This document shows, in pieces, positions 1 through 64,000 of a stretch of 64,000 nt of DNA; the stretch's first letter is position 1; each line of letters opens with the position of its first letter. A program made the translations under genes and the position numbers. The notes below the pieces were generated by a model. That model was not told the DNA's origin. It did not search any database and worked only from the letters and a program-made list of their open reading frames with translations. This DNA comes from Thermodesulfobacteriota bacterium. Its GTDB lineage: Bacteria > Desulfobacterota_D > UBA1144 > Nemesobacterales > Mycalebacteriaceae. The stretch lies in contig OZ242184.1 in the NCBI GenBank assembly GCA_965205855.1, positions 886,570 through 950,569 on the forward strand, in the 5' to 3' direction.

Positions 1-913
1 CTCAAAGCGGAATATGTCCGTTGACATTTTCGGAGAGAAATTCTCAATGCCGATTTTTGTGGCTCCGACTGCTTTTCACGGGCTTGCATCACCCGAAGCG
101 GAGATTGCAACTGTAAAAGCCGCAAAAAAGGCACAAACGCTTATGATTCTCAGCACTCTTTCAAACACAACCCTTGAGAATGTGAAAAAAGAGACGTCCG
201 TTCCGCTTTTGTTTCAGCTGTATGTCTACAGAGACAGAAGTGCCACGGCGGAGCTTGTGAAAAGAGCCGAACAAGCGGGATACAAAGCAATTGTTGTTAC
301 GGTGGACGCGCCCATTCTCGGAACGCGCGAACGCGATGTGCGCAACGACTTCAAACTTCCCGAAGGACTGACCATAAGAAACATGACTCCGATGCAACTT
401 GAGAAAATGAGCAAGGAATCCGGCTCCGGTCTCGGCAACTACTTTGCCTCGTCAATAGACCCTTCCCTTTCGTGGAAAGACATTGAATGGCTCAAAAGCA
501 TAACAAAACTTCCCGTTCTCGTGAAGGGAGTTGTTCATCCCGAAGACGCGAAGATTGCGCTTAAAAGCGGAGCGGACGGAATTGTGGTTTCAAATCATGG
601 CGGAAGACAGTTGGATACAAGCCCGGCGACAATAGACGCGCTCCCCGATGTCGCAAAGGCTATGGACGGAAAGGGATTGCTGTTTGTGGACGGCGGGGTA
701 CGGCGCGGAACCGATGTTTTCAAGGCGCTTGCACTTGGAGCGGACGCCGTTCTTGTGGGAAGGCCTGTCCTGTGGGGACTTGCCGCAAGAGGCGAAGAAG
801 GAGCTTCTGCGGTGCTTGAAATCCTCAGAGCCGAGTTTGACAAAACGATGATGCTCTGCGGATTCTGCTCCGTGGATGAGATAAAACGAAAGGGAAAAGA
901 GATTCTGTTTTAG
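1..913 (+). CDS. FMN-dependent alpha-hydroxy-acid dehydrogenase (glycolate oxidase / L-lactate dehydrogenase family), 5'-truncated by window edge
   Basis: ORF 14..913 stays open upstream to base 2. Motifs PIFVAPTA, VSNHGGRQLD and DGGVRRG are typical of the FMN_dh family. About 70 N-terminal residues are missing. Confidence 0.85.
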   Translation, partial: SKRNMSVDIFGEKFSMPIFVAPTAFHGLASPEAEIATVKAAKKAQTLMILSTLSNTTLENVKKETSVPLLFQLYVYRDRSATAELVKRAEQAGYKAIVVTVDAPILGTRERDVRNDFKLPEGLTIRNMTPMQLEKMSKESGSGLGNYFASSIDPSLSWKDIEWLKSITKLPVLVKGVVHPEDAKIALKSGADGIVVSNHGGRQLDTSPATIDALPDVAKAMDGKGLLFVDGGVRRGTDVFKALALGADAVLVGRPVLWGLAARGEEGASAVLEILRAEFDKTMMLCGFCSVDEIKRKGKEILF

Positions 914-923
914 TTTCCTCAGA

Positions 924-1271
924 TTAAAGCAAATTATAAATCAACATAAATACATAGCGCATATTCGGGCTTGTTTTCTGCATGTTAAGTTTTGGCTGAA
1001 GGTTGTTTATGCCCCCGAAAAGAGCGGCGTTGTAGGCTCCCGCTACAATTTTGAACTCTTCAAAATCAACCACCGGCTCATCAGGCACCGAAAGCGGGCG
1101 CACATTCCTTTCCGCTCCGGTGATTTTAATGCCACCCCCCTCAACCCTGGCAAGAAACCATCTCTGAGAATCCGGCAACATATACTCTATGCCGTCTCCG
1201 ACTTTTTTCTTCAATAGTTCCCACTCTTTTTCGGGCGAATCGCCGAAATCCAATTTTCTGTCTTTAAGCAT
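924..1271 (-). CDS. hypothetical protein (115 aa)
   Basis: ORF fills the gap between neighbouring genes. No motif recognised. Confidence 0.45.
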   Translation of the reverse strand: MLKDRKLDFGDSPEKEWELLKKKVGDGIEYMLPDSQRWFLARVEGGGIKITGAERNVRPLSVPDEPVVDFEEFKIVAGAYNAALFGGINNLQPKLNMQKTSPNMRYVFMLIYNLL

Positions 1272-1333
1272 TTTACACTTCCCTTTTTCAGTTGTTTGGC
1301 TTTAATATAACTGACCTATACAATTAGCCGAGT

Positions 1334-2704
1334 ATGGAAAATCAAGAACTGACAGAATCCGTAAAAAAACACATTAAAAACGGAAACAGGGCGGGAATTT
1401 TCCACGCGCTCTCTGAAATTCATCCTTCTGAAATAGCAAAGATTATAGACCCTCTGGAGACCGAAGAGCAGTCTTTTGTGCTTTCCTCCCTCGGAGTTCA
1501 AATATCTTCGGAAGTCATACCAGAGATGGACGAGAATGTCCGCGAAGAACTGCTTTCCAGACTTGATGAACAGCAGATAGCCGATATTGCCGGGAATATG
1601 GATTCGGACGACGCGGCGGATCTCATACAGGAACTGCCTGAAGAAAAAGCCGAAGAGGTTCTTTCCAAAATAGACCCCGAAGAGCTCAGGGAAGTTGAGC
1701 CTCTGCTCAAATACCCCGATGACTCCGCGGGCGGAATCATGCAAACAGAAGTTCTCACTGGAGGCACGGAGTCACCGGTCAGGGAAACCGTTGAGCGGAT
1801 TAGAGAACTCTCCCGTTCAAGAGAGATTGAGGAATACCAGAGAGTCTATGTGGTTGACGACCTGGACAAACTGGTTGGAATGGTCTCCCTTGGAAAACTC
1901 GCGATTTCGGACTCGGCGGCACCTCTGCGCGACATTATGGAGTCGGCAGAGATCACCCTGTCTCCGCTTACGGATCAGGAGGAAACCGCCGTTTTGTTCC
2001 GGAAATACAATCTGCTTTCCGCTCCCGTAATAGACGAAGACGGAAAACTTCTCGGCAGAATAACCGGCGACGACATTATGGATGTCATATCCGAGGAAGC
2101 CGAGGAAGACATATACCAGTTGGTCGGACTGGGAGACCATTTACACCCGATACATACTCCCACCGCGGAAAGAATTAAAGTCAGAATACCCTGGATTATT
2201 CTTACGCTTCTGGGAGAGCTTCTCATAGCGTTTGTGGTTCTGCACAACTTCCAGGTTACGCTTGAGCAGTTTGCCATCCTTGCCGCTTTTATGCCGGCGA
2301 TTATGGCGGCGGGCGGAAACGTCGGGGTTCAGACAAACACGGTTATCATAAGGTCGCTGGGAATGGAAACCATCAGAGGTAGCGGGCAGATATTGTCCAT
2401 CCTCCTCGCTGAAATAAAAGTCGGGTTCATCCTGGGAGTGATATGCGGAGTTATAGGGGCCATTACAGTGGAGCTTATAAATACCAAACCGGAACAGATA
2501 GACAACCTCGCGGTTGGCGCCACGGTTTTTATAGCCATGATTTCGGCAACAGTCGCCACATCTTCAATAGGGGTTTTTCTCCCGATAGTTTTGAAAAAAC
2601 TTAACATAGACCCCGCGGCTTCATCCGGGCCCTTCCTGATGATGTTCAATGACATACTTGGTTCGGTTTTCTACCTCTTTTTGGGAACATTGTTGCTGTT
2701 TTGA
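1334..2704 (+). CDS. mgtE: magnesium transporter MgtE
   Basis: 456 aa. N-terminal acidic MgtE_N region, tandem CBS region and C-terminal 5-TM domain with PAIMAAGGNVGVQT and ASSGPFL motifs. Confidence 0.9.
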   Translation: MENQELTESVKKHIKNGNRAGIFHALSEIHPSEIAKIIDPLETEEQSFVLSSLGVQISSEVIPEMDENVREELLSRLDEQQIADIAGNMDSDDAADLIQELPEEKAEEVLSKIDPEELREVEPLLKYPDDSAGGIMQTEVLTGGTESPVRETVERIRELSRSREIEEYQRVYVVDDLDKLVGMVSLGKLAISDSAAPLRDIMESAEITLSPLTDQEETAVLFRKYNLLSAPVIDEDGKLLGRITGDDIMDVISEEAEEDIYQLVGLGDHLHPIHTPTAERIKVRIPWIILTLLGELLIAFVVLHNFQVTLEQFAILAAFMPAIMAAGGNVGVQTNTVIIRSLGMETIRGSGQILSILLAEIKVGFILGVICGVIGAITVELINTKPEQIDNLAVGATVFIAMISATVATSSIGVFLPIVLKKLNIDPAASSGPFLMMFNDILGSVFYLFLGTLLLF

Positions 2705-3414
2705 CAAACCGCAATATAAAAAGCTGCGAGGCTTTGGTTATAAAAAAAACTCCGCTCGGCGAATCCGATATCGCGGTTGTGTTTTTCACAAAAGAGTTCG
2801 GCAAGCTCAGAGCGACGGCAAAGAATGCGGTTTCGAGCAGAAAAAGATTCGGCGGTCGGCTTGAACTTTTCACCCGTCTGAAAATTGAACTGAGAAAGAC
2901 CCTCGCGGGTACGACAACGCTGGAAAGCGCGGAATTGATAAAGAGTTTTGAAGATGTGGTAAAAGACATGAGAATCTTTCTCAAGGCAAACTGCATTGTT
3001 GAGTTTATAGACGCGGCACTACCGGAAAACGAAGAGCCGTGTGAAATAATGTTCACTGAAGCGCTGAAAGCCTTTTCATCAATGGAAAAAGGAGACGGGA
3101 TTGCGGCGATGATAAAATTCCAAATGGTCTCTCTTGAAACCCTCGGATACGGAGCGGATTTGTCGCGTTGTGGCGAGTGCGAAAGAAATGATTTCGCACG
3201 TGGGTCGCTGGTTTTTTCGACCGGTCTTTTCCTGTGCGACGAGTGCGGACGCAAAGAGGTAGCAAAGCCCGCGAAGAAAATCATGCGCGCAAACGCCCTC
3301 GTAGAAGACGAAGACGCGTTTGAAACCATCAACTGCCTGAACGCTTTCTTTCAATATCAGACGGGAAAAATATTGAAATCCGCGAAAGTTCTGGAGAGTA
3401 TGTTGCTGATATGA
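2701..3414 (+). CDS. recO: DNA repair protein RecO
   Basis: 237 aa. N-terminal OB-fold-like region (ALVIKKTPLGESD) and C4 zinc motif CGECE...CDECG. TTG start overlaps the mgtE stop. Confidence 0.8.
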   Translation: MTNRNIKSCEALVIKKTPLGESDIAVVFFTKEFGKLRATAKNAVSSRKRFGGRLELFTRLKIELRKTLAGTTTLESAELIKSFEDVVKDMRIFLKANCIVEFIDAALPENEEPCEIMFTEALKAFSSMEKGDGIAAMIKFQMVSLETLGYGADLSRCGECERNDFARGSLVFSTGLFLCDECGRKEVAKPAKKIMRANALVEDEDAFETINCLNAFFQYQTGKILKSAKVLESMLLI

Positions 3415-4622
3415 GCGCTGCAAAGTTAAAAAAAAATTCTCCCGTTTCGGTTCCAGGGTTTCTGTTCAGTTCGCTTTCGTGCGGAATAAAAAAAGGCGGA
3501 AAGCCCGATCTCGCGCTTATCTATGCGGAGAAACCCGCGGTCACGGCGGCGATATTCACAAAAAACAGACTCAAGGCCGCTCCGGTTCTTCTGGGAATGA
3601 AGCGCGTAAAACAGGGAAAATGCCAAGCGCTTTTGATAAACAGCGGACATGCGAACGCGATAACCGGAAAGGAAGGCGGCAAAGCGGCGGAATTGACCAC
3701 ACGTGCTCTCGCGGGCAAATTAAAAATTCCCCCCGGCCTTGTCATACCTTCGTCAACGGGACTGATTGGCGGAAGGTTTCCTTCCGGAAAAATTGTAAAA
3801 GCGGTTCCGCGCCTGATTTCACAACTTTCCGCAAGCGGAGCAGACAAAACGGCGCGCGCGATAATGACAACCGACCGGTTTTCAAAAATCTCTTCAAGAA
3901 AAATTAAAATCGGCGGACTTGCGGGAACCGTCTGCGCAATTGGAAAAGGCGCGGGGATGATTGCGCCTGACATGGCGACAATGCTTTGTTTTGTTCTGAC
4001 CGACATAAATATTTCAAAAACTTTCTCCGGAAAAATATTGCGAAAAGCCGCCGATGGCTCATTCAACCGCATAATTGTGGACGGCGATATGTCAACAAAC
4101 GATTCGGTGTTTCTTCTTTCAAGCGGAGAGCTGGGAAACAAAACCCTCGCGCCCGAAAGCACGGACAGCAAACGTTTTGACAAAGCCGTTTGCGAGGTGT
4201 GTTTTGACATCGCGCAAATGATAGTCAGGGACGGCGAAGGGGCGACAAAGACCGCGCGTATTGAAGTTGAAGGAGCAAAAAATGACCGTGATGCGGATAA
4301 AGTCGCGAGGGCTGTGGGTGGGTCTGTCCTTGTAAAATGCGCGCTTTTCGGAGAAGACCCTAATTTTGGCAGATTTGCTGCGGCTGCGGGGAGGTCCGGA
4401 GCGAATTTCAATCCCGCAAAAATGGATATTTTTATCGGCGCACTGAGGGTTGTAAGCGGCGGAAAAGAAATGACAAATGCTGAAAAAAAAGCCGCGGAAA
4501 TAATGAAAAAGGATGATTTGATAATAAAAATCCGCCTTTTCGAAGGAAAAGGAAAAGCGTTTACGCTTGTGTCAGACCTATCACTTGACTATGTGAAACT
4601 GAACTCGGAATATAGGAGTTAA
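3411..4622 (+). CDS. argJ: bifunctional ornithine acetyltransferase / N-acetylglutamate synthase ArgJ
   Basis: 403 aa. ArgJ family with autoprocessing-site context PDMATMLCFVLTD and the MTTDRF motif. Confidence 0.9.
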   Translation: MSAAKLKKNSPVSVPGFLFSSLSCGIKKGGKPDLALIYAEKPAVTAAIFTKNRLKAAPVLLGMKRVKQGKCQALLINSGHANAITGKEGGKAAELTTRALAGKLKIPPGLVIPSSTGLIGGRFPSGKIVKAVPRLISQLSASGADKTARAIMTTDRFSKISSRKIKIGGLAGTVCAIGKGAGMIAPDMATMLCFVLTDINISKTFSGKILRKAADGSFNRIIVDGDMSTNDSVFLLSSGELGNKTLAPESTDSKRFDKAVCEVCFDIAQMIVRDGEGATKTARIEVEGAKNDRDADKVARAVGGSVLVKCALFGEDPNFGRFAAAAGRSGANFNPAKMDIFIGALRVVSGGKEMTNAEKKAAEIMKKDDLIIKIRLFEGKGKAFTLVSDLSLDYVKLNSEYRS

Positions 4623-4644
4623 GTGCCGCCTGAAAATCAGGCAA

Positions 4645-5742
4645 TTATTCCGTCCCCACAATTTCCGCAACAGAGTCAACCCCCTCCCTTTCCATAAAAC
4701 GCGCGATGCCCCTGTTGATTTGAGACGCGACACCGGAGCCCTCTCCCCTTATTGCCGTAAATACCTGAACGGCATTCGCTCCGGCTTTGATTTTCTCAAG
4801 AGCGGTTTTCGTATCCTTTACCCCGCCAGAGCCGATAATTGTCATTTTCCCTCCGGTCTGCGAGCGGATGTATCTAATCCGGTTTGTTGAGAGTTTTCTG
4901 TAACCCTCATCATCACCGCTTATTCCGCCGCTTTCGTCCTTCCATCTTGCGCCGTATTTTGATTTTATCCCGGAAGAACTGGTTGTGTTCGTGGCAATAA
5001 TGCCCGATGCGCCAGTTGTTTCAACCGCTTCAATCACCTCGTCTGTTTCAGAATGTGAAATCTCAGGAGATATTTTCACATAAACAGGAATTTTTTTGTC
5101 TTGTGAGGCAATTGTAACGACACTTTGAAGTATTTGATAAAGTGCATCTCTGCGCTGTAAATCCCTTAATCCCGGCGTATTCGGGGAGCTGACATTAACG
5201 GCGAAATATGACGCGAACGGAAGCAGTTTCCGAGCAACCGCCGCATGGTCTTTCGGAGCGTTTTCCGATGGAACTCCTCTGTTGAAACCGATGCTTATTC
5301 CTATGGGAATTGGGAACGGAGCAGTGTTTTGAAGGTTTTGGGCAACCCCCCCTGCGCCCGGGCTGTTAAAACCGAGCCGATTCAGGAACACTCCGGGGGC
5401 CAGAGAGAAAAGGCGCGGTTTCGGATTTCCGGGTTGGGGATGAAGGGTTACCGAACCAATTTCCACGCAAGAAAAACCGAGAGCGTAGATACCGGAAATT
5501 GCCCTTCCCTTTTTGTCCCAACCCGCCCCGACAATAAGCGGGTTTTCAAGGCGCAGACCGTCAATCTCAACCTCAAGCCGCTTATCTTTGAACCTTCTCC
5601 CGCTGTTTGCGGCAAGCTCGGCAAGCAAAAGCGTAATTCGCGTTTTAGCGGCAAAATGCAACCCTTCAACTGCAAGAAAATGAAGGGTTTCGGAATCTAA
5701 TCTGTCAAGAAACGGGCTTACAAAATTTTTATAGATTGACAT
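4645..5742 (-). CDS. pyrD: dihydroorotate dehydrogenase (quinone), class 2
   Basis: 365 aa. N-terminal membrane-association extension, then LENPLIVGAGWDK, GSVTLHPQPGNPKPRLF and IIGSGGV motifs. Confidence 0.85.
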   Translation of the reverse strand: MSIYKNFVSPFLDRLDSETLHFLAVEGLHFAAKTRITLLLAELAANSGRRFKDKRLEVEIDGLRLENPLIVGAGWDKKGRAISGIYALGFSCVEIGSVTLHPQPGNPKPRLFSLAPGVFLNRLGFNSPGAGGVAQNLQNTAPFPIPIGISIGFNRGVPSENAPKDHAAVARKLLPFASYFAVNVSSPNTPGLRDLQRRDALYQILQSVVTIASQDKKIPVYVKISPEISHSETDEVIEAVETTGASGIIATNTTSSSGIKSKYGARWKDESGGISGDDEGYRKLSTNRIRYIRSQTGGKMTIIGSGGVKDTKTALEKIKAGANAVQVFTAIRGEGSGVASQINRGIARFMEREGVDSVAEIVGTE

Positions 5743-5751
5743 TTCAACCCT

Positions 5752-6837
5752 CTACACATTGAAACGAAAAAGCATAATATCCCCGTCACAAACTTCATAG
5801 CCTTTTCCCTCGGCTCTCATTTTTCCGGCTTCCTTCGCCGCCGATTCGGAACCGGCGACGATGAAATCTTCATATTTTATTGTTTCCGCCCTTATAAAAC
5901 CTTTTTCAAAATCGGAATGAATAACTCCCGCCGCCGCAGGCGCCTTTGTTCCCAGTTTTATAGTCCACGCCTTCACCTCCTTGGGTCCGGCGGTGAAATA
6001 GGTTATAAGTCCCAAGCCTTTGTAAGCCGCTTGCACAAGTTTTTCAAGTCCTGTTCTGTCAATGCCCATTTCATTGAAGAACTCTTCCCTTTCTTCAAGG
6101 TCAAGCCCTGATATTTCTTCTTCTATTTTCGCGCAGATGTTCACTACGGGGCTTGAGGTTTTCTGTGCGTGAAGTTCCACCTGTTTTGAAAATTCGGACT
6201 CCCGCGCCACATCATCAATATTGCACACATACAAAACCGGCTTCGCGGTCAGCAAAAAAAGTTGCTGTTCTTTCTCAATCTCAAGCCAATCACAATGGCC
6301 GCGGACGGAATTGCCGTCTTCAATAAACTCTCTCAGTTTTCTAACATCAGACAGCTGTTTTTTTATGTCTTTGTCGCCGCTTTTGGCTTGCGTAGCAAGT
6401 TTCTGTTCTTTTTTTTCCAGAGTTTCAAGATCTTTCAATATCAGTTCGGTCTCAATTGTCTCAATGTCACGCCCGGGATTCAAAACGCCGTCAACATGCG
6501 TAACATCACCGTCCTCAAAACATCGGACGACATGAACTATTAAATCCATCTCGCGTATATGAGAAAGAAAAGCGTTGCCCTTGCCCTTGCCCTCGGACGC
6601 GCCCTTCACAATTCCCGCGATGTCAACAAACTCGATAAAAGCCGGAACCATTTTTTCGGGTTTCACAAATGACTGTATTTTTTCAAGCCGCTCGTCAGGA
6701 ACCGCAGCAACACCGATGTTCGGCTCTATTGTGCAGAAAGGGAAGTTTGCTGCTTCCGCGTTTCCGTTAGAAAGAGAGTTGAAAAGTGTTGATTTGCCCA
6801 CATTGGGAAGCCCTACCACGCCGCATTTGAGTCCCAT
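5752..6837 (-). CDS. ychF: redox-regulated ATPase YchF (Obg-family GTPase-like)
   Basis: MGLKCGVVGLPNVGKSTLFN P-loop at the N-terminus and a TGS/YchF C-terminal domain. The longer ORF start at 6915 overlaps tRNA-His, so the ATG at 6837 is used. Confidence 0.9.
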   Translation of the reverse strand: MGLKCGVVGLPNVGKSTLFNSLSNGNAEAANFPFCTIEPNIGVAAVPDERLEKIQSFVKPEKMVPAFIEFVDIAGIVKGASEGKGKGNAFLSHIREMDLIVHVVRCFEDGDVTHVDGVLNPGRDIETIETELILKDLETLEKKEQKLATQAKSGDKDIKKQLSDVRKLREFIEDGNSVRGHCDWLEIEKEQQLFLLTAKPVLYVCNIDDVARESEFSKQVELHAQKTSSPVVNICAKIEEEISGLDLEEREEFFNEMGIDRTGLEKLVQAAYKGLGLITYFTAGPKEVKAWTIKLGTKAPAAAGVIHSDFEKGFIRAETIKYEDFIVAGSESAAKEAGKMRAEGKGYEVCDGDIMLFRFNV

Positions 6838-6870
6838 AATTTTTTCTTTCCTGGTATTTCCCTTTAAAAG

Positions 6871-6949
6871 TGGGGTGAATGACCGGATTTGAACCGGCGA
6901 CCTCCGAGGCCACAACTCGGCGCTCTAACCATGCTGAGCTACATCCACC
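6871..6949 (-). tRNA. tRNA-His (GTG)
   Basis: Hand-folded cloverleaf. Acceptor GTGGATG/CATTCAC with extra G-1 paired to discriminator C, anticodon loop TTGTGGC, T-loop GGTTCAAATCC, encoded CCA. Confidence 0.85.
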
Positions 6950-6956
6950 ATATTTT

Positions 6957-7031
<75 letters not shown>

Positions 7032-7054
7032 AATATCGTATCAAATTCCGCAAG

Positions 7055-7131
7055 TGGTCGGGGCGAGAGGGCTCGAACCTCCGACCCCGGCGCCCCAAAC
7101 GCCGTGCGCTACCAAACTGCGCCACGCCCCG
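7055..7131 (-). tRNA. tRNA-Pro (TGG)
   Basis: Acceptor CGGGGCG/CGCCCCG, anticodon stem CGGCG/CGCCG with loop TTTGGGG, T-loop GGTTCGAGCC, encoded CCA. Confidence 0.85.
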
Positions 7132-7151
7132 AATCCGATGCGGTTTTTCCT

Positions 7152-7179
7152 ATTATACATTGAGAAAAAGACGGGACAA
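7152..7179 (-). promoter_or_regulatory. candidate sigma-70-type promoter of the tRNA Pro-Arg-His cluster
   Basis: On the minus strand, TTGTCC-16 nt-TATAAT ends about 20 nt upstream of the tRNA-Pro 5' end. Sequence pattern only. Confidence 0.3.
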
Positions 7180-7208
7180 TGAAAAAAAACAACTGCGGAA
7201 TGCGCATT

Positions 7209-8105
7209 TCAGTTTTCCATTCTGAATTTTTTCCAATATCTGACAAGCCCGCCGGTGTTCATCCCCACAGTGTCGGTCTTTCTGTATGTTTCGAGAAGGT
7301 CTTTGCCGTTTGTACTTTCAGTCACGCGCTTGTCAAGAATGTCCTGAAACTCACGGGTGATTTCGTCTTCGGACGTGCCACTTTCCACTTTTTCACCGAT
7401 CCAGGATGAAAATTCCTCAAGATTTGCGGATAATTCGTCCAGATGCGCTACAACATCGGTCGCGGGTCCAAAATGTGTCGGACAAAGGGTTTCGGGCGCG
7501 ATGCCGCGAATGGTTTTTATGGTTTCCTGCCAGAGTTCTATGTTGATTTCGGGCGGCGGAGTCGGAGGAATCACCGCGCCGCCTTCTATTCTGACACCCG
7601 TGGCGTCTCCCGTGAAAAGAGTTCCGTCTTCTTCGCAAAGGTAGCAGTGGTGGTGCCCCGCATGACCGGGAGTGTCAAAAGCCCGTATTTTTAAATTGCC
7701 TACCGAGACCGTGTCGCCGCCGTTGACAACACGAACTTTGTCCTCCGGCACGGGAAGTACTTCGCCCCAAAGCGTTTTCATTTTGTCTCCGAAAACTCTA
7801 GTGGCAGAGGATACAAGACGTTCGGGCGCGGTTAAATGCACCGCTCCGTTGGGATGAACATACACCCGCGCCCCGTTTTGAGCGTACTTCCACGCGCCGC
7901 CACTGTGATCAAGATGTATGTGAGTTACAAAAACGTGTTTTATATCCCCAAGCGACAAGCCAAGCCGCTCAAGATTTTTTTCAACATTCTGAGATGTGGA
8001 TTCCGGACCGCTCTCTATCAGAACAATGCCATCCGAGCTTTCAAACAAGTATGAGGCGATAACCCGCGGAGAAAGAAAATTGTGGTCTATTATCTTTGCT
8101 CTCAT
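7209..8105 (-). CDS. MBL-fold metallo-hydrolase
   Basis: 298 aa with the [10 protein letters not shown] (HxHxDH) metallo-beta-lactamase motif and downstream His/Asp ligands (TPGHAGHH). Confidence 0.8.
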
Positions 8106-8152
8106 AAATTACAATCTACTATCAGAAGTTTTTTTTACAAGGCGCAAAAACC

Positions 8153-9037
8153 ATGACCCCGATACTCAAATTGAAAACTACGAAAAAATCCGCCGATATA
8201 TGGATAAAACTTGAGAATATAAGCAACTCGGGAAGCTCCAAGGAAAGAATCTGCTCCGCGATAATTTCTGATGCGGAAAACAGAGGGAAACTCCATCCCG
8301 GCAAAACAACCGTGGTTGAGGCGACAAGCGGCAACACGGGCATCGCGCTCTCGCTTGTGTGCGTCGAAAAAGGATACCGCACGACTCTTTTCATGCCCGA
8401 AAACACCGCCGCCGAAAAAAAATCCCTTGCCAGGCTGTTCGGCGCGGAAATTGTTGAAACCCCCTCGGATGAGTCCTTGCGGGGGGCGATAAGAAGAGCC
8501 GGAAAGTTTGCCGCTGAAATGCCGGATGAGCGTTTCTTTGCCAATCAGTTCTCAAACCCGTTGAACCCCGCAACGCACAGGACACAAACCGCGCGTGAAA
8601 TAATCGCTCAGGCAAAACAAAAGGACACCGGTGCAATAGACGCTTTTATAATGGGGGTCGGCACCGGCGGAACAATTACGGGCGTGGGGCTTGAGATTAA
8701 AAATGTATTCCCGAACGCCGAAGTCGTCGCCGTTGAGCCTGAATCTTCGGCGGTTCTCTCCGGCGGAAAGCCCGGGAAACACTCAATTTCTGGCATAGGA
8801 ACGGGTTTTATTCCGGATATTCTGGACACCGGAGCATATAACCGGGTGGTTACCGTAACGGATGGTGAAGCATTGAAGGGAGTCTCCGAACTTGCCCTTA
8901 ACAACGGGATCTTCGCGGGAATTTCATCCGGCGCGAACTATGTCGCCGCATTGAAAATGGCGGAAGAACTGGGTCCGGAAAAACAGGTTTTCACCATCGC
9001 GTGCGATTCGGGAAACCGTTATATTTCAATGAAATAA
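8153..9037 (+). CDS. cysK: cysteine synthase (O-acetylserine sulfhydrylase, PLP-dependent)
   Basis: 294 aa. SGSSKERI PLP-lysine context, TSGNTGIAL, GVGTGGTITG. CysK versus CysM cannot be distinguished by eye. Confidence 0.85.
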   Translation: MTPILKLKTTKKSADIWIKLENISNSGSSKERICSAIISDAENRGKLHPGKTTVVEATSGNTGIALSLVCVEKGYRTTLFMPENTAAEKKSLARLFGAEIVETPSDESLRGAIRRAGKFAAEMPDERFFANQFSNPLNPATHRTQTAREIIAQAKQKDTGAIDAFIMGVGTGGTITGVGLEIKNVFPNAEVVAVEPESSAVLSGGKPGKHSISGIGTGFIPDILDTGAYNRVVTVTDGEALKGVSELALNNGIFAGISSGANYVAALKMAEELGPEKQVFTIACDSGNRYISMK

Positions 9038-9100
9038 AACACGTCCCCACCATAAAGGTTGAAACACATTGTCGCGTATGATATTTTCACAAAATACCCA

Positions 9101-11047
9101 ATGAAAAGTAGCATATTCAAGAATATATTCATCTGGTTGCTGATTTTTGTCGGTCTCGTAGCGTTCTATCAGTTCAGGGGAATGCCGCAAGACAAGCCGC
9201 TGGAAATATCCTACAGCGATTTTCTCGCCCATGTTGAAAACGGGAAAATCAGCAGTGTGGAAATAACCCTTGAAGATAGCTTAATTCAGGGCTCATTTAC
9301 AAAAGGATTTATCCCGCTGCAAGAGGCATTGCCTGAAAACGCCGCGTCTGTACAAGGCGCTGAAGCGAACAAAACCGACCGGTCTGTTACTTTCAAAACA
9401 TTCGGTCCCGTGGAAGAGAACTACCTGCTTCAAACTCTCAGAGAAAACGGAGTAAAGTTCAGTTACGCGAAAAATTCGGGTAGAAGCTTCGGGCAGATTT
9501 TAATAAGCTGGGGACCGTTTCTGCTCCTTATAATACTTATGGTTTTCTTTCTGCGCCAGATTCAGGCAGGCGGCTCAAAAGCGATGTCCTTCGGCAAGAA
9601 CAAGGCTAAAAAACTGGACACTGAAAACAACAAAATAACATTTGACGATGTGGCGGGAATCGAAGAAGCAAAAGAGGAAGTCGGAGAGATAGTAGACTTT
9701 CTGCAAAACCCGGCAAGGTTCACTTCAATAGGAGGCAAAATTCCGAAAGGGGTGTTGCTTGTTGGGCCCCCCGGAACGGGAAAAACCCTTCTCGCCCGCG
9801 CGATTGCGGGAGAAGCCAACGTTCCATTTTTTCTGATAAGCGGAAGTGATTTTGTTGAAATGTTTGTTGGCGTCGGCGCTTCAAGGGTCAGAGACCTTTT
9901 CGCTCAGGCGAAAAAGAGTGCTCCATGCATAATATTTGTGGATGAACTTGACGCGGTCGGCAGGCACAGAGGAGCTGGTCTTGGAGGAGGCCATGATGAA
10001 AGGGAGCAAACCCTCAACCAGCTTCTTGTGGAAATGGACGGCTTTGAAAACAACAGGGGAACAATAGTTATGGCGGCAACAAACCGTCCCGATGTTCTTG
10101 ACCCTGCGCTTCTGCGTCCGGGGAGGTTTGATAGACAGATAGTTGTTTCCAGACCCGACTTCAAAGGACGCAAAGCCATACTTCAGGTTCACTCAAGAAA
10201 AACCCCTCTGCAAACAAATGTGGACCTTGAGGTAATAGCACTGTCAACTCCGGGGTTTTCCGGCGCGGATCTTGAAAACCTTGTGAATGAGTCGGTTCTT
10301 CACGCTGCGCGCAATGGAAACAAGATGGTCTCAATGGAAGACTTTGAATACGCCAAGGACAAAATAATGATGGGTTCGGAAAGAAAAAGTCTTGTCATAA
10401 ATGAGAAAGAGCGGAATATCACTGCTTACCACGAAGCCGGACACGCCGTGGTCGCAAAACTCACTCCGGGCGCGGACCCAGTGCACAAGGTAACAATTAT
10501 TCCGCGTGGAATGGCTCTCGGCCTCACGCAGCAGATACCCAAAGAAGACACATACACACAGTCGCGCTCTTATCTGAACACTTTGATAATGGTGCTGCTC
10601 GGCGGGCGCGCAGCGGAAGAAATCATCTTCGGAGAACGCACAAGCGGAGCCGGAAACGATTTGAAAAGAGTTACCGAAATAGCCAGAAAGATGGTCTGCG
10701 AGTGGGGAATGAGCGAAAAAATAGGCCCCATATCACTCGCGAAAACCGAAGAGCAAGTTTTCCTCGGAAAAGAGTTTGCGAAAGCATTCGACCACAGTCA
10801 GCGGACCGCCGAAAAAATAGACATGGAAATCAAAGCGATTGTGGAAATGAACTATGGGAAAAGCAAAAGGGTTTTGAACAACAACATAGAACTGCTCAAA
10901 TCGGTTGCCAAGAGGCTTTTAAAAAAAGAAAGCATCACCGGCAGGGAAATAGACGAAATAATGGAAGCCTCAAACCTTTTCGTCAAACATTTTAAAGACA
11001 GAAAATCCTCAGAAATGGAATCGGGGCCGCAACAAGCCCGCGCATGA
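9101..11047 (+). CDS. ftsH: ATP-dependent zinc metalloprotease FtsH
   Basis: Two N-terminal TM segments, AAA+ motifs [11 protein letters not shown] and IIFVDELDA, zinc site HEAGHAV. The ATG at 9101 (MKSSIF...) is preferred over the TTG at 9059. Confidence 0.95.
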
Positions 11048-11937
11048 TAAAACACATGATATCAACAGTCCGGAACATCAAACCGACGCCTGCCGTTTTA
11101 AAAACAAAGAGCGGGGATATTCCAATGTCCAAACCCCTTGTGATGGGAGTGCTGAATCTGACCCCCGATTCTTTTTACGCGGAAAGCAGATGCGCATCCG
11201 TTGACGAATCGCTTTTCAGAGTTGAAAACATGCTTGATGAGGGAGCGGACATTGTGGATATGGGAGCCGAATCCACACGCCCCGGTTCAATTCCCGTTTC
11301 CGAGAAAGAGGAAACCAAACGGCTGATACCGGTTCTTGAACAGTGCGTGAAAAAATTCGGAGATTCAATTTTTTCCGTGGATACAACCAAAGCCGCCGTC
11401 GCACAGCGCGCTCTTGAAAGCGGCGCTTCAATAATAAATGACATAAGCGGTCTTGCGTTTGAGCCTTCCATAGCAAAATGCGTAGCAGAGGCGGACGCAG
11501 CCATTGTTGTTTCCCACACACCTGAACGCCCGGGCAAAATGCAGTCCCGAACGGACTACACTTGCGTCGTACGCGATGTCATAAAATCCCTGAAACAATC
11601 CGTCGAAAAAGCCGTCAATGCCGGAGTGCGGATTGAGTCCATTGTGATTGACCCGGGAATAGGCTTCGGGAAAACGCAAAATCAGAACCTTGAAATACTC
11701 AACAGACTTGATGAATTCTTTGAAATTGGCCGCCCCGTCCTCGTCGGGACATCCCGCAAGTCTTTTATAGGCGGAGTTCTCGGAGGACTTCCGGCTGAGG
11801 AAAGGATTGAAGGAACCGCCGCGACCGTGACGGTAGCGGTGACGAAAGGCGCTCAAATAGTGCGCGTTCATGACGTAAAAGAAATGGCGCGCGTGGCTAC
11901 AATGTCATACGCGATAAAAAGCGGGATGGCGGCATGA
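11044..11937 (+). CDS. folP: dihydropteroate synthase
   Basis: 297 aa. MGVLNLTPDSF, DIGAESTRPG, NDISG and IDPGIGFGK motifs of the pterin-binding family. Confidence 0.9.
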   Translation: MIKHMISTVRNIKPTPAVLKTKSGDIPMSKPLVMGVLNLTPDSFYAESRCASVDESLFRVENMLDEGADIVDMGAESTRPGSIPVSEKEETKRLIPVLEQCVKKFGDSIFSVDTTKAAVAQRALESGASIINDISGLAFEPSIAKCVAEADAAIVVSHTPERPGKMQSRTDYTCVVRDVIKSLKQSVEKAVNAGVRIESIVIDPGIGFGKTQNQNLEILNRLDEFFEIGRPVLVGTSRKSFIGGVLGGLPAEERIEGTAATVTVAVTKGAQIVRVHDVKEMARVATMSYAIKSGMAA

Positions 11938-12752
11938 GTCAAATTATCGAAATTCTATCGCTGAGTTTTCTCGCCGGCTTTAACATAAAAGATGCCATAG
12001 ACTTGCTGCTAGTTACGGTGATTCTCTACAAACTGATATCACTGCTTGAAGGCAAGCGCGCGATACAGATGATAGTCGGACTGTGTTTGATCTTCGTTCT
12101 CTATCTGGTGTCCGGCGAACTCGGTATGTTCACAATAAACTGGATTTTGAGGGAGTTTCTGAGTGCCATAATAATAATAATCGTGGTGTTGTTCCAAAAT
12201 GACATAAGAAAGGCTTTGTCGAGCATCGGAGGTAGCTCACCGCTGCGGAAATTTCTCAAGAAGTCCGATTATAACGAAAAAACGGTTGATGAGATAGTCA
12301 AGGCGGCAAACTATCTGGCAAACAACAAAATAGGAGCCATTATCGCGATTGAAAGAACAAACAGTCTTATGGATTACTCGGAAGGAGGAATAGAAGTCAA
12401 CACATCGGTTTCATCCGAAATTCTGATAAGCATATTCAATCCGGATTCTCCTCTTCACGACGGCGGTGTACTTATTCAAGAAAACAAAATCACTTCGGCA
12501 GGCTGCTTCTTCCCCATAGACACAAATCCGGACATCCCCAATCACCTTGGAACCCGTCACCGCGCCGCTTTCGGCCTGTCCAATGAGACGGACGCAGTCG
12601 TTGTTGTTATTTCGGAAGAAAGAGGGGAAATCTCCGTAATGATTCAAGACAAGAGAAGATTCAGAATAGATGTAACCGCCTTGAGAAGCACCCTCAATTT
12701 GTTGCTTCAATTAAACTCGGAAAGCACGGGGGCAAAGGAAAGCAAACCATGA
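11934..12752 (+). CDS. cdaA: diadenylate cyclase CdaA (DisA_N/DAC domain, membrane-anchored)
   Basis: Three N-terminal TM helices followed by a DAC domain with GAIIAIER, LHDGGV and GTRHRAA motifs. Confidence 0.9.
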   Translation: MSQIIEILSLSFLAGFNIKDAIDLLLVTVILYKLISLLEGKRAIQMIVGLCLIFVLYLVSGELGMFTINWILREFLSAIIIIIVVLFQNDIRKALSSIGGSSPLRKFLKKSDYNEKTVDEIVKAANYLANNKIGAIIAIERTNSLMDYSEGGIEVNTSVSSEILISIFNPDSPLHDGGVLIQENKITSAGCFFPIDTNPDIPNHLGTRHRAAFGLSNETDAVVVVISEERGEISVMIQDKRRFRIDVTALRSTLNLLLQLNSESTGAKESKP

Positions 12753-13771
12753 CCCCAACAAGTGAAAAAGAAAACAAGCGCGGAGAGAAAATGATAAAAA
12801 ATCGCGCCGTGTCGCGGTTTTTTTCAAAAAATATGCCTTCTCTGAGTTTGGGACGTCTTGCTCTGGCATTTGCTGTCGCGAGCATTATGTGGTTCACCGC
12901 AAACTATAAATCCGATTTAGAAAAAGAGCTTGAAATACCGATTAACTACCTGAATTTGTCCGACAACCTTGTTATAAGCAACAAGCCGAATCTGCCAAGA
13001 TACGCAAAACTGAGAATCAAGGGAACGCGTAGCCAGGTTTCTGGGGTCGCAAAAACCAATGCGGCAATCAACATAGATATGGAAAACGAAGGGACGGGAG
13101 TTTTTCGCCGTCAGGTAAGTCCCGAATCTATCAGTCTTCCACGAAACGTGAAGATAATCAGAATAAGTCCGCGTGAGATTATTTTTGACATCGACACGAT
13201 TCTTGAAAAATTTGTTTCGGTCAAACCCGTCATAGGCCGACCTGGCAGCGGATACAGAATTGACAACAAACCGCAAGTCAAACCCTCCGCGGCAAAAATA
13301 AAGGGACCGAAAAAAATTATTCAGGATATCAAAGAGATTCTTACGAGCCCAATCTCCATTGACAAAGAAAAATCGGGTTTTTCAATAGATGTCGGACTTG
13401 TTTCCCCCGATTCGCGTGTTGAACTGAGCAATATAAAAACTGTCAAGGTAACGGTGAACATATCCGAATTAAATATTGAAAAATCCTTCCGGGATCTGAA
13501 AGTGGAAGTTCACAACGCTCCGAAGACCGGAACATTCAGGGTAAAGCCCGACAAAGCGAAGATAAAATTTGACGGGCCCGAGTCTATTATCAACAGCCTT
13601 CACAGCGAAGACATAATCATATTTCTGGATGCCTCCAACGCCGGAAAACTCCCCGCTGGCGGAGAGGCGGTCTACCGCCTGCGTTCCACATATCCGTACG
13701 ACGACAAAATTCAAGTAATAGAAATCACTCCTAAAAACGCAAAGATAATAAGAGAGGAGACGGAAAAGTAG
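12749..13771 (+). CDS. cdaR: YbbR-domain protein, CdaA regulator CdaR-like
   Basis: 340 aa with an N-terminal TM anchor and repeated beta-rich YbbR-like modules. Position between cdaA and glmM matches the conserved cdaA-cdaR-glmM operon. Confidence 0.7.
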   Translation: MTPTSEKENKRGEKMIKNRAVSRFFSKNMPSLSLGRLALAFAVASIMWFTANYKSDLEKELEIPINYLNLSDNLVISNKPNLPRYAKLRIKGTRSQVSGVAKTNAAINIDMENEGTGVFRRQVSPESISLPRNVKIIRISPREIIFDIDTILEKFVSVKPVIGRPGSGYRIDNKPQVKPSAAKIKGPKKIIQDIKEILTSPISIDKEKSGFSIDVGLVSPDSRVELSNIKTVKVTVNISELNIEKSFRDLKVEVHNAPKTGTFRVKPDKAKIKFDGPESIINSLHSEDIIIFLDASNAGKLPAGGEAVYRLRSTYPYDDKIQVIEITPKNAKIIREETEK

Positions 13772-13772
13772 A

Positions 13773-15137
13773 GTGCCGCCGGAAAAACTGTTTGGAACCG
13801 ACGGAATAAGAGGAATCTCCGGGGAATTCCCCGTGAACGAATCCGGTTCCCGCGCTATAGGATTCGCGGTAACGAAGGTGTTGAAAAAACAAGCCAATGT
13901 TCCTCGAATCGCGGTCGGAAGAGACACAAGAAAGCGCGGTGATTTGCTTCAACGGAAGATTTGCACGGGAATTGCCTCATGCGGAGGAAAAATCATTCGC
14001 GCGGATATCTGCCCCACTCCGGCGATTGTGGCTCTCGTTCTTGAGAGCCGCGCGGATGCGGGAGTTATGATTTCCGCCTCTCACAACCCGCCCGAATACA
14101 ACGGCTTCAAAATATTCAACTCCAAAGGCTTAAAGATTGGCTTGAGCGAGGAAAGTGAAATCCAAAAAAAGTTTGAGAAATTGAAATACGACACCCCAAC
14201 TGACGGTTTGAAAACAATACCGGAAGAAAAACCTGACTGGGAAAAAACATACTCTTCCTCTCTTGATACGTCAGCGCGGGAAGGACGCGACTTTTCGGGA
14301 ATGACAATCTGCCTTGACTGCGCCAACGGCGCAATGTTTAAAATAGCACCGAAGGTTTTTGAAAAAACCGGAGCAAAAATGTTTCTGACAGGTACAGAAC
14401 CTGATGGCAAAAACATAAACAAAGACTGCGGAAGCCTTGAAACCTCACTGCTCGGCAAGATGGTCAGGGAAAGCGGAGCCGCTTTCGGAGCGGCCCTTGA
14501 CGGAGATGGAGATAGGGTCGCTTTTTGTGATGAGAATGGAAACGAGGTAGACGGAGACATAATCATAGCCCTTTTTGCGCGAGAAATGCTGGAAAATGGC
14601 GCGTTGAAAAAACCGCTTGTGGCAACGACGGTTATGAGCAACAAGGGGCTTGAAATATTCCTGCAAAAAACGGGAATAGAAATAGTCAGAACGGATGTGG
14701 GAGATAGAAATGTGTCTGATATTATGAGGAAAGAACTCATAAACTTTGGAGGTGAAAAATCCGGTCATCTGATATTTTCAGACTATTCAACCAATGGAGA
14801 CGGATTGCTCGCCGCCCTGCTGATCGCGGATATTGTAAAGAAAAAAAACAAACCTTTTTCGCAAATACTTCCCCAATTTGAACTTTTCCCTCATATTCTT
14901 GCCAATTTGCGAGTTGCTCAAAGAGAGCCCTTCGACCAAATGCCCGGACTCACCGAAGAGATTCCGAAGCTTGAACAATACCTCGGCAACGGGGGAAGAA
15001 TCCATATGCGCTATTCCGGAACGGAACCTCTCGCGAGAATCCTTGTGGAGGGAAAAAACCACCGGGCTGTTAGGGAAGCCGCGGACAAAATCGTCGATAT
15101 TGTGGAGCGAAGAGTCGGAGCGGGGCGGAGAAACTAA
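13773..15137 (+). CDS. glmM: phosphoglucosamine mutase
   Basis: 454 aa. LFGTDGIRG, active-site SASHNPPEYNGFK, DGDGDR and GGEKSGH motifs. GTG start. Confidence 0.9.
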   Translation: MPPEKLFGTDGIRGISGEFPVNESGSRAIGFAVTKVLKKQANVPRIAVGRDTRKRGDLLQRKICTGIASCGGKIIRADICPTPAIVALVLESRADAGVMISASHNPPEYNGFKIFNSKGLKIGLSEESEIQKKFEKLKYDTPTDGLKTIPEEKPDWEKTYSSSLDTSAREGRDFSGMTICLDCANGAMFKIAPKVFEKTGAKMFLTGTEPDGKNINKDCGSLETSLLGKMVRESGAAFGAALDGDGDRVAFCDENGNEVDGDIIIALFAREMLENGALKKPLVATTVMSNKGLEIFLQKTGIEIVRTDVGDRNVSDIMRKELINFGGEKSGHLIFSDYSTNGDGLLAALLIADIVKKKNKPFSQILPQFELFPHILANLRVAQREPFDQMPGLTEEIPKLEQYLGNGGRIHMRYSGTEPLARILVEGKNHRAVREAADKIVDIVERRVGAGRRN

Positions 15138-15139
15138 AG

Positions 15140-15871
15140 TTGGTCGGGTTGAATATCAATATAGACCATATTGCCACTCTCAGACGGGCACGAGGCGGAG
15201 AGGAACCGAGTCCAATCAGAGCCGCTCGCGTAGCGGAGAAAGCCGGAGCGGCAGGCATTGTAGCTCATCTCAGAGAAGACAGAAGGCACATAACGGACAA
15301 TGACCTTTACGGGTTGAAAAAATCCGTAAAAACAAAGCTCAACATGGAAATGGCGGCTACCGATGAAATGCTTGCAATAGCCCTGTCCGTGCTTCCTGAT
15401 ATGGCAACCATTGTGCCGGAAAAAAGAGAGGAACTAACAACGGAGGAAGGTCTTGATGTCGCGGGAAATCGGTTGAAAATCAGGCGCGTTGTCTCAGCCC
15501 TTTCGGAAAGCGGAATAACGGTCAGTTTGTTTATAGATCCGGTTTTTGAACAAATAGAGGCGGCGGCGGATGCGGGAGCGAGAATGGTCGAAATACACAC
15601 GGGCGCGTTTGCTAATCAGTGTTTGGAAAAAGAGAAAGAAAAAGAATTTCAAATGATAGAAAAATCAGTTCCATACGCGCTTGACATGGGTTTACAGGTT
15701 TCAGCCGGGCACGGACTTGACTATGAAAACACCAAAGCAATAGCATCATTGGAAGGAATTAAAGAACTGAACATCGGATACGGAGTAGTATCAAGAGCGG
15801 TTTTTTACGGTATGAAACGCGCGGTTGAAGATATGGTTGCCATAATCGCGAAAGCCTCGGAGAGGAAATGA
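15140..15871 (+). CDS. pdxJ: pyridoxine 5'-phosphate synthase
   Basis: 243 aa. LNINIDHIATLR, HLREDRRHI, VEIHTG and ELNIG motifs. Confidence 0.9.
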   Translation: MVGLNINIDHIATLRRARGGEEPSPIRAARVAEKAGAAGIVAHLREDRRHITDNDLYGLKKSVKTKLNMEMAATDEMLAIALSVLPDMATIVPEKREELTTEEGLDVAGNRLKIRRVVSALSESGITVSLFIDPVFEQIEAAADAGARMVEIHTGAFANQCLEKEKEKEFQMIEKSVPYALDMGLQVSAGHGLDYENTKAIASLEGIKELNIGYGVVSRAVFYGMKRAVEDMVAIIAKASERK

Positions 15872-16245
15872 TACTCGGAATCGGAACCGACATTGTGGAC
15901 AACAAAAGAATTGCCTCTGTGGTTTCAAAACATGGAGACAGATTTATAAAAAAACTTTTCTCCGCGCGTGAGAGAAAAATTTTTCAAAAATTCAAGGGTG
16001 ACGAACAAAAACTGGGAACGTCTTTTGCCGCAAAGGAATCTCTTGTAAAAGCCATGGGAACCGGCTTCAGGTACGGAATATCTTTTTTAAACATTGAAGT
16101 GCTGAGAGGCAGACACGGGAAACCTCTTATCAAACTGTCCGGCAAGGCGGAAGAAGTTGCCCGGGCGATGGGAGTGAAACGTATACACCTGTCCATGTCA
16201 AACGAAAAATCACACAGTCTGGCGGTTGTCATTCTTGAAAGTTAA
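15868..16245 (+). CDS. acpS: holo-[acyl-carrier-protein] synthase
   Basis: 125 aa starting MILGIGTDIV, with FAAKES and HLSMSNE motifs. Confidence 0.85.
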   Translation: MILGIGTDIVDNKRIASVVSKHGDRFIKKLFSARERKIFQKFKGDEQKLGTSFAAKESLVKAMGTGFRYGISFLNIEVLRGRHGKPLIKLSGKAEEVARAMGVKRIHLSMSNEKSHSLAVVILES

Positions 16246-17512
16246 AAAAGACCCCTTTAAATACCTGGATTCGCTTGAACAACACACCGTAAAGCCCGGG
16301 CTTGAAAGAATCTCAAACGTTCTGAAAGCGGAAGGAAACCCGCATCTTGCCCTGAATACGGTTCTCATAGCCGGGACAAATGGAAAAACCTCCACCGCAT
16401 CAATACTGGCGGAAATTCTTACGGCGGGCGGTTTTTCAATTGGGCTTTACACTTCCCCGCATCTCATACGGCTCGGGGAAAGAATAAAAATATCCGGACG
16501 GGAAATTCCGATTTCCGTTCTTGGAGAATTGCTTTGCCGGGCACGCCGCCTTTCGGAAAACCTGAACCTTCAGATGAGTTATTTTGAAACACTTACCGCC
16601 GCCGCTTTTATTTATTTTAAGGAAAAAAGAGTTGATGCCGCGGTTTTTGAAGTTGGAATGGGAGGAAGGTGGGACGCGGTAAATGTCGCGCAACCTGTGG
16701 TGTCGGCAATTACCAATATCTCAATGGACCATATGCGGTATCTGGGAAGTACATTGGAAGAGATTGCTCTGGAAAAGGCGGGAATAATAAAACGGGAAAC
16801 TCCTCTTGTTACCGCTGCCGGAGAAGTGGCCCTTGGCGTGATTGAAAAAAAATGTGAAGAAAAACGCGCTCCGATTTTCAGAAACGAAAAAGAGTTTTTC
16901 TGCAGTGAAACTGAAAATGGAGCTTTTAATTACGCCGGACCACGGTGGACGGTGAATAACATCCGACCGGAAATAAAGGGAAGTTTTCAGCGGGCAAACG
17001 CCTGCGTCGCGCTTGCCTGTGCAGAGGTAATAGACCGTCTCAAAGGTTTTAACATTCCACCGGAGCGGGTGAGAAAAGCTGTCGGACAAACCCGTGTCGT
17101 TGGGAGAATGGAGTATGCGCGGACAAATCCTCCCTTCATTATAGACGGCGCTCACAATCCCGCATCGGCGCGGCACCTTGTGGAATCTCTCGGGGAACTT
17201 CACCGGGGGCTGCGGTTTGTTTTTGTCATAGCAATGTCCGGAGACAAAGACCACGCGGAATTTATAAAACAGATAGCACCGGTCTGCTTGCGTCTGATAC
17301 TCACCCGAAGTCCGGACGGGAAAAGCGCGCAACCGGAAACTTTGAGAAAATTCGCGCCGACAAACACTGAAACAGAAATAGCGGCAACACCCGAACGCGC
17401 GCTTGAAAAAGCCCGTCAAACCGCCCTGCCCTGTTGCGTAACCGGCTCTTTGTACTTTGCCGGAGAGGTGAAAAAACTAATTTCACGACCCGATTTTTCA
17501 ATCGAGGTTTAG
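16226..17512 (+). CDS. folC: bifunctional folylpolyglutamate synthase / dihydrofolate synthase
   Basis: 428 aa. Mur-ligase P-loop IAGTNGKTST, FEVGMGGRWD and DGAHNP motifs. Confidence 0.85.
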   Translation: MSFLKVKKDPFKYLDSLEQHTVKPGLERISNVLKAEGNPHLALNTVLIAGTNGKTSTASILAEILTAGGFSIGLYTSPHLIRLGERIKISGREIPISVLGELLCRARRLSENLNLQMSYFETLTAAAFIYFKEKRVDAAVFEVGMGGRWDAVNVAQPVVSAITNISMDHMRYLGSTLEEIALEKAGIIKRETPLVTAAGEVALGVIEKKCEEKRAPIFRNEKEFFCSETENGAFNYAGPRWTVNNIRPEIKGSFQRANACVALACAEVIDRLKGFNIPPERVRKAVGQTRVVGRMEYARTNPPFIIDGAHNPASARHLVESLGELHRGLRFVFVIAMSGDKDHAEFIKQIAPVCLRLILTRSPDGKSAQPETLRKFAPTNTETEIAATPERALEKARQTALPCCVTGSLYFAGEVKKLISRPDFSIEV

Positions 17513-18256
17513 AAATTGACACATCTTGGAAACCCTGTTGAACGTCAGGTCTCCCAGCTCGTGTTCAAGTTCGTTTTTTCCGTATTTTGTTGTGAGAATT
17601 ATTTTCCCCACCGCGCTGTGTCTTGCCAAAATCAATCTTTCAAGAATACCCTTTTCCCAGTCGGTAAGACCGCGCCCTCCGAACCCAACGCCATCAACCA
17701 CAAGCAACTCGACATTGAGAAACCGGCGGAGAAAGGCACGTTCCGAAACCCCTTCACCTCTGTCCTTTATTTGAAGTATAAAATCACCGAAATCTTGAAA
17801 CAGACAGTCTATGCCCTGTTTGAGTGTCTGATCGGCGACCGTGGCGGCGGCAAGATAGGTTTTTCCGCGTCCCGGGGGGCCTGTGAGTACAAAACCCTTT
17901 GCCACCGGATAGGAGTCTATAAAACCACGAATGTAGCTGCAGGCCAAAGCTGACTCCTTTGTGCCCAAATCTTCTACTTTGGCAGACACCATAGCAGACG
18001 GTATGCGCGCTTTGTTGTATTTTTTAATATTGCCGTAAAGCGCCGAGCATTGATCACAGGGAACAACGCACCTGTAGTTATCTTTGTCTCTTTGAACCAT
18101 AACGCCCCGTCCTTCGCATTGTTCGCAATTTTTTTTGCATTCACAAACACTTGCGTGCGCGAAAGGTTTTTCCTCGCCCAGGATAAAACCTCCCCCGCCG
18201 CATCTATCGCACGTCTTCACTTTCCATCCCGTTTGCCGAAGAAAACAGCCCGTCAA
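17498..18256 (-). CDS. DnaC/DnaI-like AAA+ ATPase with N-terminal Cys-rich zinc-finger region
   Basis: 252 aa. N-terminus has CDRCGGGG, CEQCEGRG and CDQC clusters (DnaJ-like CxxCxGxG). Walker A is GPPGRGKTYLA and the Walker B-like segment is LLVVDGVG. Confidence 0.6.
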   Translation of the reverse strand: MTGCFLRQTGWKVKTCDRCGGGGFILGEEKPFAHASVCECKKNCEQCEGRGVMVQRDKDNYRCVVPCDQCSALYGNIKKYNKARIPSAMVSAKVEDLGTKESALACSYIRGFIDSYPVAKGFVLTGPPGRGKTYLAAATVADQTLKQGIDCLFQDFGDFILQIKDRGEGVSERAFLRRFLNVELLVVDGVGFGGRGLTDWEKGILERLILARHSAVGKIILTTKYGKNELEHELGDLTFNRVSKMCQFLNLD

Positions 18257-18884
18257 GACCGGATTCCCTCATAATAATTTCATTCAGACAACCCGCCAAC
18301 GCTTTTTTTCTGTCACCCTTGTTTATAAAGCTCCTTCCAGAAACCGCCTCGCGCGCTTGCTTGTTTACGCGTTCTGTGCGCTCCAGGTCAAAACCCGCAA
18401 CCAGTTCTCTGCACATCCTGTCGCGTAATGTTTCCAAAAAATCACCCACGCTGTTTGCTTTTACTCCAGCTCTGGAAAGTTGTTTGCTGGCTTTTTCAAG
18501 GCACCTCTTCACATTGTCGTCCTTTTCCCTTGCCAGAGCTTTTCGCACATTGCGTGAAACTGCCGCAATCACCGAGTGAACAAACTGTTCCGGCGGCATT
18601 TGCCGGGAAGAAACTTTAGAAATGCCGCCGGCAAGAGAACGGGACTTTATGAAAGATTCCTCAACAAAACGGCTGCATCCCGATATCCGTAGCCTCTCCG
18701 GTCTGGAGCTGTTTTCAAAAGCCTTTTTTATCCCAAGAAGAACATCGCGCTTCGGAACTCCCTCCCGTTTCCACTGTATCAAAAGATAGTCGTCCTCGGA
18801 TGAGATTATCGCCCTACCGACAAGGGAGCAGAAATAGTCTTTTATTTCCCTCATATAGCTGCTTTCGGATATCAAATCGGTCAT
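18204..18884 (-). CDS. hypothetical protein, possible DnaD/DnaB_2-like replication accessory protein
   Basis: 226 aa. The N-terminal segment SSEDDYLLIQWKREGVPKRDVLLGIKKAF resembles DnaD-type helix-turn-helix repeats. Assignment is weak. Confidence 0.35.
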   Translation of the reverse strand: MTDLISESSYMREIKDYFCSLVGRAIISSEDDYLLIQWKREGVPKRDVLLGIKKAFENSSRPERLRISGCSRFVEESFIKSRSLAGGISKVSSRQMPPEQFVHSVIAAVSRNVRKALAREKDDNVKRCLEKASKQLSRAGVKANSVGDFLETLRDRMCRELVAGFDLERTERVNKQAREAVSGRSFINKGDRKKALAGCLNEIIMRESGLDGLFSSANGMESEDVR

Positions 18885-19558
18885 TGGGAAGTCCGCGGAG
18901 CAATCTCTTTCATATCCCTTACCGCTTTGGCTATATCGTCCCGCCCGAATATACCGGAACCGCTCACCACCGCATCCGCGCCGGATTCCACAACCGCTTT
19001 GGCTTTTTCAAAATGCAATCCGCCGTCCACTTCAATAATTGGAACCCCTTCGGTTGGAGGACCGAGAATACCGCGCACTGCTTCTATTTTTTTCAATGAC
19101 GACTCCATAAATTTCTGCCCCGAAAATCCCGGCTCAACGGACATGATAAGAACAATGTCCGCCACCGACAAAGCGCCTTCAATTGAAGAAACCGGAGTTG
19201 AAGGATTAAGAGCGACTCCCGCCATAACGCCAAGCGAACGGATATCCGAAAGCACGGACGAAACATCATCGCATGTTTCAACCTGGACCGTAATGTTGTT
19301 CAGTCTGTCTCCTCCGGCCTTGACAAACGCGCGGATTATCTTCTCGGGATTGTTAATCATCAAATGAACATCCATCGGCGGACACTCAATATTTGAAAGA
19401 GATTTAACCACAGGAAGGCCTATGCTTATGTTTGGAACAAAGCAACCGTCCATAACATCAACATGTATCCAATCTGCGCCGGCATCGGCGACGGCAAGAA
19501 CCTGTTCGCCAAGTTTTGTAAAATCGGCAGCGAGTATTGAAGGAGCAACAATGGCCAT
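18881..19558 (-). CDS. rpe: ribulose-phosphate 3-epimerase
   Basis: MAIVAPSILAADF..., HVDVMDG, VEPGFSGQKF and VDGG motifs. The 64-codon N-terminal extension of the tracked ORF is not family-like, so the ATG at 19558 is used. Confidence 0.9.
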   Translation of the reverse strand: MAIVAPSILAADFTKLGEQVLAVADAGADWIHVDVMDGCFVPNISIGLPVVKSLSNIECPPMDVHLMINNPEKIIRAFVKAGGDRLNNITVQVETCDDVSSVLSDIRSLGVMAGVALNPSTPVSSIEGALSVADIVLIMSVEPGFSGQKFMESSLKKIEAVRGILGPPTEGVPIIEVDGGLHFEKAKAVVESGADAVVSGSGIFGRDDIAKAVRDMKEIAPRTSQ

Positions 19559-19731
19559 TGCACGATAGATTATATCATAAACCGCCCCGCCCCACCGTAC
19601 CACAACCGGAGTGGTGGGGCGAAAACCCGCGCGCGAATGCCATCTCCGCACCGACACCGGTTTTGCTTGTCCATCTGGTTTCGGCACGGGTTGTGTGATA
19701 GATTTTATTTTAAAGGCGGGAGGCACATGCA

Positions 19732-19929
19732 ATGAGTGAAAAAACGACAATACAGATTCTCAAAGACGGTCCGCTGATTGTGTCCGGAATGTTTGAGATA
19801 ACCGGTTCTTCCAACGAAAAAATCGACTGCCGAGACAAAGTTGCCCTTTGCAGATGCGGCGCTTCGGCAACCAAACCGTTTTGTGACGGAACTCATAAAA
19901 AAATCGGGTTCCAAGAATCAAGAGACTGA
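19732..19929 (+). CDS. CDGSH-type iron-sulfur domain protein
   Basis: 65 aa with CRCGASATKPFCDGTH, matching the CDGSH 2Fe-2S signature. A GGGAGG Shine-Dalgarno lies upstream. Confidence 0.8.
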   Translation: MSEKTTIQILKDGPLIVSGMFEITGSSNEKIDCRDKVALCRCGASATKPFCDGTHKKIGFQESRD

Positions 19930-19951
19930 CAGAAGACTCAGGAGGTCTATC

Positions 19952-20506
19952 ATGGCACTTACACCATCCAACATGGTTCCGCTCGGGATGAAAGCCCCCG
20001 ATTTCAATCTTCCCGATGTTATAAGCGGACAGAATAAAACTCTGGGGGACTTTCAATCCAACTTGGCAACCGTTGTGGTGTTTATATGTAACCACTGCCC
20101 TTATGTGAAACATATTCAGAGCGGACTCGTCTCTCTTGCCGAAAATTACATTCCGCGCGGCGTGTTGTTTGTCGCAATCAATTCAAATGATGTTGAGAAC
20201 TATCCCGAGGACTCGCCCGGGAAAATGCTTGAAGAAGCCAAACGGTTCAACTACCCGTTCGCGTATCTATTCGATGAAACACAGGAAGTGGCAAAGTCAT
20301 ATGACGCCGCATGTACGCCTGATTTCTTTGTTTTTGACAAAGATTTTTTCTGTGTTTATAGAGGGCAGATGGACGATTCAAGACCCGAAAACGGAAAGCC
20401 TGTCACCGGCAAAGACATAAAAAACGCCCTTGACCGTATTATTAAAGGGAACCCTCCGGTTGAAAATCAGATTCCGAGCATGGGATGCAACATAAAGTGG
20501 AAATAG
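19952..20506 (+). CDS. thioredoxin-fold thiol-disulfide oxidoreductase (AhpC/TSA-like)
   Basis: Start MALTPSNMVPLGMKAPDF is preceded by an AGGAGG Shine-Dalgarno. CNHCPYV redox motif. Confidence 0.75.
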   Translation: MALTPSNMVPLGMKAPDFNLPDVISGQNKTLGDFQSNLATVVVFICNHCPYVKHIQSGLVSLAENYIPRGVLFVAINSNDVENYPEDSPGKMLEEAKRFNYPFAYLFDETQEVAKSYDAACTPDFFVFDKDFFCVYRGQMDDSRPENGKPVTGKDIKNALDRIIKGNPPVENQIPSMGCNIKWK

Positions 20507-22209
20507 AACCCGCCGAAAAACCCGGTGAGGTGAAAAAAAAAGATTTCATAAGAGAGATTGTTTCAAGCGACTTGGTCTCCGGGAAAAACGGCGGACTGGT
20601 TGTAACACGCTTTCCTCCGGAGCCCAACGGGCATTTGCATATAGGGCACGCCAAATCAATATGTCTTAACTTCTCCATCGCCACGGAAAACTCGGGAAAA
20701 TGCAATCTGCGCTTTGACGATACAAATCCCGGCAAAGAGAAGGGGAAATTTGTCGAGTCAATCAAATCCGATATAAAATGGCTCGGTTTTGACTGGGAAG
20801 ACCGCATTTTCTTTGCCTCGGATTATTTTGACAAACTGTTTGAATGCGCCGTTCATCTGACAGAAAACTCGCTTGCCTATGTGGATGACCTCAGCGCGGA
20901 AGACATTCGCCTGCATCGCGGTACTTTGACCAAACCGGGCAAAAACAGCCCCTTCAGGGAAAGAACAGTTTCCGTAAACCTCGCTCTTCTCCACGAAATG
21001 AAAAACGGGAAGTTTTCCGAAGGAGAAAAGGTATTAAGGGCAAAAATAGACATGACTTCTCCAAACATCAATATGCGGGACCCGGTGATATACCGCATAC
21101 TGGAAACCCCTCATCACAAAACCGGCACAATCTGGAAAATTTATCCGACTTACGATTTTGCCCATCCGCTTTCAGATGCAATTGAGAAAGTAACCCACTC
21201 CCTGTGCACTCTTGAGTTTGAAGACCACAGACCGCTCTACGACTGGTTTGTTGAGCGCCTTGGTGACCTGCTGGGGAACCGTCCGCGTCAGATAGAGTTT
21301 TCCCGCCTTGAGATGAGCCATACCGTTATGAGCAAAAGACAGTTGTCCGAACTTGTTGAGACCGGGGTTACGGACGGCTGGGACGACCCCAGAATGCCGA
21401 CAATTTCCGCAATGCGACGGCGCGGATATCCGCCGGAATCCATAAGGCTTTTTTGCGACAAAGTTGGAATCACAAAACAGAAAAGCTTAATAGAGCAGAG
21501 TTTGCTTGAGCACACGGTCAGGGAGTGTCTGAATAAAACCGCGCTGAGACGGATGGCGGTTTTGAATCCGCTTAAGGTTGTCATAACAAACTATCCGGAA
21601 GATAAAGAGGAGTTTCTGTCTGCGACAAACAATCCCGAAGACGATTCTGCGGGAACAAGACAGCTTCCATTTTCCCGGACAATCTATGTGGAAAGGGACG
21701 ACTTTATGGAAAAACCCCCGAAGAAATTCCACCGCCTCGCTCCGGGCACGGAGGTACGGCTCCGATACGGATATTTTGTTACTTGTGTTGATGTCATAAA
21801 AAACGACAAAGGAGAGGTTGCAGAACTGCATTGCGAATACGATCCCCAGACAAAAGGCGGACACGCGCCCGATGGACGCAAAGTACGGGGAACAATTCAC
21901 TGGGTCAGCGCGAAACACTCCGAACTCGCGCAAGTAAGAATTTACGACAGACTTTTCACGCCGGAAAACCCGTCCGCCGAAGGAAAGAATTTAAAAGATA
22001 TTATCAATCCCGCTTCAATTGAAACCCTGAAAGATATTCCCGTTGAGCTGTCATTGAAAAAAGCAAAGCCCGGAGAAGTCTTTCAGTTTGAGAGGAAGGG
22101 CTATTTCGTCGTTGATAAAGATTCGAGAAACGATGAGATTGTTTTCAACAGAACTGCAACGCTCAGAGATTCGTGGGAGAAAAAGGGCAAAAACGCAAAC
22201 AAAGGTTAA
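20485..22209 (+). CDS. glnS: glutamine--tRNA ligase
   Basis: 574 aa. Class I HIGH (PEPNGHLHIGHAKS) and VMSKR motifs, with a GlnRS-type C-terminal anticodon-binding region. Confidence 0.9.
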   Translation: MQHKVEIEPAEKPGEVKKKDFIREIVSSDLVSGKNGGLVVTRFPPEPNGHLHIGHAKSICLNFSIATENSGKCNLRFDDTNPGKEKGKFVESIKSDIKWLGFDWEDRIFFASDYFDKLFECAVHLTENSLAYVDDLSAEDIRLHRGTLTKPGKNSPFRERTVSVNLALLHEMKNGKFSEGEKVLRAKIDMTSPNINMRDPVIYRILETPHHKTGTIWKIYPTYDFAHPLSDAIEKVTHSLCTLEFEDHRPLYDWFVERLGDLLGNRPRQIEFSRLEMSHTVMSKRQLSELVETGVTDGWDDPRMPTISAMRRRGYPPESIRLFCDKVGITKQKSLIEQSLLEHTVRECLNKTALRRMAVLNPLKVVITNYPEDKEEFLSATNNPEDDSAGTRQLPFSRTIYVERDDFMEKPPKKFHRLAPGTEVRLRYGYFVTCVDVIKNDKGEVAELHCEYDPQTKGGHAPDGRKVRGTIHWVSAKHSELAQVRIYDRLFTPENPSAEGKNLKDIINPASIETLKDIPVELSLKKAKPGEVFQFERKGYFVVDKDSRNDEIVFNRTATLRDSWEKKGKNANKG

Positions 22210-22223
22210 TCTCCCGAAGAACG

Positions 22224-23171
22224 TTAATTGCTTTCCGTCTCAAACCATTCTTCATGCTTTCCGTTTTCCGCGCGCGTGATTTCAAAAAACACTTTCTGAA
22301 GTTTTTTTGTAACCGGTCCGGGTTTGCCGTTGCCGATTTTTCTTTTGTCCACTTCGCGCACGGGAGTTATTTCCGCCGCCGTGCCGGTCAGAAAAACCTC
22401 ATCGGCGGTGTAAAGCTCGTCTCTGGTAAAACGCTGTTCACGCACCTCAAGCCCCTCGTCCGCAGCGAGTTGAATAACAGAGTCTCTGGTTATTCCCTCA
22501 AGCACGGATGTCAGCGGAGGGGTCTTTATAACATCGCCCCGGACGGCAAATATGTTCTCTCCGCTTCCTTCGGCAACATATCCCTCGGCGTCCAGAAGCA
22601 ACGCCTCATCAAAACCCATTGATATGGCTTCCTGTTTTGCCAGAACCGAGTTCACATAGTTGCCGCAAACTTTCGCCTTTGTCATAAAAGAGTTGACATT
22701 CATCCTTGTGAAAGAGGAAATTTTTGTTCTGATACCGTTATTTATTCCGTCGTCGCCTAGATAGGCACCCCAATTCCACGCGGCAATGGCCGTGGACACG
22801 GGATTGTTCTTGGGATACAAACCCATAGAGCCGTAACCGAGAAATGATATCGGGCGTATATAGGCTTCCTGCAGACCGTTTTTCTTGAGAAGTTCAAAAA
22901 TTGCGCCGCGAATTTCGTCTTTTGTATGAGGAATTTTCATACCCACTATGTGAGCGGACATAAAAAATCTGTCTATGTGCTTGCCGAGCTTCAACACGGC
23001 GGGTTTGTCCGGCTTCTTGGGGTTTCTGTACGCCCTTATGCCCTCAAAAACCCCCATTCCGTAGTGCAAAGTGTGGGTCAATATGTGAACATTCGCGCTT
23101 TCCCATGGAACGAGCGAACCGTTGAGCCATATAAGCTCAGGCATATCAATGGTATTTGAAGGTTCTGGCAT
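22224..23171 (-). CDS. ilvE: branched-chain-amino-acid aminotransferase
   Basis: 315 aa, fold-type IV PLP enzyme. [26 protein letters not shown] and LEGITR motifs. Confidence 0.9.
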
Positions 23172-23267
23172 TGGGAAGTTCCGCTTGCTTACAAACGGGC
23201 TATTCTAACGACCACCGTCGAAAGTGCAATATGCCTTTTTCTCTTCGTGTGGTAGATTTCGATTTTT

Positions 23268-24515
23268 ATGGCTCAGAAAAACGGCGAAAAAAGAGTTCTT
23301 TTTATCAATCATTCGGTTCGTGACGGGGGTCCGGGAAGGAGTCTTTTCTACATACTGAAACATATTGACCGGAAAGTTATCCGTCCGGTTGTGCTTATAC
23401 CCCGTGACGACATATTCAGCGAAAGGCTGAAGGAAACGGGAATATACCGTGATGTGATTGTTGATTCCCGTTTTCCGGACGGGCTTTTCCGCCCTTACCT
23501 GCAGAAATTTCTCTCTAACTTCAGGTTTTCCTCTCCAGTGTTCACAACGTTTCTGAAGTTCATATACGCCACGGTCAACATATTGCGGATAGCAGCTCTT
23601 GTTTTCACTTTCGGAAATGTAATACGGGAGAGGCGCGTAGATTTGATACACTGCAACGGGACAATAGCAAAAATCACGGGCGCGTTTATGGGCACTATTT
23701 ACAAACGACCGGTTGTTTGGCATGTAAGAAACATACAGCAAACCCGTTTTTTGAAGTTTCTGATAACAAGTCTCGCCTCTTTTTCATCGGTTAAAAAGAT
23801 AATATGCGTTTCACGCGCCACCGCTCTTCAGTTTGGGAACAACCCGAAAGTATGCGTAATACATAACGGCGTGGATATTGAAGATTTTGACTCCAAAGAA
23901 ATGCGCCGGGGTGGGTTGAGAAAGGAGTTTTCAATCAAGCCGGACACAATTGTGATAGGAAACGCGGGCAGAGTGGTTCCGCGAAAAGGATATGAGCACA
24001 TTCTGGAAGTCGCGTCCTCGCTTTTGAAAAGGGAGGGTTTGAAAGAGAAAATCAAATTCGTGATTGTTGGTGATACGCCCGGTTTTTTCGGGGAAAATCA
24101 TCTTTCCAAACTCAAGGACGCAATCGTAAAAATGGGAATGTCGGACAGCTTTGTCTTTACGGGATTTAGAAAAAATGTCGCTACGTGCCTCGCGGACTTT
24201 GACATATTCATTATGCCTTCCAACTACCCCGATCCGTTTCCCCGATCCGTCATAGAGGCGATGTCTTGCGGTATACCGGTTGTGGGTTTCAAGGTGGGAG
24301 GAATAGAAGAATCGGTTGAGAACGGAGTAACGGGGATTTTAAGCCCTCCTGGAGACATAAGCCATATGACCGCGAGCGTAAGCAATCTTATGGAAAATGA
24401 GAACTTAAGAAAATCCATGGGAATAGCAGCCAAACAGCGCGCGGAAAATTTTTACTCGGCGCGGAGCAAAACGATGGAAATTCAGTCCGTTCTTGTTGAA
24501 GCGTCCGAAAAGTAG
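23268..24515 (+). CDS. glycosyltransferase family 4 (GT-B)
   Basis: 415 aa. C-terminal Glycos_transf_1 pattern GRVVPRKG...PSNYPDPFPRSVIEAMSCGIPVV (E-x7-E region). Confidence 0.8.
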   Translation: MAQKNGEKRVLFINHSVRDGGPGRSLFYILKHIDRKVIRPVVLIPRDDIFSERLKETGIYRDVIVDSRFPDGLFRPYLQKFLSNFRFSSPVFTTFLKFIYATVNILRIAALVFTFGNVIRERRVDLIHCNGTIAKITGAFMGTIYKRPVVWHVRNIQQTRFLKFLITSLASFSSVKKIICVSRATALQFGNNPKVCVIHNGVDIEDFDSKEMRRGGLRKEFSIKPDTIVIGNAGRVVPRKGYEHILEVASSLLKREGLKEKIKFVIVGDTPGFFGENHLSKLKDAIVKMGMSDSFVFTGFRKNVATCLADFDIFIMPSNYPDPFPRSVIEAMSCGIPVVGFKVGGIEESVENGVTGILSPPGDISHMTASVSNLMENENLRKSMGIAAKQRAENFYSARSKTMEIQSVLVEASEK

Positions 24516-24520
24516 AGGTT

Positions 24521-25882
24521 TCAGACAGTCTTTCTTGCTTCCCTTTTACGGAAGAACAGCCTTATCGGAGTGCCCTCAAAACCGAACTCCTCTCTGAGCC
24601 GCCGCTCAATATATTTTGAATAATGAGAGGGAACCCCAGCTCCCGTGGAGTTTGTAAACACAACAAAACTCGGCGGCTGTGAGCGAACCTGACTCATGTA
24701 GTATGCCTTGAACTCCCGACCCCGAAAAACCGACGGGCCGCTGCGCACGGCTTTTTTCAGAAAGTCGTTCAGTTTTCTCGTGGAAATTTTTTTCCGGTGC
24801 CACAAGTGCGCCTGACAAACCTCCTCAAACAATTTGTGAACGTTCTTCCCTTTCAAAGCGGATGCTTTCATCACCGACGAAAAAGAAAGAACGCCTCCAA
24901 GCCGCTCAACTGTTTTTTCGCGGATATCCTTCACTTCCCTTACGTTTTCGGGCGCGAGGTCCCATTTATTCAAAACAACCACCGCCGGTTTTCCCCTGTC
25001 CTCTACGAGAGATGCAAGACGTATGTCCTGCCGTGAGGGGCCTTTACCAGCGTCTATCATTAGCACCGCAACATCACACGCTGCTATGCTTCTTATCGCT
25101 TTCAAGGTTCCAAGACGCTCAACCGAATCTCCTATTCTCGCCCTTTTACGCACGCCCGCGGTGTCCGTCATCACATATTTTCGCCCTCCGTATTCAAGCG
25201 GGACATCAACGGCATCGCGTGTGGTTCCGGGTTCGGAACTTGTTATCATCCTATCGCTTTTCAGTATTGTGTTGACGAGTGTGGATTTTCCCACATTGGG
25301 TTTGCCGAGAACCGCGACCCGTATCGGCGGCTCGCTATCGTCTTTGGTCTGCGCACGTTTCAGGGGCGATAGCGCCGAGGTTATGCTGTCAAGAAGCTCG
25401 TAGGTGTTACGTCCGTGAAGAGCGGAAATCCCGGCGGTTTCCAACTCCCCCATAAAATGAAAATTATTAACAAGTTTCTCGTGCTTTGTATGGTCTATCT
25501 TGTTCACAAAGCAAAAAACCTTTTTTCTGCTTTTTCTTAGCATCCTCATAATCTCCACGTCCTGAGGAACTGGGCTCTCCATTCCGTTGAGAAGCATCAC
25601 AATCAAATCTGCCTCCGCAATGGCGATTTTCACCTGCTCTTTTGCCCCCGACTCCGAGGTATCCCCACCCAGAGACTCAAGCCCAGCCGTGTCAACAACA
25701 GAAAAATCCAACCCGTTCCATCTTACGTCCGCATATATTCTGTCCCTTGTTACACCCGGCACACTCTCCACGATTGCCTTGTCTGTTCCCGTAATCCTGT
25801 TGAACAAAGTTGATTTACCCACATTGGGCCTTCCAACAATTGCAACAAGGGGAACCGGTTGTCTGGCGGATTGAGAAAACAT
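24521..25882 (-). CDS. der: ribosome biogenesis GTPase Der (EngA)
   Basis: 453 aa with two tandem GTPase domains (GRPNVGKST and GKPNVGKST P-loops, DTAG motifs) plus a KH-like C-terminus. Confidence 0.9.
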   Translation of the reverse strand: MFSQSARQPVPLVAIVGRPNVGKSTLFNRITGTDKAIVESVPGVTRDRIYADVRWNGLDFSVVDTAGLESLGGDTSESGAKEQVKIAIAEADLIVMLLNGMESPVPQDVEIMRMLRKSRKKVFCFVNKIDHTKHEKLVNNFHFMGELETAGISALHGRNTYELLDSITSALSPLKRAQTKDDSEPPIRVAVLGKPNVGKSTLVNTILKSDRMITSSEPGTTRDAVDVPLEYGGRKYVMTDTAGVRKRARIGDSVERLGTLKAIRSIAACDVAVLMIDAGKGPSRQDIRLASLVEDRGKPAVVVLNKWDLAPENVREVKDIREKTVERLGGVLSFSSVMKASALKGKNVHKLFEEVCQAHLWHRKKISTRKLNDFLKKAVRSGPSVFRGREFKAYYMSQVRSQPPSFVVFTNSTGAGVPSHYSKYIERRLREEFGFEGTPIRLFFRKREARKTV

Positions 25883-25904
25883 AACGCTGGCACATTATAT
25901 ATTA

Positions 25905-26372
25905 TTGTCCGTTATGCAAAGGAAAAGAGTTTTAAAAACAGGAGCCGAAGCAGGCGCGCCAGTATTAGTTGTCAACAGAAGCCTCAAGGCGGAGCCCCGG
26001 CACCTCCGCCTCATCAAAAAGTGCGCGCGCAAAGCACTTGAGATTCTTTCCCTCAAAGGCGAATTGAGCATAGCAGTTGTTGACGACCCGGAGATGCGGG
26101 AGATTAACCGGACTTACAAAAAAGCGTCAAAAACAACCGACGTACTCTCTTTTGAGCAAGGTGAAAACGGTTTGATAGGCGACGTTATAATATCTTTTGA
26201 AACCGCCCGCCGCCGTGCCGGTCTTTACGGCATCACGATTGAAGAGGAAATAAAGCGCCTCGTTGTCCACGGGACCGCCCACCTTGCCGGACACACTCAT
26301 AAGAGGAGAAAGGACGGCGCAGAAATGCGCGCCGAAGAATCAAAAATTCTCTCCGCCGTCTCAAAACTATGA
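25905..26372 (+). CDS. ybeY: rRNA maturation endoribonuclease YbeY
   Basis: 155 aa with the HGTAHLAGHTH zinc motif (H-x3-H-x5-H). Confidence 0.85.
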   Translation: MSVMQRKRVLKTGAEAGAPVLVVNRSLKAEPRHLRLIKKCARKALEILSLKGELSIAVVDDPEMREINRTYKKASKTTDVLSFEQGENGLIGDVIISFETARRRAGLYGITIEEEIKRLVVHGTAHLAGHTHKRRKDGAEMRAEESKILSAVSKL

Positions 26373-26960
26373 AACGTCCGGCACGGGCTCCGGTTTTTGG
26401 GGTTTGGCCTCCGACTGTTGCGCTCCGAGGTCTCTCTCTATTTCTTCAATCTCTTTGAGCGTGGGAAGGTCGGAAAGTCTTTCTATGCCGAAAGTCTCAA
26501 AAAACTCCCCGGTTGTTTTATAGAGAAACGGCCTGCCGGGAACGTCCTTTCTTCCGCATATTTCAAGCAGTCGCCTTTCCATAAGAAGGTTGACGACTGC
26601 GGATGAATCCACACCGCGTATTTCCTCCACATCGGCTTTTGTCAGAGGCTGCTGATACGCCGATATGGCAAGTACTTCAAGCGCTGCCTTGCTGAGGCGT
26701 AGTTTCTTTATTTTTTTGTTGAATTTGATTATCTCGCCCGCGTGCTCTTTTTTTGTGCGGAACTGATAACCGCCCGCGACTTTTACAAGCTCAAAACCCC
26801 TGTCCAACTCGTTCCACTCATTGGCAAGCTCCCTGAAAATTGCGCCGATGTCTTCACCGGCGAGTTCGGGCAGATTGTTTTTTACCTCCCCCGGGCTCAC
26901 GGGTGACTGTGATGTAAAAACAACCGCCTCAACCGTTTTCTTTATCAGTTTTTTCTCCAT
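26367..26960 (-). CDS. scpB: segregation and condensation protein B
   Basis: Start MEKKLIKKTVEAVVF, then LEVLAISAYQQPLTKADVEEIRGV winged-helix repeats. The longer ORF start at 27101 would lie inside scpA. Confidence 0.85.
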   Translation of the reverse strand: MEKKLIKKTVEAVVFTSQSPVSPGEVKNNLPELAGEDIGAIFRELANEWNELDRGFELVKVAGGYQFRTKKEHAGEIIKFNKKIKKLRLSKAALEVLAISAYQQPLTKADVEEIRGVDSSAVVNLLMERRLLEICGRKDVPGRPFLYKTTGEFFETFGIERLSDLPTLKEIEEIERDLGAQQSEAKPQKPEPVPDVS

Positions 26961-27738
26961 CCTTTTTTTCCTCCGAATATAAAAGTCGTATTGAAGAGAA
27001 AGGTTTTTTTTGAAACAACTCCACAATTTCTTTTTTCGCAAGTTCAAGAATCGCCATAAAAGAAATAACAATATGTCTCTTTGATGGCGCGCCGTCCTCA
27101 AAAAGCATATTGAAATCTTCTATAACTTTCTTCTCTTTTATCTTTTCATGTATCTCGGCAATTCGCCGCTCCACCGACACGGGGTCTATGACAAAGGTTA
27201 TGTCTTCGGTGTCATTTTCGTTGATTCTCGCTCTCATCTCACACAGGGAAGCGATAAGTTTCCACACACCGGACGTTGCCGTTTCGGTTTCAATTTCCGG
27301 ATCGCCGAATTCCTCCGCATATCCGTATCCTTTTACAAACACATCCCTGCCCAGTAAATTCATATCAGCCATTTTCATCGCGACATCACGAAACCTCTCA
27401 TATACAACCAGCCGCCTCGCAAGTTCCATGCGAGGGTCGAGCTGCGAAACTTCATCCTCTTCTTCGGTACGGGGTAAAAGCATTTTGGATTTTATAAAAC
27501 CCAGCTCCGCAAGGAGGGGAAGATAAGCCCCAATGGCGTCAAGGTCGCACTCTTCAATCATTGTCAAATGGCGGTTGTACTGGTCGGAAATTTCCGAAAT
27601 TGGAATGTCATAAATATTTATTTCGCTTTTTTTAACGAGAGAAAGCAGAAGGTCCAACGGGCCTTCAAATTCTTCAATATCAACCGTATAAAAGTCTGTA
27701 TGCGTATCGTCGGTCAATTTTTGCTGTTTTTCCGTCAT
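26929..27738 (-). CDS. scpA: segregation and condensation protein A
   Basis: 269 aa. FEGPLDLLLSL...I.DIPISEI is the N-terminal signature of ScpA kleisins. The gene lies upstream of and overlaps scpB. Confidence 0.85.
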   Translation of the reverse strand: MTEKQQKLTDDTHTDFYTVDIEEFEGPLDLLLSLVKKSEINIYDIPISEISDQYNRHLTMIEECDLDAIGAYLPLLAELGFIKSKMLLPRTEEEDEVSQLDPRMELARRLVVYERFRDVAMKMADMNLLGRDVFVKGYGYAEEFGDPEIETETATSGVWKLIASLCEMRARINENDTEDITFVIDPVSVERRIAEIHEKIKEKKVIEDFNMLFEDGAPSKRHIVISFMAILELAKKEIVELFQKKPFSSIRLLYSEEKKDGEKTDKENG

Positions 27739-27750
27739 TGCAACACGGAT

Positions 27751-28395
27751 TTAAAGAATGCCCTGCACTCCCGATAACAAAACGGTCATCTCCTTTACAG
27801 GCGTCCATAAAACTTTCATAAACCCTTCCCTTGCAAATATAAAAATTCCAAACAGCAGAAGCATCCCGATTTTTTCAAAACGTATGTAAAAATCCGCCAA
27901 CCTTCCCGGAAGAATCCCGTAAAGAATCCTTGAGCCGTCAAGCGGAGGAATCGGAATAAGATTGAACAGCGCAAGGGCGATGCTGTAGAAAACGGTTAGA
28001 ATCAGTACATTCCTCATAAATATCTCCGCACCGGGAGAAAGCAAATTCCCCGTTCCAAAGTCCGCAAGAGCCCTGATTACCCATCCGGCGACAAATGCGG
28101 TCAGAAGGTTTGACAGAGGCCCGGCCGCCGCTATGTATATCATTTCTGTTTTCGGGTTTTTCAGTTTGGAGAGATCCACAGGCACCGGCTTCGCCCATCC
28201 GAACCCCACTATGAACATGAGCACGGTTCCGAGAATATCAAGGTGTGCTATCGGGTTGAGGGTCAGTCTCCCGAGCCTTCTTGCCGTATCGTCTCCAAGC
28301 GCGTCTGCCACAAAGGCGTGGCTGAACTCATGTACGGTCAGCACAAACAGTATGACGACCGACAGAACCACAATTTGCAAAGGGTCGAAAAACAC
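27751..28395 (-). CDS. site-2 protease family (M50) membrane zinc metalloprotease
   Basis: 214 aa polytopic membrane protein with HEFSHAF (HExxH) in TM1 and LFNLIPIPPLDG. Confidence 0.75.
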   Translation of the reverse strand: MFFDPLQIVVLSVVILFVLTVHEFSHAFVADALGDDTARRLGRLTLNPIAHLDILGTVLMFIVGFGWAKPVPVDLSKLKNPKTEMIYIAAAGPLSNLLTAFVAGWVIRALADFGTGNLLSPGAEIFMRNVLILTVFYSIALALFNLIPIPPLDGSRILYGILPGRLADFYIRFEKIGMLLLFGIFIFAREGFMKVLWTPVKEMTVLLSGVQGIL

Positions 28396-28399
28396 CGCG

Positions 28400-30585
<2,186 letters not shown>

Positions 30586-31749
30586 TTATCCCAGACTGTT
30601 TTTCAAACCCTCCGCCCTGTCGGTTCTTTCCCATGTAAATCCTCTCTCCTCGCGGCCGAAATGACCGTACGCAGCGGTCTGTAAATACACGGGTCTGAGA
30701 AGTTCGAGATCTTCTATAATACCCGCGGGTCTAAGGTCAAAATTTTCCCTTATTGCGGACGCTATTCTGCTTTCCGGCTCGGTTGACGTCCCGAAGGTAT
30801 CTACCATTACGGAGACGGGATGTGCTATTCCTATCGCATAGGCGAGTTGAATTTCACACTCCTTCGCGATTCCTGCCGCCACAATGTTTTTTGCTATGTA
30901 ACGCGCCATATACGCGGCGCTGCGGTCAACCTTTGAAGGGTCTTTTCCGGAAAAGGCTCCCCCGCCGTGGCGTGCCCAGCCGCCGTATGTGTCTATGATG
31001 ATTTTTCTTCCCGTAAGACCGACATCCCCCATCGGACCGCCTATGACAAATCTTCCGGTCGGGTTTACAAAAATTTTGGTTTCTTTAGTAATAAGAGACT
31101 CGTCAATCACGGGCTTCACAACCTCTTCTACAATCCCCTCGTATATGGTCTTGCTGTTCGTATCAGCCGAGTGCTGGGAGGAAACCACCACCGTGTCTAT
31201 TGCAACAGGTTTGTTGTTTTCGTATCTGACAGTAACCTGGGATTTTCCGTCTGGCCTGAGAAACGGCAGAACGCCCTTTTTCCTTGCCTCGGAAAGATTC
31301 TTTGACAGCTGATGCGCGCACATAATTGGAAACGGAAGAAGCTCGGGTGTGTCATCATTCGCATATCCAAACATAAGCCCCTGGTCTCCGGCTCCCTGCT
31401 CTTTTCCGGGTCCCGAATCAACCCCCGCTGCTATGTCCTCGGACTGCACATCGGTTGCCACAACAACTGAGCAAGTCCTCGCATCAAAGCCCATTGAACT
31501 GTCCGTATATCCTATGTTTTCCACTGTCTGTCTGACCGTTTCGGGAATGTTAACCCGACTTGAGCTTGTTATCTCGCCCGACACAACGACAAGCCCCGTG
31601 GTTATCAAAGTCTCGCACGCGACCCTGCTGTTGGGGTCTCCGTCGAGCATTCGGTCAAGAACCGCATCCGATATCTGGTCTGCTATCTTATCGGGATGGC
31701 CCTCGGTTACGGACTCTGATGTGAAAATAAAACTCTTGTTGGAGGACAT
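30586..31749 (-). CDS. metK: S-adenosylmethionine synthase
   Basis: 387 aa. [25 protein letters not shown] and GGGAFSGKD signatures. Confidence 0.95.
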
Positions 31750-31782
31750 AATCTGAAAAATGACTCAACGAACTGAAAACTC

Positions 31783-31811
31783 AACATATTGCCTATATAC
31801 CTTTGTGTCAA
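31783..31811 (-). promoter_or_regulatory. candidate sigma-70-type promoter of metK-ahcY
   Basis: On the minus strand, TTGACA-17 nt-TATGTT lies about 30 nt upstream of the metK ATG. Pattern only. Confidence 0.3.
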
Positions 31812-31845
31812 GTTTTCCGGAAACGCAAAAGAGCGCGCGGCGGTT

Positions 31846-32514
31846 TCAGGCGAGAATCTTTGAGACCATGACGTTTTTCTCCCCTTCCGTTCTCTCCTGG
31901 GACGGAGGAATTCGGCTTCCCTTGTGAACCGCCGGGCGCGCGGCCACGCACTCAAACCACTTTTTCAGATTCGGCAGACGGGAGATATCAACGCCCGCCC
32001 TGTCGCAACTGTCCGCCCAGGGCCAAAGCGCCATATCCGCTATTGTGTAGTCCTGTCCGGCGACAAATGGAACAAGAGAAAGTCTTTTTTCCAGAACTTC
32101 ATACAACCTGTTTGTCTCTCTTGTGTATCTGTCCCGCGCGTAGTAGGTTTCCTCCTCGGTAACATAGTGGCGGAAAACATGCGCCTGCCCGTGCATGGGA
32201 CCAACTCCCGACATTTGAAACATAAGCCACTGCATCACAACCGACCTGCCCTCCAAGTCGCCCGGCAGGAATTTACCGGTTTTCTCGGCAAGATAGACAA
32301 GAATCGCACCGGATTCAAAAACGGCGAACCCTCCCATGTCTTCATCAACAATCACGGGTATCCGCCCGTTGGGATTCATTGCGAGAAACTCCGGTTTTTT
32401 CTGCTCCATCTCATCCAGTTTGACAGTGTGAACCTTGTATGGAACCCCTGTTTCCTCAAGCATTATGGAGATTTTTCTTCCGTTTGGAGTCGCCGCTGTG
32501 TAAAGATGAATCAT
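31846..32514 (-). CDS. glutathione S-transferase family protein (Nu/YfcG-YghU-like)
   Basis: 222 aa. N-terminal thioredoxin-like domain [13 protein letters not shown]...NPNGRIPV and an alpha-helical C-domain. Confidence 0.75.
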
Positions 32515-32525
32515 TGGTAAAACTG

Positions 32526-33329
32526 TCAGCGAACAACTTCTATAACTCTGCTTTCACTGCCGAATCTGCCGGGAACAACATCGCCCGAACTGTCCAGGAG
32601 CTCAATCCGAAAAGTGTATACGCCGCTTTTCAGTCCTTCGACAAAAGCCGGACTCCACTTGGCAAACACCTCGGATGCCACAATGGAATCTCGGGACGCG
32701 CCCTCTCCTTCATGGACGGTCAGCCTCACCCTGTATCCATCTTTGCGGAGAACCGCATTGTGAATGTAGAAATCAACCATTATTCTCTCCGCGTCTTTAC
32801 CTTTATAAGAGCCCTTGGGACGACTGTATATAAGCGCGGGACCGGTTGAAAGGTTTTCAAGCGGATAGGGTTTCCCGAAAGATGAGAAAACACTGAAGTT
32901 TACAATATCGGACGCGCCTTCTGTTTTAACGCTTTCGTGATAAGAGCGCGACGGGAAAACGACAAGAGTATGGGTCCCCGGGCTCAAACCGTCCAGGCGA
33001 ACCGGCTTTGAAACATCGTAGATGGCTTTGTATGGCTTGTTGTCAACAATCAAATGTATATGCTGCCCCCGGTCCGAGTTTGCCACAAGAGTTTTTCTTC
33101 CGGTTCGGGTCTGAACTCCGAGTTTATAGCCGGCAACTTCCAGTTTGATTTTTGGCGACCGCGAGAAAACGGACTTACCGTGCTTCGGATAAACAACCCT
33201 GACCCGCGGGCTGCGGAACTCGGGCGACCTTGTAACCTTGGTAATGCGAACCTGCTCCGCTCCGCGAACATCTGTCGAAAAAACTGCTATAAAAAGCCCC
33301 GATACGGCAAAAAAAAGTAAAAACCTCAT
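32526..33329 (-). CDS. hypothetical exported protein (267 aa)
   Basis: N-terminal signal-peptide-like segment [18 protein letters not shown], then a beta-rich sequence. No family recognised. Confidence 0.5.
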
Positions 33330-33405
33330 ATTTTAGTTTAACACTACAACGCCGTCCGGCGGAAAGAAATTTGAAAAACGCCACCGCCCGTGTAAGTTCC
33401 ACGCC

Positions 33406-34446
33406 ATGGGCGGAGACCGGAAAAAAAGTGGGGGAAACTTCGGCGTTCCGGACTCCGACACCACATTGCTTGACATACCGGCGCGTCCGCGCAGGAACAG
33501 AAAGACAGAGGCGATACGTTCCCTTGTGAAGGAAACAACTCTGTCTGTGCGGGAACTCATCTATCCTGTCTTTATTCACGCCGGCAAAGCGGATGAAGAA
33601 ATAGCCTCAATGCCCGGCAGAAAAAGGTTCACGCCGGACGGTCTTCTAAGGGAAACGGAAAACTGCCTCAAGGCGGGAATCACCTCATTTATGCTGTTTC
33701 CCGTGATTGACGAAAAACTCAAATCCCCGAACGCGAAAGAGGCGGAAAACCCTCACGGGCTTGTTCCCCGAACCGTGCGCAAATTGAAAAAGGAGTTTCC
33801 CGAAACAGTTGTCATAACGGATGTGGCTCTTGACCCGTATTCAAGCGACGGGCATGACGGGATTGTCTCTGCATCGGGTGAAATACTGAACGACGCGACG
33901 GTTGAAATCCTCTGCCGGCAGGCTCTCTGTCACGCGGATTGCGGAGCAGATATCGTAGCCCCGAGTGATATGATGGACGGACGGGTCGGCGCGATAAGGG
34001 AAACGCTTGATGAAAGCGGCTGTACGGACACTTCAATACTTTCCTACACGGCAAAATACGCTTCGTGTTTCTACGGGCCATTTCGCGGCGCGCTTGTCTC
34101 GGTGCCGAAGTCGGGAAACAAACAAACCTATCAGATGGACCCGGCAAACTTGAGAGAAGCCCTCAGGGAGTTGAGCCTTGATGAAGCGGAAGGGGCGGAC
34201 ATAGTAATGGTAAAACCCGCAAGCCATTACCTTGATGTCGTAAGCGCGTTCAAGGAATCAACCGACCTGCCCATTGCCGCGTATCAGGTAAGCGGCGAAT
34301 ATATCATGATAAAAGCGGCCGCCGAAAAAGGGTACCTGAATGAACATAACGCGATTATGGAAAGTCTGACTTCAATCAAAAGAGCGGGAGCGGATATGGT
34401 AGCGACATACTTCGCCCCCGAAGCGGCAAAGATAATCCGGCCTTAA
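33406..34446 (+). CDS. hemB: porphobilinogen synthase (delta-aminolevulinate dehydratase)
   Basis: 346 aa. RPRRNRK...LVKET N-terminus, active-site context MVKPA (Schiff-base Lys) and YQVSGEY. Confidence 0.9.
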   Translation: MGGDRKKSGGNFGVPDSDTTLLDIPARPRRNRKTEAIRSLVKETTLSVRELIYPVFIHAGKADEEIASMPGRKRFTPDGLLRETENCLKAGITSFMLFPVIDEKLKSPNAKEAENPHGLVPRTVRKLKKEFPETVVITDVALDPYSSDGHDGIVSASGEILNDATVEILCRQALCHADCGADIVAPSDMMDGRVGAIRETLDESGCTDTSILSYTAKYASCFYGPFRGALVSVPKSGNKQTYQMDPANLREALRELSLDEAEGADIVMVKPASHYLDVVSAFKESTDLPIAAYQVSGEYIMIKAAAEKGYLNEHNAIMESLTSIKRAGADMVATYFAPEAAKIIRP

Positions 34447-34463
34447 ACTCCCGTTTCGGTGTC

Positions 34464-35471
34464 TTACGGGTTTATCACAACCTTTCCGAACTGACTTGAA
34501 TTCTCAAGCGCCAGATGCGCCTCGGCAAGTTGCGCCAGAGGGAGAGTTCTGTCTATGACGGGAGACAGAATTCCCTCTGCCGCCATGTCAACCGTATCCT
34601 GCAAAACGCTTTGCGGAGAGTTAAAAACCGTTACGCCAATAATGGAAATATCCCTCATAATCACGGGGCCGAGGGAAAATTTCTCAACAAGCCCTCCTCC
34701 TACAACACCCACAAGAACAAGCCGTCCTCCGGGTTTGAGTATCTTTATGTTTTTCTCCCAGTAAGACGCGCCGACAGAGTCAAAAATCAGGTCAACCCCG
34801 CCTTTGATTTCTTTGGAAAAATCGGATTTTTTGTAGTTGAAAACTTCATCCGCGCCGAGGGTTTTTGCTTTTTCAAGTTTCTCATCGCTGCCCGCCGTCG
34901 CTATGATTTTCGCGCCGAGATGTTTTGCGAACTGTATCGCAGCAGTTCCCGTTCCGCTGCCTGCGGCGTGCACGACAACCGTTTCGCCCTTTTTCAGCCC
35001 GCCCCTGTTTACAAGCCCATAAACGGCTGTCACATAACAGATGGGAAGCGCAGACGCATCATCATGGGAAAGATTGTCCGGAATTTTGCACACATTCACG
35101 GCGGGAACTTTCACATACTCCGCAAAACCTCCCTGCCGGTTCGCGCCTATGATGCCCGTTCCTCTCTCCCCCGCGATTGCCGGATTCACAACCACCCGGT
35201 CTCCCGTGCCGAGGCTTCCGCCTGCCTTGTTTCCAACCTCTTCTATTACGCCCGAAATATCTATCCCGCCGATATGAGGAAGGTCAACGGGGCGAGGGGA
35301 TTTGCCAGATCTTAATCTGGTGTCCAGTGAGTTCATTGCGCATGACTTAACCCTGATTAAAACCTCGTCAGAAGAGATGGAAGGAGTTTTAATATCCTCG
35401 TATTTTATTACTCCAGCGTTTCCCAATTCGTGATATATACCCGCTTTCATTTTTTTCTCCCATACCGTCAA
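34464..35471 (-). CDS. zinc-type alcohol dehydrogenase / NADPH:quinone oxidoreductase (MDR family)
   Basis: 335 aa. GroES-like N-domain and Rossmann motif HAAGSGTGTAAIQ. Confidence 0.8.
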   Translation of the reverse strand: MTVWEKKMKAGIYHELGNAGVIKYEDIKTPSISSDEVLIRVKSCAMNSLDTRLRSGKSPRPVDLPHIGGIDISGVIEEVGNKAGGSLGTGDRVVVNPAIAGERGTGIIGANRQGGFAEYVKVPAVNVCKIPDNLSHDDASALPICYVTAVYGLVNRGGLKKGETVVVHAAGSGTGTAAIQFAKHLGAKIIATAGSDEKLEKAKTLGADEVFNYKKSDFSKEIKGGVDLIFDSVGASYWEKNIKILKPGGRLVLVGVVGGGLVEKFSLGPVIMRDISIIGVTVFNSPQSVLQDTVDMAAEGILSPVIDRTLPLAQLAEAHLALENSSQFGKVVINP

Positions 35472-35526
35472 ATTTTCCTGTAACTATATATCCGGTCACG
35501 GATTTTGTGCAAAGCGACTGAGAAAA

Positions 35527-36480
35527 TCAACCCTTCGGTTTTCTTCCGAGAGACCAAAGCGTTTCCGCGACACTTGTCTGTAAAGCCCACAAGTCGTAGC
35601 CGCCTTCAAGCATAAAAGCCGCTCCGCAACCACACAGTTCACGGGCAAGGGATTGAACCTCGGACGCGATGGCTCCGAAACACTCGCTTGAAACATTCAT
35701 ACCGGCAAGAGGGTCCGCCCTGTGTGCGTCAAAACCAGCCGATACGAGAATGACATCGGGTTTATACGCGCGCGCCGCAGCCGCGAGTTCATTTTGAAAT
35801 ACGCTCATATAAGAATCGTCTGACTGTCCCGCGGCGAGGGGTATGTTCAAAGTGGCTCCCCTGCCATCTCCGCTTCCGGTTTCCTCTGAGCTTCCGGTGC
35901 CGGGAAAAGCCGGATGCTGGTGGACTGAAAAATAGAAAACATCGCCTCTGCCGTAAAAACTGTTCTGAGTTCCGTTGCCATGATGAACATCCCAGTCAAC
36001 TATCATTACGCGGCCCGCGCCACACTCTCTGAGCGCGAACTCCGCCGCGACAGCGATATTATTGAAAAGACAAAACCCCATCGCACGGTCACGCTCGGCA
36101 TGGTGTCCCGGAGGGCGGCAAAAAGCGAACGCGCTTTCCCTTCCGCCTTTGATAACTGTCTCACACGCGCAAATTGCCGCCCCCGCCGAAAGCGCCGCGG
36201 CTCGCCATGTTTCTCCCCCCGCGCCGGTGTCGGGGTCAAGCTGAAAAAAGGGTTTTCCGTCCGTTTTTTCAATCGTTTCCACATACCTTTCATCATGAAT
36301 CCATGCCAGTTGAGCGGGGGTCGCGGCTCTCAATTGCATACGTTCAACAAAAGGCGACACGCTTGCCAAGTTCAAAAGGGAGTCAATCGCGGTTATTCTG
36401 TCAGGGCTTTCGGGATGCGCGGGACCGTTTTGATGCCCTTTACAAATATCAGAATCAATAAAAACAGCAGTTTGTGTCAT
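35527..36480 (-). CDS. histone deacetylase-family protein (acetoin utilization / acetylpolyamine amidohydrolase-like)
   Basis: RPPGHHA, DWDVHHGNGTQ and GFD...DPL motifs. The ATG at 36480 is used because the longer ORF start (36594) runs through the 42-bp palindrome and past the rpmE2 start codon (36577) on the opposite strand. Confidence 0.85.
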   Translation of the reverse strand: MTQTAVFIDSDICKGHQNGPAHPESPDRITAIDSLLNLASVSPFVERMQLRAATPAQLAWIHDERYVETIEKTDGKPFFQLDPDTGAGGETWRAAALSAGAAICACETVIKGGRESAFAFCRPPGHHAERDRAMGFCLFNNIAVAAEFALRECGAGRVMIVDWDVHHGNGTQNSFYGRGDVFYFSVHQHPAFPGTGSSEETGSGDGRGATLNIPLAAGQSDDSYMSVFQNELAAAARAYKPDVILVSAGFDAHRADPLAGMNVSSECFGAIASEVQSLARELCGCGAAFMLEGGYDLWALQTSVAETLWSLGRKPKG

Positions 36481-36503
36481 AGTGCTGAAAAGACTAACAT
36501 AAG

Positions 36504-36545
36504 ATAACAAAGAGCGCTTCTTTACAAAGAAGCGCTCTTTGTTAT
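36504..36545. promoter_or_regulatory. 42-bp near-perfect palindrome in the divergent HDAC/rpmE2 intergenic region
   Basis: ATAACAAAGAGCGCTTCTTT-AC-AAAGAAGCGCTCTTTGTTAT. The two 20-nt arms are exact reverse complements. The sequence is certain. The function (operator or 5'-UTR hairpin) is unknown. Confidence 0.4.
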
Positions 36546-36576
36546 AATTAATTCTTCTAAAGCGGGAAAGCGTAAG

Positions 36577-36825
36577 ATGAAAAAAGACATTCACCCAGAA
36601 TATAAACCGGTGGTTTTCAGGGATCCTTCAACGGATTTTATGATACTTACAAAGTCCACAAAGACCTCGAACGAAACAATAGAGTGGGAAAACGGCGAGA
36701 CCTATCCGGTTGTGAATGTCGAGATATCAAGTAGCTCCCATCCTTTTTTCTCTGGCAAAGAGCAGCAGTTTTCAAAAGAAAGCCGCGTGGAAAAATTCCG
36801 CAAAAAATACGGCTCGGCAGAGTAA
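36577..36825 (+). CDS. rpmE2: 50S ribosomal protein L31, type B (no zinc-ribbon cysteines)
   Basis: 82 aa. MKKDIHPEY..., [10 protein letters not shown] and VEKFRKKYG. It lacks the CxxC pairs of type A. Confidence 0.9.
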
Positions 36826-36830
36826 CCGCG

Positions 36831-37346
36831 TTATACCGCTTCGGACTCTTTCAGGTATCTGGCGACATCCTCCTGAATTGACTCGTCAACCATTTCACGC
36901 CAGTCATTCTCGTTGTTTTTGATTGAATCCCTTATTTTCGTGGCCGATATCCAGCCGATGTTCTCCGGAGGGAAGAACTCATTCATCTCATATCCGACTC
37001 CCCTGCCCCAGTTAACCGATTCAATATCGGGAATCTGTATCACTTCAACATCATCGCCTTTGCTCATATGGTATTTGCGTATCATGTCAATGGTCTGCGC
37101 CGTTGTAAAAGGATTTGTCGGGTCTGGCGGAATGTCTCTGACCATTATCAGGCACGGAACGCCCTTGTCCAGTTTCTGGCGCACAAGACTTATGTGCCCT
37201 TGATGATAGGGCTGATACCTTCCGATGAATATGGCCCTCTTGGACTTTACCGGCTCAATTCCGGTATGCCCGTGATTTGTAAATTTCCATTCAGACATGA
37301 TCTTCCTTCTTCGCCAGTTTTCGAATTCTGCTGGTGATTCAGACAT
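36831..37346 (-). CDS. cytidylyltransferase-like protein, NadM-type nicotinamide-nucleotide adenylyltransferase family
   Basis: 171 aa. GRYQPYHQGH (HxGH) and ISATKIR (ISxTxxR) nucleotidyltransferase motifs. An AAGGAG Shine-Dalgarno precedes the ATG at 37346. Confidence 0.6.
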   Translation of the reverse strand: MSESPAEFENWRRRKIMSEWKFTNHGHTGIEPVKSKRAIFIGRYQPYHQGHISLVRQKLDKGVPCLIMVRDIPPDPTNPFTTAQTIDMIRKYHMSKGDDVEVIQIPDIESVNWGRGVGYEMNEFFPPENIGWISATKIRDSIKNNENDWREMVDESIQEDVARYLKESEAV

Positions 37347-37398
37347 GATGTTTCTCCTTTGTCAGTTTGTTATTTTGGAAACCCATTCTACTGGTAAT

Positions 37399-38100
37399 TC
37401 AGACAAGTTTCAAAAAAGCGCCGAATACGGACTCCGCGAGTTTGTTAATTCCGTCCGGATAAATCTCCGCGCCCCGCTCAATCTCTTCAATATCAAGACC
37501 GGAGTTTTCAATCTCCAGCCTGTTATCGTTTCTCTCAAGCCATTGCCGCACAATCTTTTCATCCGTCTCAAGGTGGAACTGAAGCGCATACGCCCTGTCG
37601 CCGTATCTGAACGCCTGATTTGGAAAATCATCCGAGAACGCAAGGTTGACCGCTCCAGCGGGCGTTTCAAAACCGTCTCCGTGCCACTGAAAAACCTTTT
37701 CGCTTTGCGAGAAAAGTGAAAATACGGGGTCGGATGCGGCAGAGGGTGCCGCGCTGACATCATACCACCCAATCTCTTTCGAACCACCCGCCCTGACCTT
37801 CGCGCCGAGCGCGGCCGCCATTATCTGCGCTCCGAGACATATTCCAATCACTGGCCTGCCACTTTTGATAAATTCACGCACAAACCGTATCTCCCGCGCG
37901 AGATACGGATACCTGTCGTTTTGATAAACGTTCATCGGTCCGCCCATTATGGCAAGAACGGAAAAGTCGTCCGCATTTGCCGGAGCGGACTCCCCGTCAC
38001 CGAAGTTCACCGTGACGATATCAAAACCGCGTTTGTCCATCAACTTTCCGAGCAGACCCGGAGATTCGTGGCTTACATGCTGAAAAACAAGCGCTTTCAT
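37399..38100 (-). CDS. class I glutamine amidotransferase (GATase1, GMP-synthase-like domain protein)
   Basis: 233 aa. Nucleophile elbow GICLGAQ and the downstream QFHLE histidine motif. Confidence 0.75.
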   Translation of the reverse strand: MKALVFQHVSHESPGLLGKLMDKRGFDIVTVNFGDGESAPANADDFSVLAIMGGPMNVYQNDRYPYLAREIRFVREFIKSGRPVIGICLGAQIMAAALGAKVRAGGSKEIGWYDVSAAPSAASDPVFSLFSQSEKVFQWHGDGFETPAGAVNLAFSDDFPNQAFRYGDRAYALQFHLETDEKIVRQWLERNDNRLEIENSGLDIEEIERGAEIYPDGINKLAESVFGAFLKLV

Positions 38101-38378
38101 TTTATTTTTTTGTTAATATGCCCGAGGCTCTTTTCTGGCACGACACGGTCTCTCACAAGAGACTTGAGTTCTGCGGCAGATGGAAAACCGCCCTGTTCCC
38201 GCCTTGACCACACAAGATATTTTCCGACAAAGATTCTGAAAACCCCGCCGGAGGAAGGTGCAAGCGCAAAATCGCCTATCTCATCGTCAAAGGTGGAAAA
38301 CAACTCCTGCGCCATCCAGCCCGCTCTGAGAAGCCAGCCGCACCGGACACAATACTCTATTCTTATCTTTACGGGCAC
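38097..38378 (-). CDS. SelW/SelT/Rdx-family thioredoxin-like protein (Cys form)
   Basis: 93 aa starting MPVKIRIEYCVRCGW with a CxxC redox motif, as in Rdx-family proteins. Confidence 0.6.
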   Translation of the reverse strand: MPVKIRIEYCVRCGWLLRAGWMAQELFSTFDDEIGDFALAPSSGGVFRIFVGKYLVWSRREQGGFPSAAELKSLVRDRVVPEKSLGHINKKIK

Positions 38379-38456
38379 AGCGGGCTTAAGATAACCGCGC
38401 GAACTCGTGGCGCAAACGTTTTCGCAATGTGCCTTATCGGGAATGTTCGGGGGAGA

Positions 38457-38532
38457 TGGCTCCGGCGGAGGGATTCGAACCCCCGACCTAGTGGTTAACA
38501 GCCACCCGCTCTGCCAGCTGAGCTACACCGGA
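38457..38532 (-). tRNA. tRNA-Asn (GTT)
   Basis: Acceptor TCCGGTG/CGCCGGA, anticodon loop CTGTTAA, T-loop GGTTCGAATCC, encoded CCA. Confidence 0.85.
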
Positions 38533-38557
38533 ACTGAAGAAGATGTGTTAAATTATA

Positions 38558-39481
38558 TTGCCTATGAAAGACAGTCAAGAAAAACCCGTGTCCGCAACGG
38601 AGCCCGAAGAAAAGCCCAAACCCGCAATCCGGTCTGCGCCGCTTGTTGAAGCCTCGCCTCTGCAGCGCTATGTGTCCGAAATCGCTTCCAACCCCATTTT
38701 ATCAAATGAGGAAGAGCGCGAACTCGCCGTCCTCTACAGGGAAAAGGGAGACATAGAAGCCGCGCGCAAACTTGTCGCTTCAAACCTGAAGTTTGTCGTC
38801 AAAGTCGCCGGAGAATACAAAAACTACAACATCAACATTATGGACATTATTCAGGAGGGGAACCTCGGGCTTATGCACGCGGTCAAAAGATTCGACCCCA
38901 CAAAGGGTTACAGGCTTATCTCATACGCGGTCTGGTGGATAAAAGCATATATTCAGAAACACATAATGGACACATGGAGTCTTGTCAGAATCGGCACCGG
39001 CAGAGAGCAGAGAAAACTTTTCTACAAAGTCCGCTCCGCGAGTAGCGCGGCGGGAAGTGGGGCGGAAAAAAATGACGCCGAAATTGCGAACAGCCTCGGC
39101 GTTTCGGAAAAAAGTTTCTCGGAGATGAAGCGGGTTATGGGCACAAGAGATCTATCTCTTCATTCTCCGGTTCAAAATGAAGCCCAGCAGGCACATGTGG
39201 ATTTTCTGACCGACAGTTCCGAAGGGCCGGAAGCTGGTTTTGAGCGCGAGGAAACAAAGAGAATTATCCATAACCACATAGGGAAAGTTCTCGAAAAACT
39301 CAAAGAAAAAGAGAGGCATATAGTTGAAAACAGGCTACTGACGGAAAACCCCGAAACCCTAGACACAATCGGAAGCAGGCTGGGCATCTCGCGCGAAAGA
39401 GTAAGGCAGATAGAACAAACCGCTCTGAAGAAACTCAGGCGGGAATTCGAAAAATACGGCATCACCGCCCCACTGGACTGA
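38558..39481 (+). CDS. rpoH: RNA polymerase sigma factor, RpoH (sigma-32)-like
   Basis: 307 aa sigma-70 family (regions 2-4) with an RpoH-box-like QRKLFYKVR. The tracked start is a TTG at 38558. An ATG lies at 38564. Confidence 0.75.
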   Translation: MPMKDSQEKPVSATEPEEKPKPAIRSAPLVEASPLQRYVSEIASNPILSNEEERELAVLYREKGDIEAARKLVASNLKFVVKVAGEYKNYNINIMDIIQEGNLGLMHAVKRFDPTKGYRLISYAVWWIKAYIQKHIMDTWSLVRIGTGREQRKLFYKVRSASSAAGSGAEKNDAEIANSLGVSEKSFSEMKRVMGTRDLSLHSPVQNEAQQAHVDFLTDSSEGPEAGFEREETKRIIHNHIGKVLEKLKEKERHIVENRLLTENPETLDTIGSRLGISRERVRQIEQTALKKLRREFEKYGITAPLD

Positions 39482-39505
39482 CACCCGCGCACCGGCAGGG
39501 ACACG

Positions 39506-42115
39506 CTAAATTGACTCAACAACACCGGCGGACATTTCAATCGCTTCGGCAACCCCTTCGGGACGGTCTCCGCCCGCCTGCGCGAGCACGGGCTTTCCGC
39601 CTCCTCTGCCGCCAATCAGCGGGGCAATCTCCTTGATGATTTTCCCCGCGTGAAACCTGTCTGAAATATCCTTTGTAACCCCGACAAGGATAAATGCCTT
39701 TCCCTCGCGCACGCCGCCAAGCACCGCGACCCCGCCTTTAATTTTCGCGCGTATCCCGTCCCACAATTCCCTCAACTCTTCGGGGCCGCAGTCCGGAACT
39801 TCGCGTGAAAGAAACCGCGCTCCGTTAATTTCCTTCATGCCGGATATCATCTCACCGGCGCCTTTCATAAGAGCGCTTTTTCTGCGCACACCAGACTCCT
39901 TTTCGAGCTCCGTGTTACGCTCAAGCAGTTTTCCGATTTTTTCCGCAACCGCTCCCGGAGCAACTCCGAGCATCTTTGCGGCGCGCGCAAGAGTCCTTTC
40001 GTTTTCCAGAGCGCGTTTGTACGCCGCCTCATGGCAAACCGCCTCTATTCTTCTCACTCCCGCGCTTGAAGCGGATTGCGAAACTATGCTGAACATTCCC
40101 GCCTCCGCGGAGTTGGCAATATGAGTTCCGCCGCACAGCTCAACGCTGTATCCGCCGATTGAAACCACCCTGACCCTGTCGCCGTATTTCTCCTCAAAAA
40201 TCGCCATTGCCCCCCCTTTCAGCGCCTCTTCGTAAGAAACATCCGCTCTTGTAACAACCTCGTCCGCGCGTCTTATTTTCTCATTCACCATATCTTCAAT
40301 CCCCTTAATGTCTTCGTGGCTCACGGGCGAGTGGTGTGTGAAGTCAAACCGCAATCTGTCCGGGGCGACAAGCGAGCCCGCCTGTGAAACATGGGTTCCG
40401 AGTTTGTCCCTCAAAACGGAGTGCAGTATGTGAGTCGCGGTGTGGTGCGCGCACGCGGCGCGTCTGCAGCTTTTGTCAACTGAAAGGCGCACGGTGTCTC
40501 CGGGGCGAACCGCGCCTTTTTCAATCACGGCGCGGTGGCGGATAATACCCGCGATGGGGCGGGTTGTGTCAATCACTTTCGCAAAAAACCCGTCCCCCTC
40601 AATGGTTCCCGTGTCTCCCGCCTGTCCTCCGGACTGTGCGTAAAAAGGCGTTGAATCGGTAACAATGTCCGCTGTGATGTCAGAATTTGCGAAAAAAACA
40701 ACCTTGCCCGTCCCTTCGGTGGCTTCGTAGCCGGTAAAAGCCGATGAGAAACCCGCGGAAACAAGTTCCGACAAACCCCCGCCGCCGTCTTCGGTGCCTT
40801 TCCACGACCCTTTTGACTGCTCTTTCTGTTTTGCCATCTCTTTGTCAAAACCTTCCCTGTCAACCCCGATATTTTTTTCCCTGAGCACATCCTCGGTCAA
40901 TTCAAGCGGAAAACCGTACGTGTCGTAAAGTTTGAAAGCCACATCGCCGGAAAGTTTTTCACCGCTTGAAAGTTTTTTCACTTCGCTCTCAAGAATCTCA
41001 AGCCCTCTGTCTGCGGTTTCAAGAAAACCCTCCTCTTCTTTCATCACGATTTGAGCCGCAAACTCGGTTTTTTCCACAAGTTCGGGATAGGTTCCGGCAA
41101 GTGTGCCGGAGACCGCGCCGAGGATTTTGAAAAGAAACGGCTCATTTGTGCCGAGGGTTTTCGCATGGCGCGCGGCTCTTCTGATAATTCTTCTAAGAAC
41201 ATAGCCCCTACCTTCGTTTGAGGGAAAAATCCCGTCCGCGATAAGAAACACAGCGGCGCGCGCATGGTCTGCGATAACGCGCATGCCGCTGTCAATCCTG
41301 CCTCCCTTTCCATCTGTGTATTTTATTTGCGAAAGTTCTTCAATCCGCCCGATTACGGGGCGAATCAGGTCGGTTTCGTAGTTTCCGGGCGCTCCCTGTA
41401 TGACCGCCGTTATCCTTTCAAGTCCCATCCCCGTGTCTATGTTCGGAAGAGGAAGGGGTTTTGTCTCGCCGGATTCATTCTGTTCATACTGCATAAAAAC
41501 AAGGTTCCACAACTCAAGGTAGCGGTCGCAGTCGCAGCCCGGCGCGCACTCCGGTTTACCGCATCCGGTTTTTTCGCCCTGGTCTATGAGAATTTCCGAA
41601 CACGGCCCGCACGGCCCCACATCTCCCATAGTCCAGAAGTTGCTTTCGTCTCCCATGCGCAGAATGTGGGATTGCTCAAGCCCCGCTTCTTTGCGCCAGA
41701 TTTCAAACGCTTCGTCATCGTCCTTGTAGACGGTAACCCAGAGTTTATTTTTGGGAAGTCGGAAAACATTTGTCATCAAATCCCATGCGAAATGCACGGC
41801 GTCCTGTTTGAAATAGTCGCCGAATGAAAAATTGCCGAGCATTTCAAAAAATGTGTGATGCCGTGCCGTGTATCCGACATTGTCCAGATCGTTATGTTTT
41901 CCGCCCGCTCTCAAGCATTTCTGCGACGAGACCGCGCGTTTGCTGGCGGGAGGCTGTTCGAGTCCGAGAAAGATGTTTTTGAACGGAACCATCCCCGAAT
42001 TGGTAAAAAGAAGAGTCGGGTCTTGCACGGGGATAACGGGTGCGCTTCTTACACGCTTGTGGCCGTTTTTTTCAAAGTAAGAAAGAAAAGTTTCCCTTAT
42101 TTCGTTTCCGGTCAT
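39506..42115 (-). CDS. alaS: alanine--tRNA ligase
   Basis: 869 aa. Class II core (FTNSGM, KHNDLDNVG), editing-domain HxxxH/CxxxH motifs (HTATHIL, CGGTH) and a DHHA1 C-terminus. Confidence 0.95.
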   Translation of the reverse strand: MTGNEIRETFLSYFEKNGHKRVRSAPVIPVQDPTLLFTNSGMVPFKNIFLGLEQPPASKRAVSSQKCLRAGGKHNDLDNVGYTARHHTFFEMLGNFSFGDYFKQDAVHFAWDLMTNVFRLPKNKLWVTVYKDDDEAFEIWRKEAGLEQSHILRMGDESNFWTMGDVGPCGPCSEILIDQGEKTGCGKPECAPGCDCDRYLELWNLVFMQYEQNESGETKPLPLPNIDTGMGLERITAVIQGAPGNYETDLIRPVIGRIEELSQIKYTDGKGGRIDSGMRVIADHARAAVFLIADGIFPSNEGRGYVLRRIIRRAARHAKTLGTNEPFLFKILGAVSGTLAGTYPELVEKTEFAAQIVMKEEEGFLETADRGLEILESEVKKLSSGEKLSGDVAFKLYDTYGFPLELTEDVLREKNIGVDREGFDKEMAKQKEQSKGSWKGTEDGGGGLSELVSAGFSSAFTGYEATEGTGKVVFFANSDITADIVTDSTPFYAQSGGQAGDTGTIEGDGFFAKVIDTTRPIAGIIRHRAVIEKGAVRPGDTVRLSVDKSCRRAACAHHTATHILHSVLRDKLGTHVSQAGSLVAPDRLRFDFTHHSPVSHEDIKGIEDMVNEKIRRADEVVTRADVSYEEALKGGAMAIFEEKYGDRVRVVSIGGYSVELCGGTHIANSAEAGMFSIVSQSASSAGVRRIEAVCHEAAYKRALENERTLARAAKMLGVAPGAVAEKIGKLLERNTELEKESGVRRKSALMKGAGEMISGMKEINGARFLSREVPDCGPEELRELWDGIRAKIKGGVAVLGGVREGKAFILVGVTKDISDRFHAGKIIKEIAPLIGGRGGGKPVLAQAGGDRPEGVAEAIEMSAGVVESI

Positions 42116-42179
42116 TTAATTGCCGTCCGTGGCGCGACAGAGTGAAGTGGGAAAAGACGCACGCGGGGAATTGAGAAAA

Positions 42180-42434
42180 TCACTCTGCGGGAGAAACGAC
42201 CGAGACGGTGTTTCTTTTTCCTTTGCGGAATTTCACAACTCCGTCTGCAAGAGCAAAAAGCGTCCAGTCCCGTCCGGTTCCGACATTGTCTCCGGCGTGA
42301 AAAGAAGACCCTCTCTGGCGGATGATGATGTTTCCCGCTTTGACGACTTCTCCGCCGAATTTTTTAACGCCGAGCCGTTTGCCCGCCGAATCTCTTCCGT
42401 TTCTTGAACTGCCGCCGCCTTTTTTTGTGGACAT
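42180..42434 (-). CDS. rpmA: 50S ribosomal protein L27
   Basis: 84 aa. [20 protein letters not shown] is a canonical L27 N-terminus. Confidence 0.95.
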
Positions 42435-42446
42435 TCTCTGTCTCTC

Positions 42447-42764
42447 CTACCCTTTTATACCGGTTATGCGAACCGATGTGTATCTCTGCCGGTGTCCGGC
42501 TTTAAGTCTGTATTTTTTGCGTCTTTTGAATTTAAAAACGGTAATTTTAGGTCCTTTCTTCTGAGAGACGATTTCGCCTTTAACTTCCGCTCCGTCAACA
42601 ACGGGAGTACCCACGCGCGCCTCACCCTCTCCGTCCGAAACCATAAGCACATCGGGAAATCCGATCGTGTCTCCGGGGCTACCCTCGATTTTTTCTATGT
42701 CAAGAACATCTCCGGATTTGACCAAGTACTGTCTGTTTCCTGTTCTTATTACTGCCTGCTGCAT
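42447..42764 (-). CDS. rplU: 50S ribosomal protein L21
   Basis: 105 aa. MQQAVIRTGNRQYLV...KFKRRKKY...GHRQ pattern. Confidence 0.95.
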   Translation of the reverse strand: MQQAVIRTGNRQYLVKSGDVLDIEKIEGSPGDTIGFPDVLMVSDGEGEARVGTPVVDGAEVKGEIVSQKKGPKITVFKFKRRKKYRLKAGHRQRYTSVRITGIKG

Positions 42765-42788
42765 AAAGATTGCTCCGCTCTTGGAAGG

Positions 42789-43547
42789 TCAATTATGCCA
42801 CAAAAAGGGATGGAGTGTCAAACTATACGGCGACCGCCTGATAGTCGGGGAGTTCACCCATTGTTTTCCCTCAAGAGCGCGTCCCGTCTTCTTTTTGTTC
42901 ACACCGCCCCATTGTTTGAAGAAAAACGGAACCCCGCTTTCAACGCAGTTGTCCCTGATTTCCGTAACCCATTCCTCTTTCATCGGTCTTGCGCCGGGGC
43001 CGGACTCTCCACCGACAATGACCCAGTCTATGCCTGACAAATTGAGGTTTGGAAACGGGGCAAGCAACGGTTCAAGAGAAAGAAACTTCACGCAAGCATC
43101 GGTCTGTTTTAAAACTTCTGTACGGGAAAGATATTTCTCGGACTCTACGCTTGTTCCCATCCAGATGTTGGAAGTCCAGTGCAGGTGTTTGTTCGCCTTC
43201 ACAACCCTTTCCGGTCTTTTTGTGAGAACCTGAAAAGTGTGTTGAGATGCTTCGTTCATAACTTCAAAAACGGACATAATGAATTTTGCGGGAACATCCT
43301 TGTGGAACAAATCGCTCATTGAATTGACAAAAACTATTTTCGGTTTTTTCCATTTAAGCGGGTCTTTCAAAGTGTGTTCATGAGTGGTGAGTTTGAAACC
43401 GTTTCTGTATTTCTCCATCCCTTGAGCGTGAAGCCGCTTTGCCATCCGCTCGGCGTAGCAGTATTTGCAACCGTGGCTGATTTTTGAACAACCGGTAATG
43501 GGGTTCCATGTTGTGTGAGTCCATCCTATTTTGGAGGGTTGGGTCAT
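42789..43547 (-). CDS. DUF5131 / phage Gp37-Gp68 family protein (Cys-cluster, radical-SAM-like)
   Basis: 252 aa. N-terminal [27 protein letters not shown] signature as I recall for Pfam PF07505. Its start overlaps the res stop (TAATG). Confidence 0.75.
42792..42821 (-). promoter_or_regulatory. candidate rplU-rpmA promoter embedded in the last codons of the upstream DUF5131 gene
   Basis: On the minus strand, TTGACA-18 nt-CATAAT. The -10 hexamer spans the final His-Asn codons (CAT AAT), directly before the TGA stop of the DUF5131 ORF. A GGAG Shine-Dalgarno and the rplU ATG follow within about 30 nt. Confidence 0.45.
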
Positions 43548-46090
43548 TACTGTTTGTTGATAACACCGTTTATATCGTCCCGCCAGCTGTCTTCAAACAT
43601 CATCCTGAAAGTAGCGGGCGTCTTATTGATGGCCATTTCGCCTCTGTCAAGGGCGATCCTGTATGTTTTTTCAAGCGTGTCGAGCAATTTTTTCTTGTAA
43701 CTCGTATCTTCGCTGCCTTTCAGGTGGATGCCCTTTGTTTCCAGAATTAGCAGTTTTCCGTTATCTTTTCGGCAGGCCACAAAATCGGGATACACGCGCT
43801 GGCGTCGCCAGCCTTGCAGATAGTACGCTTGTCTTGCAGCTATTCTGTGCCACCAGTAGATGGCGTTGCTCTTATCCAGATAAAGCGCAAAATCCCGCTC
43901 CAGACCGTTAAAACTACTTTCATAAACAGGTTCAAAAAGGTTTTGCTGTATAGGTCTGCCATGTTCGCTCTGTAATGATCTTTCTTGACTGGAAACAAAA
44001 ACCTCGAACGACTTGCTCAATTCGTAGTCCAGTCGCTGGTCGGTCTCAAGGTGAAACCGAATCACATTCCGCCCAACCTTTTCCCGAAACACCGCTTCGG
44101 CCTCGTCGTCTATGGCCTTGTTCACGCGGCGGCTCAATTCTTCGGAAAGGTAAATTCGGTTATTCAACAATTTGCTTTCATCGTGTTTCCTGTTTTTATG
44201 TGTTTGAATAAACCCCTCCGCCATGCGCGCCGCCTGCCACGGATTGGGCACCTTGTCCACAAGCCGCCGAACAAAATAATCCACGCTCAGCCGCTTTTCG
44301 CTGTCAGGGATTTGTTCCGAAGCCTTAACCTGCCCTTGAATGTCCACCGTGGTTTTGATCTCCTGAGTGATGTCTCTATCATCCAGATTCACCGCTGCGC
44401 CCGCGTCAATGGTGTCCCAATCAATCGCGCTTAATATATCGCGGTCGTAATCAATGGGGCGCCAGGTGCGCCCCGCTTTGTGTAACACCTGCGGGAGAAA
44501 AATTTTCAATGGCCGGTATTTACCACGACGTTTGACGGTGGTCGGTTTCGGTGCATCGCCCTCGCCATGCCCGTGAACAAAATCGCCAAGCCCGGTCAGC
44601 CCTTCATTCTCCAGGCCGGCCTTCACGCCTTTGATCGCCTTGCCTACGACCTGATTATAGCAATAGATATAACACTGGTTCAGCGCATCGCCTTGTGCGA
44701 TTCTGCGTGCATGGGGTTGCCGCATCACCCGACCGACCATTTGCGTGATGGCGGTGGTTGCGGTGGTGTTATCCAGCAAGGCAAGCAGATATGCAAACGA
44801 GCAATCCCAGCCTTCTTTCAGCGCGTCTTTGGTGATAATCCAGCGCACCTCGCTTGTCTCGCTCAACAAATCCTCACCCGCAAGTTCCTTGCGTTCCGAT
44901 GATTGAATCCTGATGTGATTCTCCGGCACAGCAAGATTTTGTATCAGGTATTCGCGCGCATCCTCCGAATGAATTTTTCCTTGCCCTCTTTGTTTTGCGC
45001 CCGTTCTTTCCACCCTGACCAAAGCGATGGGTCGGATATGGCGGTTTTCCTGTTCCTGTAATTTTTGCGCCGCACTTTCAAGCTCATCCAGTTTTTCCTG
45101 TGTTTTGGCAAGCGTGTGTTCCCAGTCGGAATTGCTGAAACTGTGAATCTCTATCGGCAGTTTGATCATCTCCTCGTCCTGGAGGTCGCGGCCCGATGTG
45201 TTGACCAGGATATTGCTGATGCCGATTTTCGGCGTGGCGGACAGTTCAAGCACAAAACGGGGGTTGAGCCGGTTGACGGATTTGACAAACTCCTGGTTGT
45301 TTTGATTATTCGGTCCATATGCTTTATGCGCTTCGTCCAAAATCACCGTGGGACGAATCAGTTTCAGCACATTGATCAGGCTTTGCTTAACCCAGTCGCC
45401 GGGTGCATTTTTCTCCAGGTCGGGATGGTGTTCCGAAAGCGTTGCATTGGCCGCCGCGTCATCCTGCTCGGGAAAAAACGACATATACCCGCTGCTGTCG
45501 CGGAATATTTTGAGAAACTCCCTGTTCTTTTGCCGGTTGGCGGAGGGTAGCATCAGCAGCATAATGCAAAGATAGTTTTCGGTATCCTGTCGGGTAAAGC
45601 GGTCGGTTTTTTGCAACAATTTGACCCTGCCGCCAGACATATGTTCGAGCATCTGCCGGTAGGTATGTTCGCGGGTGTGGAACGCCTGGCGGGTCTGCTC
45701 GTAGATCGCCCGGGTCGGCACAATCCACAACACAAAGCCGGTATCCCGCTTGATCCGCTCAAGCGTGGCCACGCCCAACAGCGTCTTGCCGCCGCCGGTC
45801 GGCACCTTCAGGCAAACATGCGGGATGGGTTCGCCGGATGCCGCAGTGCGGGAAATGTAGCCGGGAACTGCCATGTCACCGTCTTGGGAAATGCCGGGGA
45901 GGATATTTTGATCTTTCAGCGCCTTCCAAGCTAAGAGGGGATAGTTTTGCAGTTCTTCAGGAATATCAATCCCCGACTCTTCAAGAGCTTTGCCCGCCTT
46001 TTCACTAGTCAGCCGCGCTTCCTTGAGCGCGTCCAGCCAGCGGTCTAACTGTTCAAGAGCTTGTTGCTGATAGTTTTTCAGGGAGAGCAT
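43547..46090 (-). CDS. res: Type III restriction enzyme Res subunit (SF2 helicase plus C-terminal nuclease)
   Basis: Helicase motif I VPTGGGKT, motif [10 protein letters not shown], motif [12 protein letters not shown], and a C-terminal PD-ExK-like YPDF...LILETKG. The ATG at 46090 ([13 protein letters not shown]) is preferred because the tracked start at 46225 overlaps orf185. Confidence 0.85.
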
Positions 46091-46091
46091 A

Positions 46092-46649
46092 TCACGGATT
46101 TTTTGAGTCAGTACTGTCTGAATTATTTGGCAAATTGATGATTTCAACAGGCACATTCCTTTTACCAACTGCAAGACCGACAGCGTAGTTACGGATAATA
46201 GTTTGATCCATTTCCATATCCGCATAGCCTTGTGGATAGTACGAACCCCTTAGAATTTCCATCTGTTCTACCTTAAAATCTAGCACCTTGGCCATTGAGC
46301 TAAGCATCTCCGTGAGCAATTCCATTTGCTCCTTGCCGAGTCGTTCATAGTGCGAACGAGAATCATTTTCTTCGTTAGGCCTCTTAGCATGCGTTTCACC
46401 ATAATGCTTGCGGAGTGCTGCCCATTTTTCTATAACTTCTTTATGCTTAACAAATTCTATCTCAACCAGATTAATGGCTCCGACATAATCAGGTGATAAA
46501 CGCGCATTTCGTGTACGCATTAACGTCTTGAATATATCCATTTTTCGCGCCTTTTGTTCGCGCCATCTGTCAAGAAGACCGTTAACCCAGACAGCTGCGC
46601 AAGGACCGATTAAGATGGCTGCAATGGTGATGATAGAATATGAATTCAT
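46092..46649 (-). CDS. hypothetical membrane-anchored protein (185 aa) between mod and res
   Basis: N-terminal TM helix SIITIAAILIGPCAAVWV, then a charged helical region. Visibly AT-richer than the flanking mod and res sequence. Start lies 2 nt after the mod stop, and its stop lies 1 nt before the res ATG. Confidence 0.6.
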   Translation of the reverse strand: MNSYSIITIAAILIGPCAAVWVNGLLDRWREQKARKMDIFKTLMRTRNARLSPDYVGAINLVEIEFVKHKEVIEKWAALRKHYGETHAKRPNEENDSRSHYERLGKEQMELLTEMLSSMAKVLDFKVEQMEILRGSYYPQGYADMEMDQTIIRNYAVGLAVGKRNVPVEIINLPNNSDSTDSKNP

Positions 46650-46651
46650 GT

Positions 46652-48115
46652 TTATCTTATACCCTCATATGGTAATTGGGCAAAAGTTATCCCCATCTCG
46701 GTTAATGCTTTTTGTCCCATGAATTTGTGAGTGGCGAACACCACCGCGGTTTTCTTTTTTGCCTTGGCCTGTTTGGCGATGCGTTCGGCGCGGGTGCTGT
46801 TCAAAGCGGAATCCGCACTGCGCAGAAAATCAAGGTTCGGCTCGTAGATCAGGTAAAACATTTTGTCACCTGCTTCATAAAATAAACCGTCTTTGCCACG
46901 CCTTGTTTTCGGGTTGAGTTTATGCGGCGATTGTCCGCTTGCGGTATAGATCAGATGGCGGGCAAAGGTTTCATAGCCCGGCAGGTTCCTGCCGGTGAGC
47001 ATTTTTTCAATGCTGATTTCATCGCCCAGTGTGCAATAGGCAAAACTGCCGCCCAGTCCGTTTTTTAGGTTCTCATCCTTTGCTTTTGGTATGCCCTTTA
47101 TCACACGGCGAACGCGCTCGGCGGTGATTTTGTCGGCGTAGTCTTCGCATTCCACCAAGATAAATTTGCGGTTGCCGCCGTCTTCCTTGTTCAGCGCAAG
47201 CACGGCGTGGGCAGTGGTGCCGGAACCGGCGAAGGAGTCGAGGATAATGGCGTTTTTTGTCGTTGCCAGTTGTAAAATCTTTTTCACAAGGGAAATTGGT
47301 TTGGGGTTTTGGAACTGATTAGAACCAAACACCGTCCTCAACTCGATTGTGCCGTTGGTTGTTGTACCTACATCATCCCACCAAGTGCTAGGCGTTAACC
47401 CCCTTCGGCGTGCCTCTGACAAAAAACGTTTGCGCTGAGGTCTGGAACTATTTCTCTTTCCGAATACGATTCTATTGTCTGCAAGAAGCTCCTCAAATTT
47501 GTTCAAATCGTTTTTCCAGCAATTACCTTCAGTGGGGTAAAATATTTCTTTTGTTTTAGGGTTTCTTATCGGATACATCTGATTAGGTCGAACCCCACCA
47601 GCCTCAAATGGATCCGCCTTCCATGGGCCTCTCGGATCATTATCAGGATTTTTGAATCCTTCTAAAATGGCAGGAAGTTTGAAATCTTTTCTAATGGTTT
47701 TTAATACATTCAGTTGTTTAGCATAAGCTATATTATGAGTGTGTGATATTGATACTAATGCAGGATTTGTAATTGATTTTGTGCTATGCCACACAAAATC
47801 TGCAACAAAATTCTCCTCCCCAAAAATCTCATCCATGACCATCCGCAGGCGGTGCTGTTCATTGTCGTCGATGGAAATAAAAATTACGCCATCTTCGGCC
47901 AGCAATTCTCTTAACAACTGCAATCTTGGCCACATCATGCACAGCCATTTGTCGTGCCGCTCCAGGTCTTCGCCATCCACCGGACTTTTGCCTTTCAGCC
48001 ACGCCTTCATCATCGGGCTGTTGACATTGTCGTTATAGACCCATTTCTCATTGCCGGTGTTGTAGGGCGGGTCGATGTAAATGCAGTTGACGCGGCTGGC
48101 ATAGCGCGGCAGCAA
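46652..48115 (-). CDS. mod: Type III-like DNA methyltransferase Mod (beta-class N6/N4), main frame downstream of a frameshift
   Basis: Motif IV IDPPYNTG precedes motif I DSFAGSGTT. The frame stays open upstream of the tracked TTG start up to the stop at 48203..48205 (..SFSEKWGGNPSLDDNLIIHGDNLHALKA). The N-terminal 37 codons lie in another frame (next feature). Confidence 0.85.
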   Translation of the reverse strand: MLPRYASRVNCIYIDPPYNTGNEKWVYNDNVNSPMMKAWLKGKSPVDGEDLERHDKWLCMMWPRLQLLRELLAEDGVIFISIDDNEQHRLRMVMDEIFGEENFVADFVWHSTKSITNPALVSISHTHNIAYAKQLNVLKTIRKDFKLPAILEGFKNPDNDPRGPWKADPFEAGGVRPNQMYPIRNPKTKEIFYPTEGNCWKNDLNKFEELLADNRIVFGKRNSSRPQRKRFLSEARRRGLTPSTWWDDVGTTTNGTIELRTVFGSNQFQNPKPISLVKKILQLATTKNAIILDSFAGSGTTAHAVLALNKEDGGNRKFILVECEDYADKITAERVRRVIKGIPKAKDENLKNGLGGSFAYCTLGDEISIEKMLTGRNLPGYETFARHLIYTASGQSPHKLNPKTRRGKDGLFYEAGDKMFYLIYEPNLDFLRSADSALNSTRAERIAKQAKAKKKTAVVFATHKFMGQKALTEMGITFAQLPYEGIR

Positions 48116-48150
48116 CGCCTTGAGCGCGTGCAGATTGTCGCCGTGGATAA

Positions 48151-48291
48151 TCAGATTGTCATCAAGGGAAGGGTTACCCCCCCATTTTTCGCTGAAAGAG
48201 ATTTTTTAGTGTCTATCTCAAGTGTCCTGGACGGAACAGTCAGGTGGTGCGCATAAATGAGTTGCTTCCCTTTGAAATCAATTGTCGGCAT
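48151..48291 (-). pseudogene. mod: 5' segment of mod in a different frame, separated from the main frame at a G7 tract
   Basis: The ATG at 48291 opens MPTIDFKGKQLIYAHHLTVPSRTLEIDTKKSLSAKN followed by the G7 run (plus-strand C7 at 48177..48183). As written, the frame ends at the TGA at 48151. One extra G joins it to the Mod main frame. Confidence 0.7.
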
Positions 48292-48448
48292 TGAAAACCC
48301 CGTAAATCAGTTTGATATTGGCTTTGAAGATACCCGATTTACTCCCCCAACCTAAACCCCTCAACCTCCCGATGCACCGCCCCTTCCCGTCTCAATTCAC
48401 TCTCCATCAAACAAACTCTTTCAGAAGCAAAACCAAGTTCAAACTGCG
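48285..48448 (-). repeat. direct repeat copy A: thpR(ligT) 3'-end fragment, downstream spacer and first 7 nt of mod
   Basis: Identical base-for-base, by manual alignment, to 51106..51269. Its inner end is truncated by the IS1380-family remnant. Confidence 0.9.
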
Positions 48449-48768
48449 CCCGCGGTGACATGGAGAACCGGATCAAGGATCAGCAGTTGGATTTGTTTGC
48501 GGATCGCACCTCTTGTCACCGCTGGTGGCCCAACCAGTGCCGGCAGTTGCTGTCAGGGTTGGCTTACACGTTGATTGAGGGATTGCGGCGCCTTGCACTA
48601 CAGGGCACCGAACTGGCCAAAGCCAGTCCTCACAGGATCAGGCTGACACTGCTTAAAATCGGTGCCGTGATCATCCGCAACACGCGCCGCATCCGCCTAC
48701 TGATGAGCAGTGCTTATCCCCATCAGGCGTTGTTCCGCACGGCAGCCTATCGGCTCAACTCCCCATAA
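48449..48768 (+). mobile_element. IS1380-family transposase C-terminal remnant (pseudogene)
   Basis: Encodes only ..ARGDMENRIKDQQLDLFADRTSCHRWWPNQCRQLLSGLAYTL..., which resembles the conserved C-terminal block of IS1380 DDE transposases. About 340 N-terminal residues are absent. Confidence 0.65.
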
Positions 48769-48959
48769 ACCCAACCCAGTGCTGCCCCGGCATGTTGATA
48801 AACAATGGGGGTAGGGGGAGTTGCGCCCGAAATCTGTGAACAACGAAAGAATTGATCAAAGAACAGGCAACTGCATCATATGATGCATCGACAGGGATGG
48901 CGCTACCGAAAAATCGACCACCACCGCTTCACTCATGAAATATCCGGGATAGTCTCGCT

Positions 48960-50099
48960 TTATTTTCGGATGAGAAACAGAAATTCTTTATTCGGATCGC
49001 TGGATTCCCGCAACCACTCATTTGTCCATTTCATGGCGGCCATCACATTTTTTTTATACTCAATTTTTGCGCTATCCACAATTTCTCCGTTACGCGTTAT
49101 CACCTCGTTTAATTCCTCCGCGGTTGCTCGTCCACCGGAACTGTAAGAGAGCAAGATCCATCGGCAAGGAGTTTCCTTCAGCAAACGCTCTATGGCTTCC
49201 ACCACAACCAATCGTCCTGATTTGCTTCTACGAAATTCCTCGAACACTGAAGTCGCCACTTTATCGGATGTGTCTTTTCTGCGGAGGGACTTGCCAAATA
49301 GCACGGGATGATCATTTTTACATATGGTCGTCCACAAATGATAATATGAAGCGTACCGAACCCTTGAAGGTGGCATTTTTTCATTGTTTGACCCATACGG
49401 AGGATCAAAATAAGCAAGATCGGCGTCCGCTTCGGGAAGTACCTTAAAAACATCACCACACAGCACCGTGTTTTCGATTTCATTTTTCCACAACCGTGGC
49501 ACTTTCAATTGTAAATTTTTGAATGAACGCGGCGACCAATCTTTTAAATAAGAAACAAAATGACCAAGAGTACTGTCTATCTCATTCAACCCTAAAATCA
49601 GGCTTGTCAATGCCACACTTTTGGAAACGTCATCCAGCATCAAGGCATCGATCTCTCTCCTGATTGCATCAAGTTTTCTTGTATTTTTTTTCTGCCAAGG
49701 CTTTTTGGTTCCATCCTTCTGAATAGCATTATGGCAAGTTCCAGAGCGAACATCACCACCGTAATTCTCAGTAAACCATCCGTCTTCCGGAGGAAGCGAA
49801 TTTAAATGATCAATAAGAGGTTGGTATATTTTCGGGTTTTTTAAGTTTTTCAAATAGCACGTGGCAAAAATTCTTGACCATTCGGAAATATCATTTGATA
49901 CCACGCGATATCCTGCTTGTGCAAAAGATTGACTTACTCTGGTGGAGCCTGAAAAACCGTCAAAAATGCTTTTTGCTCCGGTCTGTTTTGACAGATTAAA
50001 AATATGTGGAAGCAGTTTCAGTTTTGAGCCTGCGTAATTGATGCCTTCGGTTTTTGGAACATCAATCCAATCACGAAAAATTTGAACTTGCCCTTGCAT
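48960..50099 (-). CDS. adenine-specific DNA methyltransferase, alpha-class (Dam / D12-like)
   Basis: 379 aa. NYAGSKLKLL, motif I FDGFSGS, motif IV FDPPYG, and a C-terminus ending in EFLFLIRK typical of D12-class enzymes. Confidence 0.8.
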   Translation of the reverse strand: MQGQVQIFRDWIDVPKTEGINYAGSKLKLLPHIFNLSKQTGAKSIFDGFSGSTRVSQSFAQAGYRVVSNDISEWSRIFATCYLKNLKNPKIYQPLIDHLNSLPPEDGWFTENYGGDVRSGTCHNAIQKDGTKKPWQKKNTRKLDAIRREIDALMLDDVSKSVALTSLILGLNEIDSTLGHFVSYLKDWSPRSFKNLQLKVPRLWKNEIENTVLCGDVFKVLPEADADLAYFDPPYGSNNEKMPPSRVRYASYYHLWTTICKNDHPVLFGKSLRRKDTSDKVATSVFEEFRRSKSGRLVVVEAIERLLKETPCRWILLSYSSGGRATAEELNEVITRNGEIVDSAKIEYKKNVMAAMKWTNEWLRESSDPNKEFLFLIRK

Positions 50100-50776
50100 T
50101 ATGTAACTTTAAAGCGGGAAGCCTGCTTGAGTCTAACAATATCATCTTTCACTTTTGCAAGAGCCTCATTCTGGCCGAAATCAGAAGAAACAAGCGCGTG
50201 AGAAAATAGTTGGACCAAGATAGGATTGTGAGAATAATCAACCCATCCATTGGTTATGCTATCAAAATAGTTTAAACCACTTTTTGTATGAGTCCAAAGC
50301 CCTCGCTGGAGGGCATTGGCGGTTGCGCTTCCATAACGCACCTCGCAAATATAAGAATCGCTTGCATCGTAGAAACGATATACTGGGTGCTTTCTACCTT
50401 TCTTTTTTGTTTCTTTTACTATTTTCACCGTTTCAGTTTCAGCGCGGTGGTAATCGAAGACAAGAATATTACACTGTCGATTTTTTTCGTCATAAATTAA
50501 TGGCAAAACATTTACATTGTAAAAATCCGAGAAAGCGGGGTCGGCAAGCACTCGTTGTACATTTTTCTTGCCCACTATTTCATCCCCCTCTTGTGCCAAT
50601 CTCGGAAACATTTTGAAATTCTTGTCGGTTGAAAGTTGAAGGGGACCATCACCATACGCTTTGATGCTAACAGGAAATTCAGCTTCGGTTACTTCATTTA
50701 TTATTTTGATGTCTTCTTCCCGAGATTTGGCTCTGTATAAATCTTTGCCAACATGGATCGAGCGAAAATCATACAT
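50099..50776 (-). CDS. hypothetical protein, candidate Type II restriction endonuclease partner of the Dam-like methylase
   Basis: 225 aa. Its stop overlaps the methylase start. Possible PD-ExK-like element (FYDASDSYICEVRYG). No family recognised. Confidence 0.4.
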   Translation of the reverse strand: MYDFRSIHVGKDLYRAKSREEDIKIINEVTEAEFPVSIKAYGDGPLQLSTDKNFKMFPRLAQEGDEIVGKKNVQRVLADPAFSDFYNVNVLPLIYDEKNRQCNILVFDYHRAETETVKIVKETKKKGRKHPVYRFYDASDSYICEVRYGSATANALQRGLWTHTKSGLNYFDSITNGWVDYSHNPILVQLFSHALVSSDFGQNEALAKVKDDIVRLKQASRFKVT

Positions 50777-50777
50777 A

Positions 50778-50987
50778 CTACTGGTTGATAAATTCGGCTA
50801 TGGCGATTTCTGCCAAATCTCCATGTGTTTTATTTCCAATGAGGCGCATGGTGAAAATGTTGCTCAATGTCAAGATTATTAAATCCGGGCGTTTACTCGC
50901 AAGAAGCTTCAATCTCGAGATGAAATCTTTATATGGATCATTTTTCATGTTTTTCGTTTGATGCCTCTGTTTTGGTATTTTTATCAA
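50778..50987 (-). CDS. hypothetical 69-aa ORF, separate small gene or detached N-terminal part of the 225-aa ORF
   Basis: It ends at a TAG one nt before the ATG of the next ORF (CAG TAG T ATG). It is in a different frame from that ORF. Confidence 0.3.
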   Translation of the reverse strand: MIKIPKQRHQTKNMKNDPYKDFISRLKLLASKRPDLIILTLSNIFTMRLIGNKTHGDLAEIAIAEFINQ

Positions 50988-51105
50988 CCTTCATTTTTCA
51001 GATCGTCGCATGAGCTTGGGTTGAGATGATTCGGTAGCGTCATCGAGAATTCATGTGTATCAATTGCTGTTCAAGTTTAACCCGTTTTGCCTGTAAATCA
51101 CCCAA

Positions 51106-51335
51106 TCGGCATTGAAAACCCCGTAAATCAGTTTGATATTGGCTTTGAAGATACCCGATTTACTCCCCCAACCTAAACCCCTCAACCTCCCGATGCACCG
51201 CCCCTTCCCGTCTCAATTCACTCTCCATCAAACAAACTCTTTCAGAAGCAAAACCAAGTTCAAACTGCGGCAATTCGGGTAGCTTCATCCTTTTTTTTAT
51301 CCACCCTATCGTAACGTGCGACATAAAATCCCGTT
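51106..51335 (-). repeat. direct repeat copy B: longer thpR(ligT) 3'-end fragment, spacer and first 7 nt of mod (ATGCCGA)
   Basis: 51106..51269 is identical to copy A. 51129..51335 aligns without gaps to the intact thpR 3' end (52052..52258) with about 18 mismatches by manual count. It keeps an open frame (..SHVTIGWIKKRMKLPELPQFELGFASERVCLMESELRREGAVHREVEGFRLGE*). Confidence 0.85.
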
Positions 51336-51461
51336 ATTGTAGGCTGCTGTTATGTGTAACGGAGTTTCATATGAAAATTCTCTGCTATGAGCAATTGTGG
51401 TCACTGGGATTCTCACAATTGCTGGTTGTGCGAGCCAGCCAGATTTGACAATGACTCAGTA

Positions 51462-51872
51462 TTAGTGCTCGCCCTCTTGATTAATTTGTTTCCACAAACT
51501 GCCGATAGCAAGTAGTGCTGGAATAATAAGTAGCACCACTACAATTGGCACACTTGATTTAATTACCTCTACATTTAATGCATATACGGTAATAACATCG
51601 GATATGTCCGTCAATAATCTGACAATTAATATCGCTAAAAGTGCTTTATGAGACTTAAGGAATAAAGCAACTATTATCCCTATAACTACCATTACATTTC
51701 TTGTAATGTAAAGTTGTGTAACATAATTCAATTCGGAAACCTCTGGTATGAAACCACTTGGGTTCATGGCCGTACCAGCTGAGAAGAAAAGCACTAAAGA
51801 TATTTGTATTAGAACAATGACCCATACCCAAATAGGTAAGAATCCATTGGTTTGACCATTTTTGTAATTCAT
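51462..51872 (-). CDS. hypothetical four-TM membrane protein (136 aa), AT-rich cargo
   Basis: Four hydrophobic helices. Markedly AT-rich by eye. Lies between repeat copy B and the IS1595 remnant. Confidence 0.5.
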   Translation of the reverse strand: MNYKNGQTNGFLPIWVWVIVLIQISLVLFFSAGTAMNPSGFIPEVSELNYVTQLYITRNVMVVIGIIVALFLKSHKALLAILIVRLLTDISDVITVYALNVEVIKSSVPIVVVLLIIPALLAIGSLWKQINQEGEH

Positions 51873-51905
51873 ATTTGCAACCTCTTATTTTTACCTAATT
51901 ATCAC

Positions 51906-52052
51906 TTAAACTAAGCAGAGTTTCAAGATATTTTCCGGCATCGGCGGCGTTTTGAGCGCTGCATAAGCAAGTCTCGGTATTAACTCGCACAAATCAAAGC
52001 GACGATTGAAACGATACTGAAATTCTGACAAATAACGCTGTGCGTATTTTTC
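51906..52052 (-). mobile_element. IS1595-family transposase C-terminal remnant (pseudogene)
   Basis: The minus strand encodes EKYAQRYLSEFQYRFNRRFDLCELIPRLAYAALKTPPMPENILKLCLV*. The YL.EF.YRFNRR block is the conserved C-terminal signature of ISXO2-like/IS1595 transposases. It abuts repeat copy C directly. Confidence 0.65.
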
Positions 52053-52258
52053 AGTTTGATATTGGCTTTGAAAATACCCGATTTACTCCCCCAACCTAAA
52101 ACCCTCAACCTCCCGATGCACCGCCCCTTCTCGTCTCAATTCACTCTCCATCAAACAAACCCTGTCAGAAACAAACTCAAGTTTAAACTGCGGCAATTCG
52201 GGCAGTTTTATCCTTTTTCTTATCCGCCCTATCGTAATGTGTGGTATAAAATCCCGTT
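52052..52258 (-). repeat. direct repeat copy C: 3' end of the intact thpR gene plus 31 nt downstream
   Basis: Homologous to copy B over 207 nt (about 91% identity by manual count) and to copy A over its shorter extent. Confidence 0.85.
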
Positions 52259-52664
52259 TCTCCGGCTCAAAACCGATTGTCTCAAGTTTTGAGTCAATCT
52301 CGTCCTTGAGACTGAAAAACGCGTCCCCGGATTCCGCAATCACCGCAAGCGTCTGCGTATAACGGCGGAGTATAAGCGCCTCAACCCCGTCCGTTGTGAT
52401 GTCGAGCGGCACAAACCGCTTGCAACAACTTTCAATAACCCCGCACAGTTCGGGAATCAATTCGCGGCGCGTCTCTCCGAGAAACCTTAAAGTAATATGG
52501 AATTTTTCAGACAGCTCCCAACGCACATGGCGGAGCGAGCGTATTGCGGCGGAACGGGATTTTATCACCCTTTTTGCTTTTTCGGGAACTTCAAGAGAAA
52601 TAAAAAGCCGGACGGTAGCGCTGTCAACTCTCAAGCTCAACATTCCAGTATGAGGCATCAACAA
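52083..52664 (-). CDS. thpR: RNA 2',3'-cyclic phosphodiesterase ThpR (LigT, 2H phosphoesterase)
   Basis: Two H-x-T-x motifs (HITLRFLG and HITIGR). The true start may be the ATG at 52643, which overlaps the HNH gene stop by 20 nt. Confidence 0.8.
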   Translation of the reverse strand: MLMPHTGMLSLRVDSATVRLFISLEVPEKAKRVIKSRSAAIRSLRHVRWELSEKFHITLRFLGETRRELIPELCGVIESCCKRFVPLDITTDGVEALILRRYTQTLAVIAESGDAFFSLKDEIDSKLETIGFEPEKRDFIPHITIGRIRKRIKLPELPQFKLEFVSDRVCLMESELRREGAVHREVEGFRLGE

Positions 52665-53232
52665 AACTTACAAACGGCTCCCATTCTTTGTAGCGGATTG
52701 GGTGCGCGTAAATGTTTGCAAACGGTCCCCACTGCGGTTCGGAGGGAATTGTGAGCAATTTCATCCTTGCCTGTTCGGGAGTTCTACCGCCTTTTCTGCG
52801 GTTGCACGAGCCGCAGGAGCAGACAACATTGTCCCATCTGCTTTCTCCGCCGTGCGCGCGCGGAATAACATGGTCTATCGTAAGCTCGGTTTTGGAAAAA
52901 TGCTTTCCGCAGTATTGGCATTTACCGCTGTCTCTGCGGAATATGTTGAAGCGCGTAAATCTCGGACGCTTTCTGTGAAATCCGCTGTAACGGAGCAGGA
53001 TTATAACCCTCGGCGCTTTGATGATCCTTGTAACGGTTCTCACATAGTCGCCACGCCCTCCGGCGGCAGAGGCGGCGGAAACCTCCGCCCAACTCTCAAA
53101 ATCAAAAGTCTCGTAGGTTTTTGTTACGGCTTTCGCCTCGCCGCAATAGAGCATCACAAATGCCCGTCGCAAATTGGTAACGGAAACGGGCATATAGTTT
53201 TTGTTCAAAACCAGAACCGGCGAACTCAACAT
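52624..53232 (-). CDS. HNH endonuclease-domain protein
   Basis: 202 aa. CQYCG...DHVIPRAHGGESRWDNVVCSCGSCNRRKG is an HNH/zinc-finger core. Confidence 0.8.
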   Translation of the reverse strand: MLSSPVLVLNKNYMPVSVTNLRRAFVMLYCGEAKAVTKTYETFDFESWAEVSAASAAGGRGDYVRTVTRIIKAPRVIILLRYSGFHRKRPRFTRFNIFRRDSGKCQYCGKHFSKTELTIDHVIPRAHGGESRWDNVVCSCGSCNRRKGGRTPEQARMKLLTIPSEPQWGPFANIYAHPIRYKEWEPFVSFVDASYWNVELES

Positions 53233-53336
53233 ATCCCGATATTTTACAGTCGGAAACGGACTATTTCAAAAAAAAACCGGCCGCTGTTGAAAAAAAGTCT
53301 GAAAAGATATAAATAGAACAAAGGCGTTTGCCGGTT

Positions 53337-53468
53337 ATGGATATTACAGCAAATATTGTTTTTCTTGTTAACTTTCTGCTCTGCGCGGGCTTTTTCTCCC
53401 TGCTGTTTGCGCTTTCGAGAACAAACGCGCGCGCGGAAAAAGCCGCCCAAGAGAAACGGCACGGTTAG
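53337..53468 (+). CDS. possible small membrane protein (43 aa) directly upstream of lgt
   Basis: MDITANIVFLVNFLLCAGFFSLLFALSRTNARAEKAAQEKRHG*. One TM helix plus a basic tail. Its TAG stop abuts the lgt ATG (TAGATG). It is below the ORF-track size cutoff and has a weak Shine-Dalgarno. Confidence 0.3.
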   Translation: MDITANIVFLVNFLLCAGFFSLLFALSRTNARAEKAAQEKRHG

Positions 53469-54233
53469 ATGTATCCGGATCTTTTCAAAGCCGGAGACTT
53501 TACGGTCGGCTCATTCGGCGTTCTTGTCGCTCTGGCGTTTCTTGTCGCCTACATCGTTGCGGCGGGAGAGTTGAAAAGAAAAGGCGCGCCGCCCTCCGCC
53601 GCTCAGGACATGTTTGTGTGGATTTCTTTGTGCTCAATAGTGGGAGCAAAACTGTTCTTTGTCACGGAAAATTTCACATTTGCAGAAATAATCTCAGACC
53701 CCGTTCCGGTTCTTTTTTCGCGCAACGGGCTGACTTTCTACGGCGGTCTGCTCGGCGGGATTGCGGGCGGGATATACGCCGCGCGTAAAAACGGCGTGCA
53801 GGTGCGAAAGGCGCTTGACGCTGTGGCTCCCGCGCTTGCAATCGGCTACGCGATTGGAAGAATCGGCTGCCTACTTGTTGGAGACGACTACGGAACGGCG
53901 TCCGACCTGCCGTGGGCAATGGCGTTTCCAAACGGATATCCGCCCGTGGATTTTACCGTTCATCCGACCCAGATATACGAATCGGTTTTAATGTTCGCGG
54001 TGTTCGCCCTGCTGTGGAGAATCAGGAAAACCGCCATGCCCGACGGACGCCTGTTCGCGCTTTATCTCGCGCTTGCGGGCACAGAGCGGTTTCTCGTTGA
54101 GTTTATAAGAACAACCACCCAAAGCGGATTTGCCGGACTTTCAGTCGCGCAAGTCATTGCCCTTGCGTCAGTAACAATCGGATGTGTGTGGCTTGTCGTT
54201 TCCCGCCCATCGGGTTCGCGCCACGAACTATAA
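53469..54233 (+). CDS. lgt: prolipoprotein diacylglyceryl transferase
   Basis: 254 aa polytopic membrane protein. GRIGCLLVGDDYG and HPTQIYES motifs. Confidence 0.9.
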   Translation: MYPDLFKAGDFTVGSFGVLVALAFLVAYIVAAGELKRKGAPPSAAQDMFVWISLCSIVGAKLFFVTENFTFAEIISDPVPVLFSRNGLTFYGGLLGGIAGGIYAARKNGVQVRKALDAVAPALAIGYAIGRIGCLLVGDDYGTASDLPWAMAFPNGYPPVDFTVHPTQIYESVLMFAVFALLWRIRKTAMPDGRLFALYLALAGTERFLVEFIRTTTQSGFAGLSVAQVIALASVTIGCVWLVVSRPSGSRHEL

Positions 54234-55313
54234 AACAGCCGGAACAATGTCGCGTAAACAGGCCTCAAACTCACGGTTTTCTTCCGCAAGTCCGACCGTA
54301 ACCCTGAGACAGTCCTCGACACCGCCACCGGAAAAATTGCGCACAAGAACGCTTTTTTCAACAAGCGCCCGGTAAACCCTGTCCGCCGCCGCCACGTCCG
54401 GGAAACGGATAAGAAGAAAATTGGAATCACTCCGATAAACGGTAACGCCTTCAACGGCAGAGAGAGATTTGAATATTTTTGCACGCTCCGCCGCGACGGT
54501 TTTCACGTTTTCCTCAAACATCGCGCGGTTTTCAAAAAAGAACATGACCGCCGCCTGCGTGAGCGAGTTTATGTTATACGGAAGCCTGACTTTTGACAGT
54601 TGCGCGGAAAGTTCGGGACGCATAAACAAAACTCCAAGCCGGAGAGCGGCGAATCCGATTTTGGAGAATGTGCGCATAACGGCAAGGTTCTCGTATTTTT
54701 CCATAAGCGGTGTGTTGTCCGCGCCGCAGAACGCGCCGTATGCCTCATCCACAACAACAACCCCCGGAGCGTTTTTTATGACCGATTCCACCCTTCGGGG
54801 CGACAGCAAATTTCCGGTCGGGCTGTTGGGTGAGGCGAGAAACACAATGTCGGGGTCGCATTTCTCAATAGCGTGTTGCATAGCAGCTTCTTCAAGGTCA
54901 AACTCCGGGTCAAGGTTTTCAGAAACAACCTTTCTGCCAAGAGCCGCCGCCGTGAGCGCATACATTGAAAATGTCGGAGACGGAACAAGCACGGTTTGAG
55001 AACCACCGCAAAAAGCCTCCACGGCCATCTGTATCAACTCATCCGAGCCATTGCCGAAAACAATGCCGTCCGGACAAACTCCGCTCCATTGCGACACCGC
55101 CTCTCTGAGACGCGAGCAGTCCGGGTCGGGATAACGGTTGAGCGGAACGCTCGAAAGGTTTTTCAGAATCTCGCCGCGCTCTCCCACGGAAAGCGGAAAA
55201 GGGCTTTCGTTGCCATCAAGCCGTATCCGGCACTGCGGTCTTGAGGAGTCGTAAGCCGAAAGGTCGCGCACGGAGCCGCGAACCCTGTGCAGAAGTTGTT
55301 CAACGCCCGCCAT
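54228..55313 (-). CDS. hisC: histidinol-phosphate aminotransferase
   Basis: 361 aa class II aminotransferase. NESPFP, GNGSDELI and the RTFSKIGFAALRLG PLP-lysine context. Overlaps hisD. Confidence 0.9.
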   Translation of the reverse strand: MAGVEQLLHRVRGSVRDLSAYDSSRPQCRIRLDGNESPFPLSVGERGEILKNLSSVPLNRYPDPDCSRLREAVSQWSGVCPDGIVFGNGSDELIQMAVEAFCGGSQTVLVPSPTFSMYALTAAALGRKVVSENLDPEFDLEEAAMQHAIEKCDPDIVFLASPNSPTGNLLSPRRVESVIKNAPGVVVVDEAYGAFCGADNTPLMEKYENLAVMRTFSKIGFAALRLGVLFMRPELSAQLSKVRLPYNINSLTQAAVMFFFENRAMFEENVKTVAAERAKIFKSLSAVEGVTVYRSDSNFLLIRFPDVAAADRVYRALVEKSVLVRNFSGGGVEDCLRVTVGLAEENREFEACLRDIVPAVL

Positions 55314-56607
55314 TTGAGAAGTTTTTCTTCCTTGTGGTTACGGAAAGAGCGTGAGCGGAAAGCCCTTCGGCGAGGGCGAGGTTGACCACTGTGTCCGAGA
55401 GGTTTTCAAACCCTTTTTCCGTAAGTTCGGCGACACTCGGTGTTTTCACAAAATCCGCGGCGGAAAGAGGCGAAGAGAACCGCGCCGCGCCGCCCGTAGG
55501 TAGCACGTGGCTTGAGCCGCAAACATAGTCGCCAAACGCCTCGGTGGTGTTTTTCCCCATAAAAATGGCGCCGGCGTGCCGTATCAGAGGCAGAACCGAA
55601 CGCGGAGATTTAACGCAAAGCTCAAGATGTTCGGGAGCGACCGCGTTTGCGATACGTGCGGCCAGATTGATGTTTCTCACAACAAAGATTCTTCCGTTGT
55701 TTCGTATCGCCGCAAGAGCGATGGCGCTTCTTTCAATCCCGTGCGCCATTTCGTAAAGCGCGGATTTAACCTTGGCGGCGTGGGACGCAGAGGTTGTAAC
55801 AAGGGTCGGGGTCGCCATTTCATCATGCTCGGCTTGGGCGAGCAAATCCGCGGCAATCCACCGCGCGGGACATGAACCGTCTGAGATAACAAGCACCTCG
55901 CTGGGCCCGGCCATCATGTCTATGTCTGTTTCGCCGTAGACGAGTTTCTTCGCAATCGTAACATAGATGTTTCCTGGACCGACAATCTTGTCCGCACGGG
56001 GAACCAAGCGTGTTCCAAAAGCGAGCGCGGAGATTGCCTGAGCGCCTCCGATTTTGAAAATACGGTCAACACCCGCAATACCTGCCGCGGCAATCGTTTC
56101 GGGATTTAACTCCCCCCCGCGGCACGGTGTCGCCATGACTATTTCACGAACTCCGGCGACCTTTGCCGGAACAGCCGTCATGAGAACGGTTGAGGGATAC
56201 GCCGCTTTTCCTCCGGGAATATATATCCCGACTCTGTCAAGCGGCCGGACAACCCAGCCCAGTTTGTTCCCGTATTTGTCCCTGTGCTCATGAGAGCGCG
56301 GCAGTTTTTTTTTCTGGTATTCCGCTATGCGGCGGCGCGCGGTTTTCAAATCCCTTATGACGGATTTTGCAACCTTTGCAGTCGCCATCTTCGCTTCGTC
56401 CGGCGAGACCTCAACCGTCCGGGAGTTTACGACCGTGCCGTCAAATTTTTTTGTAAGCGAAAAAAGAGCCCGGTCGCCTCCGGTTCTTACGAGTTCAACA
56501 ATCTTCGCAACAGAGGCAACCTCCCGCGTACTGAACGGAGAAGCCGTCTTGCGTATCCGGGCAATCTGTTTCTCAATGTTGGAGAAATCTATTTTGACAG
56601 TTTTCAT
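55300..56607 (-). CDS. hisD: histidinol dehydrogenase
   Basis: 435 aa. IYIPGGKAAYPSTVLM, AGPSEVLVI..., AQAEHD and APEHLEL motifs. Confidence 0.9.
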   Translation of the reverse strand: MKTVKIDFSNIEKQIARIRKTASPFSTREVASVAKIVELVRTGGDRALFSLTKKFDGTVVNSRTVEVSPDEAKMATAKVAKSVIRDLKTARRRIAEYQKKKLPRSHEHRDKYGNKLGWVVRPLDRVGIYIPGGKAAYPSTVLMTAVPAKVAGVREIVMATPCRGGELNPETIAAAGIAGVDRIFKIGGAQAISALAFGTRLVPRADKIVGPGNIYVTIAKKLVYGETDIDMMAGPSEVLVISDGSCPARWIAADLLAQAEHDEMATPTLVTTSASHAAKVKSALYEMAHGIERSAIALAAIRNNGRIFVVRNINLAARIANAVAPEHLELCVKSPRSVLPLIRHAGAIFMGKNTTEAFGDYVCGSSHVLPTGGAARFSSPLSAADFVKTPSVAELTEKGFENLSDTVVNLALAEGLSAHALSVTTRKKNFSNGGR

Positions 56608-56619
56608 ATCCGCGCCGCA

Positions 56620-56907
56620 TCATTCTCCGGTGTGAGCACCCTCCCCGAATCCGCTCTCCACAAAGCCGGATATCTGCTCGGAGGCTTCCTGAGCATCGCC
56701 GCCCGAAACCCTGATATCAATCTCCGTGCCTCTTGTGGCGCCGAGGGAAAGAATTCCGAGAATGCTTTTGCCGTCCACTTCGTATCCGTTTTTAATTATC
56801 TTCACATCCGATGAAAATCTGCTTGAAAGTTTGACAAAACCCGCCGCCGCTCGCGCGTGCAAACCGAGGGTGTTGACAATTGTGAGGGTTTTGTTTATTG
56901 AATCCAC
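56620..56907 (-). CDS. ptsH: phosphocarrier protein HPr
   Basis: TIVNTLGLHARAAAGFV (active-site His context) and GKSILGILSLGA (Ser-46 region). The GTG at 56907 is preferred over the tracked ATG at 56949 because it gives a family-typical length. Confidence 0.8.
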   Translation of the reverse strand: MDSINKTLTIVNTLGLHARAAAGFVKLSSRFSSDVKIIKNGYEVDGKSILGILSLGATRGTEIDIRVSGGDAQEASEQISGFVESGFGEGAHTGE

Positions 56908-56992
56908 TACTGTTGCCTCTGTAAAAATACGATGACGGATTATACACAATTATACGGCAAGCATTAAAAACCGTGGCACGGCAAGTTACAAT

Positions 56993-58078
56993 GTGAGCAG
57001 TATGAGCATCAAAGAAATATGTGGCAAGGTAATGGACTGCGAAAGACTGCGCGGCGATGACGGACTTGAACTCCTGCGCGGTGCGACCCTGACGCAACTC
57101 GGTGGCCTTGCGTCTTTTTGCAGACAGAGGTGCAACCCCGGCAAAACCGTAACCTTCATCTGCGACACAAACCCGAACTATACAAATGTGTGCGACACAG
57201 AATGCCTTTTCTGCGCCTTCTGGAGACCCGCGGATGCGTCGGACGCCTACACTCTTTCAGTGGACAGGCTCATTGAGATGATGAAAACATCTTATCACAA
57301 CGGAGCCACAACGGTTTTGCTTCAGGGCGGTCACAATCCCGATATCGGAATTGAGTATTACGAGAAAATTGTGAGGCGCGCGAGAGAGGAAATTCCCGGT
57401 CTTCATCTTCACGCCTTTTCCGCGCCGGAAATAGCGGCAATCGCGAAATACGAGGGCATCAATACGCGGGATGTGCTGTGGAGACTCTGGAATGCCGGAC
57501 TCAGAACAATCCCCGGCGGTGGCGCGGAGATACTTTCCAACAGAGTGAGAAAAAAAATCAGCCCGCTCAAGATAGATGCGGACAAGTGGATTGGAATTAC
57601 AAAAGAGGCACATGAAACCGGATTCAAAACCACCGCGACAATGATGTTCGGTCATTTAGAGCGGGACGAAGACATTGTGGAGCATCTCACGAGGGTGCGC
57701 GATTTGCAGGATGAAACGGGCGGTTTTCTCGCTTTTATACCCTGGATATTCAAGCCTTCCAACACCTTCCTTGAGCGCAAAATTTCCGCCGAAATAGGCG
57801 GGGAACGCTATTTACGTGTGCTTGCGGTGTGCCGAATCTTCCTTGACAACTTCAGATTTATTCAGGGCTCGTGGTTCACTCAGGGGTTTAAAATCGGGTC
57901 TGCGTCAATGAATTTCGGCGCGGACGACCTTGGGGGAACATTGTATGAGGAAAACGTGCTCAGATGCGCGGAGAACAGAATAAAGGCGAGTGCCGGAGAG
58001 ATTTCCGGAATGATAGAGCGCGCGGGCTTCAAGCCGGCGCGGAGAAACACTTTTTATGAAATCATACCCAAACCCTGA
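56993..58078 (+). CDS. radical SAM enzyme of the futalosine menaquinone pathway (MqnC/MqnE family)
   Basis: 361 aa. NYTNVCDTECLFCAF radical-SAM cluster motif and CofH/MqnC-like C-terminal region. MqnC versus MqnE cannot be resolved by eye. Confidence 0.75.
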   Translation: MSSMSIKEICGKVMDCERLRGDDGLELLRGATLTQLGGLASFCRQRCNPGKTVTFICDTNPNYTNVCDTECLFCAFWRPADASDAYTLSVDRLIEMMKTSYHNGATTVLLQGGHNPDIGIEYYEKIVRRAREEIPGLHLHAFSAPEIAAIAKYEGINTRDVLWRLWNAGLRTIPGGGAEILSNRVRKKISPLKIDADKWIGITKEAHETGFKTTATMMFGHLERDEDIVEHLTRVRDLQDETGGFLAFIPWIFKPSNTFLERKISAEIGGERYLRVLAVCRIFLDNFRFIQGSWFTQGFKIGSASMNFGADDLGGTLYEENVLRCAENRIKASAGEISGMIERAGFKPARRNTFYEIIPKP

Positions 58079-58821
58079 TGGCTGAGCGTATACAGAAACT
58101 GCTCGCGGGCGCCGGAGCGGGCTCGCGGAGACAGGCGGAAAAGTTGATAAAATCCGGCGCGGTTTTTGTCAACGGAAAGATTTGCAAACTCGGAGACAAA
58201 GCGGAGCCGCATGACGCCATTACAATAGACGGAAGGGAAATTGATTGTAAAACAGACCCGTCCGAAAAACTCGTAATCGCATACAACAAGCCCGCCGGAA
58301 AAATCGTGAGCAGAAGCGACCCTCAAAACCGCCCCGTTGTTTTTGATGATTTGCCCCCGTTAAAGAAAGCCCGCTGGGTTTGTGCGGGGCGGCTGGACGT
58401 GAATACATCGGGGTTGCTGCTCTTCTGTTCGGACGGACTGCTTGCGCACAGGCTTGCTCATCCCTCAAGCGGAATTGAGCGCGAATATATGGCGCGTGTG
58501 CGCGGAAACACGGGTCCGGAAACGATTAATAAACTGCTCGCGGGCGTTGTTCTTGACGGCAAAAAGGGGCAGTTTGAAAAAATTACAGCAGTTGCCTCAA
58601 AGAACAAAAGCAACAAATGGTTCAAGATAATTGTACAAGAGGGAAGAAACAGGTTTGTCAGAAGAATGTGGGAAAGTTGCGGGTGTTCGGTCAGTCGCTT
58701 GATAAGGGTCAGGTTCGCAACGGTGAGGCTTCCGAAAAAATTGCCCACGGGAGCGTCGGTATTTCTTGATGGGAAGGAAATCCGGAAGATTTATAAAGCC
58801 ACGGGGGTTAATACGGGTTAG
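58078..58821 (+). CDS. rluB: 23S/16S rRNA pseudouridine synthase, RsuA/RluB family
   Basis: 247 aa. N-terminal S4 domain (RIQKLLAGAGAGSRRQAEKLI) and catalytic GRLDVNTSGLL. Confidence 0.8.
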   Translation: MAERIQKLLAGAGAGSRRQAEKLIKSGAVFVNGKICKLGDKAEPHDAITIDGREIDCKTDPSEKLVIAYNKPAGKIVSRSDPQNRPVVFDDLPPLKKARWVCAGRLDVNTSGLLLFCSDGLLAHRLAHPSSGIEREYMARVRGNTGPETINKLLAGVVLDGKKGQFEKITAVASKNKSNKWFKIIVQEGRNRFVRRMWESCGCSVSRLIRVRFATVRLPKKLPTGASVFLDGKEIRKIYKATGVNTG

Positions 58822-58848
58822 GCAATTTGCGTGCCGTCGCGGGTGGAA

Positions 58849-59415
58849 TCACTTCACCCTTTCAACATAACTTCCGTCCCTTGTATCAACCCTTATGATA
58901 TCCCCAGGGTTGACAAAAAGCGGGACGTTAACCTTCGCTCCGGTCTCAAGAGTCGCGGGCTTTGTCGCGGACGCGGCGGTGTCTCCCTTCACTCCCGGTT
59001 CCGCCTCGGTAACTTTCAATTCCACAACCGCCTTGGGAAACTCAACTCCACGCGGCTCCCCGTTGATGAAGTTGACCTGGACCTCCTGGTGCTCGCTGAT
59101 AAAATCCGCCATGCTCCCAACCTGAGCGGCCGAAAGCTCCCATTGGTCAAACTTCTCGCTGTCCATAAAATGGTAGGAAGAACCGTCCGAATACAGAAAC
59201 TGCATTGCCGTTTTTTTTATGTCAGGAGTATCAAATTTGTCTCCCGAACGGAATTTTTTTTCCTGTACCGCTCCCGTAACTATGTTGCGCACCTTTACCG
59301 TTACGATGGGACTACGTTGAGCCATCTTTGAGTGCTGATACTCAATGATCTCCCAAATCCCGTCATCGGTCTGTATTTTCATTCCTCTGTGAAAATCGTT
59401 TGTTTCAACAACCAT
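58849..59415 (-). CDS. efp: elongation factor P
   Basis: MVVETNDFHRGMKI..., KPATLETGA..VPLF. The ATG at 59415 is preferred, and the longer ORF overlaps the mutL end. Confidence 0.9.
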   Translation of the reverse strand: MVVETNDFHRGMKIQTDDGIWEIIEYQHSKMAQRSPIVTVKVRNIVTGAVQEKKFRSGDKFDTPDIKKTAMQFLYSDGSSYHFMDSEKFDQWELSAAQVGSMADFISEHQEVQVNFINGEPRGVEFPKAVVELKVTEAEPGVKGDTAASATKPATLETGAKVNVPLFVNPGDIIRVDTRDGSYVERVK

Positions 59416-59437
59416 TTTATTCTCCGGACAAGTGAGA

Positions 59438-61240
59438 TTACTTTCTCTTGAACATCTTCTCAAGACTGCCGTAAGTAATTCTTACCGCGACCGGCCTGCC
59501 GTGCGGACAGAAATGGGGAGACTCGCATTTGTCCATATCGGAGAAAAAAGTATTTAACTCCTCCTCCGCCGTTATGTATCCGGCACGGATGGACCGGTGA
59601 CACGCCATTGTGGCGAGAATGTGCTCGGTTTTTTCGTCAAGCTTGTTGGAAAGTTCCGGACAGTCGGCCTCTTTCAGTTCGGTAAAAATATCGATAAATA
59701 GGTTTCTACCACTTACGCACGGCAAAATGGCGGGAAGCGCACCAAGTCTGATGGCATCTTCTCCAAACGCTTCTGCGCCAAACCCTATTCTGCTCATTTT
59801 CGGTTCAATCTCCGCAAACAGGATGATATCTTCGGGACGCATCTCTATAATCTCCGGTATGAGAAGCCTCTGAGCCTTCAAGCCGCCGTCGTTGAGGTAA
59901 CTGTTTTTAAGCCGCTCAAAATTGACTCTCTCGTGCGCTGCATGTTGGTCAATCAGCACAAGTCCCTCTTTTGACTCACAGATAATGTAAAGCCCTGCTA
60001 CCAGCCCGATACGGTTAAGTTGGGAGAAAAAACCCCTCTCCGCAGGGGAAGAGATTCCTTGCGGATTGCCGGTTCGCGGTGGCTCCTCCAAAGCTGTGAA
60101 ATCCAAATCGGGGGCTTTGTTTACCGGTGGCTTTCCGTAAACCTGAGCACCGATAGACTGCCGTGCCGCGCGGGAGCCGGAACCGTACCGTTCGGATTCG
60201 GGGGTCTCTCTCATCGGAGATGTTTGCCGGGGAGCGGACGGTTCCGGATAACCGGTAATCCACGGAGCGGATGAAAGGAAAGCCTCCACCGCCGCGCGAA
60301 CTGACGCGGCAACCGCGGCGGGAGACTTGAAACGAACCTCGTGTTTTGTGGGATGCACATTGACATCAACCTCCTCCGACGACAGGTTGATAAAAAGCGC
60401 CCCTTGCGGATAACGCCCCCTTTCAAATGTGCGCCCGAAGGCGCCTATCACAACCTTGTTGACAAACCTGTCCCGCACATACCTGCCGTTAACATAGCAG
60501 TAAAAATGCGTCATTGAGGAAAATCCGTCCAAAGGGGAACAGAGAAATCCCTTTATTTCAACTGCGCCGCCCGTGGCTTCAATCTCATACGGCTTTATCT
60601 TTCCGAGCACATCCCCGACTCTGCGCTCAAGGTCGCCCGGAGAAAAACTGAAAATGCTTTTGCCGTTGTGCAGAACCTCAAAGCCAACTTCGGGATTTGC
60701 CAGCGCGATGGAACGGATAACTCCGGCGCACCTTGAAAGCTCGGTTTCATTTGTTTTCAGAAATTTGAGACGCGGACGCGTGTTGAAGAAAAGAGAGCGC
60801 GCCTCAACGGTTGTTCCTGCGGGACAGCCCGTGTCCTTCACACCGCCTGATCTTCCGCCCTCCACAACTATAAGGGTTCCGGTGTCGCAATCGCGCGGGC
60901 GTGTCTCAAGAGAGAATCTGGACACAGCGGCAATGGAGGCAAGCGCCTCTCCCCTGAACCCAAAGGTGGACACAGAGGCAAGCTCCTTTTCGTTCTTTAT
61001 CTTGCTTGTGGTATGCCGTTCAACGCTCAACACAGCATCTTCGCGCGACATTCCGCAACCGTCATCGGCAACCCTTACAAGGCGTTTTCCACCCGAATCA
61101 AGCTCAACCGAAATCCTTTTCGCTCCCGCATCAACGGAGTTCTCAAGAAACTCTTTGAGAACCGACGCGGGTCTTTCAATTACTTCTCCGGCAGATATTT
61201 TGGAAATAAGGATATCGTCAAGTTTTTGAATGTGGTTCAT
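59438..61240 (-). CDS. mutL: DNA mismatch repair protein MutL
   Basis: 600 aa. GHKL ATPase N-terminus (AGEVIERPASVLKEFLENSVDA, DDGCGM, GFRGEAL). The C-terminal endonuclease-type motif DQHAAHERV suggests a nicking MutL. Confidence 0.9.
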   Translation of the reverse strand: MNHIQKLDDILISKISAGEVIERPASVLKEFLENSVDAGAKRISVELDSGGKRLVRVADDGCGMSREDAVLSVERHTTSKIKNEKELASVSTFGFRGEALASIAAVSRFSLETRPRDCDTGTLIVVEGGRSGGVKDTGCPAGTTVEARSLFFNTRPRLKFLKTNETELSRCAGVIRSIALANPEVGFEVLHNGKSIFSFSPGDLERRVGDVLGKIKPYEIEATGGAVEIKGFLCSPLDGFSSMTHFYCYVNGRYVRDRFVNKVVIGAFGRTFERGRYPQGALFINLSSEEVDVNVHPTKHEVRFKSPAAVAASVRAAVEAFLSSAPWITGYPEPSAPRQTSPMRETPESERYGSGSRAARQSIGAQVYGKPPVNKAPDLDFTALEEPPRTGNPQGISSPAERGFFSQLNRIGLVAGLYIICESKEGLVLIDQHAAHERVNFERLKNSYLNDGGLKAQRLLIPEIIEMRPEDIILFAEIEPKMSRIGFGAEAFGEDAIRLGALPAILPCVSGRNLFIDIFTELKEADCPELSNKLDEKTEHILATMACHRSIRAGYITAEEELNTFFSDMDKCESPHFCPHGRPVAVRITYGSLEKMFKRK

Positions 61241-61244
61241 AAAT

Positions 61245-61430
61245 TCAGAACGCCCCGGATACCCTCAAAACTGCTATGATCGCAATCACAGCAACGGGAA
61301 CAACAACGGCGGCAAAAGCGAAAAGTACATAGAAAAAAAGAGCGCGGGAAGCATTTTTGCCGTAAACATCACCGGACTGCTCTTTTAAGGAAGCAAATAG
61401 CGACAGAAAAAATCCGCCGTCCGAGCTCAT
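61245..61430 (-). CDS. hypothetical small membrane protein (61 aa)
   Basis: Two hydrophobic segments. Its start overlaps the stop of the upstream GYD gene (ATGA). No family recognised. Confidence 0.35.
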   Translation of the reverse strand: MSSDGGFFLSLFASLKEQSGDVYGKNASRALFFYVLFAFAAVVVPVAVIAIIAVLRVSGAF

Positions 61431-61744
61431 CTTTTTTCGTTTCTCCTCTCGGCTTTGTCTTTGGCAAGAGTATCCACCACCGAGTCAATTGAAATAGCCA
61501 CAAGAGTAATAATCTCAACGGTTCCCCTTGAGCAAAGCTCAACCGACACCTGACCTATGGTTTCATTGTCCGGGGCTTCGACGATATTGACAAAATCGTA
61601 ATGACCGAGAGTGGCATACTGCTCAATAACCTGGACACCGAATTTTTCAAGCTCCCTGTCAACTTCTTTGATTCTCTCCGGCCTTTCCTTGACTGTTTTT
61701 CTTCCTTCGGGCGTTAACTTGCTGAGTAGAATATAGATTGACAA
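61427..61744 (-). CDS. GYD-domain protein
   Basis: 105 aa. YILLSKLTPEG...TLGHYDFVNIVEAPD matches the GYD family pattern. Confidence 0.7.
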   Translation of the reverse strand: MSIYILLSKLTPEGRKTVKERPERIKEVDRELEKFGVQVIEQYATLGHYDFVNIVEAPDNETIGQVSVELCSRGTVEIITLVAISIDSVVDTLAKDKAERRNEKR

Positions 61745-61800
61745 AACCCTTTCCGTTCCTGTGATATAGTCTTATTTTAATTGTATCGGTTCTTTGCCAC

Positions 61801-62907
61801 ATGACAACAAGGAAAATAAATTCACTCACTCTTACTGCGTTCTTTTTTATGGTTTCGGCGTTTTGGATTGCGGATGCGCACGCTTTGTCGCGCATCGGCA
61901 TTTTCGGCGGGCGGCAAAGCACGGACATCACCGTTGAAAGCTTCAAATGGCAGTCTGGCGGAATCGGCAGAAAAGCGGTTTTTTCGGAAGTAACGCTCCG
62001 CAACAACAGCAATCTGGACTATTCCTCGGTCACATTGAGAGCCCGGCTTCTGGTATCGGGAAAGTCAAGAGGCGGCGTTCGGGGCAAACTGAACACCGCT
62101 TTGAAAGCCTGGGAGATGAAAACATTCAAAAATGTGCGTCTCGGAAGAATGAACTTCAATGCGGACTCCGTCTCGCTTGAGGTTGTCGGCGCAACTCTCG
62201 CGTCAGAGGACGGAAAACGGCGAAACCCTCTCAAAATAACGGATTGGGAATGGAAAAGCGGAGGGCAACAGATGGGAAGCGGAACAATTGAAAAAATTGT
62301 CATAAAAAACCCGTCAAATACTCCGTACGGGAAAGTGCGCATTCTCATAGTTCAGAAAAGAGCGGGAAAAAGACTTCAGGCTTATCCGGTAACGATAAAT
62401 AAAATCGCCCGACCCGGCACGGAGACGGTTTATGAAAACGTGAATCCAGGATTTATCCACCCTTCGGCCGACGAGATTGAAGTCTCCATCGTCTCCGCAT
62501 ATCCGGTCTCGGAAAAACAGATAGCTTTGATGAGCGAAAGAGCCGGAGAGAAAAACACAAAGGCCGTAAAGTTCGGTGGCAAAGCCAAGGCCGTTCCGGG
62601 TTACGATATTGTGGTAAGAGAATTCGAATGGGGAAGCGGAGTCGCCGGTTCGCTGGGGGTTGTCAAATCTCTTGTCTTGACAAATAGAAGCGCTGTCCGA
62701 TATGCGGAAGTTTCCATGGCGGTGGAGTTTCTCTCAAGAAAAGGAACGGTTGTTAACACAAAAGTTTTCAAGATAAAAAAACCACCGACACCCGGAGAAA
62801 CCGTCACTTTCAAAAACTTGAAATTGGGAATTCTAAATTACTCTCCAGAAAAAAGACTGATGAGAATATATGTTAAAGGTGGCAAGAACACAGACTTGGA
62901 ACAATAA
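61801..62907 (+). CDS. hypothetical exported protein with three tandem ~110-aa repeats
   Basis: Signal-peptide-like N-terminus. The three modules start FKWQSGGIG.., WEWKSGGQQ.. and FEWGSGVAG.., and each ends ..TFKNVRLG / ..VYENVNPG / ..TFKNLKLG. Confidence 0.6.
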   Translation: MTTRKINSLTLTAFFFMVSAFWIADAHALSRIGIFGGRQSTDITVESFKWQSGGIGRKAVFSEVTLRNNSNLDYSSVTLRARLLVSGKSRGGVRGKLNTALKAWEMKTFKNVRLGRMNFNADSVSLEVVGATLASEDGKRRNPLKITDWEWKSGGQQMGSGTIEKIVIKNPSNTPYGKVRILIVQKRAGKRLQAYPVTINKIARPGTETVYENVNPGFIHPSADEIEVSIVSAYPVSEKQIALMSERAGEKNTKAVKFGGKAKAVPGYDIVVREFEWGSGVAGSLGVVKSLVLTNRSAVRYAEVSMAVEFLSRKGTVVNTKVFKIKKPPTPGETVTFKNLKLGILNYSPEKRLMRIYVKGGKNTDLEQ

Positions 62908-62910
62908 AAA

Positions 62911-63129
62911 TCAGTCCGTTACAAGAGATGCCTTTTTCATAATATCCGCTAAGCTTTCGCTAAACGATTGAGCCCCGCTGAGAGGAATCACTATGCATGA
63001 ACGACCGCCGCTCACTTCGGTTATGCGTACATATTTTCCCTTATGGTTTTCTTTCAAGTCAAAAAAGAACTTTTTCTGTTCTATGTTAATCTGTTTACTG
63101 ATATGGTCTTTTTCAAAATTTCCGCTCAT
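62911..63129 (-). CDS. PUR-alpha-like nucleic-acid-binding protein (DUF3276-type single PUR repeat)
   Basis: 72 aa. KKFFFDLKENHKGKYVRITEVSGGRSCIVIPLSG resembles bacterial PUR repeats. Recalled from memory and not searched. Confidence 0.55.
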   Translation of the reverse strand: MSGNFEKDHISKQINIEQKKFFFDLKENHKGKYVRITEVSGGRSCIVIPLSGAQSFSESLADIMKKASLVTD

Positions 63130-63203
63130 TGTTCACTCCCGCTAATTAAGACACTCTGACAGAAATTCTATACTACAAGCAAGCGGAGAAAAATCAAACC
63201 GGC

Positions 63204-63686
63204 TTGGCAGCCGCGGAAAATGAATTTATATTGCCATATATGGCGAAAATTAAGATAGAAATGCCGGATTTTTTTCTGTTTTCCACCGATATTACCGTAA
63301 GAATAAACGACATCAACTATGGAATGCACGTTGGGCATGACTCATTTCTTACAATAACCCATGAAGCACGGGTCAGGTTTCTGAGAAGTCTCGGAGCGAC
63401 CGAAGGCGATGTGTTTGGAAAAGGAATAGTGTTGTCTCACGCGGCCCTTTCATACACAAACGAGTCTTTCTACGGAGATGTGATAACGGTCAAAATAGGA
63501 GCCGGAGAGTTTAGTAAATACGGGCTGGAGCTTTTCTATCTGCTTTCCGAAAATACGCGCGAGACAGAGATAGGCAGAGTGCGAACCGGAATTGTCTTCT
63601 TTGACTACAAGAAACGGAAAGTGGCGCGCGTGCCGGCGAAATTCGCGCAAATGATTTCCAGTATCCGCGCGGCCGCGGACATTTGA
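63204..63686 (+). CDS. acyl-CoA thioesterase, hotdog fold (4HBT/YbgC-like)
   Basis: 160 aa. Hotdog-type pattern DINYGMHVGHDSFL with a predicted central helix. The true start may be the ATG at 63240 (MAKIKIE). Confidence 0.65.
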   Translation: MAAAENEFILPYMAKIKIEMPDFFLFSTDITVRINDINYGMHVGHDSFLTITHEARVRFLRSLGATEGDVFGKGIVLSHAALSYTNESFYGDVITVKIGAGEFSKYGLELFYLLSENTRETEIGRVRTGIVFFDYKKRKVARVPAKFAQMISSIRAAADI

Positions 63687-63689
63687 CGC

Positions 63690-64000
63690 CTATTTGCCAT
63701 TCGGGTAATCAACCCTGAACGCAATAAACAGGTTGCCACCCCTTCTCCGGACAAGAAACCGCACCGGCTTGTTTTTATCAATGTCTTTTATCTTTGCGTT
63801 GTAATGGTCTACGGATTTTATCTCATCACCGTTCACCTTAAGCACAATATCCCCACGACGAACACCGGCATCCCACGCGGGACTGTCTCCGCGCACGTTG
63901 ACCACAACAACACCGGAGCGCGAATCCAGAGCGTAACGTTCCGCAAGACCCTGAGTAACCTGAGCAACCCGTATTCCGGTTGAGGAAGATGGCTCTTGCT
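63690..64000 (-). CDS. HtrA/DegP-family serine protease, C-terminal PDZ part only (5' end beyond window)
   Basis: The frame is open to the window edge (..RVAQVTQGLAERYALDSRSGVVVVNVRGDSPAWDAGVRRGDIVLKVNG), a typical PDZ domain. Confidence 0.7.
   Translation of the reverse strand, partial: QEPSSSTGIRVAQVTQGLAERYALDSRSGVVVVNVRGDSPAWDAGVRRGDIVLKVNGDEIKSVDHYNAKIKDIDKNKPVRFLVRRRGGNLFIAFRVDYPNGK

Follow-up and report, generated by a model that had tools for sequence, protein, structure and literature searches.

A single extra base divides the endonuclease gene of an imported Type II restriction-modification cassette, probably leaving a solitary adenine methylase

The window (the whole 64-kb stretch of DNA that was analysed) carries on its minus strand a methylase gene (M) and, upstream of it, two open reading frames (ORFs) of 225 and 69 aa, all three lying where the initial annotation had placed them (Table 1). 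The two short ORFs are in different frames, and a single base (50777) separates the TAG of the 69-aa ORF from the ATG of the 225-aa ORF, whose own stop overlaps the methylase start as had been described (TAATG, with base 50099 common to both). By homology, the protein encoded upstream of M starts at ATG 50948, and the 13 codons that precede it in the 69-aa ORF, from the TTG, form a leader without homology. The restriction gene (R) so delimited and M are adjacent and co-oriented.

Table 1. Coordinates in the window of the cassette, its genes and conserved residues, and the flanking repeats
Feature	Position	Strand	Remark
Direct repeat, copy A	48285..48448		thpR/ligT 3' end plus spacer, to the first 7 nt of mod
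Insert between the repeats	48449..51105		2,657 nt
IS1380-family transposase remnant	48460..48768	plus	C-terminal part (~100 aa); inside the insert, adjoins the methylase gene
Cassette	48950..51114	minus	R, M, 127-nt leader and 75 nt of a foreign valS 3' end
Methylase ORF (M)	48960..50099	minus	379 aa
DPPYG of M	49406..49392	minus	aa 232-236
FDGFSGS of M	49964..49944	minus	aa 46-52
NYAGSK of M	50039..50022	minus	aa 21-26
R, putative pseudogene	50099..50948	minus	282 codons after removal of one base; stop TAA at 50101..50099
225-aa ORF, C-terminal fragment of R	50099..50776	minus	codons 58-282; begins at the family's native internal Met58
NALQRGLW block of R	from 50317	minus	invariant; in the C-terminal fragment
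K96 codon	50662..50660	minus	in the C-terminal fragment
S94 codon	50668..50666	minus	in the C-terminal fragment
D79 codon	50713..50711	minus	in the C-terminal fragment
Lesion	50778	minus	single added base; coding strand G, plus strand C
N-terminal fragment of R	50778..50948	minus	codons 1-56 plus TAG; most of the three-helix region, with invariant G43 and E47
69-aa ORF	50778..50987	minus	TTG start at 50987; stop TAG at 50780..50778
E47 codon	50810..50808	minus	in the N-terminal fragment
valS 3'-end fragment	51040..51114	minus	matches the final 75 nt of the twin's valS
Direct repeat, copy B	51106..51269		164/164 identical to copy A

The 69-aa and 225-aa ORFs are halves of one restriction-enzyme gene, split by a single base. 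Homologues are single chains (281-283 aa) that read unbroken across the junction in alignment (...AEFINQYMYDF...), residues 14-69 of the 69-aa ORF being colinear with their residues 1-56, and the homology extends to hundreds of proteins at E = 1e-115 and lower, far beyond chance. The base at 50778 changes the Tyr57 codon from TAT to TAG-T, which both introduces a stop and shifts the downstream frame by +1, so that the R frame is not intact as sequenced; the window reads CAGTAGTATGTATG where a closely similar cassette from a metagenome (the twin, described below) reads CAGTATATGTATG, and no other gap occurs in their alignment, which spans 2,165 nt with 98.7% identity. Without the extra base the region reads CAGTATATG, and the repaired translation, at 282 aa, has the length most common in the family. 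The initial annotation had weighed one broken gene against two genes, and the former was borne out with two corrections: a single inserted base yields both the frameshift and the stop that it had listed separately, and the repaired length is 282 aa instead of ~295 aa, the true start being the ATG given above. Its other prospect, that relatives of the two pieces would prove to be always-separate, non-nuclease proteins, does not agree with homologues that are single polypeptides with a predicted nuclease fold. A small ORF ahead of an R gene often encodes a controller (C) protein, and the 69-aa ORF does have its own possible start codon; even so, two separate genes, a 69-aa C protein followed by a 225-aa endonuclease, are extremely improbable in view of that colinearity, which makes the small ORF the N-terminus of R, the lack of a helix-turn-helix or other family match to it in Pfam and NCBIfam, and the finding that no intact locus examined has two genes in place of R. 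Programmed frameshifting was likewise discarded: CAG-TAG offers no slippery codon for a +1 shift, and the extra base is missing from the twin and from the intact homologues.

By sequence similarity, R is a member of a known, catalogued Type II restriction-modification (R-M) family. The repaired protein matched the PADLOC profile REase_II PDLC03568, labelled 'Type II restriction enzyme', over its full length (E = 6.7e-130 at 430 bits, its residues 2-278 aligning with positions 2-278 of a 281-position profile), which supersedes the view that the upstream ORF resembles no recognisable endonuclease. The protein collection searched contains ~3,700 members of the family, and 185,579 GTDB species genomes gave ~530 matches, in more than 15 phyla, with amino-acid identities of ~70% or higher among the closest loci listed; with its own PADLOC profile and a membership of this size, it does not fit the suggestion of a novel endonuclease. 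Neither the fragments nor the repaired protein matched any Pfam or NCBIfam model, the family having no model in either and no solved structure, and phmmer and profile searches of PDB sequences returned no chain matching R. Public records label the homologues 'hypothetical protein' only, and family signature peptides had no match in a full-text literature search. Searches of plasmids and phages by tblastn and of E. coli genomes by blastn gave no match.

A homologue 78% identical to R has a confident AlphaFold model, which contains the alpha-beta-beta-beta-alpha-beta core of the PD-(D/E)XK nucleases, with ThaI, NaeI, SwaI and BglI as its closest folds. We are confident that R has this predicted fold, in agreement with the original suspicion of a restriction endonuclease. 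Three residues, E47, S94 and K96, do not vary in the family alignment, and a fourth, D79, is near-invariant. E47 lies in a helix (41-57), D79 starts a strand (80-84) and S94-x-K96 lies in another (90-99), positions that would correspond to the canonical helix, strand 2 and strand 3, with Ser in place of the usual acidic residue of the third motif. From conservation and topology, E47...D79...S94-x-K96 is likely to be the active site of R, and we treat it as putative. The PD-ExK-like element proposed at first, DASDSYICEVRYG, did not hold up: E202 is replaced in distant homologues. As a catalytic motif it was rejected, since it lies in a late strand (199-204), off the canonical positions. The break falls where the N-terminal helices (5-57) give way to strand 61-65 and separates E47 from D79, S94 and K96.

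M has the D12-class layout noted at the outset, with NYAGSK, FDGFSGS (SAM-binding motif) and DPPYG (catalytic motif) all present, and matched Pfam PF02086 (MethyltransfD12) at 80.9 bits (cut-off 22; E = 1.6e-22) and PADLOC MTase_II PDLC03342 over its full length (E = 6.9e-162). The term 'Dam-like' does not apply in the strict sense: M scored 17 bits against the TIGR00571 cut-off of 114.85, only a 33-residue stretch around DPPY aligned, and phmmer of M against PDB sequences gave no match, solved Dam, T4 Dam and DpnM included. Far under the subfamily cut-off, a Dam orthologue was rejected, and judged from these motif and profile matches M is an intact D12/alpha-type N6-adenine methyltransferase. 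It shares 99% identity with the methylase that the twin cassette encodes (6 synonymous and 2 non-synonymous codon differences), and its homologues carry only a generic 'DNA adenine methylase' label or a transferred 'FokI'.

The coupling of R and M that had been proposed from their overlap recurs across genomes, with R followed directly by an orthologous 379-aa D12 methylase in 78 of 80 GTDB loci and the R stop and M start overlapping by 4 or 1 nt in 69/81 loci. Palindrome counts in 0.89 Mb of carrier loci, made as a guide to the recognition site, showed mild depletion of all palindromes, none of which stood out, and a promoter and terminator scan found sites no more numerous than in shuffled sequence.

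The locus is quite probably a decayed Type II cassette, in which a genuine one-base insertion has killed R and M has stayed intact and solitary. One competing explanation is a sequencing or assembly artefact, in which the extra base would be a consensus error and R an intact 282-aa enzyme of a functional R-M system. In its favour, only one base has been inserted; R shows no other damage and matches its intact counterpart in the twin (P0121) at 98% identity, with most differences synonymous (8 against 5 non-synonymous); and a second apparent frameshift occurs 2.6 kb away in a Type III mod gene, at a G7 homopolymer (48177-48183), homopolymers being classic sites of long-read error. The insertion at 50778, however, lies outside any homopolymer (CAGTA-G-TATG), and the assembly is not riddled with indels, because long ORFs remain intact over 90% of the window. 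Several independent assemblies also carry nonsense or frameshift alleles of R, in some cases at the same codons, and both apparent lesions of the window fall within restriction-system genes, a category often inactivated or phase-varied in nature. We accordingly consider an artefact rather unlikely and infer a real mutation at 50778. The comparison with the twin gave no clear sign of relaxed selection in R, so the break, if real, would be recent.

Broken R genes were counted in 5/80 GTDB loci and in 7/108 metagenome loci (the 108, out of 120 metagenome copies, with a readable downstream stop). Four loci besides this one are broken at codons 55-57: Gln56 has become TAA in L053 and L084, R being otherwise completely intact in both; Tyr57 has become TAA in L082, plainly a decaying locus with further stops and M lost; and L085 has a 1-nt deletion at about codon 55. 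A stop inherited in common by L053 and L084 was discarded, each having closer intact relatives. These cases bear on the notion of a functional split enzyme, in which translation would reinitiate at Met58 and the 56-aa and 225-aa pieces would reassemble, perhaps into an attenuated nuclease. Only 1 nt separates the stop codon from the restart codon, Met58 is native and conserved, the break coincides with the helix-strand boundary, and the translation of R and M overlaps throughout the family. Against this, none of the 120 metagenome copies is broken at codons 55-57, the early stops in the 7 of 108 lying elsewhere; L082 has decayed further; no Shine-Dalgarno-like sequence precedes Met58; and the association of the fragments is a proposal only. 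The clustering itself is marginally significant (P about 0.02-0.07 in the unbiased sample), and two of the five break cases near Met58 came from a biased search route. We regard a working split enzyme as very improbable, and give equally little weight to the variant in which the restart at least keeps translation flowing into the coupled M. That R breaks are non-random and recur just before the conserved internal Met58 is itself unlikely, if less so. If true, the clustering could reflect selection for 'restartable' knock-outs that feed ribosomes into the coupled M, by which the cell would survive the loss of R, or alternatively a two-chain, attenuated but working nuclease; such a possible inactivation hot spot ahead of Met58 is the sole item of wider biological interest here.

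The surroundings of the cassette point to a foreign origin. The twin (L001 9835-11998, ENA metagenome ERZ25069296) shares 98.7% DNA identity with it on an unrelated contig, where the intact cassette is preceded by valS (valyl-tRNA synthetase), which ends at L001 9909 and whose 3' end the window copy has carried along. Outside the cassette, no similarity links the 64-kb window with the 20-kb flanks of the twin; ten housekeeping proteins of the window had no relative at 90% identity or more in the collections, and none of the window's proteins was found on contigs by exact look-up. The cassette has a GC content of 40.7%, lower than that of the window (48.8%) and of the flanks of the twin (59.7%). 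On these sequence comparisons the cassette was acquired horizontally, and recently. The insert is bounded by two perfect repeats of local sequence; similarity of copy B to the true thpR 3' end (52051-52258) runs on to about 51335 at ~91%, and the insertion spot has been struck more than once, since this makes a third, older repeat copy. The transposase remnant matched PF13701 (DDE_Tnp_1_4) at E = 8e-34 over profile positions 332-431 of 435 and NF033539 at E = 9e-24.

Collectively, the preferred reading is that the intact form was a small R-then-M Type II cassette with overlapping stop and start codons, its R a 282-aa PD-(D/E)XK endonuclease with the putative catalytic residues named above and its M an alpha-type N6-adenine methyltransferase that would protect the site of R. 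The base inserted in codon 57 would introduce TAG and a frameshift, cutting the N-terminal helices with E47 from the beta-sheet core, and R activity has most likely been lost. M, which we infer to be still active, is probably now a solitary methylase, the orphan that had been foreseen in the event of a broken R. R-M systems usually decay by this safe route, R being lost before M, as losing M first would be lethal. For this genome the annotation would be corrected to one R pseudogene and one active-looking solitary adenine methylase; for the large R family, the fold assignment and candidate active site would aid annotation, and the R enzyme could merit characterisation.

Several known systems resemble the locus. 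At the level of the family, R and M correspond in length to the unnamed PDLC03568/PDLC03342 pair (282 aa against 281 positions, 379 aa against 383) and in the R-then-M order of its genome loci; the R of the window differs in its one-base insertion, which makes a full-length protein impossible. The predicted fold of R is akin to the EcoRV-like branch, comprising R.ThaI (PDB 3NDH), NaeI, SwaI, BglI, SfiI, NlaIV, HincII and EcoRV, although sequence identity to ThaI and these relatives is only 9-13%. The third motif of R would be S-x-K where (D/E)-x-K is usual, as is the case in Cfr10I and NgoMIV. ThaI recognises CGCG, and the site of R must differ from it because the partner methylase modifies adenine. 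M shares with the D12 alpha group (Dam, DpnIIA, EcoRV and the N-terminal domain of FokI) the order X (NYAGSK), I (FDGFSGS), TRD, IV (DPPYG), with a target-recognition region of ~180 aa between FDGFSGS and DPPYG, and is ~100 aa longer than Dam. As an insertion, the locus recalls the R-M units inserted with long target duplication (Furuta, Abe and Kobayashi, NAR 2010; PMC2853133), a class of inserts under 20 kb flanked by direct repeats longer than 30 bp and defined without other mobile elements: the window likewise has perfect 164-bp repeats of local sequence around an insert of this size range with a GC content under that of the host, but its insert, unlike those of the class, contains the IS1380 remnant.

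An ORF scan returned three minus-strand ORFs at the same positions as the initial annotation. The 225-aa ORF and the methylase overlap, stop to start, in the sequence TAATG, and the 69-aa ORF ends in a TAG one base before the 225-aa ORF begins, in a different frame. A search with the 225-aa protein matched 3,673 relatives, and nearly all of the best 120 were single polypeptides of 281-283 aa. The homologues run uninterrupted across the window's junction (...GNKTHGDLAEIAIAEFINQYMYDFRS...); the window translates as ...AEFINQ-stop, and MYDFRS then follows one frame over. The nucleotides at the junction are CAG TAG T ATG versus an expected CAG TAT ATG, and therefore one inserted base, a coding-strand G at plus coordinate 50778, is the source of both the stop and the frameshift, a simpler lesion than the frameshift plus separate stop considered earlier. 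With base 50778 deleted and translation begun at ATG 50948, the product is 282 aa long; this is the commonest length among family members and replaces the earlier estimate of about 295 aa. P0121, an intact 282-aa member of the same 90%-identity cluster, is encoded on contigs of ENA metagenome ERZ25069296, where the cassette (endonuclease and methylase genes, leader and valS tail) was 98.7% identical to window positions 48950-51114 over 2,165 nt, the inserted base being the single gap. Since homologues read through the junction and this twin differs by one gap, of the two initial alternatives, two genes or a single frameshifted gene, the latter is correct, and the annotation of the locus can be corrected.

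Coordinates of features in the window and in loci carrying relatives (window positions unless a locus or contig is named)
Feature	Position	Strand	Detail
DUF6680 protein	46092-46649	minus	Pfam E=6e-47
Direct repeat, copy A	48285-48448		164-bp perfect repeat bounding the insert; 164/164 identical to copy B
IS1380 transposase, C-terminal remnant	48460-48768		inside the insert
Methylase ORF, 379 aa	48960-50099	minus	ORF scan
Endonuclease C-terminal ORF, 225 aa	50099-50776	minus	ORF scan
Endonuclease N-terminal ORF, 69 aa	50778-50987	minus	ORF scan
valS 3' end, last 75 nt	51040-51114		carried with the cassette; matches L001 (twin locus) 9835-9909
Direct repeat, copy B	51106-51269		as copy A
Membrane-like protein, 136 aa	51462-51872		in 37%-GC segment between repeats
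L053 break	6154-6175 (L053)		Gln56 to TAA; otherwise completely intact
L084 break	730-750 (L084)		Gln56 to TAA; otherwise completely intact
L082 break	6151-6172 (L082)		Tyr57 to TAA
L085 break	~1440-1500 (L085)		1-nt deletion at about codon 55
L001 and L002	256,827-277,675 and 2,353,810-2,374,658 (ctg24227)		the two occurrences of the twin's neighbourhood

The D12-class layout proposed for the methylase held: NYAGSK (residues 21-26), FDGFSGS (46-52) and DPPYG (232-236) were found, and the protein passed Pfam PF02086 for D12-class adenine methyltransferases (80.9 bits versus a cut-off of 22) and matched the PADLOC 'Type II methyltransferase' profile PDLC03342 (E=6.9e-162). The label 'Dam-like' did not survive, as the TIGR00571 score was 17 bits against a cut-off of 114.85 bits, and on this score a Dam orthologue was rejected. 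The methylase sequence matched no solved structure, and a palindrome-avoidance test over 0.89 Mb of carrier loci gave no recognition-sequence candidate. In a GTDB scan with one genome per species, relatives of the endonuclease occurred at 530 loci, the best 80 of which span more than 15 phyla at 69-79% amino-acid identity and are all carried by uncultured metagenome-assembled genomes. A methylase orthologue (56-79% identity) lay directly 3' of the endonuclease on the same strand in 78 of these 80, the remaining two being a contig end and a decayed copy, L082, and at 69 of 81 loci the overlap between endonuclease stop and methylase start was 4 nt or 1 nt. What was initially described as typical R-M coupling is thus conserved across the family.

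Sequence searches of Pfam, NCBIfam and PDB gave no match for the endonuclease, public records label its relatives 'hypothetical protein', and no paper came up in a full-text search with peptides characteristic of the family. The repaired protein nevertheless matched the PADLOC 'Type II restriction enzyme' profile PDLC03568 from end to end (E=6.7e-130); the suggested novel endonuclease is already catalogued under this dedicated profile, and the cassette is an ordinary Type II R-M system of a known kind whose endonuclease gene is split by one base. Across 38 sequences, E47, S94 and K96 were invariant, D79 was near-invariant, and a C-terminal NALQRGLW block was also conserved. In the AlphaFold model of a 78%-identical homologue, E47 lies within helix 41-57, strand 80-84 begins with D79, and strand 90-99 holds S94-x-K96; we infer from this model that these residues may form the canonical PD-(D/E)XK site layout, with Ser replacing the first acidic residue. 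The loose PD-ExK element first pointed out, DASDSYICEVRYG (residues 194-206), is probably not the catalytic motif, because it forms a strand further along the chain and distant homologues have another residue in place of its Glu. The family is large and has neither a Pfam nor an NCBIfam model; these results provide it with a fold and a candidate active site.

Codon 57, where the gene is interrupted, lies where the N-terminal helices end, and E47 is thereby cut off from D79, S94 and K96. Most likely, judging from the sequence, the endonuclease here is dead and the methylase next to it still works, now on its own; the methylase reading frame is intact, with 6 synonymous and 2 non-synonymous codon differences from the twin. 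For the endonuclease gene the corresponding counts are 8 and 5, which gives no clear indication of prolonged decay, and the break, if real, would be recent. Loss of the endonuclease before the methylase is the expected order of R-M decay. That the extra base is merely a consensus error appears improbable: the neighbouring Type III mod gene is likewise apparently frameshifted, at a G7 run, but base 50778 lies outside any homopolymer and long intact ORFs make up 90% of the window. Programmed frameshifting is also unlikely, there being no slippery codon and the extra base being absent from the twin. It is conceivable that the two fragments form a functional split enzyme, because the native Met58 sits one base after the TAG; a dead endonuclease is still the preferred reading.

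Early stops recur in this family. Within the GTDB set, four loci had stops inside the endonuclease gene (codons 56, 57, 118 and 195) and in L037 a stop lay further upstream, around codon 21. Early stops were also present in 7 of the 108 genes of a metagenome sample. The breaks in L053, L084, L082 and L085 each directly precede the conserved Met58, near the window's break. From sequence comparison, those in L053 and L084 look independent because neither locus is the other's nearest relative. Of the 13 breaks in the unbiased sample, 3 fell within a two-codon span at this site, a marginal statistical signal (P about 0.02 if breaks are uniform, about 0.07 if restricted to nonsense-capable codons), and 0 of 120 metagenome copies were broken at codons 55-57. 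An inactivation hot spot at codons 55-57 is suggested, not established, and offers a lead; if true, selection could favour knock-outs that restart at Met58 and keep the coupled methylase translated. L082 (5989-6900, a Spirochaetaceae MAG), with three in-frame stops in the endonuclease gene and no methylase gene, is what remains of the same cassette after complete decay.

The cassette has a GC content of 40.7%, compared with 48.8% for the whole window and 59.7% for the twin's flanks, which the rest of the 64-kb window does not resemble. Because the cassette is near-identical to its twin while for ten housekeeping proteins of the window no relative reached 90% identity, the sequences indicate recent horizontal transfer. 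Cassette GC was below flank GC in 50 of the 52 fully flanked loci among L004-L083 (mean 48% versus 58%), and the identity across more than 15 phyla together with low GC fits a widely travelling cassette. The twin's 20-kb neighbourhood, with an intact cassette, occurs twice with only small differences on the 2.47-Mb contig ctg24227 (ERZ25069296), which would be explained by a large duplication or by an assembly that merged two strains. At twin locus L001 the 75-nt stretch carried with the cassette is the actual end of the valS gene preceding the endonuclease, and its GC is as low as that of the remaining cassette; it may be, therefore, that the element inserts into the 3' end of valS and provides a substitute tail.

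In the window, the cassette and IS1380 remnant form an insert of 2,657 nt. The direct repeats bounding it are copies of the thpR/ligT 3' end and its downstream spacer, and the genuine end of the gene, at 52051-52258, makes a third copy at about 91% identity. Similarity of copy B extends over 51106-51335. Between the three copies lie the Type II cassette and a short segment of 37% GC, and several insertions seem to have occurred at this site downstream of thpR. This spot adjoins a Type III R-M system, whose minus-strand mod gene (48151-48291 and 46652-48205) has a 46-aa N-terminal ORF (MPTIDFKGKQLIYAHHL...) and resumes in another frame as ...NPSLDDNLIIHGDNLHALKALLPRYASRVNCIYIDPPYNTGNE, the shift coinciding with the seven-G run at 48177-48183; possible explanations are phase variation, a pseudogene and a sequencing error in the homopolymer. 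The DUF6680 gene, between mod and res and overlapping the res start, may be an accessory of that system. As for known modes of R-M insertion, the described class 'insertion with long target duplication' (PMC2853133) is matched imperfectly, given the IS remnant within the insert and the lack of an empty site for comparison; the insert resembles that class in being an R-M system set between long direct repeats.

Follow-up and report, generated by a model that had tools for sequence, protein, structure and literature searches.

The movement of defence genes, such as RM systems that carry no mobility genes of their own, is still poorly documented. One described class consists of RM systems inserted with target duplications of 46 to 423 bp and without mobility genes (Nobusato et al. 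2000; Furuta, Abe and Kobayashi 2010, PMC2853133). Insertion accompanied by a long duplication of the target has so far been inferred only from genome pairs, and its mechanism is unexplained. A second precedent is the strings of orphan 3' regions in Rhs/T6SS loci, for which homology-facilitated illegitimate recombination was proposed (PMC5361080). Integration of e14 or phage 21 into icd, which leaves the icdC pseudogene, is summarized in a passage of PMC13626634 that cites Hill et al. (1989), and IS-linked movement of RM systems is described in the part of Takahashi et al. (2011, PMC3031569) drawn on here.

At the locus analyzed here, the 3' end of thpR is present three times in a 64-kb window (the whole stretch of DNA that was analyzed), and the copies sit in a defence island of 9.3 kb that is bordered by the core genes thpR and rplU (Table 1). 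Judged from the DNA of this locus and its relatives, these ends are probably the scars of two foreign-DNA acquisitions, each made by illegitimate, microhomology-guided joining and with no site-specific integrase involved. As such they are a clear example of an already known process, and the modest addition is an event for which donor and target sequences are at hand to read each of the two joints. For that event the sequences show the capture of a linear fragment with arbitrary ends, one in a tRNA-synthetase gene and the other in a transposase gene, through microhomologies of 6 to 9 nt and with a target overlap of 164 nt. As a practical caution, a displaced gene end beside an island is, alone, no evidence of an integrase-type element.

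Read along the minus strand, the island runs from thpR (with copy C) through an IS1595 fragment, a 136-aa membrane gene, copy B, type II R and M genes, an IS1380 fragment in the opposite orientation, copy A, Type III mod, DUF6680, Type III res, and DUF5131 to rplU. Further out, one side is bordered by hisD, hisC, lgt, and an HNH gene, the other by rpmA, alaS, and a sigma factor gene. Matches for island ORFs were to RM genes, DUF5131, DUF6680, and two transposase fragments.

Table 1. Features of the thpR-rplU interval, with positions counted from the first nucleotide of the 64-kb window.
Feature	Position	Strand	Remarks
rplU	42447-42764		24 nt from island end
DUF5131	42789-43547	-	Pfam
Type III res	43547-46225	-	Pfam
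DUF6680	46092-46649	-	Pfam
Type III mod	46652..48291	-	out of frame via G7 tract; intact 546-aa ORF with G8
copy A: 3' part of thpR (about codon 150 through stop), intergenic sequence, mod start	48285..48448	-	contiguous with Type III RM
ISPa33-like IS1380-family fragment, last 105 transposase codons and IS right end	48443..48949	+	Pfam DDE_Tnp_1_4, NCBIfam transpos_IS1380
imported type II RM module	48950..51114	-	98.7% identity over 2165 nt to L013, L014, L015; L016 in three aligned segments
D12-class m6A methyltransferase gene (M)	48960-50099	-	Pfam MethyltransfD12
type II R gene	50099-50948	-	frameshifted, +1 nt at 50778
donor valS 3' end, 75 nt, hitch-hiker (QCRLGDLQAKRVKLEQQLIHMNSR, then stop)	51040..51114	-	matches intact valS C-terminus, L013
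junction J3 of copy B	51105/51106
copy B: orphan thpR 3' end, codon 129 to stop, 47-nt intergenic sequence, ATGCCGA of mod	51106..51335	-
junction J2 of copy B	51335/51336
136-aa predicted membrane protein gene	51462..51872	-	GC 0.35; sole member of its 90%-identity cluster
IS1595-family transposase 3' fragment, last ~48 codons (KYAQRYL…) and IS right end	51889..52050	-	homologues with PF12762
copy C: thpR last 176 nt and 31 nt downstream	52051..52258	-	208-nt ungapped match to B
intact thpR/ligT, 186 aa, 2',3'-cyclic phosphodiesterase	52083..52643	-	core gene, both HxT motifs, Pfam LigT_PEase 1.6e-17

The thpR gene itself (P0001, 100% identity), which also matches Pfam 2_5_RNA_ligase2, is intact, and repeats of its 3' end (C, B, and A) accompany it. 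All three copies are direct repeats in the window, where a 27-nt core of the repeat occurs exactly three times (0 of 100 shuffles); a scan of viral contigs with this core gave no match. Copies B (51128-51335) and C differ at 18 of 208 nt without gaps (91.3% identity by repeat search and ungapped comparison), in agreement with the gapless 207-nt match and roughly 18 mismatches given in a preliminary description of this DNA. Copies A and B (51106-51269) are identical at 164 of 164 nt, a match that includes, beyond the stretch shared by B and C, 22 downstream nucleotides (48285-48306, equal to 51106-51127), whose terminal ATGCCGA makes up the initial 7 nt of the ORF of Type III mod. In the thpR frame, copy B translates to RDFMSHVTIGWIKKRMKLPELPQFELGFASERVCLMESELRREGAVHREVEGFRLGE followed by a stop (RDFMSHVTIGW…GFRLGE), and this peptide aligns to the LigT/ThpR C-terminus, including the second HxT motif; the earlier claim of an in-frame LigT C-terminus with SHVTIG thus held on translation and on alignment to homologues. 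Repeat counts, the in-frame translation of copy B, and the LigT/ThpR family match establish that the three-copy description is correct. The inner repeat boundaries are unequal, since B begins at codon 129 and A at about codon 150.

The A/B pair can be followed joint by joint. The insert between the two copies (48449-51105, about 2.66 kb) is flanked by the 164-nt repeat with 0 mismatches. At J3, in the third mod codon, the target CAATGCCGA and the donor CAATCCCGA share the microhomology CAAT[G/C]CCGA, identical at 8 of 9 nt and formed by the first 9 nt of the valS fragment, which overlap copy B. The target there, read from copy A, is …GGGGTTTTCAATGCCGA followed by CAATTG…, the donor is …AAAAAGAACAATCCCGA followed by TTGGATG…, and the product is …GGGGTTTTCAATGCCGA followed by TTGGGTG…. 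The opposite end of the RM module, at 48950, adjoins the right end of the ISPa33-like IS1380 (…CTCATGAAATATCCGGG), a fragment matched to ISPa33 by blastn and alignment. At J4, ISPa33 homology (…CTACTGCGGCCGTGGCGACATGG…) runs into ACTGCG (48443-48448), which is the same as thpR at that point (…CAAACTGCGGCAATT…); this microhomology measures 6 to 8 nt with the IS1380 parent sequence taken from a 72%-identical relative. The truncated IS1380 end is part of the insert, and most of its transposase gene is missing at this microhomology joint. A comparison of the flanks left of A and left of B for a diverged mod remnant revealed no similarity beyond the repeat, and an apparent peptide similarity of the flanks turned out to be the valS C-terminus.

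Because the repeat ends with the ATGCCGA of mod, copy B is a copy of the genome's own thpR-mod junction and not a brought-in att site. In the event shown by this pair, a linear fragment of about 2.66 kb, from a donor ordered valS-R-M-inserted ISPa33-like IS1380 and with one end 75 nt inside valS and the other within the IS transposase gene, was joined into the resident thpR-mod junction at J3 and, about 164 nt upstream and inside thpR, at J4, with the target reconstructed from the continuity of copy A with mod and the junctions read from an assembly. Since the target positions of J3 and J4 overlap, a stretch of 164 nt was duplicated (A = B). The overlap could have arisen, for example, from fragment ends joining sister chromosomes or from a staggered break, and the duplication left the 164 nt upstream of mod still attached to mod.

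The donor of this insert has an identifiable context. Both R and M lie inside the insert, and their DNA is 98.7% identical to the R (282 aa)/M pair of L013; over the 2165 nt compared with L013, L014, and L015, 27 mismatches and one indel were counted. In the L013-L015 genome (GC 0.586) the gene order is valS-R-M-ugd, and the genome carrying L016 (GC 0.468) has part of R, about 640 nt, deleted. The window has a GC content of 0.488 and the RM module one of about 0.41. The occurrence of the module at ≥98.7% identity in three genomes with GC contents of 0.488, 0.586, and 0.468 points to a very recent horizontal spread among unrelated bacteria, L013 to L016 all coming from one ENA sample. Elsewhere the module occupies 8987-11150 of L013, 568-2731 of L015, and 9587-11492 of L016, and a search of plasmids with it gave no match.

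The ends of the module differ from copy to copy. The window retains the last 75 nt of valS (QCRLGDLQAKRVKLEQQLIHMNSR, compared with QSRLDDLQAKRVKLEQQLTHMNSR in L013, each followed by a stop), and L016 retains 114 nt of valS plus 198 nt of the far flank. Such differences are unlike the product of a site-specific process, and the valS lengths and the L016 flank indicate that the module moves as arbitrary-ended fragments with pieces of the donor's neighbouring genes. No thpR sequence was present at the module ends in L013 to L016. A 14/15-nt inverted repeat around the RM genes, with a score reached by 2 of 200 shuffles, is probably due to chance, as its two arms belong to different pieces, the IS1380 end and the valS fragment.

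Several features of the module copies are of separate interest. Compared with the intact 282-aa gene in L013, the R gene of the window has an extra base that splits it into ORFs of 69 and 225 aa, and owing to this frameshift the methyltransferase may now be an orphan. The methyltransferase gene of L016 is interrupted at 10560-10698 by a 139-nt, MITE-like insert with 18-nt inverted-repeat ends that are 94% complementary. L013 and L014 lie 2.097 Mb apart on one linear contig of 2.47 Mb, in which the same 21 kb is found twice at 99.0% identity. This doubling looks as though the assembly had run on from a circular genome into a second strain, or had concatenated strains, and calls for caution with the assemblies of this sample.

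In size and repeat length, the 2.66-kb insert falls within the RM insertion class defined by inserts of <20 kb and direct target duplications of >30 bp (PMC2853133). It resembles that class in being a short R and M insert between long direct repeats, in the absence of an integrase, in a GC content below that of the host, and in a repeat that overlaps the 3' end of a gene. Unlike that class, the insert here also contains a truncated IS1380 end and a fragment of donor valS, its R gene is frameshifted, and the donor context, the target (deduced from copy A), and the product are all readable, with microhomology at both joints.

IS1380-family elements are known for one-ended transposition of the ISEcp1 type. 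ISEcp1-like transposition of the IS1380 element together with the RM module is disfavoured here, because the other end of the module is a microhomology joint that matches the target at 8 of 9 nt and not a surrogate inverted repeat with a short target duplication. The direct contact between an IS1380-family right end and the RM module is shared with IS-linked RM movement as presented in the part of PMC3031569 used for comparison; in contrast to that precedent, the window's IS has been cut within its transposase gene, at a joint made by microhomology.

The preliminary description had attributed the repeats to an integrating element that targets the end of a gene and brings a replacement end. Applied to the whole locus, this would require integrase-bearing elements that enter the 3' end of thpR site-specifically, two of which accreted in tandem and lost their integrases. 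The topology fits, with an intact gene followed by directly repeated copies of its 3' end, each ahead of a low-GC foreign block, and B and C look allelic. The e14/icd/icdC case offers a precedent, in which, as far as the passage in PMC13626634 relates it, an alternative 3' end preserves the reading frame of a protein-coding gene and, downstream of the insert, a diverged 3' fragment remains. In that account e14, unlike the DNA at thpR, has its own integrase and excises precisely; here the junctions are illegitimate, and Pfam and NCBIfam scans gave no integrase or recombinase match among the main called ORFs of the island (42.8-52.1 kb), nor was an integrase found among the core genes next to it. 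A subsequent deletion could have removed an integrase. For the A/B pair, site-specific entry is already contradicted: instead of an element-borne replacement end, the repeat is a 100% copy of the resident thpR-mod junction that includes 7 nt of mod, and the DNA between the copies is a fragment with a donor context (valS-R-M) and a microhomology joint at each end. Other genomes hold the RM module with different ends and without thpR sequence. On its outer side, copy C meets the interior of the IS1595 transposase gene, both spacers end inside transposase genes, the inner repeat boundaries are unequal, and no thpR repeats were found in L001 or L005, the two loci in which they were sought. Entry by integrase-bearing elements, which for the B/C pair would involve subsequent loss of the integrase, is accordingly an unlikely source of these repeats. 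What did stand of the earlier account is that at least two successive events occurred at one site, as the thpR 3' end has served at least twice as a junction for incoming DNA.

The B/C pair differs from A/B in its divergence and its joints. Copy C ends at J1 (52050/52051), where the IS1595 fragment abuts it, and exactly at this point homology to the interior of IS1595-family transposase genes sets in; at the DNA level, the IS copies of L011 and L012 match 52049-51890. Copy B starts abruptly at J2. Both J1 and J2 are sharp, and microhomology was shown only at J3 and J4. The DNA divergence between B and C (8.7%) fits a diverged donor. Across their 57 shared codons, pS is 0.172 and pN 0.144 in the first 31, and pS is 0.176 and pN 0 in the last 26. 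Had B decayed neutrally throughout, about 5 nonsynonymous changes would be expected in those last 26 codons and 0 were observed, an argument that draws on the distribution of only 17 substitutions. Substitutions at positions otherwise conserved in relatives occur in both copies: B has S for P and V for I, and C has I for M and K for E. This codon pattern and the changes on both sides favour two alleles that diverged as working genes in separate lineages over a duplicate decaying in place, as the preliminary description had proposed in calling them different alleles (pS is 0.17 in both halves, with 0 amino-acid changes in the last 26 codons).

In a rival reading, both duplications would be local target duplications, long and at first identical, and B and C would since have drifted apart where they lie, or C would later have been overwritten through homologous recombination with a diverged allele. 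The A/B pair shows that such a mechanism operates here, and the spacer between B and C starts inside an IS, as does the first insert. The overall pN/pS of 0.45 is numerically compatible with neutral decay of one copy, being near the 0.5 expected when one copy is constrained. Against this, a pS of 0.17 needs a very old fragment that has remained free of indels and has 0 nonsynonymous changes in its last 26 codons (P ~0.005 under neutral decay), both copies have changed at positions otherwise conserved among relatives, and overwriting of C needs its crossover to fall in the final 22 nt ahead of the IS junction. Two local duplications are therefore rather unlikely to account for the locus.

With B and C taken as diverged alleles, the pair is best read, on its sequence pattern, as a one-sided homologous and one-sided illegitimate exchange between diverged relatives, in which a crossover would have taken place in core genes common to both and J2 would be the single illegitimate joint. 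In one direction, B would be the resident end, displaced by the import of thpR (C), the IS1595 fragment, and the membrane gene anchored upstream. In the other, B would be a piece of donor flank that hitch-hiked with the Type III RM system anchored on the rplU side, much as the valS fragment did with the type II RM system. The two directions fit equally well, so that the resident allele may be either B or C. The result resembles Rhs C-terminal displacement and the effector-immunity arrays of Vibrio T6SS loci (PMC5361080) in that newer modules are stacked beside a conserved gene and an in-frame orphan 3' fragment, a diverged allele, has been pushed downstream with no recombinase involved. Unlike those arrays, the repeated gene here is a housekeeping phosphodiesterase instead of a variable-tip toxin, and the orphan has no obvious function.

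The nature of the joints also bears on whether the repeats are an artefact of assembly, in which strain haplotypes of a variable interval were chained in tandem through a shared thpR end. The assembly is of the metagenome type, and a contig from a related sample has the same 21 kb twice at 99%. Chaining predicts junctions at repeat edges with full-length shared sequence; the copies observed are partial and end at the non-homologous J2 or at 6- to 9-nt microhomologies with a transposase interior and with foreign valS. Such an artefact is very unlikely.

Among the database matches to the IS1595 fragment, some bear the name "IS1595 family transposase, partial". All 34 of the 34 database homologues (P0035-P0068) are short ORFs of 41 to 101 aa, in several of which homology sets in at the same KYAQRYL point beside an A-run (compare 4893-6210 of L011). 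The KYAQRYL start was rejected as a true element boundary, and these ORFs are probably frameshifted or decayed IS copies. The 136-aa membrane protein encoded next to the fragment has no Pfam or NCBIfam match, and its gene was ruled out as an IS1595 passenger, as homology to the IS copies stops at about 51889, upstream of the gene. The IS1595 end and the start of the membrane gene are 17 nt apart. A promoter-like TTGAAA-17-GATAAT (10 of 12 matches; 51889-51926) lies in the IS1595 right end and points to the membrane gene, and a promoter and terminator scan of the region gave sites not above background.

Comparison with related loci places these events in a variable setting. Searches for thpR in genome contigs, metagenome contigs, and proteins returned none closer than 66% protein identity; the closest relatives have ThpR proteins 61 to 66% identical and the same hisC-lgt-HNH-thpR synteny, and in one source a relative goes by the name Candidatus Mycalebacterium. 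In L005, the order hisD-hisC-lgt-HNH-thpR … rplU-rpmA-alaS is kept, and the interval is occupied by genes for Mrr, a hypothetical protein, and an AAA_15 ATPase. A hydrolase gene comes after thpR in L001, with a Type III RM system beyond it; orthology of that system with the window's, which would have pointed to vertical inheritance, was rejected at 23% identity. A hydrolase also follows thpR in L009, L010, and L019, where the contigs stop soon after, and L018 stops inside an unannotated gene just past thpR. The preliminary description had suggested a search for insertions adjoining thpR in other genomes, and both relatives with enough contig, L005 and L001, do have different defence genes there. 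The different contents of L005, L001, and the window show the thpR-rplU interval to be a variable defence-gene site.

A further reading of this variability would make the thpR 3' end the preferred landing pad of a recombinase-independent or unrecognised capture process that stacks defence cassettes in an integron-like manner, for example through nearby breaks made by the HNH endonuclease encoded upstream of thpR. If so, repeated use of the same ~200 nt would not be chance. We regard a dedicated capture process as highly improbable.

The genes at the borders of the interval, and those of its Type III system, have features of their own. An HNH endonuclease gene of about 175 to 202 aa (52624-53232 in the window) adjoins thpR on its upstream side both in the window and in six loci from relatives, L005, L009, L010, L018, and L019 among them; it overlaps the thpR start in several loci, and in L009 an FMN reductase gene intervenes. 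Type III mod contains a G7 tract at 48177-48183 (C7 on the plus strand), and G8 restores one ORF from the ATG at 48291. The tract is either phase variable or a homopolymer sequencing error. Phase-variable Type III mod genes are known from the phasevarions of Helicobacter and Neisseria. The DUF5131 protein has weak similarity to the radical-SAM "mobile pair" protein A. From the end of its gene to the rplU start codon there are 24 nt (42765-42788), compared with 207 nt and a divergent neighbouring gene in L005, and given this short gap rplU-rpmA may be transcribed from inside the island.
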